The notes under the pieces: model-generated
Told to the model about the DNA's origin: nothing
The model's input: only the letters and a program-made list of their open reading frames with translations
Databases searched by the model: none
Translations under genes and position numbers: made by a program
Shown here: piece by piece, positions 1-64,000 of the stretch
Layout of the letters: the number at the start of each line of letters is the position of its first letter
How positions within the stretch are numbered: the stretch's first letter is position 1
NCBI GenBank assembly: GCA_026026165.1
Contig: JAPEUD010000083.1
Span: forward strand, 1-64,000
Origin: Sarea resinae
Lineage: Eukaryota
DNA: 64,000 nt
Direction: 5' to 3'

Positions 1-106
1 CCCTTCCCCTTTTCTTTCTCATTCTCTTCTTCGACCGATCATCAATCAAGCTCTCGCCGTCCTTTTTACCCCCCTCCCCCCCCTTTTTTTCTTCCTTTCT
101 CCTTCT

Positions 107-181
107 CACACACACACACACTCTCTCTCTCTCTCTCTCTTGCCTAGCACATCTAGCACATCTAGCACATCTAGCACATCT
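107..181. repeat. Compound microsatellite (CA)n(CT)n followed by 9-bp tandem repeat (CTAGCACAT)x4
   Basis: Read directly: CA run about 107-120, CT run 121-140, CTAGCACAT four times from 144. Part of an SSR-rich block covering 1-776. Confidence 0.9.
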
Positions 182-776
182 CGGCCTATCCAGCTCTGTC
201 AAGGATCGGATTCCGTGCGTGGATGACACGGTTTATTTACTTGCTTAATTACTTATTTACTTACTTACTTAGCCGGCCGGACTGTTCTCCGATTTTTCGT
301 TGTTTGGGGGTTTTTGTTTTTTTTTTGTTTTTTTTTTGGACATTTTTAGGGGGTTTTGAGGGGTTCTGAGGGTTTTGAATATTGTAGGGAGGGAGGCAGG
401 TAGGGAGAGAGGGAGAAAGGGAGAGATGGAGAACGGGAGAGGTGGAGAGAGAGATAGAAAGAAAAGAAACCTATCACGTTCAGAAAGTGCTTGCTTTGCT
501 TTGCTTTGCTTATATCGCTAAGTGTTTGATATCATATATATTGCTAGTCCTGTAAAAAAAACGGAGATCACAACAAGAGATCATGATCATGATCGTCGGC
601 TGACAAACCAAAAAAAAAAACCCGAAAAGAGAAAAAAGCCCTAACAAAAGAAAGAAAGAAAGAAAGAAGAAAAGGGTATGGATGACAAGGAAATCGAGAT
701 CGGTTCCCTGCTAGGTACGCCCGCGTCCCCCTTTTTCTGCGCAATTACTTAACTGCATGTTTACTTACTTACATAC

Positions 777-1454
777 CTACTCACCTACCCACTGACCCAC
801 TACATCCTCCGCCTCCGCCTCCGTCTCGGTGTCGGCGTCGTTCTCATTTGCCGCGGCAAAGAGATCGGGCGCCTGAAACGCGTCTTCACTGAGGTCGCCC
901 TCGTCGTCGCCGGCTGCGAGAAGCTCCAGCGGCGAGATCGGAGCGCGCGATTGGTGTCGCGGGCGCAGGGCCGAGGGCCAGAGATAGGAGAGTCTAGAGG
1001 GGCGTGGAGGCGGGCTTGGAGAATGCGAGGGGCACCGTGGTGGTGAAGTGGGGTAGGTGATGGGTTCGAAACCACTATCATAATCGTCGTTGTCGTCATT
1101 GTCGTCGTGGCTTGGAGGGAGGGTTGGCTTGGTGTCTGCTGCCTGTTTGGTGTCAGTGTCAGTGTCAGAGTCGGCAGCAGTGTCATCTTCGCTGTAAGGC
1201 GACTGGGAACGCTCCTCCTCGCCGCTTGGATGACAAAAAATAGACGACGTAAAGGTCGAGAGAGCGGAGCTTGTAATCCCCTCGGCTTGGGCGCAGAGGG
1301 TGCAGTGCACGTATGCTGGCGACGGGGGAGGGGGGAAGACGTCGTCGGGATGGATGAAGAGGAAGAGAGGGGCGGTGGCTGGCGGCGTGGGACTGGGGGT
1401 TGGCGCTGGGGACGGTTGAGAGCTGCGGCGCAAGACGCGTGAGAAAGCCGTCAT
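777..1454 (-). CDS. Hypothetical intronless protein, 225 aa, Pro/Ser/acidic-rich and probably disordered
   Basis: ATG in good context (CAAAAATG), TATATA about 240 bp upstream (near 1690), protein-like composition with one CxxC (HCTLC). No family recognised. Confidence 0.5.
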   Translation of the reverse strand: MTAFSRVLRRSSQPSPAPTPSPTPPATAPLFLFIHPDDVFPPPPSPAYVHCTLCAQAEGITSSALSTFTSSIFCHPSGEEERSQSPYSEDDTAADSDTDTDTKQAADTKPTLPPSHDDNDDNDDYDSGFEPITYPTSPPRCPSHSPSPPPRPSRLSYLWPSALRPRHQSRAPISPLELLAAGDDEGDLSEDAFQAPDLFAAANENDADTETEAEAEDVVGQWVGE

Positions 1455-1955
1455 TTTTGCTTTGGCTTTTGCTACTGCTGCCTGGTCAGTTGGGGTCCAG
1501 TTAGTTTTACTAATTGAACGGGGGAGAAAGCAGCGTCAAGTCCACTGAAAACAGAGATCGAAGCCAGGCGGTTTCTGCTGTGTGGTTGATGAGTGATAAC
1601 AACGACGCAAGAGCAACAGAAGGAAAACCGATGCCAGTCGGTCTCTGCTGTGGAGAGAAAGGGACAAAAGGCGAGGGCCGAGGGTGGCTATATAGTCGAC
1701 TGGGTGGGTGTTCATGGCTTGAAGGGCCGCACTGTTCACTATTTTGAATTCATACAGAACAGGTCGTTCATCTCTTTCTTCTTTGTTGCCGTACAGTAGT
1801 AGGTCGACCATGCTCTGGTGAGCAGGTGGACAAAGACACAATGCCACAGGAAACCCCATGAGTAGCAATTGTCAGTCAATCGGGATCAAGAGAGGAGGCC
1901 GAATCAAAGAAGACCGAACAAACATCGGACACCAGTTGACTACTATGAAATGATC

Positions 1956-2007
1956 ATCGACGGTCAATCGACGGTCAATCGACGGTCAGTCGACGGTCAA
2001 TCGACGG
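1956..2007. repeat. 11-bp tandem repeat (ATCGACGGTCA) x about 4.7
   Basis: Read directly; one copy has an A>G variant. Lies in the divergent intergenic region. Confidence 0.85.
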
Positions 2008-3597
2008 CTGCAACAAAGCCGTTGGAACAGCCATCTGCGCAGGTTGGATGGGGAGTGGGGAGCCGGAGAGCCATCACTCGGTGTGAGAGGGCCGAAGTCA
2101 ACCATTACAGAATACCTTGCATGTAATAGTACTCCGTACACTTCTACGGAGGATTGATGATTGTCTGAAGCCGTCAGTCGGGGCACCATCCACGGATGTC
2201 ATCGCTCATCGCTTCTAGCCGAGGAACGGGATGAGCGCGCACGGTGATTGATGTTGGCCGCGACATCATCAGACGTCGAATGGATGGATGGACGTGATGG
2301 ACGTGGGGCTCCCTCCTCTGGGGGCTTCCATCATGGATGAAGTACGAGCGTCGGATCCATGTGATCATCGCCAGCAAGACATTGGCCGCGCGAGCCATTG
2401 ACCAAGGCGAAGCTCCCGCGAGGTGGGACCGCCAGAGTGCAGGTGGATCTTGGTCTTTCGTGACTTGTCGCTTGCGGGGTAGCACCAAGTACTACTGTAC
2501 ACGAGGTCTGCAGTACTCCGAGAAGCACTCTTTACGGGACCGAGGACATAGTACGAAGTACGTCCTCTGCAGTTTCATCGGAGCAACTGTCCGAATGCTC
2601 TTAGTCAGTCAGACAACTACGAGTAGTACTGGAGTCGATCGAGGCGCCTACCTTACCTACGGTAGTCGGCCAGGGCCGCGCCCAGCAACGAGAAAAGAAT
2701 ACTAGGTAGGTAGTCCATCGACGATACGTAATATGAGGTCGAGCAAGAGAGAGAGAAGAAAAAGAAGGAGGAACGGAATTGTTGATGATCGAGCCAAGAT
2801 GGCGTTGCCAGTCTCCCCATGATGGTCATGCTCGCCCGTCCTGATGACCGGCCATCGAGAGAGCGAGAGAGTGAGGAGATGCGTGCATGCGGCCCGGTAT
2901 CGTGATCGTCAATCCACCACATCCACGGACGATGCCCGTGACCACCTCTGCGCCTTTGTGCCTCGTCCAGCCAGATCCCTCGTTCTTTGCTCTCTCCATC
3001 TTGACTTTCGACTCCTCTCCTCCCCTTCTCCCTCTTCGTCCTAGCCGCAGTGGATCGAGGAGCCTGGTCGGCTGACGGGTTTGACTACTATTACTGCGCA
3101 GTCGTGGATGAACGGAAAAGCGAGCTCGACCCAATGCACGCTTGTCTCGTCCAGTCGTAGTTACCCGCTGCAGAACAGCGTCATCTTGTAGTCCAACGTC
3201 CACGGTCGGTCGGCCGTCCCTTGAGCTCGCAGAAGGGACTTCTACCATAGTATTCATTCACGATGCTCTTCGCCAAGGGATCGTGGATGTCCAGATCGGA
3301 GACGACGCGATACTTGCGCCTGCACCACCCCAATAGTGCACGCTTAGGTACCCCCTATCGTGGCCGCTCTCTCCGTGCTCCGACCAGGTAGTTGTAGTAG
3401 CTTGATGAATGGCGCGCTTGCTCCCAACCACCATCTTTCACGCCTTTCACCTTTCACCTTTCTCGGCCGCACCATTAAGGTCAATCTCCACCTCGACCGT
3501 CTCCTCTTCTCTTCTTTCTCCTTCCTCGTGAACCTCCTCGAGCTTCTGCATCGACGTGAAAGTGCATCTGGCAGAGGTCAATTGTGCATTGTTGCAG

Positions 3598-3783
3598 GTG
3601 AGTCCACTTCAAGTCGATTCTGTTCGGCGTCCCCACAACGTGCCAGTGTGGGGAAGCTTCGCTAGCTCTCCGTTGTCTCCGTTGCCTCTCTTCTCGCAAT
3701 TGCCTCGTGCGACGTGAGAGGGGCTCGACGCAACTCGACGACAGCAAACGGAATGAAGCAAAGCTGATTCGATCGTTGGCCAG
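3598..3783 (+). other. Putative 5'UTR intron of glycogen synthase
   Basis: CAG|GTGAGT donor at 3598, GCTGAT branch-like site near 3763, CAG acceptor at 3781-3783, 121 nt before the ATG. Confidence 0.55.
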
Positions 3784-3904
3784 TTTTGCTGTCTCGGAAG
3801 GTCTCCTGCAGTCGCAAGGCTCACCGTTTCTCGATATCGAGCAATTCCCCTCCTCGTCCGGCTCGGTACCGTCGGTAGCCACTGCGCGAAACCTCTCTCT
3901 CACC

Positions 3905-6303
3905 ATGTCGTCCTCACCTCCCAAACGGGACGTCAAGAATCATGTCCTGTTCGAGATGTCAACCGAGGTTGCCAATCGGGGTGAGATCTGCCATTTCCCT
4001 GTGGCAACACAACATGGCTGAATGATTCCGTTGTATAGTCGGTGGCATCTATTCGGTGCTCAAATCCAAGGCGCCCGTCACGACCGCCGAATACGGAGAT
4101 CGGTATACCCTCGTTGGCCCGCTCAATCGTGCCTCGGTGAGTCGCTTCGGGCTGCGGTGGATGTGTCCGGCTGAAACTGACTGATATCCTGCAGGCTGCC
4201 GTCGAGGTCGAAGCTCTCACGCCGTCGAACCATGCGCTAGCAGAGACCATGGCTGCCATGGAGGCACGCGGAATCACGATGGTGTATGGACGGTGGCTGA
4301 TTGAGGGTGCTCCGAGAGTTCTCTTGATCGACACGAAGACGGGCTACCGATTTCTCGACGAGTGGAAGGGTGACCTCTGGAACACTGCCGGAATCCCCGT
4401 CCCTCCAGGTGATGAGGAGACAAATGAAGCCGTGGTATTCGGATACCTGGTAGCCTGGTTTCTGGGAGAGGTAAATGGGTGCCCCACTCCGCAGAGGAAG
4501 GTGTTGCTAACAAGCGGCTAGTATGTGGCGCACGAGAAGAATCGAGCTGTAGTCGCTCATTTCCACGAGTGGCTCGCTGGCGTGGCTCTTCCCCTCACCA
4601 AGAGGAGACGGATGGACCTCACCACGATCTTCACCACCCATGCCACCTTGCTGGGACGATACCTGTGCGCCGGGTCGGTGGACTTCTACAACAATCTCCA
4701 ATACTTTGATGTGGACGCAGAAGCTGGCAAGCGCGGCATCTATCACCGGTACTGCATCGAACGTGCCGCTGCGCATGCGACTGATGTCTTCACGACCGTA
4801 TCCCATATCACCGCATACGAGAGCGAACATCTGCTGAAGCGGAAGCCTGACGGTGTCCTGCCGAATGGCTTGAACGTGAAGAAATTCTCAGCCATGCACG
4901 AGTTCCAGAACCTTCACCAGCACAACAAGGAGAAGATCAATGACTTTGTGCGAGGACACTTCTACGGTCACAACGACTTTGATCCAGATAACACTCTCTA
5001 CCTCTTCACGGCCGGTCGCTATGAGTACCGGAATAAAGGCGTGGACATGTTCATCGAATCGTTGGCCCGTCTCAACCACCGACTGAAGTCTTCGGGGTCG
5101 AAGATGACCGTGGTTGCCTTTATCATCATGCCCGCCCAGACGCATTCTCTAACCGTCGAGGCGCTGAAAGGACAGGCTGTCATCAAGTCCCTTCGAGATA
5201 CCGTGACCGCCATCGAACACAGTGTCGGCAAGCGGTTATTCGATCGCTCCCTTGCTTGGCATGATGGTGACAATCTGCCCGATGAGAAGGATCTCATCTC
5301 AAGCGCAGACCGCGTCATGCTCCGTCGACGTCTTTTTGCCATGAAGCGCAACACTCTGCCGCCGATTGTCACCCACAATATGGCCAATGACTCCGAGGAT
5401 CCGATCCTGAACCAGATCCGTCGTGTGCAGCTCTTCAACCACCCATCGGACCGTGTCAAGGTTGTCTTCCATCCGGAATTCCTGAGCTCCGCCAACCCGG
5501 TTCTTCCCATGGATTATGATGACTTCGTTCGCGGCACCCATCTGGGGGTCTTTTCGTCCTACTACGAGCCATGGGGCTACACACCGGCCGAGTGTACGGT
5601 CATGGGCGTTCCAAGTATCACCACCAACCTGTCTGGTTTCGGCTGCTACATGGAGGAGCTGATCGAGAACGCTGCTGACTACGGCATCTACATTGTGGAT
5701 CGACGTACCAAGGGTGTGGATGACTCGGTGAACCAACTGACCAACTTCATGTTCGAATTCACGGAGAAGAGCCGACGACAGCGGATCAACCAGCGGAATC
5801 GGACGGAGCGATTGAGTGATCTGCTCGACTGGAAAAGAATGGGTATGGAGTATGTCAAGGCTCGGCAACTGGCACTCCGACGAGGTATGCCGTCCCAATT
5901 CTATGTATGAAGACGGATGAGACTGACCAGCAATAGCCTATCCCCAATCTTTCGAAGGCGTCTACGAAATACCATTCTTCGACGGCACGGAAACAAAGGT
6001 GTCTCGACCCCTTTCTGCGCCTGGCTCGCCACGAGACCGCTCCGGCATGATGACTCCTGGAGACTTTGCCTCGCTGCAGGAAGGCCGAGAAGGGTTGAGT
6101 ACGGAAGATTACGTTGCGTGGAAGTTGCCGTAAGTCTTCGTTTACCCATGGATCCTACGAGAGAAGAGATGACTAACTCTGCTATTACTAGTGAGGAGGA
6201 GGAGCCTGATGACTATCCCTTCCCGCTGACGCTGAAGAAGCCAAGCCGGCCCACGTCGCCTATTGCTAGCCCGATGACGACTACCATCAATGGTACATCG
6301 TAA
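3905..6303 (+). CDS. GSY1: Glycogen [starch] synthase (GT3 family), 6 exons
   Basis: Spliced product has [78 protein letters not shown] and the C-terminal [10 protein letters not shown] phospho-region. All five introns are GT-AG. Confidence 0.97.
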
Positions 6304-6935
6304 CGGTGATGTGAGAGGGAGTGGTCAGCGGCAGTGGTGATGTAGGCTCTTGTGATGGGTGAATAGAAAGGGACGAAGAAGGAGATTTGTGGTTCTTGTC
6401 TCTGAGGACGGGCATGGGTAGATAACGGGATGGCATTGAAGGCGATGTGCATGAGGATGAGGAATGGTACTTTGTAAGATATTCGGTCGTCAGTTTCGCA
6501 CATTTCTCCGACATGCACACCAAGCTTTTCCTTTGTGCTGGTTGGATCTTGTCTCGACATATGTATCGTAGTAGCTCTTTCACTGCATGACATTGATACA
6601 TACAATTCTCTTTTTTATTCACATAGGAACCGGATCAGAACAAATGACTTCTTTTTGCGTTGGCTATTGATCTCTCTGATGATGGTATCTATCTCTTTCT
6701 ATTTGCAAGGAACTTGTCGTCTGCTCTTCGAACCTCTCATCTGGTTTCGTCTTGTTTTTGCGTTGGTATGCACGCTATTACCGGTCTTTGATACTGACCG
6801 GCTAGACTTGCGCTCTGCTCCTCTCCTCGCCGCCGCCGCCCCTCACCTCCGCTCTAGCCCTTCCAGATGGAGGAGGTCGTCTTGGGCTAAGGCGCTCCCA
6901 TCTGCTTTTCGGAGTAGATTGAAAGGCCGATGTCT

Positions 6936-8116
6936 CTACTTCGATCGCTTATAGATCTTCTTCAAGAACTCCTCAAAGACCTCCTTCTTCAGCCCCTCGG
7001 TCTCGTCGACGGCGGCGATCTTCTCGCGCAGCTCCTTGACCGTGGCCTCCTCGTAGGCGAGATAGGCGTCCTGCAATTTCAGGTCCGCGAAGACTTGCTT
7101 GACGGCCGCTTCCTTGGCGCCGTCTTTCTGGCCGTAGTTCTTCTCGAGCACGTCGCGCTGGGCGGGGCTGGCGCGGGCCAGGGCCTGGTTGATCAGCCAG
7201 CTGCACTTGTTGTCCTGGATGTCGGTGCCGATCTTGCCGATGACCTCGGGGGCGCCAAAGGCGTCGAGGTAGTCGTCCTGGATCTGAAAGTACTGGCCCA
7301 GCGGGATCAGGATGGCGTGGGCCTGGGCGAGGTTCTTGGGGCTCGCCAGGCCCAGGTAGTGCAGCGCCAGCACGACGGGCAGGTAGAAGCTGTAGTAGGC
7401 CGTCTTGTACGTGACGATGAAGGTGTACTTGTCCGGGCTGAAGTTGGCCAGGTCGACGTGGTCCTCGGGCGCCGTGAGCAGGTCGCACGTCTGGCCCAGC
7501 TCCGTCTGGAACGAGACCGTGTGGAAGAGCTCGAGCAGGTCGACGTAGGCCGCGTGCGGGCGGAAGTGCGCTTTCAGCAGGATGTAGATGGACGACTCGA
7601 GCATGAAGGCGTCGTTGATGGCGATCATGCCGACCGAGGGCATCAGGTACCAGCACGGCGACCCGCGCCGCGTCTTGCTGCTGTCCATGATGTCGTCCGA
7701 TACCAGGAAGAAGGCCTGCAGCAGCTCCGTGCACCAGCCGAGCGTGGCCGCGTGGAAGTATTCCGTCTCCGTCAGGGGCCGTCCGAGCAGGAGCGACGTC
7801 GTGTCGACCACGGCCATGCCGCGGTTGCATTTGCCGCCGACCGTGTTGTGGTTCAGGGACTGTATGTGTGTTAGTCAGTTGGTTGGTTTCGCTGGTCAGT
7901 CAGGGAACAATTTTGGAGGGGGGGGGATTTGCGCGGGTGCATCTGAATGAATGATTGATTGATCGGGGATTGGAACGCGCAGAGAATTGCTCTAGTACGT
8001 ACGGCTTCAAACCATTTCAGCGCGTTTGTTGGGAGGCCATATTGGCCGGCGCTGGCGGTCAACTCCTCGACGAGCTTCGGGAACACGCTCTCGAATTCCT
8101 TGAGCGTCGTTGGCAT
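6936..8116 (-). CDS. ERG20: Farnesyl diphosphate synthase, 2 exons (intron 7860-8002)
   Basis: GGKCNRG, first Asp-rich motif [10 protein letters not shown] with two upstream aromatic residues (C15 type), second motif [24 protein letters not shown]-terminus KIYKRSK. Confidence 0.97.
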
Positions 8117-8766
8117 TGTGATGGGTGGTGGTGGAGTCAATTGATTAGACTCCGTGGGGGTTTGTTTCAATGGGCCCGTGTGAGGATGCTGCTGCTGCTA
8201 CGGTGAAGGTGAGACGGTTCTGCTATCTTGTTGGGAGGGAACAACAGAGGCGGGGAGATGAAGCCGAAGTTCTTTTCGGCGGGCAGGGCGGGCAGGGCAG
8301 GGGCGGAGTGGGGTGGAGTGGAGTGGAGGGGCAGAGAGGGAAGAGGAACAAGGGACCAGGGAAGTCACTCAAGGCGGTGAGTGGGCGACTGACTGAAGCT
8401 GGCAGCTGTCGGCTTTCTCCGCGACCGGTTTCGATGGATCGATCTACCACGCATGAGCGATCATAACAAGAAGTTGTGAATGTATTGATATATCGACTCT
8501 CAATCCGAGAGGAATAGCCATCAAAAGGACGCCGTTGTTGCTTGGATTCCGATTCACCATATCGCACGGCTGTTCAGGCGTTGGCGTGGAGATCAACACC
8601 AGGTCAATCAATCAATATACACACGACGCGTCTACCTTCGTCGCTTTCGTCGCATACACAACACTAAATTCAAGCTCGACCATTCTTTGCCCTGACGAAG
8701 GAAACCCACAGATGGCTCGATGAGATAAACCGAGGCACTGGGTCTACATCAATCTACCACGGCAAG

Positions 8767-11206
8767 ATGGTGAGCCTGACTGCGGAGAACATCGAGCAGT
8801 TGCGGGAAACGTTGCAAGACGCCGTGGTCAAGTGCTCCGAGCGTTGTCTCTACCAGTCCGCAAAATGGTATGTGCCTGCATGGAAACATGCTACCTGCAT
8901 GCGATGCTAAAGGGGTGCTACAGGATCGCCGAGCTCCTCAACTCTCTTCCCTCATCCGACCCCGAATCTCTCTCGGACACCGATGACGACGACTCGCAGA
9001 TGCTCAACGCGGAGCCCACTGCGCCCCCTCCTCCAATCGTCTTGACCTCAAACCTTGACCCTCAAGAGGCACGTCTCGAGGCGCAGGAGGCGCACAAATA
9101 CCTCCTCGCGAAATCGTACTTCGACTGCCGCGAATATGACCGTTGCTCTGCCGTCTTCCTACCGTCTACTCTGCCGCAAGGGCCCATCTCAGACTCGCCG
9201 CCTCCCATGTCGAAGCTTCGCAGCCCGCCATCCACGAAGAAGGGCAAGTCCAAAGCTACAAACTTCGACCCTCAGGCACCCATGGCACCGCCAAATTCCT
9301 TCCCCCGTCTATCGCAAAAAGCCCTGTTCCTCGCCTTGTACGCGAAATACTTGTCGGGCGAGAAGCGAAAAGACGAGGATAGCGAGATGATCCTGGGACC
9401 GGCCGACGGAAGTTCAAGCATGAACAAGGAATTAGTCAATCTCAGCAGAGGGCTTGAGGGGTGGTTTGCCGAGAGAATGGGATCAGGTCGAGGGGGCTTG
9501 GAAGAATCTGGGCAGGGGTGGCTAGAGTATCTGTATGGGATTGTGTTGGCCAAGGGCAAGAACGAGGAAGAGGCCAAGAAATGGCTGGTCAGAAGCGTGC
9601 ATCTCTACCCGTATAATTGGGGGGCATGGTTGGAGTTGAGCGAGCTCCTGGGGAGCGCAGAAGAGGTCCGTCGGACAGCTGTTTACGTCGGCTCGGACAT
9701 GACAAGTTGCTGACATGGCTGCAGCTAAATCGGATCGTCCCTGATCTACCCACGAACATCATGACCCTCATCTTTCACTTATATACCAGCCAAGAGCTCT
9801 ACCAGTCAAACGATTCAATCCACAGTCAGCTATCCCAACTCGAAGCCATGTTTCCCGAAAGTCAGTTCCTTAAAACCCAACGCGCACTCCTTTTCTATCA
9901 CTCGAAACGTAGGTATCGCCGCCCCAATATTATGGTTCTTTTCTCCGACTGATACCCTCCAGACTTCGAAGAAGCCGAAGCCATCTTCTCCAGTCTCATC
10001 CAGCAAGATCCTCATCGTATCGACTCGCTCGACCACTACTCCAATATCTTATATGTCATGTCCCTGCGCCCTAAACTCGCCTTCCTCGCCCAACTCGCCA
10101 CGGCCACCGACAAATTTCGCCCAGAAACGTGCTGCGTGGTAGGGAATTACTATTCGTTGAAATCCGAGCACGAAAAAGCCGTTATGTACTTCCGCCGTGC
10201 GCTCACGCTCGACCGGTCTTTTCTGTCCGCCTGGACCCTCATGGGCCACGAGTATGTCGAGATGAAAAATACTCACGCGGCCATCGAATCATACCGTCGG
10301 GCCGTCGACGTCAACCGCAAGGACTACCGCGCCTGGTACGGTCTCGGCCAGACGTACGAGGTCCTCGAGATGCACTTCTACGCGCTTTTCTACTACCAAC
10401 GCGCCGCGGGCCTGCGACCCTACGATCCTAAAATGTGGCAGGCGGTCGCGAGCTGCTTCAACAAGATGGGCCGGCCGATCCAGAGCATCAAAGCGCACAA
10501 GCGCGCGCTGGTGGCCGGGACCTATTACGAGGCGGGCTCGACGTCATTCGGCTCGTCGACGGCGGCCGGACCACAGGCCCTCAATCCCGTCGCCGCCGTC
10601 CTCGATCCCGAGACGCTGTATCAGATCGCGCTCATGTACGAGAAGATCGGCGATCTGGAGCAGGCGGCCTCGTACATGGAACTCACGCTCGCGCAGGAGG
10701 ACGGGCCCCTCTTGCCGGCTCCTTCTTCACCTGTGCTTGCTTCCTCGCCTGCTGCCACTGCTGCTGCCACTGCGGCGCGCGCTCCCTCCTCATCGTTGCC
10801 TCCTCCGTCGTCGGCGTCCGGGCGCGAGAGCTCCTACGATCACCCCGCTGCTGCTGCCGCGTCCGCTTCCGCTTCCGCGGGCGTGGGCGCTCCACCACAC
10901 GGGTTCATACCGGGCGTGCAGCAGGGCACCGGCGGCGTCGGCGTGACGGCCACGACGAGTAAAGCGCGCATGTGGCTCGCGCGATGGGAAACCAGTCGCG
11001 GTGGGTATTACAGCGGCGGCGGCGGTGCATCTGGCACCGATAACGAGCTCAATGGTACCACTTCTGGGGCTGCCAAAGAGGCCATGCGCCATTGGTACCG
11101 CGCCATGGAGCTCGCGAATGAGCTCTGTCAGGATGGCGTCGAGGTCGAGGAGGCCAAGGCGCTGGTTCGGGAGCTGCGGGCTAGGATCGAGGGGGCTGGG
11201 GGATGA
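8767..11206 (+). CDS. CDC23: Anaphase-promoting complex subunit 8 / Cdc23 (TPR protein), 4 exons
   Basis: [86 protein letters not shown]. Confidence 0.95.
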
Positions 11207-11873
11207 GGGGCATATCTCTATATATGATTTGTGGCACATCTACTATAATACTCTACCAAGAGAGGGAGCGTTGGAGGGAGAGAATAGGGGAGAAACAGGC
11301 AAGGCAAGGCGAGGATGGTGTTTTGTGTTTGCGTTTGCGTTTGTGTTTGTATCCATGTTGGGTTTTCGTTTCTATCCTCGCGTCTCTGTAGAACCGAGCT
11401 TCTGCATTCCATTCCTGTCAGCCTTCTATCCCTTCTTTTTGTCTGTCTGTCTGTTCCTTTCTTTCCCTTCTGTTCTGTCCAGATCCCTTCTATTGTCCCT
11501 CTCTCTGCGTTCAGGCATGTATGTCTGGTACGTATGGTATGTGCACGTGTACGTGTATGTGTGGTGGTGAATGTGGTTGTGATGGTGATGGTGATTTTGT
11601 GTGTAAAGTACTATTTGTTGTTCTACACTAAACCAAATCAAATCAAATCGAATCGCACTGGAATTTTCAATTGAAGCAAAGAGAGGCCTTGGATTGACTC
11701 TACTTAGAACTAGGCTGGGCTGGATTAACTGATGGCTTTTCTTGATTGATTGATTGATTGAAATGCCTTTATTCTATCATATCACTCGGTTCTGCTTTTC
11801 TTTCTGTTTTTTGTCTTCTGGGTTTCATTGTTGGTCTTTACTGAGACGAGAGGATGAGAAGAATAGATATCAC

Positions 11874-11877
<4 letters not shown>

Positions 11878-11954
<77 letters not shown>
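11878..11954. repeat. Perfect (CT)n microsatellite, about 38 units
   Basis: Read directly, between the convergent CDC23 and ligase 3' ends. Confidence 0.95.
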
Positions 11955-11956
<2 letters not shown>

Positions 11957-12120
11957 CCTCTCCCCCTATCTCCCCCCCTCTCTCGCTCTAGCTTGAACTT
12001 CTCTGTAAGATAGACAAGAGTCAACTCGGCTCTCTTTTCTGGTAGGTCCTAGAACTGGTATCTAATGAATGATTGACCTCCTTATCATTCTACGTCTCCT
12101 TCTCCTTTTCCTTCCCATTC

Positions 12121-15100
12121 TCATTCACGAAACCAGGCCTCCCAGGCTCCCTGCTCTTGCTGTGGCCTTTGTTGTTGTCGCCGTTGTCGTTGTCGTGTGT
12201 CGTCACTGTCGTCTCCATGCCTTTCCCCATGCCCGTCCCCATCTCCATCTCCATCTCCACTCGTGCTCTCGCCGGGCTTCAGGGTCCCATCTGCAGCGAC
12301 GGCCCAGTACATATAGCCGACGGTAAAGGACGAGAGATATTCCCTCGGCGGGTCAGAGCCAGCGCCGGTTTCGAACTCGGTACCGGCGGAGAGGACGCGG
12401 TAGTCGAGGATGGGGATCTGGCATGAGCGGTGTGAGATGTCGGCAGCATCATCATTCGGATCCACGCCCACATCTAGATCCCACTCCCGCCGCCTCGGCA
12501 AAGACGACGACGACGACGAGGAAACCCCACCCAACATATCCCACGTTGTCGGCGGCGGTGGCATCGCCCTCAACACACGCAGTACGTGCGCTATGAACGC
12601 CCAAACGGCCTCGGGCTCGTCGACACTGTCTACCAGGATCACGCGGCGCGTCGTGCGCCAGGCGTGCAGGTCGTCGCCGGTAGCCGAGAGCGGGTGGACG
12701 ATGCGCGCGTCTGTGGAGTGGGGGATTGCGTGGGTGGAGAGGAGGGTGTGGATGTTGGCCGAATCATTGGCAGACAAGCTGGGAGAGACGAGGGCGGTCG
12801 TGTTGGTGAAGAGACATGGGCCGGATGTTGAAGAGGCAGAAGAGGGAGCGTAGACGCAATGAGTTTGGGGCCAAAAGATCGAGCGGGGACTGCTGGTGGG
12901 AGGGGGATGGGTGAGGATCTGTGGTTGAGGCTGCTCCCGCGGTTGATCTTGTTGCTGGGGTGTATTTGCGATGGTATCTGAGGGCGTGTGATATGACATT
13001 TCTCGAGAGACGATGTATCTGTTTTCGTTCCTTCGATGACGCGTGATATGATGGGTAGGCCGAGGCTCACTAGTAGGCGGCCGTGATAGAAATGGATTCG
13101 GATTCTGGAGAGCGCGTGAGAAGTGTGGTGTAAAAGTACTCCGACGTCTTTGATTTTCTCTTGTCTTACTGCATCCGTGGTCTTCCGATGGTGACTCTAC
13201 CTCGCGAATCTTCTCAGTACATTCCTGGACAGATGCTCGTCTGAGTACGTTAGAGACACCACGACTGTTGTGTCGCTGTGGTGAGGTATTGGTGATATTA
13301 GCCAGAATATTGGCTGGGGCTGAACCTTCAGTCTGCTGTAGGGAAGGGCATGAAGGATATTGCGGAGAATTCAAAGTGGATGACGATGTATCTTTCAGAA
13401 CGGTGCTCTTCGGCCTCTTTTTCGCTGGTGAACTGACCCGCGAATGAAGTGAGCTATGATTGCGTTTGTTGGAAGCTTCAAGTGAATGGTCGTTGCTATT
13501 GACCTGCTTCAAAATAGCAACGCAGCTGTGTTGACTTTGTGATGCATGCGTGACTGGGAGAGGAGCACTAGAGCTTGTAGCGTGATGTGATTTGCTGAGA
13601 ATGGTGGAAGACAACTTCGAAGAAGCTCCCAACAACAGATCAGGCGCAGGGGCTCTCTCTGGCCGTGAAGGTGAAACGACGTTCGTCAATTGTAAGGGAT
13701 CCATGTCATGCTTGTCCGGACTTGATGACACTCTTTCACCCTTGTGACCGTAGTCAGCTCGCTCAAGCTTAGCTATCCATTCTGTTTCTTCTTGAGAGGA
13801 ACTGTCTTCAGGCGCGATCATTGCTTCCTTGGCCATTTGCTGCAGCTCTGCAAAACTGACGGCATCCTTGTAATTCCTGTCCCAGTGTATCTTGAGCACA
13901 CGAGGAAATCGAAGTGTGAAATGAGCCGAATTCTGTGGCTTATGGAAACCACTTCCCATGACTTCTAGAACAAAGGGTTCAGTGAAGATTGAATCGATGG
14001 GAGGCATGTCGGTAGCCATCACCCAGTCATAAGGGACTGTCGTGCTACAGCTGATTGCCGGTCTCGCCCGGAATTTTCCAAGCTCGTTCATCTCCTTGAG
14101 GTCATGCTTGTTGAGATGACTCAAAGCATCAAGTACCTTGAAGTGAGGCTTCGCATGAAAGCGGACAACCTCCTCCTTGTTTTCCAAGCAGCCAATGTAA
14201 AATCTCGTCCAAAGAGCATTCTTCCCGCTCTGACAGGCTCGTGTCCCGTCATAGCTGGCTCCAATGACAGCTAAGTCCGCAGTATCACCCAGTCCGGTAA
14301 TGTAATCTTTCTTCAGCTTGATCCAGCAGCCAGCGTAATGCTGTGACGATCCCCCCCTTTTTAAAGGAAAGTATGGCTCGTCAAAAGGCTTCAACACGAA
14401 TCCCTCCCATCGAGCGACAATCCCTTGTCCGAACGCTTTCCTTACGCGCTTCAGAGCATCTGGAGAAGAGAAATGGACGTCTTCTTGCTCTGCTATTGCC
14501 GCTCTCCCAGGTGAGGGGTTTATGAGCGATATAAGATGGTTCCTGCGAGATGAGTATCTCTTGTTCAGTACGGGGTCATTATCTATTAATAGTACGTCGA
14601 AGAAAATGAGCATCAAATGCTCATAGGCTTGGGGACTGTTCTGGTCAGCCACAGGATCAATGGCGGATGCCAGCGAAATCAACTCACGGAGAGTCCTGCT
14701 CGGTCCCTAGAAAAGTGCCTGTACGGGCAACGTGCTTTCGTAATTTATGAAATCCCAATATTTGCTTGTCCTACGAATCTTTAGACGGAGGAGCATGACC
14801 GGCCTGAGGAAACGATCTACCTTGTCACTATAAACGACTAGTTCACCTTCGAGAATACATCGGCCGACGAAATTGCAGTCGGAATGGTCGATCCTTAGAC
14901 ACGACCGAATGGTACTATAGACGAAGATCAGCCCAGAACTTTATCACAATTTGCTGTTGCCCTACGAGTGAATAGCTCGGCGATCCATAGTAGAATCTTT
15001 TCCACTTTTCGAAAAAATCTGAATCCATTTTGGGCCTTTTGCCAGATCAATGTGAATCTGGCAATACTCTGCGACAAACGTTAATAATCCAACTAGAGTC

Positions 15101-16061
15101 GAGTAGGGGCCAAGAGCTCACCTCCATCATACTTTCGTTCCATGCTCATACGTCTGATGCCGGCCATTTTGGCACAGTGTTTGGTAGACTTTGAGAGATT
15201 AGTCACAGGCTCTCTTCCACACAGCCTGGTACGAGTACTTACTCTCGCCTTTAGGAAAGGGACTCTCCCTACTTTCACCCCGACCGTAGGAATCAGTGCT
15301 TTGGCAGCATGATCTCTTAGAAGATCTTCAACGTCTCTACCAGGTTGACTAGGATATCTGCCAAGCATAGGTCCACGCAAAAGCCCCACGGCCGCCTCAA
15401 ACGACGCTTGCACCTGCAGCAAGTCAGGCAGCAGGAAATGGACCAACTTCAGCACAAGTGCTTCTGGAAGTAGCACTGGAGAGTAATCTTTCAGGATCAT
15501 CCTCGTTAACCACTTGGCATCCCGCGAAGAAAGCCGGTGGAAAAGTGGCTCTAGAATCTGTTCGGATGTATCACCAGGTATCATCGATCCCTTTGCGCGT
15601 ACAGCTGGACTGGAATATCGGTGACGAGCAGCAATCTCGTTCAAAGCTAGATCGATTTCCTCAAGTGTCACCTCGCTGCCAGGCATTGGCACCGGCATCT
15701 CTGCCTGCCGTTGGATCCTCTCCACGCATTCTCCTAGATCACCACCCCCCGAGACCTGCCATTCGTTTAGGTGTCTCTGTCTCTCGACGCCCAAGCGCAA
15801 ACACCGACTGACGACTTTCACCAAGCTTTTCTCTTTGAGACCATATACTCTGTCGGTCCTCCTCTCCGGGAAAAGAGCCGACAACAGAGCAATTGCATTG
15901 GTGTCGCGAGAATCTATGCGCTTTCGATGGTTGCCGAACCATCTGTAAATAGCTTTACGGATGTCTTCGTGAAGAACGATGGGTAACAGCGGAGGGTCAC
16001 GCTTATTCAATTCCTCAATCTCTGATAACAAGTCGCAAAGGTGTGAGAATCTGAACGGCAT
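12121..16061 (-). CDS. ATP-dependent DNA ligase, Lig4-related, lacking a clear tandem BRCT pair; multi-exon
   Basis: N-terminal DNA-binding domain (FSHLCDLL, LFPERRTDRVYGL, GDLGE, KWLTRMILKD). Motif I ERKYDG|EYCQIH spans an intron, followed by IFSKSGKDST, ILEGELVVY, IFFDVL, EGFVLK, WIKLKKDYITGLGDTADL and OB-fold TLRFPRV. Confidence 0.88.
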
Positions 16062-16918
16062 TATGCGCGACGCCAGGTCTTGCAATGTTGTGAAATGGCA
16101 GCCATCGAAGAAACAGACTCCAACGAGGTCAAAGAATGACTATAATATTAGACGAACGAAAGGAAAGAACAAATTGGAGAGAAGGAACAATAGGATAATG
16201 AAACAATTGAAAGATGGCAATATAGACAGATGGAAGGAAATATGGACTGGAGTGGAGGGGGAGAATGACGATTCCCAATGCGACCAAAGTGGAACACGCG
16301 ATCGTGAAGCGAGAGCCGTCACGGTATCACATGACCGTCAATGAAGGTCAGTCGTACTTCTCCTATTCGGGCATATAGTAAATCAGACACGCAGAGCTCC
16401 AGCTTCAACTGAAAGGCCTAGTCCCCAACTAATAGTTCGTTCGTCTGCCTCGAGAATTTGTCCATCGCTGAGACGCTCCCTGATTCTCTGTGTTGAAGAA
16501 TGACGAATTGATACCTCCATACTTGATATAGCGAGCTAGGTATATATATATTGCCCCATATGAGACCCCGTCCCTTCCCGTGGTGGTGAAATATCATATG
16601 ACTAGAGTGTCTAGCCGTTGAGAAAGGATCTGCCTTGTCATATCCCTGCTTAAGTCCCCATTTCCCTGTTTCCCATGCTTGTCCATACAAGCATAAACCG
16701 TTGCTGTATCCCTCAAAATCGAGGAAGAAGAAGAAGAAGAAGAAGAAGAAGAGAATAGTCGTTGCGGAGGGTATCTACATAGGAAAAGCGTTGAAAGCAA
16801 GAAAACCGTCAATCGAGAACAGAAAAAGCTACCATTTCTTCCATTTCAGTTGGTATTTCCACCCATCCCTCAAGCAAGGCATCCACACCCACTCATTACA
16901 GTGAGTACCTAGAAAACC

Positions 16919-19900
16919 TTACCCAGCGCGCCTAAGACCACGCCCACCATGCGCAGTGGCAGAGACATCCCTATCCTCCACACCCGCGAGCAGACTGCCC
17001 GGCGCAAACGTGCTAGGTTCGCTGAGATCAACCATCGGGCCCGCCCTGTCTCCTTGTCCACGGCGAGCATTCTGTGCATTATTCGTCAAGCTGCGCGCCA
17101 GTAGGCCTGTAAACTCTGCTTCTGCTCCAGGTTCTGCTGAGGCTTTCGTTGAGGCATCATTTGCGGAAGACGGAGGGAAAGCGTGGGAAGGGTGGGAAGA
17201 GGGGTGGCGAGTGGATCTGGTCGTCGTGGTGCCAGCACGCTTGAGCATACCTCCTATTCCCGCCAAGGCCCCTGAGGCTTTGATCCCCGTTCCCGCACCC
17301 GCACCCGTGCCCTCACCACCACTCCCACTGCCAGCACCAGCACCAGCAGTCTCAAAGGACGAGGTGGCGGCCTCGATGAGCGGAGCGCCGGGTGGGATGA
17401 CTTCGTGGGGCGAGAAACCGCGACCCTGGCCCTTTCGCGCGTGCTGCGGCGGCGCGCGGTATTCGGGCGTTAGGTCCACGAGCGGCTTCGGTTTGGGTTG
17501 GAGTGAATGAGGGGCGTGATTTTGGTTTTGGTTTTGGCTTTGGTGGTAGCGTGAGGACGAAGGAGTGTGGTGGAGGTTTTGATGCGGACCGGGCGAATGC
17601 GATTTGGATGAGGATGTTTGGTGCGATGTCGATGTCGTCCTGCCTAAGCCTAATCCGCCCATGCCGAGGAAGGAAGAGGGCGAGTCTCCTGCTTCGTCTG
17701 TAGATGGACGCATCCGTAGTGCTCCTCCTCCTGCTGCTGCTGCTGCTGCTGCTGCTGAAGATGGTGGTGGCGTCTCTAGTTCGCCGTTGAGCAGATTCGG
17801 CCCCAAAGTGAAGGGCCCGCTATTAGACGCCTGTGCCATCTCACGCTCGTGCAGCGTTTTCTGCCGCTGGGAGTACGTGCGGCCGAGGAGGCCCGTGGGC
17901 GCGAACGTGGCATCGGTCATTTCCTGCGGGGAGACTCCTTGGATCAGAGATGGATTATGCGTGTGATGTTTGACGTTAGTAGCGCTGGTGGAGGGGTCGT
18001 TTGTGGCTGTAAAGAGGTTCCGGCCAGGCAATGCTGCGTTCCGGCCTTCTCGGTCCCGGACCGAGGCTTTGCGGCCAGGGAAAGCTTTCGTGTCGTATGA
18101 ACGAGGAGCGTCGTCCCGAGAAGAGGCGCCACCACTGGGCTCGTCGCCAACGCCGTGTGAGAATATCTCGTCCAGGTCTAAGAGCGGCTTGAAGGTGCCG
18201 ATCTGATAGGGCGTATTGGACTCTGCCACATGCTGCCCTCCCCTACTGTCCGGACGCTGCGCCGATGTGATTCCCGCATTTGTTTTCGCCATAGATCCCT
18301 CGCCCATTACATTGACAAGATACCAGCTGCGCCATTCCTGCACGGCTTTGTACCAGGCGGCCGCGAGCGCTTTGTCGCCTGTAGCGAAGAAATGCACGAA
18401 ATTGGCCGTGCTCAGAAACATGCTTGATTTCTGCTGGCTCTTGACCGCGAAGCAGAGTTTCTTGGGCGATCTGAGCTTCTTGGACAGTTGATGTGGCGTC
18501 GGCGCGTAGATGTCGAAATCGGAGAGATGGCAGATATTTGTCGCGTCTTTACCGTTCTCTTTCTTGGCCACGACCACTTGCCCGTCCGACCGCAGCGTGA
18601 TCCACCGTTTGTCCCATTTGCCAGGTCGCTGCGAGTAATGAAGATACGCCGATGTCTCGCCGGGTTGTTGCTGGGGTACGGTCACGGCTTCGAGGTCGCG
18701 GTCGGCGCCATTGGTTGCGGAGGGCGCAAGGATAAGGCAATTTTGTGTATCGGAGTCCCAGGAATTCATAATATCTCTGATGTGCTCATACTTTCGAATA
18801 GGGCGTTGGAGACCAAGTTGGTCGAAGGATTCGAGCAGGACAGAGGTTTTGGGGTTGATGTATTGGCTCGAGACATTGGCAGCTGAATAGATCAGGTCCG
18901 TAGGTGTTGTTTCTGGCGTGATGGGTAGCAAGATAGATGTCCCATTGCAGTTGATAGAGACCCTCTTCGTGTCGTTAGCTAGAGCGCTATATTATTCGAG
19001 GAGCGTGAGACTTACTCTTTCTCCGGCATTGACAGCTGATACCGGGGCATCTATCCTGGGCACAACGCCTCCCGTAGGCGTCTCGATCTTGCTAGGGACT
19101 TGAGTCCTGTCCTGCTCAGGAGATCTGCTCTCGAAGTGTTCGATCGGTTCTGAAGCGCCCATATCATCCGTTTTGAGCCTGGATAAGAATCCAAGTCGAC
19201 CCCTCTGCGGGCTCGAGCGCAATGGAGAGAGAGGAGGGTTAGCAAGGGCTTCCTGCTTATTTTGACTCTCAAACTCGTCTCGACGCTTTCTCTCAGCATG
19301 CTCTGCCTTCTTCTGGGCATGCTCTGCGCGCTTAGCCTCTGCGCGCTGCTTCTTGAGCTCTCTCTTACGTTCTTTCTCAGCATTCAAAAGCCTCTCTGAC
19401 GCTTCGCACTCCTGCCGCTCTTTCTCAATCTCCCTTTGTCGCTGCGCTTCTTCAGCTTCGGCCTCTCTCCGTACCGTTTCGAGCTCCTCCTCCTTCCGCT
19501 CCGCTTTTTCCGCAGCCAGTCTTCGGGCGTCATCTCGGAGCTTCTTCTGACGTCTGGCTTCATTCTGCAGTATATTCTTGGCTTCCATCAATGCCACATC
19601 CTCGGTCCCGACTCTCTCGCCCGGCAGCACTGGGAAGCTTGCCGAGTCGTATTGGCGCGAAGTATGCGGTCTCTGAAACTTCTCATGCGATGCGCGATGC
19701 GTGGGCACTCTGGGCGCAGAGGTTGTGCGCCTTCTGGGAATCGAAATTTGAGCATCGGGCTCCTGGGCGGGAGGAGGATATGGCTGTCTCAGGTCCCGTC
19801 GTGAAGAAACCTGAGAGAGAGGTTGCCCTTGCTCCGGGGTCGTAGGAAGGGGGACCTGTCCATTGGCAGGTGGAGCGGTCGGGCGCGTCTTCCGATACCT

Positions 19901-20083
19901 CGATCTGCTCCGTGCAATGGCTTCATTGGGAGGAGAGGTCGGCGCTTCGTTAACCCGCGGTAGAGGGGGAGGGGATGACGGCGAAGATAGCGATGGCGTG
20001 GTCTTTTGCGCTGCAGCTTTCCTCACAGAGCGATATCGTGAGAACTTGAGCTCCTGTGGTTGAGGTTGCACTTCAGACGACAT
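16919..20083 (-). CDS. Uncharacterised protein with Pro-rich N-terminus, coiled coil, RA-like domain and PH domain; 2 exons
   Basis: ORFs 18992-20083 and 16919-18931 are joined by a GTAAGT...GCTAAC...AAG intron (about 18966-19015). PH-like segments KWDKRWITLRSDG, LCFAVKSQ, AAAWYKAV. Confidence 0.8.
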
Positions 20084-20594
20084 GATGTCCCACCAGCGAT
20101 ATCTCCCCAGACCATTGATAGTGATAAGCCTAGCATCTGTCCGTGCACGACTGGTGGAATGGTGTTGCTTGATAAGAAGAGGCTTCCCGGCCTTTGGCCA
20201 CGCGACTGATGGGACTACTTACCCGCCTTACACGAAATTAAGGAGTGTGTGATCGGCAGCGATGAATCACGGCCACGACAATTGTTCACCGCCAACGACG
20301 AACCTGAACAATGGAGAGTACATGTATTGTCATTCAATCGTCTCTGTCGTTTGAGAAAGGAGCCCAGCATATGCTCGCAATTATATAAAACACAACAACT
20401 CCATTCCTTGCCACCCCCCACGCCTACGTAGTACCTACCTGCATGCCTACCCACCTACCTTCTTTACCCGCCTTGGGCGCTGAACATCCTCATTACTCAC
20501 AGTAGCCGCTGGTCCACAGGCTAACCCGAAACGCCTAGCCCTAGCCCGAGCAATATAACCCACAATTAGAGCCAGCCAAACGTTCCCCGACGTG

Positions 20595-20738
20595 GGTGGC
20601 GTAGTATAGTGGTCAGTACGATTCGTTGTGGTCTCCGAAAACGAGTAATTCCTTCGATTCTCGCCCATGCCGATGTATGCAATGGGTGAGTCGGGTCATT
20701 GATCCGAATAGACCCCGGTTCGATTCCGGGCGCCGCCA
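20595..20738 (+). tRNA. tRNA-His(GUG) with a 72-nt intron (20632-20703)
   Basis: Acceptor stem GGTGGCG/CGCCGCC plus A73, D-arm TAGTATAGTGGTCAGTAC, anticodon stem ATTCG/CGAAT with GTG at 20628-20630, T-arm CCCGGTTCGATTCCGGG, TTTTT Pol III terminator at 20741. Confidence 0.93.
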
Positions 20739-21378
20739 GCTTTTTGCTCCTCTGGGAGTTCCGCTGAGGGAAATGAACGGCACCGCTTTTTGGGGTACTG
20801 AAACAGATCCATACCTTGATAGACACTCCGAAGTAGACAGGGTAGGGTATTGAAGTGTATGATTTTTGATGTTTGATGTTTGATGTTTGAACTAGCTAGC
20901 TGGGTGGATCTGATATGCACTCATCGGCTAAATACATACATCACGTGAATACGGTGCGAGCATTCGACAAAGAGAAGGGAGTAAGTACTGTATATATTGA
21001 GAAGCAGCTAGCTGTGTGAGGGGCACACTTATATCGTGAAGGGATTTTTGCTTGGTGGTGCTGTATAAGACCTCCTGAAAATCACCTATAATGTCTTCCT
21101 TGAAATGGAGAAACCTAGCCACGCGGTACCCCAGATGACCTCCTGGTCGCCCAAGTCTCTAGGGACAAGAGGCCTGTCCATAGCTAAGATATGAAATAAG
21201 CATCCACAAAGCATATCAAGCCGTCAGCACTATGACAAGCAGGAAACAACGCCAGGTTGACCCCTTTCCATTCCATCCCATCCCTTCCCAGCCCTTCCTA
21301 TCCCTTCCCAGCCCTTCCTATCCCATCCCATCCCATCCCATCCCATCCCACCCCACCCCTTCGCTTCTTTTCTTTTCC

Positions 21379-23067
21379 CTATCTCCACAGATCTGCCCTG
21401 CTACCTCTCCTTTCAGCCGTCGTCGGGCTGCTAGGCCATCCAGAATCCTCGGTAGGAACTGCCAAAAACCCACCGAAGCCATTACCGACGACGACGCTCT
21501 GCCTGGCATTGCCCCCCCATTGAGGACTAAGACCCTTGCTGATCTGATATGCACTGACGGGTCTAGTAGCGCTCATGCTGCCCCGCGCCCCAGGCTCTGC
21601 CGGTGGTGAAACGGAAGTAAAATTCCATTCGAGCTCGTCAAGACCTTTGCTGTAAATGTTGAGTTTCTGTCTGAACCCCGCATTGCTCGAGCTACGGGCG
21701 AAGGCCGGAGTTGGAGGCGCGAGAAGCACCGTGTCTGGAAAATTGGAATCGCGGACGTAGAGTTCACGGAGATGTGGCAGGGAGTCTGAAAGCAGGCTCT
21801 GGGCTAGGTGGCTGTAGTACGAATCTGATGATCGCTGAAATCCTTGAGCGGCAGAAGATGATGTGAGCTCGTAGTGCAGGGTGTGGAGTGAAGTCGATGC
21901 GAGGGAAGGTACTGGCTCCAGAGGAAAAGGACGGGTAATTTCATCAACGATGGATAGATGGGATAGACGGGTTGCGCTGGCCAGGATCAGATGCAGTTTT
22001 GTCGGAAGGATGCCAGTAGAGTTGAGCACCAATGATGATAGAACTTCCCGTGTCTCTGGCCGGGAAAGATATAGGGAGAGTCCCTCGACCGTCAAGTTTG
22101 GAGTGGATTGAAGAGACAACTTCTGAAGAGCTGGTAGGGAAGGTAGCATTGGTGTCGACTGGAAAATTGTGTCGTCTATTGCAGGGAAGTCGGACATTTT
22201 CAACTCATGCAGAATGGGTAGAGAGGCTAGAACCATTAGCAGATTGCCAGGATTGAGCGCAAGCTGAGAAAGTTCCAGCGTTTGCAGAGCCTGCCAAGCA
22301 CGGTTCTGGCCTAGTAACGAAAATGAAGGCTCGGAGCCAGCATTGTACTTCATTTTTTGGATTTCCGGGCATCTGGCTTGCAGCTCTTGCTTTAGAGTGT
22401 GACAGGACGGATCATCACTAAAGAAACCCTCGGGCAAATCCACGTATTCCAGATTTGGTAACACGGAGACGGTCCTCGCAAGGTCGGCTTTACAGGTTTC
22501 GCGGGTCATGTAGGGCAACTTGAGAAAATGCACCACAACCGCCAAAGAAATGTTTTCGCGAACGGTTCGGGAGAAGAGTTTCAGACGTTGTTGGGGTGCA
22601 TCTGCGACGTCCTGATTTGATCGGAACGATCGCCGCTTTTGACGTTTCTCGGAAAGTTCGATTTCCTTTTCGCAATAGTGAACGGCATCCATTCGGACAC
22701 TATGATATCTAAAGGCAATTTGGTCAGCATCGTGGTCTTAAAGCGCGCAGTGGAACCCTTACAGAAGATCTTGGGCTGCCGTGTTCCATTTATGGTTCAC
22801 CGAGGCGCAATGCGCGAGATCCCGCATGTCGCAAAGCATGCAGCCATCCTCCGTCATGGAATCCTCGCAAGACTCTAGATTCTCATCTTGGGCATGTGGG
22901 CAGACAAAGGCAAGTATATTCTGGAGCACCGCGGGTGGGAGTATGGCGGCCAGACTCTGCCCATATCCATTGCGGCCGACGACCGTCGAGGTAAGCTGAT
23001 CGGTCGACGATGGCTCAGCCTTGTTCTTCAGCAGCGACTTCGATCGTATGTGTTTGAGGAACTTCAT
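21379..23067 (-). CDS. F-box / leucine-rich-repeat protein, 2 exons
   Basis: F-box-like LPPAVLQNILAFV...DLAHCASVNHKW, then LRR units (LPNLEYVDL, LQTLELSQL, LPALQKLSL, LPHLRELYV). GTAAGG...GCTGAC...TAG intron near 22709-22762. Confidence 0.85.
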
Positions 23068-26000
23068 TGTGTCTCAGGAGGCAGCTCAGAGTTGGTCAAT
23101 TGCACGAAGGCGAAGGCAATCTGCCAGTTCGAGAGGCACGATATGAGGGCCGTCCACGTCTCTGTTCCTTTCGTACCTAGGCTTCTCGGTCGTGGAGGGG
23201 TCCAAGCAACGTCACCGAGGTACCAACCCACGGTAATGATCGCCGGCGATCACTTGGACAAGAACAAATGTGATGAAGACAGAGTCCTCCAGTTCGGTGG
23301 GATTGTATGGAGCTGAGGCGAAATTACAGGGAATGTCTCAGCGATGGAAGACGATGGGTCAAGCCGTGCTGAGGAGCCCTCGCGCATCCAATGGTCAATT
23401 GGTTGTGCTAATAATGGAATCCGGTCCTCCTAATCAAAGCCGTGTTTGTTGCATCCAGCATGGAAGACTGAGCCCAACTTGCAACACCAAAACTTCTTAG
23501 ATGGGGCTCACAAGCCGACAAGTCTTCCTCCCGTGCCCCGCGCACATTCAATGGCCAACTCAACCTGTGCGCAGAGGTGTTGATTACGATATGTGAGATA
23601 TACTTACGGCCTCTGAGGCCAGGGAGGACCCGGAGGGGCGCGCCCTGGAATGTCGATAGCCGCCGCTAAGGATCCGCAACTCCAACTTACCTCCCCGTGA
23701 AGATACCCTGCTTCTTTCTAAGCGGCAGGGTCCTTCCATTTGGTCTTCAGGGTCTCGGTCCCGACTGGAATAAGAATCGAACTGTTTACACGAGAGATGT
23801 ATTATCATATTTTCTTTATCATTGCAAGTTCGTTGCTGATGTTCACATAACCATGTGATTTGATCACTCAAACACGATTGCGAAGGAAGATCTCCATCAT
23901 GAAGGTCGCCAGCTCCCATCAGCCTTCAACAGTTTTCAAGGCACTGGCCATATTGCATTTGCCCGTTCAGAGCTTGATGCCCGCAGAACACGGAGCCGAT
24001 TCGCAATACTACCTACCTAGTACGTAACGAAGTGGCTTCGAGTCGTCAAGAGCGCCTCCCAGTAGACGGAAGGATAGGCCTCCGACCGCTGTCCTGATGA
24101 TGTTCAGACTTTGTCCCCGGAGGGAGGAATAGACTTCCATCAATCTCCTTTGTAAGCGGGTGAGAGAGATCGGTAATCTTCGATGTTCAATTCCATCAGA
24201 ACATCGCAGCCAATCCGACTCCGCTCAATTGCTGTTGTTGTTCTCGGGCCACCGAGGCGGCGGAGACCTCTTCGACCCAAGCCAAGACGGCTTCCGTGCC
24301 CTCTGCGAGCAGGTACCATCTACGACACTGAGTGGTAACCGGGCCGCTTGATCCTGTTGTATGGGGTAAGGAGGCCATCACATACATAAACCGGTCGTAA
24401 TAATCACACTCTCTCTACCAGGTATATTTCACGCACAGAGTACCCGTACCCGCACTTTACTACGTACTCCAGTATCCGTAAAGTACTCGTAATAATAGGA
24501 GGGGTTTTAACAAGTAATAGGAGTAGCGCTACGAAGCGTCAATGGTCATCGCACATCGGCTAGCCCGCGCCCTCCGCAAGCATCATCCTTGCCTGGCTCA
24601 AGATTTCTTCCCCTTCACTGTCGTCAAGCGATCTCCTCGATTTCTTTCCGTACTCAATCCCATTAGGTATTCCTCATCTCTCGGCGCTCAAGGGAAGCCC
24701 CCGCTTAGTGTTTTCAAGAGTAGCAGGACCAAGGGCGGGCCCAGATTCGACCGTGTGCAACCCCCGACTGGTGGCCACCCTGGCGGTCATCCCGGTATCT
24801 GGATCCGCCCAGTTCGTCATGATGCATAATCTCGCCCTGTGCGGTGGTGCCGCGGTGGGACGACGTTGGGCTTTCCGCCGTCCTATGCCTCAAAAGGACT
24901 CCAGGGCCTCACGATGTGGGTTTGAGAGTTTGCACTTTGTGGACTGGTACTAGCAGTAGTGGTACAGATTCAGGCAAAAGCCAAGTCAACTGGTTGACTC
25001 GCTGTTGACTGCTAACGCCCTCGACTGCTCTGTGTACCTTCGTGGTGGGTTTGTGTCTCCCAATCTTCTCCAGTCTTTCAAATTGTCCCGACAGGCGACA
25101 GGTACATCAGACAGTTCAACGGTGTAACGGGTTGGTGCAGCATGGCGGCCCTCCCATGGCGATTCAAGTCCCATTCGGCACGTGCGGGAAGCCTGTCAGA
25201 GAAGGCGAAAGGTCCATCGGCCAAGCACTCCGTACGAACCTTGAGGTACTCTCCCAAGGCTTGGGTGCTTGACCCACGCGCTTCTACTCCTTTGGGAGAC
25301 TCCGAAACAGCCCATCGCATCTATTGAATTTCGTTGCTCGAGTAGTGACTAAGTAGTACTTGCGCTTCCACACTACCAAGGTCGTTAGCCATGTACCTAG
25401 GCAGGGACCGAGGGACCTTGCTCGACTGGACTTTGCTTTCATCGCATCAATCACATCCAGGGATCCACGCTCTCAGGCGCTTAAGGTTTCGGGAGCTGAG
25501 CTGAGGTACTGCTACTTGCCTGTGTCCTGCTGGCCTGCCCAGTGCCCTTGGGATCACCGCGCCAAAGCCAAAGGGATCGAGGTACATTTGTAGTCGATAC
25601 CTTACTGCTCTAATCTGCCACGATGCTTTTTTCTGCCAAATCTGCATCTTGCATACCCACGAGAGGGTCAGAGTAACGCAGTCCGTTACCTACTTCCACA
25701 ACGAGTAACTCAGATGCTTCGTGCGGGAACCAATGACATGGTAATCGCGCCAGCCGTCATAACCACGCGCCTTGCGTGCCTCATCCTCCTCCACCTCTCG
25801 CTCTCCCTTCGTCCTGGCGGCAGTACGGAGTACACAGGACAGTACACGAACCTCTCTGCTGGGGCGGAGAGGGCATGAGCTAAGAGAGCAACTGTGACTT
25901 CTGCTGCAGAGGAGCACAACCGCCTAAACGTTAAACGTACAAATCGTTATGGCTTGCACACTGCATGCTTTCCCTCCCACCACCGTGCTCTACTTTATCC

Positions 26001-26854
26001 ACGGCTACCACGCCCACTCCAACTAAGGAAAAATACCTCTGGCCCCCCTAATCTGCCTCTGCCTGCCCGGGCAGTACTCTAGGTTGGTAGGGTAGAGTAC
26101 CGTAGCTGGAGGTAGTCAAGGTACCGACCTACCTACCTTCCCTACTTAAGCTTGAGTGAACTTGGCCGTACGCAGTATGTATTCGCACTGGCATTACGAG
26201 TATGGTGTGTATCCGTAGCATCCCCTATTCTTATTGCAACCACAAAAGCGGTCACGGCTCGAGTCTCAGGATAGGTGCCTAGTTGCAACGATGTGATTGA
26301 TGTGATGGATGTGATGAGGAAGACCTCGCGCCTCGATAGCTTCAAGTCATTGATTGATCTTCCTATCATTTGTCGCTGTAACATAAGGACCTCAATCCGT
26401 CTGCTCTTCGCCGTGGCGTTGTGTGTACGACTATTGCGTACCTACTTCGTACCTTCATATCCTAGCTCGAAATTTTGAAGCGACGTGCCCTACCCAAAGC
26501 AATTTCCTTCATGTTAATCTGACTGAACCCTCGACCCTCGATCCTCGCTCAACCTCCTCCGACCGTGTGTGCTGTCCCCACGACAACCCTCCTTTCACTC
26601 TTGAAGCCTCGTCTTCTCGCGACTACTTCTTCCTCAGTCGCGACACACAAGGTCGACCAGCCTTCCCCCCCCTCGGCAGTTCGATTCTTCCCGCTCGTCA
26701 CGCAACTCTTTCGAGCCTTGATCGGACTCCTTTTGGCAACGGTGGAGACTCGACACTGAGTTTGATCCGTTTCGGGAATCTGCCACAAACCTTCGAGCCT
26801 GATACTACCCAAAAGGAGCACACTGTACAACTGATTTGGTTTGCACTCTTGAAG

Positions 26855-28996
26855 ATGGCGAGCAAACAAGGTCAACAGGCGAACTTGGATCGATACGTGG
26901 TTATCCATGTGGCTACCACGTGTGACGAGCACGGCGTCTACGTGACCAAGGACTCAGCTGAGGTCATTGAGCTGGGGTGGATATTGCTGGATGCAAAGAG
27001 CTGTGAAGAGGTATGATCACGCTGTTGGAAAACTCTTCAATCGGCCCTGGACACTGCTAATATTGGTCTGTGAAGCTTCACCGTGAGAGCATCTTGGTGA
27101 AACCCGTCAACACCCCCATCACTCCTCTATGCAGTAAGCTATTCCCCTCTTAAGGCCATCGAGGCTGCTCACCCGCACCTTTTTGAAATATGTTCCTGGG
27201 CTAAGTACTTTGACATCGAATAGCGAGCCTCACGACCCTTACTTGGGAGCATGTTCGTTCGGCAGGATCATTCCGTGACGCTGTGAATCGCTTTGATGCC
27301 TTCGCCAATGAACATTTGACGCCCAACAATCTCGAGTTCTCTTTCGTCACTCTTGACTCGTGGGATCTTCGTGTCCAGCTTCCGCGTGAAGCTCGTGACA
27401 AGGCCGTGGTCCTCCCTCCGTACTTGCAGCATTCACGTACATTCGATTTGCGCACCGAATATCAGCGATGGCAACAACATCACCCGGAATCTCTCCCGTT
27501 CGGTCCAAGCTCTCTGGCCAATATTTGTGCAGCTTTGGAGGTCGAGCCCGTTCAGTCTTCTGCACCCATCAAGCACAATCTTCCATTTCATCTTCAGGCT
27601 TTGGCTCCGGCTTCGCCTCGCCGTGCTATGGAAGAAGCAGTGACCCTCGCAAGGGTGCTGCGTGGCCTGATTCGCAAGTCTCAACCGCCTCACGAACATC
27701 CCGACGTTTTGACCCGTCCCATGGACGCAAGAGCAGATGTCAGAGCATTCTTGTCTGAGCGCAGCAAAGTTCTTCATATGAGCGGTCTTCCTCATGATAC
27801 AACTCAGTCCGAGCTTGAAAGCTGGTACACCCAATTTGGAGGCAGGCCCATTGCCTTCTGGACGTTGCGGACCCCAGATCAGCACAAGCCCACTGGTACT
27901 GGTTTTGCCGTCTTCTCTTCCCACGAAGAGGTGAGTCTCATTCTACTCTCGACCTTTCATTTTAGTCAATTCATATCACCCCTTGGTCATCGCGATTTTC
28001 CTGTATACTGCTCCTGAATTTCCCACGCTGACGATTCTCAAGGCCGCTGAGAGTCTTTGCATGAATGGCCGGGCTCTGAATGAGAAGGCCATCGAGGTTT
28101 CCCCCTCTTCCAGCCGTGTGCTCGACCGGGCTGCAGAGATACTCACGCCTTTCCCTCCTAGCAAGAATCGTCCTAGGCCTGGTGACTGGACTTGCCCTTC
28201 ATGCGGCTTCTCCAACTTTCAACGTCGTACGGCATGTTTCCGCTGTTCTTTCCCTGCGATGTCGGCCGGTCCCGGAGGTGATGGCATGGGCTACCCTGGC
28301 CCTGGCTATGGATATGGACCACCGTCTATGATGCCCCCACAGCATCACATGGGCCACGGTGGCCACGGCATGGGCCATTCTCGTGGAATGGGTAACAACG
28401 GAGGCATGGTGCCTTTCAGGGCTGGCGATTGGAAGTGTGGTTCTGAGGGATGCGGATATCACAACTTCGCGAAGAACGTAAGCTGCCTCCGATGCGGTGC
28501 CAGCCGTGCCGGAGCTGCTGTCGTGGCGGATTCTGCTTTCCCCTCGCCTATTGACGCACCTTCTGGCTATGGCATGGGACCGCCTTCTGTCACCGGTACT
28601 CCTGGTCCCGGGCCGTTTGCCTCCGGTGCCGGCGGATTTGGCTCGGGCGCTGGATTTCCCGGTCAACACTTCGGTGGGCCTCCGAGCACTTATGCTCTGC
28701 CTTCTGGACTGGGCGCTGCTACGGCACCCTATCCTCCCATGAACTCTCAATATGGTCCAGGCAGTGGCTCTCAATCTGCTGGCCCTTTCGATAGTCGTGC
28801 TGCTGAGGCAGCTTTCTCATCTGCCGGTCAGAATCCTTCCTCTGCGGGAGCTTCGAACGGCGGATTCTATTCTATGGACGGGAGCTCTGATCCATTTTCT
28901 TTTCTCTCCAGTGGGCTTGGTGGCTTGACCATGAGCGACGACTCCCGGAGGGAGAGAATCAATGGGGCCAACTCGGCCAACAAATCTCCCGCATAA
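26855..28996 (+). CDS. NRP1: Nrp1/Arp-type RNA-binding protein: degenerate DEDDh exonuclease-like domain, RRM and two RanBP2 zinc fingers; 4 exons
   Basis: YVVIHVATTCDE...EVIELGW, RRM (VLHMSGLPHDTTQSEL, GTGFAVFSSHEEA), zinc fingers RPGDWTCPSCGFSNFQRRTACFRC and RAGDWKCGSEGCGYHNFAKNVSCLRC. Confidence 0.9.
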
Positions 28997-30705
28997 ATCC
29001 TATTCGAATACACAGTACATTTGTCTCATTCCTCTGAGTAACACTGGTGACGGCCTTCGGGATGTTGACTTTTGGGTGGTTATGCGGGCGTGGGTGGGGG
29101 TGCGATAAGTTCATCTGGCGGAGTTTCTTCAAGATCGGCAGAAGTTTTATGCTTTATGCGCATGCGAACATGGCGGGGCGTGGGAGCATAATACGAGGCA
29201 TGCGTCTTACGAGGACTTTGGCGGAAGTCGACTTGCTTCGTCGGTGTTGTTCTGGGTGGAACTTCAAAAAGCATGCTGAGCGGTTGGTTGGTTGGTTGGT
29301 TGGTTGGCTGGTTGGTTGGCTGTCTGATCTCATGAAGGATTGTGAATTCACTAGCGGTGACTCTGGTGGTTCACGCTCTCGGCTTTTCTTCTTTTCAAGT
29401 ATATTCTCTCAAAGCTTTTCTTTTCTCATCATGTACTTCTCCTTTTGATCTCTTCTCGTCCCACTTATCGCTTCCTTTTCTTAGCCTTTTCTATATGCTT
29501 GTGTCGGCAATGGGTGATGAACAATCGCCTCTAATCTGGGTCATTCGGCGGCAGGGACAAATGGAAAAACCTAATATATGTCTGCGGTTAGAGGGCGACG
29601 GACGAAAGAATTTCGAGAGGACAGGATACGGATATTGAGCGTTGGCTTTGGCTTGTGCTTCGGGCTTTCAACTTTGCTTCCGTATTTCCCTTCGTTCAAT
29701 CTTCTTCCTCTGTTCAGCTCTTCCGTCGATGAAGAGAGAAGGCGGGAAAAAGGATGGAGAATTGGAAGACTGGGACGGTGGGACCAGGCTACTCATCAGC
29801 ATCAGTTCTTGGATGTCAATCATCTGTGGGGATTAAGACTTTAGAGGCAAAGGACGGGCCAGGGAAGGACTGGATCGGGCAGGCTGAATGACTGGAAATG
29901 GATCGGGGGAAAGGCTAAAATGAGATTCGTCAATTGTATGGCGACGCATGGGAAAAGAAAGGCGATGAACAGATTATCGTTTGTGATTGGTTGAGATGAG
30001 ACAGACAAATTGATGTTGATGTCTCTTATCTATTTTCCTACGTCCTCTACTTTATCTCTCTCTCTCTCTGTGTGTCTCTCTGTTTCTCTCTCATATTGTC
30101 TTCTTGTCTCCCCCCACCCCTCCACCCCCCTTTTCCCCCAAAGTAGATAGAAGCAACTAGTTAGTTTGAAAAGATCAACAGAGATGATGGTACTCTAGTC
30201 GGTCTTCTCTGGTATTTCGCCACCATCCTCGATGGTTATATGAATTGAATGGCAATCACCTGAACCACTCGAGCAGGTTCCATCTATGCACATGGATGTA
30301 TATACCCACCTAACGAAGGGTGATTGGAGGATCTGGCCGCCAGGACTCATGAATATTGTCAGAGTAGTCCGTCAGCTAATCATTTACGACCTGACACTGC
30401 AGCTGTAGGGCTTTTTGATAGATGTTGTCTGTTAAGAGTATTCCCGTGGGGCCGGTGAATGCTACAATTGCTGCTATCTTCCGGGAGCTTTGTTCAAGTC
30501 TACACCTTATAATAAAGGGCCTCATAGACGTTTATGAAGGTTGACATTCGTGTTGTATATCTCTACTTTGTCCGGTCCCGCTTTTTTTACTCTTTAGATA
30601 TATACAGAAGAACTTCATCAAGATGCCACCCTCTTACTCTATGTCTGTAACATCGTCCCTTGCCGCGAGAGATGCTGGTGGTCTACATGGACTGTCGTCA
30701 GCCGA

Positions 30706-31952
30706 TCAAGGCAGAACGATGTAGTGCTCCAAATGCTTCGGTATCGAGCCCAGCAGCTCTTTCTCCTGCAGCCACTTTCTCGAGAACAGCCTCTCGGCGT
30801 AGCGATAGGCGCCATCGCACAGCATGGTGACGACCGTATGGCCCGGACCCAACTTTAGTGCCACCTCTTTGGCCGCGACGACGTTCAGACACGAGCTCGC
30901 GCCCATGTAAAGTCCTTCCTCGTCGAGACAGCGGTACACCATCTCGATGGTCTTCTCGTCCGGGATGTGCACGCTGCCGTCCAGCAGAGAGATGTCCGCT
31001 GCAAGGTTCGACGTCACGCGTCCTTGCCCGATCCCTTCCGTTATGCTGCCGCCCGCCCGCTCGCTGAGTTTTCCACCGGATTGGATGTAACTGTGCAGTA
31101 CGCTCCCCGGTGGATCCGCCAGGTAGCATTTCACGCGCCCCTCGGACTTCGTCTTCAGATAGCGCGTTATGCCGGCCAGCGTGCCGCCGGTGCCGGTCGC
31201 GCACGTGAAGGCGTCGAGCTTGCCGCCGGTCTGGGCCCAGATCTCCGGGCCCGTGGTCTCGAGGTGGGCGCGCCGATTGGCCGTGTTGTCGAATTGGTCG
31301 GTCCAGACGGCGTTGTCGAGCCGCTCGGCGTGCCGCTTGGCCTGGTGGTTGTAGTTGTCCGGGTGGTCGTAGGCGACGGCCGGCACGGGGTAGACGGTGG
31401 CGCCCAGCAGACGCAGCAGGTCGATCTTGCCCTGCGACTGCGTGTTCGGCATGTAGATGACCAGCTTGTAGCCCTTGGCGCGGCAGACGTGCGCGAGCCC
31501 GATGCCCGTGTTGCCCGCCGTGCCCTCGACCACCGTGCCGCCCGCGTGCAGCAGACCGCGCTCTTCGGCGTCCTTGACCACGTAGAGCGCCGCGCGGTCT
31601 TTGACGCTGCCGCCTGGGTTCTGGAACTCCGATTTGCCTAGGATCGTGCAGCCGGTTTCTTTCGAGAGGGCTTTGAGGTGCATCAGGGGCGTGTTGCCGA
31701 TTGCTGGGGGAAATGGATTAGTTGGATCTTATCTTCTTTGGGCTTTGCGGGGTGTGTGGGGATTTGTGCGGTGTATGAGCGCGGGCAATTGAAAGGGGCC
31801 AGAGAGTGCGCCTTACCGCCTATGAAGCCGTCGACTGTGCCTTGCGCTGTGGAGACCTTGATCCCGTATGAGTTGGGCCCTTCCATTTGGGAAAGCGTCT
31901 CCGCGGCGCGTCGGGCCGAGGTCGCGAAGCGGCGGACGCTATGGCGGAACAT
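30706..31952 (-). CDS. cysB: Cysteine synthase (O-acetylserine sulfhydrylase, CysB type) with mitochondrial presequence; intron 31704-31816
   Basis: IGNTPL, PLP lysine motif [29 protein letters not shown]-terminus [15 protein letters not shown]. Confidence 0.93.
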
Positions 31953-32364
31953 CGTGAAGGCTTAATGGGGGGAGGAGCACCAGCAGCAGAGTGCTTGTCT
32001 TGGAAAAGTGGATGAGAGGTAAAAGGGAAAGGGGAAAAAGGCGAGCAGACGAACAGTCGAGAGTGGAAGTGTCAGTGGAGGTAATTCGGCATCAAAGCCG
32101 AAGAGTCGAGAGTTGTGGATGACACAATCGATAACAAAGATCCAAGGGCTTGATTGGGGTTAGCGTCGATCTGATAACGCCGATACCGCTGACTGTGGCA
32201 TTTCCGTGTTTACCTCCCATAACAACGTCAACATCACCATCAACAACCCATCATCTCACGAGTCCACGACAATCAGCTCAGCGCTCGACACCAGCGACAA
32301 CGAATATCTCACGGACGCGCTCTATCGATGCTGAGGGATTTTTAGCAGCCTCATCATTTTCAAT

Positions 32365-35300
32365 ATGCCCGGTCGGGTCTCGACACGATCAACGAGGACG
32401 TCGGTGTCCACCACTTCACGCGCCTCAGTCGTTTCTCGCAAATCATCAACCCAGAACCCATCCTCGCGCACCTTAGCAACCTCGCGCACCTCTGCCACGC
32501 CTGCAGAGCTTCCCGATGAAGGGCCCACGTCTTCCCTTCGGACGCAAACATGCGTCATCTTCGCCGACTCGCAGCGCACAACTGCCACGCACCGGAAGCT
32601 AGTCGTCAGCTTGAGGAAGATTCAGGAGACGTGTTGTTATGAGCCCGTCAAACCGAGAAAGTCCACGGAGGAGGACTTTGGGGAGGAGGAGTTCAATGCT
32701 GAGGTAGCGAGGTGTGTCATTAGGATCATGGGGGTGAAGAAGACCGAGGCGGTTGGGGATAGAGTTGTCAGATTTGTCGGGCTGTTCCTGAGGCATGCCA
32801 GTGAGAAAGGTGGGCATCCCGATAGCTTCTTAAGCGCTGTGCTTACAAAATAATAGACAACGAGCTGGTGCCCGATTCAGAAAGCGATGAGACGGAGGCA
32901 TTCCCCGAGACACCTAGTACAAGACTCACCACGCAGATCCTCTCACTTTTACTGCCATTGATGACCGCCAAGGAAAAGACGATCCGCTACCGGGCTACGC
33001 AATTAGTTTCGCATATCATTAATTCTTTAGACTCGGTAGATGACGAGCTTTTCCAGCATCTGCGACTCGGGCTTCTCAAACGAATCAGAGACAAGGAAAG
33101 CATGGTTCGCGTTCAGGCCGTGCTTGGTCTTGGACGTTTGGCTGGAAATGAGGCAGAAGACGACCAAGAGAACGGGGACAGCGACGATGACGACAGTGGT
33201 GGTCTACTTGAAAGACTAATGGATGTTTTGCAGAACGACCCGAGCGCGGAAGTCCGTCGCTCGCTGCTCCTAAACCTACCCCTAACGCAGAAAACTCTGC
33301 CATACCTACTCGAACGCGCGAGGGATCTGGATCCGGGCACCAGAAGGGCTCTATACTCGCGACTGCTACCGGCACTAGGCGACTTTCGGCATCTTTCTCT
33401 TTCAATGCGTGAGAAGCTTTTACGGTGGGGCCTACGTGACCGGGACCAGACCGTTCGTAGAGCTGCAGCCAAGGTATTTCGAGAGCGCTGGATCGAGGAC
33501 TGTGCTGGCACTCGAACTGTGACTGAAGGAGGAGTTGTTGTTGAGGAGAAGCATCCTCCAAGTTTTGAGGGCCTACAAGAGCTGCTCGAGCGTATTGACG
33601 TTGTCAATTCTGGCCTCGAGGATGGAGTGGCGCTCGAAGCTATGAAGGAGTTTTGGGACGGAAGACCGGATTATCGGGATGCTGTGACGTTCGATGATGC
33701 CTTCTGGACCAATCTCTCCGCAGAGAGTGTTTTCATGGCCAGGACTTTCAACGACTTCTGCCGAGCTGGGGAAGACGGCAAGTACGACGCCTTGATCGAG
33801 GAGAAGATGCCCGAGGTTACGAAGCTCGCATTCTTTCTACAGCACTATACGAACACCCTGATTGAGAAATTGAGAAATGCTGCTCAGCAGCCAGATGCCG
33901 AGGAGGACGAGACGATCGAGCTGGAATTTATCGTCGAACAACTTTTGCACATTGCTTTGACTCTGGACTATTCGGACGAGGTGGGCAGAAGGAAGACATT
34001 CTCCCTGATGCGGGAGACATTGGCGATCGCGGAGCTGCCGGAGGAGACTACCAAGCAAGTTGTAGAGGTGCTCCGAGCTGTCTGCGGGAATGAGCGCGCG
34101 GGCGAACGCGAATTCTGCGGCGTGGTCTTGGAAGCGGTCGCCGAGGTCCACGATACGATATTGGGCGATGAAGAAGCACAAGAGGACGATAGCTTTCACT
34201 CCGCGAGGTCTGAGCTCAGCGATGATACGCCTACGAAGATGAGAAAGGCTAGAAAACAGTCGGCTCCTCCAGACGATTCGGCCGTGGAGGAGGAACAGGC
34301 GATTCGGGAGATCATGGTCAACATGAAGTGCTTGCATATCGCTCAATGCATGCTTCAGAACGTCGATGGCGATCTACAGGAGAACGTCCATCTAGTGACG
34401 ATGTTGAATAATTTGGTCGTGCCGGCTGTCAGGAGCCATGAGGCGCCGATACGGGAGCGAGGCTTGCTTTGCTTGGGTCTCTGTTGTCTGCTAGACAAGG
34501 TAAGAGCTGTGTGTTAGATGCTGGAGAAGGTTGAAGACTGACTGTGAGCGCAGAATCTAGCACAAGAGAATCTTTCGCTTTTTCTTCATTGCTTCAACAA
34601 GGGCCACGATGCCCTGCAGATCACCGCCCTCCAAATTATTTCTGACATCCTCACCAAACATCCCATCCTCCTATCGTCACCACTTCAGCAAGAATCGACG
34701 AGCGAAAGCGCTCCTAATCCGCTCTTGAAACCTATCCACAAGACTTTCGCTAAAGCTCTCAAATCCGCCTCCCCAGAAGTCCAATCCGCAGGCACGACCT
34801 CCCTCTCCAAACTCATGCTCCTCTCCATCCTCAAAGACGAAGACCTCCTGAAATCTATGGTGATCGCCTACTTCGAGCCTGAAACCGCCGACAACGCTGC
34901 CCTGCGCCAGGCTTTGTCGTACTTCTTGCCCGTGTACTGCCACTCGCGGCGCGAGAACATGGAACGCATGGGTCGTGTTGCAGTAGGCGTGATGGAGAAG
35001 CTCGTGGGCATCAACGAGGACCTGATGGATGAAGATGACGGGAACAGCATGGTGGGGCTTGGGGTGGTGGCGGCGCATCTGGCCGACTGGACGGATGCCA
35101 GAAAATTGGTCGTGCTCGATCAGGAGGGCGCCGGTGGCGTCGGGATGCTGGGGCTTGAGCTTGACGGAACGAGCGGCAGGGCGAAAGCGAGTGTGGTGGA
35201 TAGTAACGTCCATCTGGATCTGGCGGTTGATATTTTAGAGAGGGCGTTGGGGAGCGGTTGTCCGAGTAAGCTTTTCTTATTGTTTCTTTCCTCCCTTTCT

Positions 35301-36018
35301 TATCCTTCCCTTTTGAACGACCAACCCATCAACATGGCATGACATGACATGACATGACATGGCCGCTAACCTCACCTATGCAGAAGAGCTCAAAAAACCC
35401 CTCCTCTCATCCATGCTGCCAAAACTGCACCTGTCGTCCCCAACGTCGGACACCGCCCGTCTCCGCGTGGTGGCGGACCTCGCGACCGAAGCCGTCGACG
35501 CACGCATTGCAGCCGACGCCACGGGGCGGAATGCGCTGGGCCGGATCGTCACTGCCGTGTCAAAGGTATTGGGAGATGCGAGTGTCGAGGAGAGTGGAGA
35601 GCGAGACGGAGACGGAGATGGTGAGGTCGAGGTCGAGGAAACCGTTGTCGTTGGTGGCGTCGAGGGGAGCGAGGATGTTGACGGACGCGTTAATGCTGGG
35701 AAGGGAGAGAAGAGGGCGAGTGACGAGGACGAGGGAGAGGAGGAAGAGGAGGGAGTGGGAGCCGAGCGCGAGGGTGGGGATACCGGCGCTATTGATGATG
35801 ATGACAACGATGAAGAGGAAGAGGGAGAGGGAGAGGGAGAGACAGAAGAACCTCAAACCGAAACAACCATAGTCTCTTCGTCCGAGAAACCGCGAACTAG
35901 CCGCAGAACGAGAGCCCCGGCACGCAGCTCCCGCGATTCCTTGGTCGACGAACTCCTCTCGTCTTCTTCTTCCGACGATGATGACAACGACGACGACGAC
36001 GATGAGATGATCGAGTAA
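32365..36018 (+). CDS. YCG1: Condensin HEAT subunit G (Ycg1/Cnd3/CAP-G), 4 exons
   Basis: IFADSQRTTATHRKL, RIRDKESMVRVQAVLGL, LQNDPSAEVRR, LLERARD, LDYSDEVGRRK, LRQALSYFLPVYC, acidic tail. Confidence 0.93.
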
Positions 36019-37590
36019 TTATCAGTTCATTCCATCGTGGTTCACTTCTTTTTCGTGCTTTCCGGTCCCGTACTTGACTGTCCCCCCTTTTTTTCTTCTC
36101 TCTCTCTTGTCGTTTTTCTTTTTTTTTTCTGAGAGTGTGTCGGACGAATTGTATGAGTGCATGTCCAATCAAGTCCGATCAAAACCAAAACCAAAATCAA
36201 AGTCTGAGTCTAAGTCTGAGTCCGAGGCTGGGGGTTTAAGTAGTGTAGAGGTTCATTGCATCAGTGTCTCTTGTGTCTGCCATTGTATGGTATGTCTGTC
36301 TGTCTGTCTGTTCTTTTCCCGTCTCTGGCACGTTGATCTTTTCATGTGTGTGAATATATATACAGGGAGAGAGAGAGAGAGAGAGGGAGGGAGGGAGGGA
36401 GGGAGGGAGGGAGAGATAGTCCTAGGAAGTCCTAGTCCTAGTCCTGGTTCTACTTCCGGTCTTAGTTCTGGTTCTGGTTCTAGTTCGGAGCGCTATATAT
36501 ATATATATATATTTGCTCATTTATTGATTTATTTATTGATTTATTACATCTCTGTGAGTAGCTAGCTAGCGAATGCCTATACCTATCTATGTCAATGCCT
36601 ATGTCTATGCCTATGTCTATGCCTATGCTACTGCTGATGTCAATAGTCCCAAGTCCCAAGTCCCAAGTCCTAGAGTAGTCCTATCCCTCCCCCCCTGCTA
36701 CTGCTAGAGAATTAAGGAATCATTCCTTTCCTCATCCCCCTCCTTTCCCTCCTTTCCTCTTCCACCCCCACCCCTCACCCCCCCATAACCGGGATACGTG
36801 GGCGTTCTCAAGTCTAGTCCAGCACGATTGGGATGAACATTGGGATCAAATAGATGTGATAGATAAGATGAAATGAGATTGGATTGGATTCAGTCATTGA
36901 CGACGATCGTGTTTGGGATGAGTCTGGAGAGGGTCGAAGGAAGGAAGGAACGAAGGACGGAAGGACGGACGGACGGACGGACGGACGGGGAGAGAGGGAG
37001 AGAGGGAGGGAGAGAGAGAGGGAGGGACAGAGAGCAAGTGGGTTATATTCAAAGTCAAAGCCGTCTCAAGCGCCGTGCGCGTGTAAAGTACAGACAGACC
37101 GACAGACTGACAGACAGGTATATCCACCATCACCACCACTACCGCCGCCGCCACCGCCACCGCCACCAGATCGCCATCACCACAACCACCCACCCAATCG
37201 CCCGCTAATGATGCAGTACAGACACAGACCAACTCCTGGTGAAAATCAAACTCAAACAAACAAAACAAAACAGGACGAAAAAAAAAAAAAGAAATAAAAA
37301 CGAAACTCCCCAAGCCTCCCTCCCTCTTTTTTTTCCGAGAAAGGGGAAAGACAAAAGACAATAGACAAAAGACAAAGACAAGAGGTGGTATGGGGATATT
37401 TTGTACAGACTTGAGCACGCTCCTACTCCTTCCTCCTGTTGATCCCATGTGTCCTGTAAAACAAAACAATCCACCCATCTAGTTCCACGAATGATCCACC
37501 CATTTATCCATTCATCCAGCGATAAAAACAAAAAAACGAGTACCGAAACTACCAATCGACGATGATCGAAACAAAGAAACCCCACCGGAA
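36019..37590. repeat. Island of mixed simple sequence repeats between convergent YCG1 and TRK
   Basis: (GA)n, (GGGA)n, (TA)n, (CCTATG/TCTATG)n, (AGTCCCA)n, (GGAC)n, (CCG/CCA)n and A-runs all visible. Confidence 0.85.
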
Positions 37591-40500
37591 TCATTCACGT
37601 CCTCGCGGATGCCATCGCCTCTTACTCATCGTAGGGCCTGCCCCAAGACCGCCGCTCAACACGCGACCCAGACCGGACCCAACACCACTGGGTCTTCTCG
37701 CCCGCCCAGGCGCAGGGGATCCGTAAGCACCGCTACCACCAGCCAGAGGACCCTCGGTTCCGTCCCTACCGGTGGTAGCCACGCCTGTAGGATGCATGTC
37801 CAGATCATCGCGATTGACGTCGAGCTGGCTGACGCTCGAGGCTCTCCTCGCGCGTGCGCGGGCGTCCTCATCTTCGGCCTTATGCAAGCTCTCCGACGGC
37901 AACAGGATAGCGCGATCGAGCTCGTACGGCAATCCACGATGCCGGCCACGGATCTGCATGGCGATGATGACGAGTTTGGAGATGACGTTGAACTGTGAAG
38001 AGAACGACATGTCGGTGGTGGGATAGCCCAGTGATAGCCCCACGGTGCCGTACGCCGATACGATTTCGAAGAGGACGGAGAAGAGCGAGTAAGAGCTGTT
38101 ACCGCTGGCAAGTTTGTCGCCTTCGGCGATAGCAATAATGAAAAGACCCAAGAAAATATACCAGAAATCGAAAGACAGTTGACGCCGCAAATGGGCGCCA
38201 AGATAGGATTTATGTACTCCATCTTCGTCGTCGGCGTCATCGTGCATATCTGCTTTGTAGATACCAAGAGACTGCTCTTCATAGACATTGGTGCGGCGCA
38301 TGGAGATGGCAACGGGAAAGACGGAAATGTACATCATGATCAGGTAGGAAACCTGGGTCCCAGGATGGAGACTTCCAATGTTGACGACTGACAATCCGGC
38401 GGTACGCACAGAGACGGCTTGGAAAAGCCCATCGAGTACCTTGATGCCGGCCGGGAGAACGCTCACAGGGGAGTTGTGAAGCTGTGTCGTCGTCAATGAG
38501 AGGCAAATTTGGGAAAGCGGGCGGCAATTAGACTTACGTCAAGGATGTTGAAGAAAATGAGGTCAATGGCGTTGAGGACGACCAAGACTAAGAAGAGCCA
38601 CCATGTGGCCCCTCTTGGAAACAAGAGCGTGAAGCACCGTCTTGGGTGGTCAAGCAAAAACCGAAGCTCTTCCCAAACACCAGTATCACGCGGAAATATC
38701 TTCGAAGCAAACCAAATCATGAAGCGGAGCATACAAGGGAACCCCGTGTTTCCGATGACAATGAGGAAACTTCCCACCAGAAGCGGGAAGACTGCATATT
38801 GGAAAGACATCATGGAGTCCGGTGTGAGGGTGAAACCGACGTCGTTGAACAAGGTCGCTGCCGTAAATATACCCCTGTGGTCGTTTAGCACTACAGACGT
38901 AGTATTGTTTCCGGAAAACTTACCACCAGATCCTGTTCTGGCCGTCGCTCTTTACCACGTCTCCATATCTCTTGCTTCCTCGTATCCACGGGGTGAGACA
39001 GACCAGGCCGAACAGGTGGAACCCAACAAAGTAGACTGTAATGATCTATTAGAAGCGTCACCAAGAGCTCATTTTCTGGCTAGACTTACTGATGAGAATC
39101 ATCGCAAGAGTCTTGAGAGCCCTGTATTCGATTCCTCCCAACTCTTCTCGCTGTTCTTCCGTCAGATCCACAAACGCCGAATTCCGGCCAATGGTAGGTT
39201 GATAGCTGAGATATGGCGCCGGATCTCTTTCTCGGTCCTGACTTCGGAAAGTATTGATGCTTGCCAAGGTGATTGTGCGAGCTCGGTCTTGAATAGCCTG
39301 CGTATTGAAGGAAGGCGGTCTCGGTAAGCTGCGATTTATGGTGCTGTTTCTTCGAATGTTTAATCTGGAAAATCTCCTCGACCTGCTTTGAGGCGGATGA
39401 TCGGGCTCGTCAATCGTAATATCTCCTTTCGCGGGATGATCGTCTGAGTTGAATTCTTCGTTTCCTTCCTTATCTTCGTCCGCCCCGACCTGTTCAACAG
39501 GGCCCGAAGTCTGTCGCGCCAAAGCGCCGTTGCCCTGCCCTTCTTCGTTGTCCAGCTGCTTCGGAAGATCACCACGATCGAATTCCCGGGGACCTGGGAT
39601 CCTTAGTGTTCCTTTATCAGCAGGATTGCGCTGATTCTCTAAGAAAGCAATATGTTGCTCGGCGCTGCGCGGTTCCGGAAGCCGAGATGATTCAGTATCG
39701 GTCCTCCGAACAGGCTTCACCTCATCAGCAAAAGTGATGTCTCGGTGGAAAGATTGAGCTTGAGGCAGAGTGCTAGCGCTTCCGCTGTCCGAGGATCCTG
39801 TCCTTGGGATAGGAGAATGTCCGCCGCCTCTCGGTGATTGCGATCCTTCATCCGTATCTTCCATGGGGTTCTCGACGCCGAAACTCTTCTCGTTGTCGTT
39901 TTCTATTGCATGGCCGTTGGCGTTGTGACCGTTCCGAAGCACAACAATGGGCCTCCCATTGACGCCTCGCTCTTCGGCTTCAATGTCTGCATCGTCTCGT
40001 GCTTCACTCTTGGTTCTCGACTTTGTTCCCGTACGACGCACAGTTCGAGCTTCGCGGACAATGTGTTGAAAACGCTTCTCGAACCAGTATAGGCGTACAA
40101 ATACCACAAATGAATTGATCCAGATGGGATTTCCAATCATGCCGATAAAGTAGAGTACGATCTGAACGAAGCCCAAATTAGTCGGGGACGTATCGTTTGT
40201 CGCATGACCTTCTCATACCTGCTGATAGAGTAACAAGTCGTTGAAATTGATGCTGCTCCGAAATTAGTGACCAACGAAGCATCATCACTGTTCACGATAT
40301 ACTAACGTATTCAAGCCACTCTGTGTTGCTGCTCCACTCGACTGGAACAAGGCATCTATATACGCTATGCCTCCACCCGGATACAGCATGATCGACCCAA
40401 GGATGCTTAGACTGATCAGATATGTATCTAGAACCAGATACAGAGTTAGAGGCTGAATCTGGCAAAGAAACTGCACACAGAGGGAGAGTCCTGACAGTGA

Positions 40501-40592
40501 ATGCTAATGAAACTAAGTCGAGGCTTATGGATCCGTTGAAAGACCTTGAAGCCTTTGAACCACTGCCCTATTGTGTACCACGGGCCCATCAT
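37591..40592 (-). CDS. TRK1: Trk-family potassium transporter, multi-exon
   Basis: Pore/MPM motifs YIDALFQSSGAATQSGLN, FNDVGFTLTPDSM, FQAVSVRTAG, FEIVSAYGTVGLSLG, plus ELGGIEYRALK, FLLDHPRRCFTLLF and RGRHRGLPYELDRAILLP. Confidence 0.93.
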
Positions 40593-42319
40593 CGTGGCGA
40601 TTTCTCGCTGCTCCAAGGCAGAGGTCCTGATGTAACAGAGGTCCTATCGTTTGCCTCCCAGGCGCTATCGCCCAGAGCAGAGCGGCACGAGCTGATTGCC
40701 GTGGCCCCGGGCACAATCCGGCTGTGCTAGTGAGTCGAGGAAGAGCCTTCAAGGAAGACGGAGATCTGAGGTCGGCCTGGTGGTGAGATGCCCTTGTCAG
40801 GCGAGGGTCATTGCCAGCACAGCACGCCGCGCGAGCCGATTGTCCATGCCGGCAGTGTCTGTAATGATAGGTGGGCCGGTGGTAGCGGAGACTTCAATTG
40901 AGATGGCGACAGCACAAACAAGAACAGGATCGAAGGGACCGATGAAGGGTGGTAATTGTGGAGGGAGGAGAACGATATAGTAGTAGACTGTAAGAGAAGT
41001 AGTGTGATGGCACTGATCGGAGGAGAAAAGAAAGGTCTTGTCTCAGTAGTCGACGCGACACAAAGCGAGATTCGGGTGTGAAAAGCGGAAAGTGCCAACG
41101 TATGGTAGGTCAGGTAGGTAGGTAGGTATGGATGGAGATGATTGTATGGTCCGGTTGGCACTAGGGTCGTCTGGCACGAATACTCTCGGTAGGTAGTGAA
41201 TAGAGCACGTACGCAGTAGGGCAATGAACGGCTATGGAAGACGGATCGACGTATATACGGAGGAGAGGGATCAGAATGATGGTAATGTTACCATTCCACG
41301 ATGTTTGTTAGTACGTAGTAGAGCCAAGCTCAGTCTGAAGTAGTGACGCTGTAGCTGCCCCGTGGTTTCACCGCGCCAACTTTATCCAAACCCTTCGAGT
41401 AAGGTAGGTACCCGACTCTACCACTGGTACGCATATGTACAGTACAGTACAGTACTCGTCAGGCTCAGCGATCATTGGAAATGAAGGGATCATCAAAGGA
41501 GCAATTGAGGTGATTACTGCGGTCCTCACCTCCCTCTTATCAGGTCGAGTTGCGAGACACATCATCGATGCTGCAAGCTGAGGTGTGTGCCTCGGTGCCT
41601 CGGTGCTTCTAGAAGTACCTTAATATGAACGGCGTCCCGAGGACATGATAGAAGCGGCAAGAGATCGCCTGTGCCCAAGTCTTCGGTACCTCGCCCCCCA
41701 CGCTTTGCTGACGAGTCGAAAGAGATTTGATGCGCCAGCTGCAATACTCCCGAGGACTAGAGATTGCGTAGTAGTAGGCAGGGACTAAGAGGTACTGCGG
41801 CACCCAACAAATCACATGATTCACATCCACTTCATTTGAGATTGCTTTCTTTCTTTCCGTCATGATCATTTTGCGCTTGGTCTTACGGTATCATTGAGCG
41901 AGAATGTCTGACATGCTCCGAGCTCTAGAGTAGACACAGATCGATCTTCATCTTATATTGTTATATGCTACCCTACCTACCTATTGCCAATACCGAAACT
42001 CCATCATGGAAATACTATGGCTCGAAGACGGCTGAATGGAGACAATCATGGCTCCCATGCACCGAGCGCGAAGTCTAAACGACGGAGACGACGTCTGTAA
42101 ACTCCATCAAGAAATACCAAGGGCCGCTTCGGATCTACCGCCCATACGACCATACAACCCAACACCCCGAAAACAACTTCAAAGGCATCACCAGTGCCGC
42201 TGTCCGTTTCGCCATGCAAATGTGTAAGAACGGAAGAATGAGTAGATGGAAAGACTATGCACCTCGGCGAGGGAAGCAGATACTCCAGTGTGTAGCTTTG
42301 TTAACATATTCCGGGGCCC

Positions 42320-44481
42320 TCAGGAGCGCCCGAAGCCATTCGCATCCTCTCGTGATTTGCTCGTGGCCGGCGATGCATTAGACCAGCTAGCAAATGTCAG
42401 CTCCAGTAGTGTAAAGAAACATAAGAGACACTAGATACTTACATTCGAACCTTCTTATCATCACCTGCTGATGCGAACATGCACGGGTCCTTCGGATTCC
42501 AGGCAACCGCATTGACGCAGCCAGACTGGTGCCCCTCCAGAGTCTCCACAAGAGTACCATTCTCCTTATGCCAGATATATATGTGCGAATCTACCGAGGA
42601 TGTCAGCCTTTGAAACTTTCGATGCTCCGCAAGTTATTGTCGAACCTTCACTTCCACTTATCACGAAGTTTTCACTCGCCCCACCAAAGGAACTTCGAAT
42701 GATATAGAATCCCTGCTTCTGTCCCAAAAATCTTCGAACAGGCTCGGCAGTCTCGATATCTATCAATTGAATCTCGTCATCCGACATGTTGACTAACATG
42801 TATCTCGAGTCCCGGCTTATATTTAAGCAAGTTAGATCGAACTTGAACGGCAAGTTGTACTCCTCTTCTCGCGTGATGAGATTGTAGACGTAAAGTCTCT
42901 TCTGTGTAGAGATTGTGATCAAACGCTGTCCGTCAGGAGATATACTACAATCCTGAACGCGGTAACCGCCTGACCATGCGTGAATACGGTTGCCACTCAG
43001 GTCCCAAATACACAGCTGCATCTGCTTATCTAGTGAGCCTGTCACAAAAGTTTGGCCGTCCGGAGCCCATGAAGCCGTGGTGACTGGTTCGGTATGGTGA
43101 TCGATTGACAGGATACACTCCCCGCTCTGCGACCAGGAGTTAGCGGCTGGACTTTTAGAAGTGCGGGCTATCATACCATGACATCCCAAACGCGAGCCTT
43201 CTTGTCACGCGAGCAACTAATGAGTCTCAAGTCGTCCGGACTCCACGCGACGTAGGCGACAGCATCACCATGCTCATGCAATGTGTGGAGTACTTCGAAC
43301 GTATCTGTGGCATATATTACGACCGTCTTGTCCTTGCTCGCTGTCGCTAGTTTTGTTCCGTCGTGAGAAAAATCCAGGAACCATACTTCGTCTGAGTGCT
43401 GACTTAGTTCGAGCGTGGTTCTCAATGGGAATTGACTACGATTGCACATATGGTCCGAGTACAATGACGGAGGACTCGCCGTGTTGTGGTACAGGCAATT
43501 GGAAATTTGATTCTGCTTGACCTGGTCCAGGAGGACTGCTAATCGGTGCTCGGGAATCATCATCGAAGGAGATATCGATCCTATATATACACAATCAGTC
43601 TGACGTCTGACTATTGAGAAGCCAGATCAGGAATGCTTCTTACTTGAAAGCTCAGATAACAAATGGCGCCGAGACTCTCCAGTAGCCCCATCCCAGTCGG
43701 CCTGCGATTTGAGGTCGTCGGCCGATTGACACATAATCAAACTAAATACAGTCAGCTAAGCCGGAGGCTTTTGCCATGGCGTAAAGTGCCACAACTAATT
43801 GATCTCCCAACAGGAGGATGCAATGAAACCGTAGAAGTAAGGAATGATGTACCTTGAGAGCGCATGCAATTTCCCAATATCTTGATTCAGTGGAGTCAGC
43901 TCCTGCCTGAGGACCATCAACGCACTTCCCAGATCCCTTTCTTCTAATAGCTCCAGGAACTTTTGCTGCCTCATGGAAAAGAGCATTTGGTTCTTATCCG
44001 CCCCTTCAGCAAGCACGAGTCCACCTCCATAAGCCGGATGGCTACCGTCGCCTATGCTGACTCCACCTCCCCCTTCACCCTGGTATGATCCAAACAGAAG
44101 ATGCTCGGCCTCCGTCCACTCCCCATGAAGAACTGCATTCCGAAATGCGGCAACAGATGAGCTTTCGAAATCAAACCCACTCTCCCGACTCAGAGTCTCT
44201 GCTGCACTTGTATAGCCCAGATCAGTCAAACTTTGTATCAAGATCCGAGTGACCTCCTCCCGATCGTGTCCGAAGTAAGATTGCTGTAACTGCCGCGTTC
44301 TGAACCCCGACGATCCATTCGCATGAGTTGCTGAAGAGCCGTTACCCGTAAACTGGGTACTAGAGTTTCCGTTCAGAGTATTGGAGAGGGCAGCCTTATG
44401 AAGAGGAGAGAGTCCAGATCCATTAGGAAATGATCTAGAGGAGTTCGAAGCAGACTTTGATGATTCGCCATCGAGACGCAT
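42320..44481 (-). CDS. GID7: GID/CTLH complex WD40 subunit Gid7/WDR26 (LisH-CTLH-WD40), 6 exons; true start may lie upstream (see findings)
   Basis: REEVTRILIQSLTDLGY (LisH), FRNAVLHGEW, QQKFLELLE (CTLH), MMIPEHRLAVLL, CLYHN, HSDEVWFLDFSHDGTKLATASKD, GQKQGFYIIRSSFGG, FVISGSED. Confidence 0.9.
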
Positions 44482-47292
44482 CTTTCCGGGACCCAGACGC
44501 CTGCGCTTCGCCTGCGGTTCACCAGAAAAACTTTCAACCAGAGATGATTGTGACAGGCCGGCCTGCCCTTGCAGGTCCGCTTCGAGACTCAGATCGGCAC
44601 CCGAAGCAGATGATTGACGGCTTTCGCTTCTAGTCTGGTCGGAGGACGTACTACGGCGACGGCGGCGATTCGTGGACCTCCGAGGAGTTGTTTGTTCGCT
44701 GATGTTCCTGCGGACGTCTGCGACTGAGGGTACGCCAATGGTTAATGATGAATATACACTATGAGATGGGGCTGAGGTAGTCGTGGATGGATCGTTATCC
44801 GGCGAGCTTGAAGTGGCTAGGGGATCGGAGGTGACTGGGGCTTGTTGTTCTGGATGATTTTCCAGCTTCGCAACGTCAGGAGCGCTCCGATGGAGTACCC
44901 CTGGACATTCAAATGACTGTTGTGTTTAAAGAGGACTATGGACTAGGGATGAGAGTAATCGTATCGTAAAGGGACGTTTGCGGGGCTTGAATATTGGCGA
45001 CGATGATGATGCTGTCAGATGGAGAGACGTTCCGAAGCGGCACCCAAGTACCGAATATACGCTGCGAGCCTGAAGCTGTGGAGCTCTCCACCCCAGAGAA
45101 GACCCCGTGCTCTCTCGAGTCAATATCTGGGATAGAACGCCTGCACTCCAAGCAATGAAATGCAGACTCGAGCGAAACGAGAGCTCCAAGGAAAGACGGG
45201 ACGAAACGGTCAGGTAGTCGATTGTTGTGTGAAGTTGTGTGAAGTAGTAGGTATGTAGGAAGGAAGGTAAGTGGGTGGGTAGGTGAATGCTGAATAGGTA
45301 GGTACGGTAGGTAGATAGGTAAAGAGGAATGGATGTAGAGTAAGGCAGTAGTAAGTAAGGTAGGTAGGTAAGGTAAGTGGTATCGAGCGTATCGACTTGT
45401 ACGGCGGGTACCTCGAAGCACGATGATGCTGGGGATGCTGGGGCAAGAAAGGAAGGAACTTAGGATCTTAGGTGAGGTAGGGGCAGGTACGAAGGAGTGC
45501 CCGGTTATGGATGAAAGCTGCCCTTCGGAACAAGCCGCGTGGGCGGTGGGCGGCAACTTATCTACTGCGCAGTACTTACGGATAGAGTACCTAGGTAGGT
45601 ACTCTACTGCAGTTCGCACCCCGAGAGGGGGGGCACAAGACGAGCATGGAGGGCAGCATACTCGGTGGTCAGGGTTGGCAGCAAAATAACACTACAGCGT
45701 TGGATAGGATAATGTTGCTTCGACATGAGTCCTGAACCCGATCAGGCCCTCTCTCTTCTCTACCTTGGATACTTCTTCAAGAGCACTAGTAGAGATGTCG
45801 TGGACGAGATGATCAAACGTGTCAGTCGTCGTGCGGAGGTCCATGAGGTAGCGTTGTCTACCTCTTGACTGCATTGGTACCGCAGCTAAGGGGATTAGGT
45901 GCTGAGAGCTCCACTTCCTCCCGATAGCTACGGCAGCGCATTGAATGAAGTGTCTTATCTACCTTAGGCTTTGTTGCAGAGCTTCCAGAGGAATGCAATT
46001 CCTCTTACCTGGAGTCTTGAGTGAGCCTCGAAGGATACAGAGATGTCTCGAATACCAAGATTCGAATGAATGCATGTCATCGGATACTTTCTGACTTACG
46101 CCACCTATTCTAATGATGATGATGCAGGTACGGACACAACAAGACAATGGACATTTGGGTCATTTCACGCTCTCAATCGTAAATCCGTGACCTTGTCAGC
46201 TGAAAGTGACATTTAAATCGTCTCCAGACTGTGCAGATCCAGTGATGAGGGCTGATTTAAGTCCAGAGGTCCACAAAATGCCCCTACTGTCAAGAGACCT
46301 GTATCATGAAAGTGGATGTCACGTTGATCGTGGGAGGAGCTGCACACCGGCCCCTAGCCAAGTACTACGCCGATTCGCCTCCCTTGTCTGAAGTCTGTAG
46401 GAGGCAGAAAAGCAAATCCACGGAGTAGCACACGAGCTTTGGGGCTCGTGTATCAAGAATCCGTCTTGCACGGCCATGACGGTCTGACCAGATGTCGAAA
46501 ACATGATCAAATCCCTGAGCCGAGTACTGAAACAACGTTGAACGCTGGCCGATAAATATGAGTGGAATAACGAGGTTCTCGCCGTCCAAGAATGACGGAC
46601 ACTGGCCGATTCCGGTAAGGAATGAAATGTATCAAACAAACAGATTGCCATGTGATGAAGATAGGTGGGTGATGTATCCATGTGCCTCGCGTCGTTGCTG
46701 AGGTGCTGTTTGGGTAAGTGGAGGCACAATAATGGGGCCGAGGGCCCAATACTTCAAGATAACCCAAGGTACGAAGTACCTCGGTGATGTACTCGGAGTA
46801 GGTTTTGTAAGGGACCTGAGGTACTTCGGGAGGCAGCGGATATGATTGATGTACGAAGTACTCGGAGTACTCGAGTGAAGCTGCAGCGAACGAATCGCTA
46901 TGGGGTGCAGTAGTAACAGTGGTACGGCGGGCGACAGGTTGCTCTCGGGAGCAAGGGCTGGAGGCCCGTCCACTGGTAACTGACTTGAAGGTCTGCAGTT
47001 AGTGTAACCTGCAAGTGAAGGTTGCGTTGCCAATGACGAACTTACCCTAAAGCACAAGCTCCCGTAACTGTGTATGCTGGGTCTCGGTCTCAGGCCAAGG
47101 CTACTTCCTCGTCCATCCCTCTTCGAACTCATCAGCAAGAGAAACATCGAACAGCTCTCTCTACGCCAAGAAGTCGTGCAGGAGACAGAAGCTCCCCCCC
47201 AAGAGGTCCCTCTGCCTTCCTCACCACAACCCCGGCGGCTGGGATTATCCATCTCAATCCAATCTCCTGAAGAGCCTCCTCCACAACCCAAA

Positions 47293-49544
47293 ATGGCTCC
47301 TGTAAGCATCTGCTCGCTCGATCTGCTGTTTCTGTCAAATCACTGACCGCAAATACGATTACAGGACTCCAAGAGGTCGCGGCTCGAGGAAGGTGATGAG
47401 CAATATGGTGTGTAATCTATCTCTAGTTTTCGAGACAAACGTGGGTTGCAGTAGATGAATTGCCCATTACTAACTTCATCCCATAGGCTCCATTTTCTCG
47501 GTCTCAGGGTTGGTTAACCGTGCTTCCCCGCTCATTCGATCTAGAGGCTGATCATAGGTGAAGACCCGTCATCGTTGCGGAGAACATGATTGGATGTGCG
47601 ATGTACGAATTGGTAGGTCTATCCTCTTACGAGTCATAAATCTGTTTATAATCTAACGTATCTTTTTCTGATATAGGTCCGTGTTGGCCATGACAATCTT
47701 GTCGGAGAGGTGATCCGAATCGAGGCAGACAAAGCTACCGTTCAGGTGTACGAAGAAACGGGTGAGCGGGCCCAAAAAGGTCATAGAATTCCTGAAATGT
47801 ATCCAGCTAACGGTAATCTCAGCCGGCGTCAAGGTGGGCGACCCTGTTGTCCGAACAGGAAAGCCGTTATCCGTTGAGCTTGGACCTGGTCTCATGGAGA
47901 CGATCTACGACGGTATCCAACGGCCTCTAAAATCAATTGCGTCCGTTTCAGACAGCATTTATATTCCTCGTGGCATTGACGTGCCTTCACTCAATCGTGA
48001 GATTAAATGGGACTTTAAGCCAGGCAAATTAAAGGTTGGAGATCATATCACCGGCGGCGACATCTTCGGGAGTGTCTTCGAGAATTCGTTGTTGGATGAC
48101 CACAAGATCCTTCTACCTCCGCGAGCGCGAGGAACAATCACCCGGATTGCGGATCAGGGAAGCTACACCGTTGACGAGAAGATCCTTGAGGTGGAATTCG
48201 ATGGAAAGAAGACGGAATACAGCATGATGCATAACTGGCCCGTCCGTGTACCGCGCCCAGTGACTGATAAGCTGCCGTCCGAATCACCCTTCATCGTCGG
48301 CCAGCGGGTGCTTGACGCTCTCTTCCCAAGTGTCCAAGGTGGTACTGTCTGTATTCCGGGCGCTTTTGGCTGCGGAAAGACTGTCATCAGCCAGAGTGTG
48401 TCAAAATTCTCGAACAGCGACATTATTATCTATGTGGGCTGCGGTGAGCGCGGCAATGAGATGGCTGAAGTTTTGATGGATTTCCCAGAGGTGAGACCGG
48501 AAATCAGCTCTATGCTGAAAGAAAGCTAACCGATCGAAAAAGCTGTCGATCGAGATCAACGGGAGAAAGGAGCCGATCATGAAGAGAACTTCGCTAATAG
48601 CTAACACGTCGAACATGCCAGTGGCAGCGCGTGAAGCATCTATCTATACCGGCATCACTGTTGCGGAGTATTTCCGCGACCAGGGTAAAAATGTTGCTAT
48701 GATGGCCGACTCTACATCTCGTTGGGCTGAGGCGCTTCGTGAAATCTCAGGTCGTCTCGGAGAAATGCCCGCAGATCAAGGTTTCCCCGCCTATCTCGGT
48801 GCGAAATTGGCATCTTTCTACGAGCGTGCCGGTAAAGTTACTGCCCTTGGTAGTCCTGATAGAGAGGGCAGTGTCAGTATTGTTGGCGCTGTCAGCCCGC
48901 CAGGTGGCGACTTCTCAGACCCTGTCACAAGTAGTACACTCGGTATTGTCCAGGTCTTCTGGGGTCTCGACAAGAAGTTGGCTCAGCGAAAGCATTTTCC
49001 TTCAATTAACACGTCCCAAAGTTACAGCAAGTACACGACACTCCTGGACAAATACTACGAAAAGAACAACCCTGAATTTCCCCGCCTTAGAGATCGCATC
49101 AAAGAGCTTCTGTCTACATCTGAAGACCTGGACCAGGTTGTGCAGCTTGTTGGCAAATCTGCTCTGGGTGATCCCGACAAAATTACCCTGGACGTGGCAG
49201 CTCTTCTCAAGGACGACTTCTTGCAACAAAACGGCTACAGCGAATATGATGCATTCTGCCCTCTCTGGAAGACCGAGTGGATGATGAAGTGCTTCATGGC
49301 TTACCATGACGAGAGTCAAAAAGCAGTTGCACAAGGCCAAGCTTGGAACAAGATTAGGGAAGCGACGAGCGACATCCAATCTCAACTAAGGAGCATGAAG
49401 TTCGAAGTTCCCGGCGATGGAGAAGAGAAGATTTCCAAGAAGGTAAGCATGCCCTGAATTATGCGCGAGCTGCGCTGACCAGATCAGTATGAGGAACTGC
49501 TCCAGCATATGACGGACAAATTCGCCTCGGTGATTGATGAGTGA
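47293..49544 (+). CDS. VMA1: V-type H+-ATPase catalytic subunit A, 8 exons with 5' micro-exons, no intein
   Basis: Walker [53 protein letters not shown]. Exon 1 is ATGGCTCCT (9 nt) and exon 3 is 22 nt. Confidence 0.97.
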
Positions 49545-50311
49545 TGCGGGCACACAGTAGCAGGACTAACCCCCTTTCATTGTAAAACCTACGATATTGG
49601 TCCTCTTTGGGGCAAGGAAACTTCTTAGCATTCTAGTTTCTGACATCATTTGTTTTCCTGTGTTCCTGTCTATACCTGAATTTAGCTTACGAAACATTGG
49701 CCCCCTTGATGATTGAACAAGCACAGGAGAAGAAAGCGGCCATGCAAGTTGAAATAAACTCGGCGCAGCACCGTGACCGCGTAATCTCGCCAACTCACAG
49801 CTATGTAGTCGTACCTAGTGTTTCGTGGCTCTCCAGGGCTCGTACAAAGTACACAGTACCAGGCTTCGATCTTCTTTCGAACCCACGCTTTATTGCTTGA
49901 TATTTGATCTCCATACTAGCAACACCGTGTAAATCTGTGCTGAGAGATGAAGGATGAGTAAGTACTTGATATCTACTACGTAGAGCTTTGATCACCCATT
50001 TTGTTCCATTTCAAGCTAAATAGCGACGTGTCCATGTGATGACCGGAGGCCTTACTTGGTAGGCATGGTAAATGTTGATCAGCCACCATACGTAGTTAGG
50101 AGCGAGGTACTTCGCGGTACCCATCGACATGCTTGGTTGTCGACAGCCCAACCTACTGCGCAGTAGAGTCTGCGAACATCAACTTCAAATCACATCTCCA
50201 AGTGCTAATCTCTCTTCACGACTTGACCTGCTAAAGACGTTTCTGAGTCGCCCGACTGAGATATCATCTATCGAAGGCCGTTGATTCTCCACCGCAGTTC
50301 CTTTGCCCACG

Positions 50312-52820
50312 ATGGCAACACCCGCGGGTCACTCGTAAGGCCCCTGGCATGCACAAGCAGCTCGCACACTGTGCTAACGTAGATCGCTATAGGATTAATG
50401 TCAATGATCCGGGACTTATCACCCTCGTCAACAAACTTCAGGATGTTTTCACGACCGTTGGGGTAAGTTGGCACTCCCGCGTCTGGATCTGAGTGAACGA
50501 GACTGGGGAGCTGACGTTCGCCTTGGGCTGCTTAGGTACACAATCCGATAGACTTGCCACAGATCGCCGTCGTTGGATCGCAATCAAGTGGAAAGAGTTC
50601 TGTCTTGGAGAACATAGTTGGCAGAGATTTGTATGTACCCGCTCCATCTAGAGAGTACATATACTGACAGGCTCTGCAGCCTACCTCGAGGAACAGGTAT
50701 TGTGACGCGGCGACCACTAATTCTCCAGCTCATCAATCGATCAACCCCTCCACAGACAAACGGTGTGAGCGAAGAGATCAAGACAACAGATAACGAATCG
50801 AACTCTCAAGAGTGGGGCGAGTTCTTACATATACCCGGGCAAAAGTTCTACGATTTCAATAAAATCAGAGATGAGATCGTCAAGGAAACGGAATCGAAGA
50901 CTGGGCGAAATGCTGGAATTTCGCCAGCACCAATAAACCTTCGAATATACTCGCCCAACGTTTTGACGCTTACCCTGGTGGATTTGCCCGGCCTGACGAA
51001 AGTACCCATCGGAGACCAGCCAAGGGATATTGAGAAGCAGATAAAGGATATGGTGCTCAAGCAGATTAGCAAGCCAAACGCCATCATCCTTGCCGTCACT
51101 GCCGCGAACACAGATCTCGCCAATTCTGATGGTCTGAAATTAGCTAGAGAAGTGGATCCTGAGGGGCAGAGGACGATTGGTGTCCTTACAAAGGTCGACT
51201 TGATGGACGATGGAACAGACGTGGTAGACATTCTAGCCGGACGTATTATTCCTCTTCGACTAGGTTATGTGCCGGTCGTGAACCGTGGCCAGCGAGATAT
51301 CGAGAACAAGAGACCGATCGCTTTTGCTTTGGAGCACGAGAAGAATTTCTTTGAGAACCACAAAGCATACCGAAACAAGAGCTCATACTGTGGAACACCA
51401 TATCTGGCCCGTAAATTGAACCTGGTCAGAACAAGCACTTTGATCTGATAGACGCATTGCTAACGATGTCTGTAGATTCTTATGATGCATATCAAGCAGA
51501 CCTTACCCGACATCAAAGCGCGTATTTCAGCATCTCTACAGAAATATTCAGCGGAGCTCGGTCAACTAGGGGATTCGATGCTCGGCAATAGTGCAAACAT
51601 TGTGCTCAATATTATCACGGAGTTTTGCAATGAATATAGGACGGTGTTGGATGGAAACAACCAAGAGCTTTCTAGCGTGGAACTTTCGGGCGGCGCTCGT
51701 ATCAGCTTCGTCTTTCACGAGCTTTATGCCAACGGAGTCAAAGCTGTAGATCCATTTGATCAGGTTAAGGATATCGACATCAGAACTATCCTGTACAACT
51801 CATCTGGATCCTCGCCGGCTTTGTTTGTTGGCACAACCGCCTTCGAACTAATCGTCAAACAGCAGATCAAGAGACTAGAAGATCCGAGTCTGAAATGTGT
51901 CTCGTTGGTATATGATGAACTCGTCCGGATTCTCAGTCAACTTTTGGGCAAGCAGCTGTTCCGAAGATATCCGCAACTCAAAGAGAAGTTTCACCAAGTT
52001 GTCATTGCTTTTTTCAAGAAGACTATGGATCCGACGAACAAGCTTGTGAAAGACCTCGTAGCCATGGAATCCTGCTACATCAACACTGGTCACCCTGATT
52101 TCCTCAACGGACATCGCGTAAGTATTCTCTGGCATTAAGCTACCATTGATGCACGTCTGCATGAAGTCGAACTGCTAGCTAATTTCACCATCAGGCTATG
52201 GCGATTGTCAACGAGCGACACACCCAAGCCAAGCCAACGCAGGTTGACCCCAAGACTGGCAAACCTCTGCCACCTGCTGTTCCTCCACGTACCGCCAGTC
52301 CAACTCTAGATGCAATGGCTGAAAGCAATGGAGGCTTCTTCGGATCGTTCTTTGCTTCGAAGAACAAGAAGAAGATGGCTGCTATGGAACCTCCGCCACC
52401 GACTCTTAAAGCCTCTGGTACATTGTCCGAGAGGGAGGGCGTCGAAGTTGAAGTGATCAGTAAGCCCACCTTGCATCCTAGCAACGGTCCAAATACTAAT
52501 GGTCTCAATAGAGCTCCTTATCAGCTCGTATTATAATATTGTCCGACGAACGATGATCGATATGGTCCCCAAGGCCATCATGCTTACCCTCGTTCAGTGA
52601 GTTTTCGCGTGAAGAGCCTGTCCTCGTTTCCCTTCTAATCGCACTCTATAGATTCTCCAAGGATGAAATGCAACGCGAACTACTGGAAAACATGTACCGG
52701 ACCAATGAGCTTGACGAGCTGCTCAAGGAGAGTGACTACACTGTCCGTCGCCGAAAGGAGTGTCAGCAAATGGTCGAGTCATTGTCCCGTGCAAGCGAAA
52801 TTGTGAGCCAGGTGCAGTGA
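50312..52820 (+). CDS. VPS1: Dynamin-like GTPase Vps1, 8 exons
   Basis: [29 protein letters not shown], Vps1-type GFFGSFF and [19 protein letters not shown]-terminal GED. Confidence 0.95.
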
Positions 52821-54921
52821 AAGCGATGATGACTGGATGACCGCTTGGAGTCAACATCGTAACTCGAAGTCTATGTGCATCACTGCAGAGGTACTAGATC
52901 TTGCTGTCGAATTGCCTAGTCAACAAGTCAGCGAGCGAGCGAGAGACAAGTCGAGGATGAGTCGATCGAGAGGCAGCAGTAGAGGACAGCGCCAATGATC
53001 CAGGCCCCCAGGTACTTATACGATACTGTACCTCACAGACGATGAACGGGCGTTTGATGTATTTCTTTCCCCTTGCTTTTTCAGTCGTACATCCCCGTCC
53101 TCTTTACTGTTCGCGCGTGGTCTTTCTTGGGGCTTGCACTGCACGTAGATTAATGATTTTCAAAGAGCGTCTCTCGTCGTTGGTGGTTTGTGGATGGATG
53201 ATGGCTGGTCGTGTGTTTATTCCTTTTCAGCAGTTGCGGTCCTCATGGGGTGGTAGTAGACTTGTCCCTTGTTCGATAAATTCACCATATAACCATGTCC
53301 ATGCTCCGGTGTGCACTTGTAACTATGCCCTCGTGACTGAGTCTCTGAGAGGTTCTGTCAAGCCCTCTTCTCAAACGGGACGAAAAGGATGTGTTATGAT
53401 GCTATTCACTCCTCGATTGGGGACCACTTGTCCAAACGGCCCAAACAAGCCAAACACGGGCCCAACCACTCATCTCGGTAAGGTCTTGGCATGACTCAAG
53501 CGAAGCGAAAGCGCCTCGGCAAATTCCACGGTCAGTGTTCGGCTGCCTATATAATCCACGTCGGCGCCCCCATCGTCTTCTCCTTTCTCTTTTTTTCTTC
53601 TTCATCCGAGTGCAAGGGCATTTCGTGTGTCAGTGAGGATTCGTCCGAGACCATGATTTTGCTAGTTGAAAACTATTTATAGTTTGACCGCTCCTTTCGG
53701 TCTACGGATCGAATGGGAATTTTTGGACCACAATCTTTTGGATGTCTTCTTGGCTTTTCGTCGATGTGCTCGCCTTGGGCGGGCTGTTGAAGAAGAGTTT
53801 AGGGGGGGGGGAGGCGGTTGATCGTCGAGGATGGCAGACGTGGAAAGGTGATGGCAGTTGGATTGATACCACCTTGTCTGTGGCGACGACGCAAATCATA
53901 CTTGTCAGAGGGCATCTGTGGTCGCCGTGCAGGAATGCTGTGGAAGTGGTCTTGATCTTGAGATGAGGTTGTGTTCCTGGTGGGATGGGCCCGACGGTCT
54001 GTGTCACGTGTCAGTAATCACTACTACGTACTCGACGCGTCCGGCAACAACACAGATGGCGTTGCAAGGGCAGTGTTTCACTACGCAGTAGACATCCATG
54101 GATCCCATGGACAGTCTCAGCACCCATCAATAGCGACATCATGTAACTGAGTTCAGGAGAGATGGAGATACTGTGACGATTCTCGCATAGGGCTGTGGCG
54201 TTCGGTGGCTGTGACTGCCCTGTGATGGTGGCTGTGGTGGCTGTGGTGGCTGTGGTGGCTGTGCACGCTGCTGAAACGCACTGCTCGGCCTTCCGACGCG
54301 GCCCTGGCGCTCCAGCTGGTCGATTCGCCGATCAGGTCTGGGGCTGTTGCCAACGTCCCCGACACTACTGAGGTCATCGGCATGTAAACGTTGTAGGAGA
54401 AGTAGAGCTGGACGAACAGCTGGAGTCGAATACCTAAGGTATCTACGAGCTTTTCCTCTCACCTCAGCCGTCGTCATCCTTCTCGCCATCATCGTCATCT
54501 TCCCTGAGCCACTTCGGAGCACGTACTCTAGGTGAGTGTCTGATGCGAGCAGATGTTGCTCGATCGATCGGCATCGTTGTCTCGACTGAGGTTGAGCGGC
54601 AACGGCCAAGCGATGCGCTGGGCGCAGACAAGCACTGATTCGGAGACTGCGAGTCTCCAAGCTTGTCATAACCCTTGCCCCGTCATCTTCCGCCCTGCCC
54701 CCAATTCCTTGCCCAAAGTACCTCAGGTCGCGCCCCCAAATAGAAATCAAACTTCGACGTGACGCATAAATATCGGCACACCCGCGCAGACACGAAATCA
54801 TATCAAATCCATCCATCCATTGCTGACTCCCAATCCGATCACCTAGATCTTTCAATCTTCTACCAAACACCATACTACACATATCTCCAGCTACCATCAT
54901 CACCAGACACCTTTCGCCATT

Positions 54922-55347
54922 ATGGGTTTCTGCTCGACGTTCTGGTGGGTCATTGCGACCATCTTCTGTAAGTAAAACATCATCTTCGAGCCCACTCGCA
55001 TGGTCGCGCCCGCAAATGCTTCGAAGATGTCTAACCGATGTGCGATTCCAGTCCCCCCTCTCGGTGTCGCCCTCATCACCGGCTGCAACGCCGACCTACT
55101 GATCAACGTCTGCTTGACCGTGCTCGGGTGAGTTGCGCCCCCCTCTCTCGCATTGACTGTCTTTGTCGAGCACTCAGACTGATAATCCACGTCTAGCTAT
55201 TTCCCGGGCCACATTCACGCCTTCTATATTGGTTACATCTACAACAAGCGTCGTGCCCAGGCTGGCGTGCCTTACACACACGCTGCAGGCATCTACAGCG
55301 AAAAGGTCCAATCCGGCGGTCATCCCGCCATGGTGGCTCAGTACTAG
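54922..55347 (+). CDS. Pmp3/Sna (UPF0057) proteolipid family protein, 90 aa; exons 54922-54967, 55052-55127, 55197-55347
   Basis: Spliced by hand through two GT-AG introns: MGFCSTFWWVIATIFFPPLGVALITGCNADLLINVCLTVLGYFPGHIHAFYIGYIYNKRRAQAGVPYTHAAGIYSEKVQSGGHPAMVAQY*. Contains the family pattern PPLGV...INxxLTxLGYxPGxIHA. Confidence 0.9.
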
Positions 55348-56219
55348 GTGCCTAGACGATGAAGATGCGGGCGTGACCCGCTGAAGCATGGCGCGGTGAA
55401 GAGTGTCGAGGAGGAAAAGCAGAATTGACGAATTACGAGGAATTGGTGTTTTTTACTTTCTTTTCTTCGGGAGCGAGTGGCTTTGATGCCTCTAATGATA
55501 CCTGGAAATCTTTTTTTTCTCTGCGGATGTGTGGAGACGCGCTGTTTCGGTTTCGTCAGAGGTGGTCTTTGGGGCGTGTATCGCGGCGGTAACTGATAGA
55601 CCGATGGAGCATACATGATTCAATTGCGACTGTCCTCGTCACATTTCACTGCTCATTCGATGCATCACCTTCTCGTCGCACTGCTGTCGCGCTTTATCAT
55701 TGATTGCGGCGTGCGCTGAACATTGAAGACTGCGTTGCCGCGGTAGTACGGTAGGTAAGGTAAGGTATTCACCATTCAATTACGGAGTAGACTAGGGTAG
55801 AATACGTACAGTAGGTAGTAGAGTGTAGCATACGTAGCCTATCCGTCCACGAGTATATCAATCCATCAATCAATAATCAATAATCAACCACTACCAGCCA
55901 AACGAACGAAGAAATAAACAATCGACACTCAACGACGCCAGACGGCGACATTGTCCTTTCCTCGCCTCTGTTCTCCGTCCTTGATCCATCCGTCCATGCT
56001 CTCCTCTTCGTAGCCGATCTTCGCAGCCGGCGCGCGCACGACTAGTCCAAGCGGGCACCACCTTACCAGGCCAGCTTGGTAGCTTTGCCCTACCTTGCAT
56101 TGCCCTGCCTTGTCGTGGTTGCTTGGTTGCCTAGTTGCTTGGCTACTCAGTTGCTCGGCGCACAGCGCGCATCGAATTCTACCTCTTTCTTGACACCGCA
56201 TTGACCGAGCACCGCAAAC

Positions 56220-57526
56220 ATGCACACGTCGCTCGTGCGCGCCCAGAATGTCTTCGGCTTCTTCACGACGGTGACGTTCGTGCTCGCGGCCCTGGTGGCC
56301 GCGTCCGTGTATTGGACGCCGCGGACGCCGACGGGGGAGATTGCCGTCCGGGAGGGCGGGCTGCAGGTGTGAGTTTTTGGTTGCTTGATCTGGTGGCGGG
56401 TGGGTGTTGGGTACTGGGGAGGTGTTTATAAGTGTTGGTCACTGGGGAGGGGGACGAGGGGCATGAGGTGGAGGAGGGAGACTGGGAAAGCAAAAGTTGA
56501 AAAGAGGATTGCTGACCCCTTCGTCGCATCTAGGGTTCGAGGACGACCGCATTATTACAGTAGCAAGAGGGAGGAATATGCCATCATCAGGTTCGATCTA
56601 GATCTGGGTAAGATTTGTTCCTGTTGCCAGTCCTTTTTCTTCTTTCCCCTGGCTTCCCTCCTTCCATGTCTCTCTCTCAAACGCCTTATTCACCGCGCGC
56701 AAGCAAAGCACCCTACTAACGCCTCGATCCTCCACCCACTGCAGACCTCAGCTCCCTAATAACGTGGAACACGAAACAAATCTTCATCTACGTGCTCGCG
56801 AGCTATCCCGGGGCCCACGCCAACACGACCACCACCACCCCGCTGCCCCGCTCACAGTCCATCATCTGGGACACGATCATCCCGGCCCCATACAGCTCGC
56901 CGCCGCCCTCGTCATCGTCATCATCGTCATCATCGCAAAACAAATTCTTCCCCACCACGCCCTCATCTCTACACACATACCACCGGCCCGCGCAACTGGC
57001 CCCGCTCGCCCGCCTGAAGCTACGCAACCAGCGACCCAAATACCAGATCACGGACCCCGGCGCGCACATGGCCGAGATCGACGACGTCGTGCTCGAGGTC
57101 GGCTGGAACGTGCAGCCGTGGGTGGGCGCGCTGTCGTGGACGGACTGGACGCCGTGGCAGGGGTGGAGGAGCCTGTTGCGTTTGGGACCAGGTGCGAGTC
57201 AGGCCGAGGCTGGTGCTGATGAAGAGGTGGGTGATGGAGGGGTGGGCGATGTAGAGGGTGGGAAACCCCAGACGCAGGCGCAGATCAAGGGCGTCCAGGG
57301 AACGAGTCCAGCCTTTCAACTCCCTCCCTTGAAGGGCAAGAAACCGTCTACGTCTTCCCGATCCGCCAAAGCCTCTTCCTCGTCTTCTTCCCCTTCGTCT
57401 TCTTCTTCTCCTTCAACCAAGCAGCAAGAAGTCTCAGACTCGGCGGAGCCCTCGACGACGACAAAGACGCATACGGCATCCACGACGACGGAGACGCGGG
57501 CGGTGCGGAAGGCTTCGGAGGTGTAG
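56220..57526 (+). CDS. SPC3: Signal peptidase complex subunit 3 (Spc3/SPC22-23), 334 aa; exons 56220-56368, 56534-56607, 56745-57526
   Basis: MHTSLVRAQNVFGFF signal anchor, FDLDLDLSSLITWNTKQIFIYV, IIWDTII, KYQITD, VGWNVQPWVG. Confidence 0.92.
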
Positions 57527-57764
57527 TTTTTGTATCTGTTGTATTTATTGTAGTATTCGCTGGTGGTGTCGGTGACGGTGATAGTGTCGAGGGGAAAAGG
57601 GAGATACATCTTCACGCCTCACCTCTCTCTCCTCCTAGTAACGCACTCTCTCTCTATATAAGGTAGGTATTTGAATAAGTGTTATCTAAGTAATACAGTA
57701 GACTACCTGAGGGCCTTTGATAGAATAAACAAAGCTAGAAGCTATAAACTTACACACTAAATAC

Positions 57765-58072
57765 CTCTCTCTTTTCTCTCTTCTCTCTTCTCTTTTCTCT
57801 CTTCTCTCTTCTCTTTTCTCTCTTCTCTCTTCTCTTTTCTCTCTTCTCTCTTCTCTCTTCTCTCTTCTCTCTTGCTTTCTCTATTATAATAATAATAAGA
57901 ATAAAAAGAAGAAGTTTTATTTAATAGAAAGGTTTACCAGTATAGTGTCCTAGTAGATATCTTAAGAAATAGGTAGGAATAGGAATAGGAAGAAGAACTG
58001 TGATAGTTAGAATCGTTATGATAGCTAGAGCTAAGAGAAGAGAAGAGAAGAGAAGAGAAGAGAAGAGAGAGA
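57765..58072. repeat. Polypyrimidine minisatellite (21-mer CTCTTTTCTCTCTTCTCTCTT x about 4, then CTCTCTT units) and opposing (AAGAG)n tract around an AT-rich spacer
   Basis: Read directly at 57765-57873 and 58033-58072. Confidence 0.85.
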
Positions 58073-58787
58073 GGCATATACATAGACTCCTATCAGTCTT
58101 CTAATTCCTTTCCCTTTCCCTTTCCCTTTCCCTTTCCCTTTTTTTTCTCTTCATCTTTCTAATATCTTTTTAATCGACAATGACAACAAATTATAATAAT
58201 TACAATTACAATCACAATCATTAGTGACATTGAATTGTTTTTTCTCCTTCCTAGATGGGATTTTTTCTAGTCTACTATCTTTTTATCTTTTGTCTGGATA
58301 GATAAGAACGGCAATCCTTGTAGTTTCTGCTGGTTAGAATCGCAAGAGGGGGTAGAGGGCCAGAGGAAGGGAGAGAAGAGAGAAGGGAAGGAGGGTAGAG
58401 AGAGATATAGGGAGGGGGAGAGATAAGCAGAGAAGGGTAGAGATAGAGGGAGATGTAGGCAGAGGAGGGGAGAGAGGTGTAGAGAGACAGGCATATATCG
58501 ACGACGGACGGGATATAAGAGACGAGAGACGAGAGACGAGACGAAAGAAGAGATACACAACAGAATCCAAACGAACCATCCCGGTGTTGAAGAAAAGACG
58601 TGACAGACATAGACAACACATCTCTCGCGCGCCTACTGCGCCGGCCCCCCACATACACATGATATATCACAGACCCCGATTGATTGTTGAAAACCCCTTA
58701 ACCTGAAAGCACCAAACCGCCCTTTTGATTCACCGAGAAAAACAAAATCCCCCAAGTTGAGCAAGGGATGCATGCGTCAGAAGCGCC

Positions 58788-59908
58788 TCACCGCCGATTC
58801 AACAGATTCAAAAACTCCTCGCGCGTCTTCGTCGTCGAGCGCATCTTGCCCAGCATGCAGCTCGTGGTGGTCGAGCTGCCCGTCTTCTGCACCCCCCGCA
58901 TCACCATGCACAGGTGACTGCTCTCCATCACCACGGCGACTCCAAGAGGTTGCAGCACTTCCGAGAGCGCCAGCGCCACTTGCTTGGTCAGCCGTTCCTG
59001 CACTTGGAGACGGCGCGAGAACATCTCGGCGATGCGCGCGAGTTTGGACAGGCCGATGACGCGGCGGTTGGGGATGTAGCCGATGTGCATCTAATGTGGT
59101 TCTTGTTAGACTGGACCGGAGATTGTACACGGGACTAGACCATACCTTTCCGGTAAAGGGGACGAGATGGTGCTCGCAGAGAGAAAAGACTTCAATGTCC
59201 TTGACGATGACGAGCTCGTCGTGGTCTTCGTGAAAGACAGCCCCGTTGACGATATCCCGGAGGTTCTCCTCGTAGCCCTTGGTGAAGAACAACATGGCCT
59301 TGGCATACCGCTCTGGCGTCCCCGCCAATCCCTCACGCTCTGGATCTTCACCGAGACATTCGAGAATCGTCGACACGGCTCCAGACAGCTTCTTGAGGCG
59401 CTCGTCAGCCTGCCCTGGTGTCGCCTCAAGCCTGTCTCGTGTTCCGAGGCCTGTGGAAGCAATCGTCAGTTCTGGCGTCTTGCCATGTACAAAGTGACTC
59501 ACTCGGCCAACTCAGCCCGTCGAAATCAATCGGCGGGTTCAGTGTATATGGGCTGGCGGGTCGGGTTGACGACGGAGGCGTTGGAGGCGCCGCTTCATCC
59601 CTCGGATCCCGAGCGGACTCTCCGATCTGGGGATGCGTCACGCTGAGCGAAGTGTGGGGATTCGCGCCGAGGTCGTGGCGGAGTTGCTGGTTCTTGGTGA
59701 AGAACGAGTTGTTGTCCCGGAATGGGACGGGAGCATGAGTCTCCAAGTCCACAGGCCGCCGTCGAGTGGTCGACGAATTGATCGAGGCGTAGAGATTCTC
59801 TCGTTCCTTGACGTCGCTGGGAACGTGGAGAGGAGAACCGCCATTGAGGAGGTGGGGGGGGAGGGCGGATTTGGGTTTCGAGCTGTCGAAGATGGGTGTA
59901 TCCTCCAT
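58788..59908 (-). CDS. FOL2: GTP cyclohydrolase I, 3 exons
   Basis: [52 protein letters not shown]; fungal N-terminal motif [17 protein letters not shown]. Confidence 0.96.
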
Positions 59909-59980
59909 GTGTCCAGATGCTGAGGTTCGTATGAGGGCACCAATTGGGAATGTTGACCGATATGTCAAGATGATTGAGGG

Positions 59981-60054
<74 letters not shown>
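59981..60054. repeat. Perfect (GATT)n microsatellite, about 18 units
   Basis: Read directly, about 70 bp upstream of the FOL2 ATG. Confidence 0.95.
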
Positions 60055-60798
60055 TGATAGACAGTCGAAGATTATCGAGACGAGATTATCAAAGATCAGA
60101 GCGGGCCATCATCTGGGTATTGCATGCATGTAGGCAGTAGGATGACCACGGCGGGATCGAAGTAAGAATCAATCTCTGATCCGTAGTCGTAGTCGTGATG
60201 GTTTCGTCCGCAGTAGTGCCGTCGATGCGCATGCGAGTGAGCCACAGGAGAAATGTCTTTTTGCCTTACTCGTAGTCATCCGCAAACATAAGCTGGGGAT
60301 CAAGTTCTTGCAGAGACTTGAAACGACCGCGATCCATCTACCATCGATCTCGTACCGGGGTGGTACCTTATCCGCTGCAGATGACTGCAGGCGACTGCGA
60401 GAGAAATGGCGGGGATGACGCGACCGCAGGAACTGTTCTGTTGCAGCCGGCGGTCGCCAAGGGGCTCGGCCTCGGCCCCTCCTCGTCGGCCCCTGGCATA
60501 TCCCCCGAAGAAGTCCTCGCAAGATGAGGTCAGCTCTCATGCAGTCTTCTCTTCTTGCACGCTTACTCTGTCTGTATCAATGTGCTCCGAGTACGAGTTA
60601 TGCAATGGAAGCATCGTCGGCCTCGATCCCGACCAGGATATCATCATTTTCATTCGCTACGTAGCCATCACTATGCGCCGTCTAGAATACATACAAGCAA
60701 AGCCAAGCCAATCGCAAATCCACGTCGAGCCCTGACGCAGAACCACCATCTGCACCTGCGTATATCCAGGCCATGATCCTTTCAACACCCCCGACGAC

Positions 60799-62422
<1,624 letters not shown>

Positions 62423-63095
62423 GGTGACTGGCATCCGGGCGCAACAAGCTCAGTGGGGTACGCGACCCGTGCAGGTAGATTATTGAGTCTACGAAATACC
62501 ACCTAACCAGCAGGGCAAGCAGCCCGGGACAGAGCGCCTGAAAATTGATTGAGAAAGAGATGTGGAGGTTGATGGAGGGCCAGAGCAAGAGATCAGTCAA
62601 TCCCTCAAAGTGCATACCGTACATAGCTCAAGGGAAGTTCCATTTCCATCTGGGTGGACGCGCAAAAGTTCGTGTAGCCGCCAAAAGGCTTCCCGTATTA
62701 CAGTACAGCGCGTTGTGGGTTTGCCGTCATCTCTACTCCGCCAGCCGCTGCAGGGCTGTCGGACGTCCCCTTTAGGCATAGTCATCCTCTGATCGCATCG
62801 GCTCTTGTATCATCATGCACGCCGTCTCGAGATTCGACCCTCAAGAGTCAAGCCAGCCATCAAGCGTCAAGAGTCAAGGCCAACACTCTCGAGTGACACT
62901 GAAACCCTAGACGAGAGAGCCCTCTGGACTCTGTGGATTTGTCTTCTTTGCGTTTGCATACCACCTATTATCTCCTTTGCGTTTAACCTCCTTCGCGTAT
63001 AACCTCCTTCGCGGCCTGGCGTCTACGAGCCCCATCTTCCCATAAACGAAACAAGAAAGCTACGTCCACGTCGCTTTTGACAGTCTCACGCCATC

Positions 63096-64000
63096 ATGGG
63101 TGTTCCAAAATTCTTTCGGTGGATGAGCGAGCGGTATCCGGCCATCTCTCAGCTCATAGCTGAGAATCGGATACCGGAGTTCGATTGTCTATATGTGAGC
63201 TTTCGCTCGTCAGAGAGTCTTCGCGCGCGAACTGACTGTTTTCTCTCCAGTTGGATATGAATGGCATCATCCATAACTGCACCCATAAAGATTCCGACTC
63301 GCCAACGTTCCGGATGACAGAGGACAAGATGTTCATTGCAATATTCAATTACATAGAGCATCTATTCGCCAAGATCCGCCCAAAGCAGCTGTTCTTCATG
63401 GCAATTGATGGAGTGGCACCGCGCGCAAAGATGAATCAGCAGAGAGCAAGGCGCTTCAGAACAGCCCTAGATGCAGAAAAGGCGAGAGAAAAGGCTGTCA
63501 AGGATGGAGTGGAGATGCCGAAAGAAGAGGCATTCGATAGTAATTGCATCACTCCAGGTATGCTCTAAGGCTCAGCGAAACCTATTGGTAGCTAATCTCT
63601 GAAGGCACCGAATTCATGGCCAAACTAACACAACAATTGAAATACTTCATCAACAAAAAGGTTTCTGAAGATGCTGACTGGCAAGGGGTCGAGATCGTCC
63701 TTTCGGGACACGAAGTGCCTGGTGAGGGAGAGCACAAGGTCATGGAGTATATTCGCTTGGCCAAATCTCAACCAAACTACGATCCCAATGTTCGACACTG
63801 TCTCTACGGACTGGACGCCGACCTAATAATGCTTGGCTTATTGAGCCATGATCCCCACTTCTGTCTACTTCGCGAGGAGGTTACTTTTGGGCGACAGAAC
63901 CAGAAAAAGTCGAAAGAGTTGGAGCATCAAAATTTCTATCTGATGCATCTTTGCATAGTCAGAGAGTACCTGGAGCTGGAATTCCAAGAATTAAAGGAGC
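63096..64000 (+). CDS. XRN1: 5'-3' exoribonuclease 1, N-terminal part (continues beyond window)
   Basis: MGVPKFFRWMSERYP, IPEFDCLYLDMNGIIHNC, AIDGVAPRAKMNQQRARRF, FDSNCITPGTEFM, PGEGEHK, YGLDADLIML. Confidence 0.94.

Follow-up and report, generated by a model that had tools for sequence, protein, structure and literature searches.

Conserved N-terminal extensions which start at codons other than AUG have been reported for WDR26. As described in the accessible portion of the report, the vertebrate extension is ACG/CUG-initiated and that of Drosophila AUU-initiated, the two cases were judged to be independent, and the human isoforms are predicted at 72.1 and 81.3 kDa (Ivanov et al., 2011, PMC3105428). 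A preliminary description of the locus treated below had mentioned such an extension for human WDR26, and the vertebrate precedent is indeed on record in that report. The same portion names YPEL1, YPEL2 and YPEL4, paralogs of the WDR26 partner YPEL5, among the conserved non-AUG extensions, and in its account of the WDR26 extensions mentions neither a fungal case nor an NLS (PMC3105428). According to the part of a preprint available to us, human WDR26 is still without an annotated or intact extension (10.1101/2022.05.02.490320).

In fungi, cpc-1 of Neurospora possesses a near-cognate N-terminal extension which is found throughout the Pezizomycotina (Ivanov et al., 2017, PMC5487733, as far as accessible). 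Leaky dual targeting is common in fungi, e.g., for aminoacyl-tRNA synthetases with dual AUG/near-cognate starts (PMC7049704, accessible portion). Yeast Gid7 and human WDR26 are part of the Chelator GID/CTLH E3 and have the LisH-CTLH-WD40 architecture in common with fungal GID7; translational isoforms of Gid7/WDR26 are not described in the accessible portions of the two sources (PMC12687426, PMC7616709). Our literature search, which covered few subscription papers and no supplements, found neither accounts of GID7 biology in filamentous fungi nor a non-AUG start of a fungal GID7, and priority is uncertain. Wei et al. 2013 are said to list conserved near-cognate extensions in Neurospora.

The window, i.e., the whole stretch of 64,000 nucleotides analysed here, comprises positions 1-64,000 of contig JAPEUD010000083.1 of Sarea resinae (GCA_026026165.1) and carries GID7 on its minus strand. 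Judged by its predicted domains, LisH, CTLH/CRA and a WD40 propeller, the gene is a member of the GID7/WDR26 family. The best PDB match is human WDR26 (E 2e-106; WDR5 E 4e-38), and Pfam LisH_WDR26 scores 60.4 bits against a cut-off of 27; the N-terminal extension has no Pfam match. A database model labelled Sarea resinae (P0121, 608 aa) starts at AUG 44481 and is 100% identical over the match. Two contigs of a single RNA run (X1, share 0.05), at least 99% alike, show two GID7 introns spliced and cover only the 3' part of the gene. The features of the locus are:

45240..45400, minus strand: pyrimidine-rich tract, read from the sequence; putative promoter/TSS neighbourhood
44926..44928, minus strand: in-frame TAA at which the open frame ends, 20 codons above the CUG
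44867..44913, minus strand: long predicted RNA hairpin immediately 5' of the CUG; encloses the uAUG and its stop
44876..44908, minus strand: out-of-frame uORF of 10 codons, weak context (T at -3), lineage-specific
44850..44898, minus strand: intron candidate of 49 nt belonging to a rival explanation, probably unused; its branch A and acceptor are 27 nt apart, and an AG comes earlier, at 11 nt
44863..44865, minus strand: candidate CUG near-cognate start codon, A at -3, G at +4; the homologous codon is near-invariant
44482..44865, minus strand: N-terminal extension of 128 codons, Ser/Thr/Arg-rich, of low complexity, free of ATG in all frames
44653..44667, minus strand: first basic cluster, five Arg; a basic cluster lies at a like place in 47/49 sequences
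44494..44508, minus strand: KRRRL, classical NLS-type motif; K-[KR]-x-[KR] in the last 25 extension residues of 49/49 sequences
44479..44481, minus strand: first in-frame AUG, start of the annotated short form, A at -3; matches P0121
42320..44481, minus strand: GID7/WDR26 coding region, LisH-CTLH-WD40, with five introns; PDB and Pfam matches
43742-43852, 43581-43643, 43127-43176, 42591-42645 and 42387-42442, minus strand: the five GID7 introns, ends read from the sequence

The preliminary description had noticed that the GID7 frame continues upstream of its first ATG, free of stops and of in-frame ATGs, back to a TAA. It had singled out CTG 44865 as a start in ideal context which would add 128 aa, had seen a 10-codon uORF in front of it, and had found no further minus-strand ATG for about 700 nt upstream. 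All of this stands. The frame is open from 44925 to 44482 (148 codons), and CTG 44865, 128 codons before ATG 44481, is the only in-frame CTG which combines a purine at -3 with G at +4. The uORF runs from ATG 44908 to the last base of its stop at 44876, which leaves 10 nt to the CTG; going further upstream, the next ATG is that at 45647. Between 44865 and 44481 the minus strand has no ATG in any frame. The CTG at 44879, a further candidate for the homologous start, was ruled out because its frame, which is not that of GID7, closes within the extension. The pyrimidine-rich tract probably marks the neighbourhood of the promoter or TSS.

A metagenome scan provided 160 confirmed GID7 loci, of which the best 80 were compared. 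Collapsing near-identical loci left 48 sequences, with the window 49 distinct sequences; these are kin, and the counts given below are thus not independent. We take their nearest named relatives to be Leotiomycetes, Lecanoromycetes, Eurotiomycetes, Dothideomycetes and Sordariomycetes. For two loci the start first picked (L007 CTC, L070 TTG) was exchanged manually for one at a better protein motif nearby, and another five, which the anchor pattern had missed, were included manually. The preliminary description had proposed to look among orthologs for a conserved stop-free frame, a conserved near-cognate codon, a conserved KRRRL and dN/dS below 1, and each of the four was found, the third in the form K-[KR]-x-[KR]. 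Above the conserved Met the frame is free of stops and ATGs up to the start motif in 68 of the best 80 loci, it runs to the contig end in nine, and three have a nearer GTG start (L072-L074); thus none of the best 80 has its frame closed before it reaches a near-cognate start or the contig end. Across the extension, stops are absent from the other two frames in only 19/49 and 6/49. The median distance from the start up to an in-frame stop is 21 codons (n=44), 17/44 have this stop within 13 codons, and from the conserved start to the first Met the extension measures 81-142 codons.

Of the 49 distinct sequences, 47 have CTG as the codon homologous to CTG 44865 and 2 have GTG. Position -3 is occupied by G in 47/49 and by A in 2/49, i.e., by a purine throughout; the window with its A is off-consensus. 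G at +4 is universal (49/49), in part because the motif search required it. Elsewhere CTG is an ordinary Leu codon: it makes up 14-46% of the codons in eight core columns where Leu is invariant, and 12% of the remaining Leu codons in the extension. In the best 120 long homologs listed, of 195 found, protein similarity begins at the codon aligned with the CUG, and in 81/120 an L/V-A-D/N/H motif is aligned with the Leu encoded by the window CTG. The pattern used was [VDEA]-[LV]-A-[DNH]; 36/120 listed proteins are without the strict motif and 3/120 without the anchor. A conserved near-cognate codon in favourable context is thus positioned at the edge of protein conservation. This pattern among orthologs makes CTG 44865 the probable start, as had been proposed, and non-AUG initiation of the conserved GID7 extension very probable.

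Sequences with GTG deserve separate mention. In L072, L073 and L074, a divergent clade, a stop is followed by ACC GTG G and an extension of 27 codons, which looks like a minimal GUG-started version; it retains two basic clusters and little else. GTG (V-A-D) replaces CTG in L076, L081 and in the Sordariomycete-like proteins P0250, P0305 and P0310, which suggests that the Neurospora ortholog may start at GUG. The proteins P0297, P0359, P0376, P0322 and P0286 start with M-A-D/E; they were not counted as AUG replacements, and since these are Logan/ENA gene calls the initial M may stand for GTG.

The extension is under purifying selection, and this is so in the main frame only. The dN/dS, taken over six pairs (657 codons), the closest among 19 disjoint ones, is 0.49 (bootstrap 95% CI 0.39-0.62) in the GID7 frame; the other two frames of the extension gave 1.04 and 1.57, the core 0.05. 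A control on the 240 nt upstream (0.65) was dropped as alignment-limited. In the same six pairs 3/3 indels in the extension keep the frame vs. 2/24 in the 240 nt upstream; the indel counts of the 13/19 more distant pairs were likewise alignment-limited and dropped. Selection in the GID7 frame across orthologs bears out the suggestion that the peptide, a Ser/Thr/Arg-rich sequence of low complexity here and S/P/R/A/T-rich across orthologs, is genuine. Synonymous divergence is 0.27 in the extension, half of that in the core (0.57, six close pairs), which suggests an extra constraint at the RNA level. For its first 40-50 nt, the RNA behind the CUG is C/A-rich and without structure.

A further imprint is seen in ATG triplets. 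In 16.6 kb of extension sequence only 5 out-of-frame ATGs were observed, compared to 66+-7 expected from codon shuffling and 46+-4 from synonymous resampling. Downstream of the AUG no such deficit exists (160 vs. 70 and 155; 226 vs. 200 and 212). Out-of-frame TGA (82 vs. 138-152) and GAT (40 vs. 53-72) are also low in the extension, thus part of the ATG deficit may be compositional. The first AUG has a purine at -3 in 41/49 sequences. Purging of out-of-frame ATGs suggests that ribosomes also scan past the CUG to the AUG. Taken with the purine at -3, it argues that long and short forms are both made, as the preliminary description had considered possible, and both isoforms are probably selected.

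The main reading, to which we assign a probability of about 0.85 on the basis of these comparisons, is that GID7 is produced as two isoforms, a CUG-initiated long form and an AUG-initiated short form, by leaky scanning. A single GID7 mRNA would carry two starts which share one frame. The 43S complexes would scan past weak-context uAUGs and a GC-rich hairpin to the CUG in its good context. The fraction initiating there would generate a long GID7 (about 736 aa in Sarea resinae) with a disordered tail and two basic clusters, the second of which would serve as a classical NLS-type motif. The remaining ribosomes would cross a region which is AUG-free in all frames, start at the first AUG and produce the form of 608 aa which does not have the motif. 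The outcome would be a nuclear-importable and a default pool of this GID/CTLH E3 subunit in a ratio set by how stringently start codons are chosen. We infer CUG initiation itself, the isoform ratio, nuclear import and any regulation from sequence.

Compared to the known systems, likenesses and differences are evident. With vertebrate and fly WDR26 the fungal gene shares the family, a conserved near-cognate start above the first AUG and two predicted isoforms, yet it belongs to another kingdom and the extension is longer. With cpc-1 it shares a stop-free upstream frame, near-cognate codons in good context and purifying selection, and in both cases automated annotations include the extension with the start unresolved (PMC5487733, accessible portion). 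According to the same portion, the extension of cpc-1 has several near-cognate codons and bypasses two uORFs of universal conservation (PMC5487733); GID7, in contrast, has one near-invariant CUG, no conserved uORF and an AUG-free extension. In the aminoacyl-tRNA synthetases, too, a weak upstream start adds a targeting signal and the downstream AUG provides the default form; these extensions are mitochondrial presequences, whereas in GID7 a basic NLS-type motif would be added to an E3 assembly subunit (PMC7049704, as far as accessible).

The preliminary description had gone one step further and suggested that the uORF operates a switch between the two starts. Reinitiation too near to the CUG would divert ribosomes to the AUG, so the uORF would govern the choice. 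The close distance of the uORF to the CUG in the window fits, as do short uORFs at about -65 to -105 which recur in Dothideomycete-like loci, L059 included, and an ATG density of 5.2 per kb at -135..-35 vs. 1.8 per kb at -235..-135. Yet an ATG within 135 nt above the CUG exists in only 19 of the 44 loci with enough sequence, mainly Dothideomycete-like and mostly opening uORFs of 2-16 codons; the 25/44 loci with no uATG include most of the Leotiomycete-, Lecanoromycete- and Eurotiomycete-like ones. uORFs common to all orthologs, of the cpc-1/GCN4 type, were thus not found in these loci. The uORFs share no peptide, frame or position, and the uORF at -43 in the window has no counterpart at that position in other loci. 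All uATGs are in weak context: position -3 is a pyrimidine in 25/25, compared to 53% in the background, which indicates tolerated leaky or lineage-specific uAUGs, not a conserved switch. As a general mechanism the uORF/CUG switch is not supported, and as a general design we consider it doubtful; it is compatible with the two-start reading as a lineage-specific addition.

RNA structure in front of the CUG was not part of the preliminary description. In the window the hairpin 44913-44867 has a predicted energy of -21.8 kcal/mol (z -4.07; 1/200 shuffles equally good). Shorter GC-rich hairpins are predicted at about -45..-10 in many orthologs. Folding the segment -45..-5 gave a mean z of -0.9, with 11/46 sequences below -1.65, compared to 0-3/44 in three segments beyond -125 and 6/44 and 8/45 in two intermediate ones. 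A GC stem of four pairs is invariant in one ortholog group, its five-base loop is variable, and the element ends 10 nt before the CUG; the stem of a Pleosporales-like group differs from it and shows a single compensatory change in ten sequences. When the upstream stem is held in a fixed register only 50% of the cells are paired because the hairpin position varies by lineage. The predicted upstream hairpins are moderately supported. For many orthologs the CUG itself is predicted to sit in a loop closed by a stem of five pairs (72.8% of cells paired, mean z -0.98, 10/48 below -1.65); this stem has almost no compensatory changes and is absent from the window. A stable structure from about 15 nt 3' of the start codon is the Kozak/START-type aid to non-AUG initiation. 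At +15..+55 no such hairpin was found (mean MFE -0.4 kcal/mol, 0/49 with z below -1.65; window z -0.49). One may tentatively imagine that the fungal CUG, often looped, is tuned by a GC-rich 5' hairpin, that the nuclear share of GID/CTLH responds to stringency, and that this is a design of the family in vertebrates, flies and ascomycetes; as a whole this proposal is rather unlikely.

Could the CUG be effectively the sole start? The AUG would then encode an internal Met, the near-cognate start would keep GID7 levels low, and the NLS-type motif would be a plain part of the normal protein; the strong conserved context is in line with this. The out-of-frame ATGs, however, are purged up to the AUG and not beyond, and the AUG has its purine at -3. 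Both make sense only if ribosomes scan to the AUG, and initiation at the CUG alone is improbable.

The two basic clusters of the predicted long form admit of two interpretations. Classical monopartite NLSs have the consensus K-[KR]-x-[KR]. Of the NLS-like motifs reported in the preliminary description, RRRRS and a KRRRL directly before the Met, both are present; the Arg run is five long, and GPGK, four residues, separates KRRRL from the Met. The proposed conservation of the second motif is complete in the K-[KR]-x-[KR] form. From the Met through LisH+120 an NLS-type motif occurs in 2/49 sequences only; the WD40 region of P0121 contains two weak matches of the form K-K-x-R. From the placement of the motif, we lean towards the long form being the nuclear one. 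In the other interpretation the basic clusters are no NLS at all; they would be a built-in degron mimic which fills the acidic pore of the WD40 domain, like the N-terminus of YPEL5 on human WDR26. In the accessible part of the pertinent source human WDR26 is indeed reported to bind basic degrons which overlap NLSs (PMC7616709), and [KR]-R-x-hydrophobic is found in 13/49 tails. The degron consensus K-R-X-hydrophobic given in that part (PMC7616709) is nevertheless present in 0/49 extensions, against 49/49 for the NLS consensus. A complex prediction of the WD40 domain with 73 basic-cluster residues returned scores of 0.00 and 0.01, alignment unused, and speaks neither for nor against the mimic. 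We regard a degron mimic as unlikely.

An extension which is real and receives its AUG by splicing has an even smaller chance. An upstream micro-exon might supply the AUG or, in the window, ATG 44908 might be put in frame by either of two introns, 44898-44817 (82 nt) and 44898-44850 (49 nt), the second of which is absent from the preliminary description. Among the 49 sequences the window alone has a branch-like site and a CAG at +16, its CUG context is atypical, and many database models splice into the extension region. Against this, only 10/49 have a branch site together with a YAG within 60 nt from the CUG, the positions are scattered, no AG column is conserved, and splicing leaves the invariant CTG unexplained. 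In the two candidates 27 and 60 nt separate branch and acceptor, compared to 11-15 nt in the five real introns, and both lie within the stable hairpin. The earlier judgment that 44898-44817 is a weak intron is thus substantiated by its 60 nt spacing and its location. The CTG is retained in two contigs free of introns, after 291 nt in L057 and 320 nt in L059; their frame is unbroken to the C-terminus and no in-frame ATG precedes the CTG. Of the junction motifs tested, 5/5 (L057) and 3/5 (L059) matched. Because they have no introns, these contigs may be read as transcript-like. Separately, in L023, L027, L031, L033, L035, L036, L037 and L050 the Pleosporales-like hairpin continues, from its 3' arm, into a conserved GTAAC/GTACG, 11-25 nt above the CUG. 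This looks like a 5' splice site, and splicing from it would take the CUG out.

That the region is an untranslated leader, open through chance or composition, would suit a C-rich, stop-poor sequence in which frame +1 is also stop-free in 19/49, yet it is already refuted by frame-specific selection, apart from frame-keeping indels, conserved peptide motifs and an invariant start, and its probability is practically nil.

Returning to two starts in one frame, such an arrangement would mean that GID7 is mis-annotated across filamentous ascomycetes, being truncated at the AUG, supplied with invented N-termini or fused to neighbours. The annotated residues ahead of the motif in the 81/120 listed proteins (best 120 of 195) number 8-623 aa and are unrelated by inspection; N-termini are erratic because a coding region without an AUG misleads gene predictors. 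Public models (P0023, P0039, P0047, P0059-P0061, P0093, P0097-P0107 and others) fuse GID7 to upstream genes, e.g., to a glycoside hydrolase family 1 gene in Pleosporales or a PF03547 transporter in Aspergillus fumigatus. Such fusions probably arise from the AUG-less extension.

If the two-start reading is true, the CUG would be among the most strictly conserved CUG starts in fungi and a native reporter of start-codon stringency, usable in Neurospora or Aspergillus. It would offer a testable mechanism which divides the GID/CTLH ligase between nucleus and cytoplasm. Non-AUG extensions of WDR26/GID7 in three distant lineages would point to a shared reason to under-produce the long isoform, and the human WDR26 extension would merit a second look.

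Two neighbours of GID7 complete the picture of the locus. Downstream in the window lies a multi-exon gene, 37591-40212 (-), by its translation presumably a TRK-type potassium transporter; the 3.5-kb flanks of the compared loci have no match to it. Upstream and divergent to GID7 is a gene at 47300-49457 (+), which we take from its sequence to be VMA1 (V-ATPase subunit A), and the same arrangement prevails in 22 of the best 80 of the 160 loci, from several classes.
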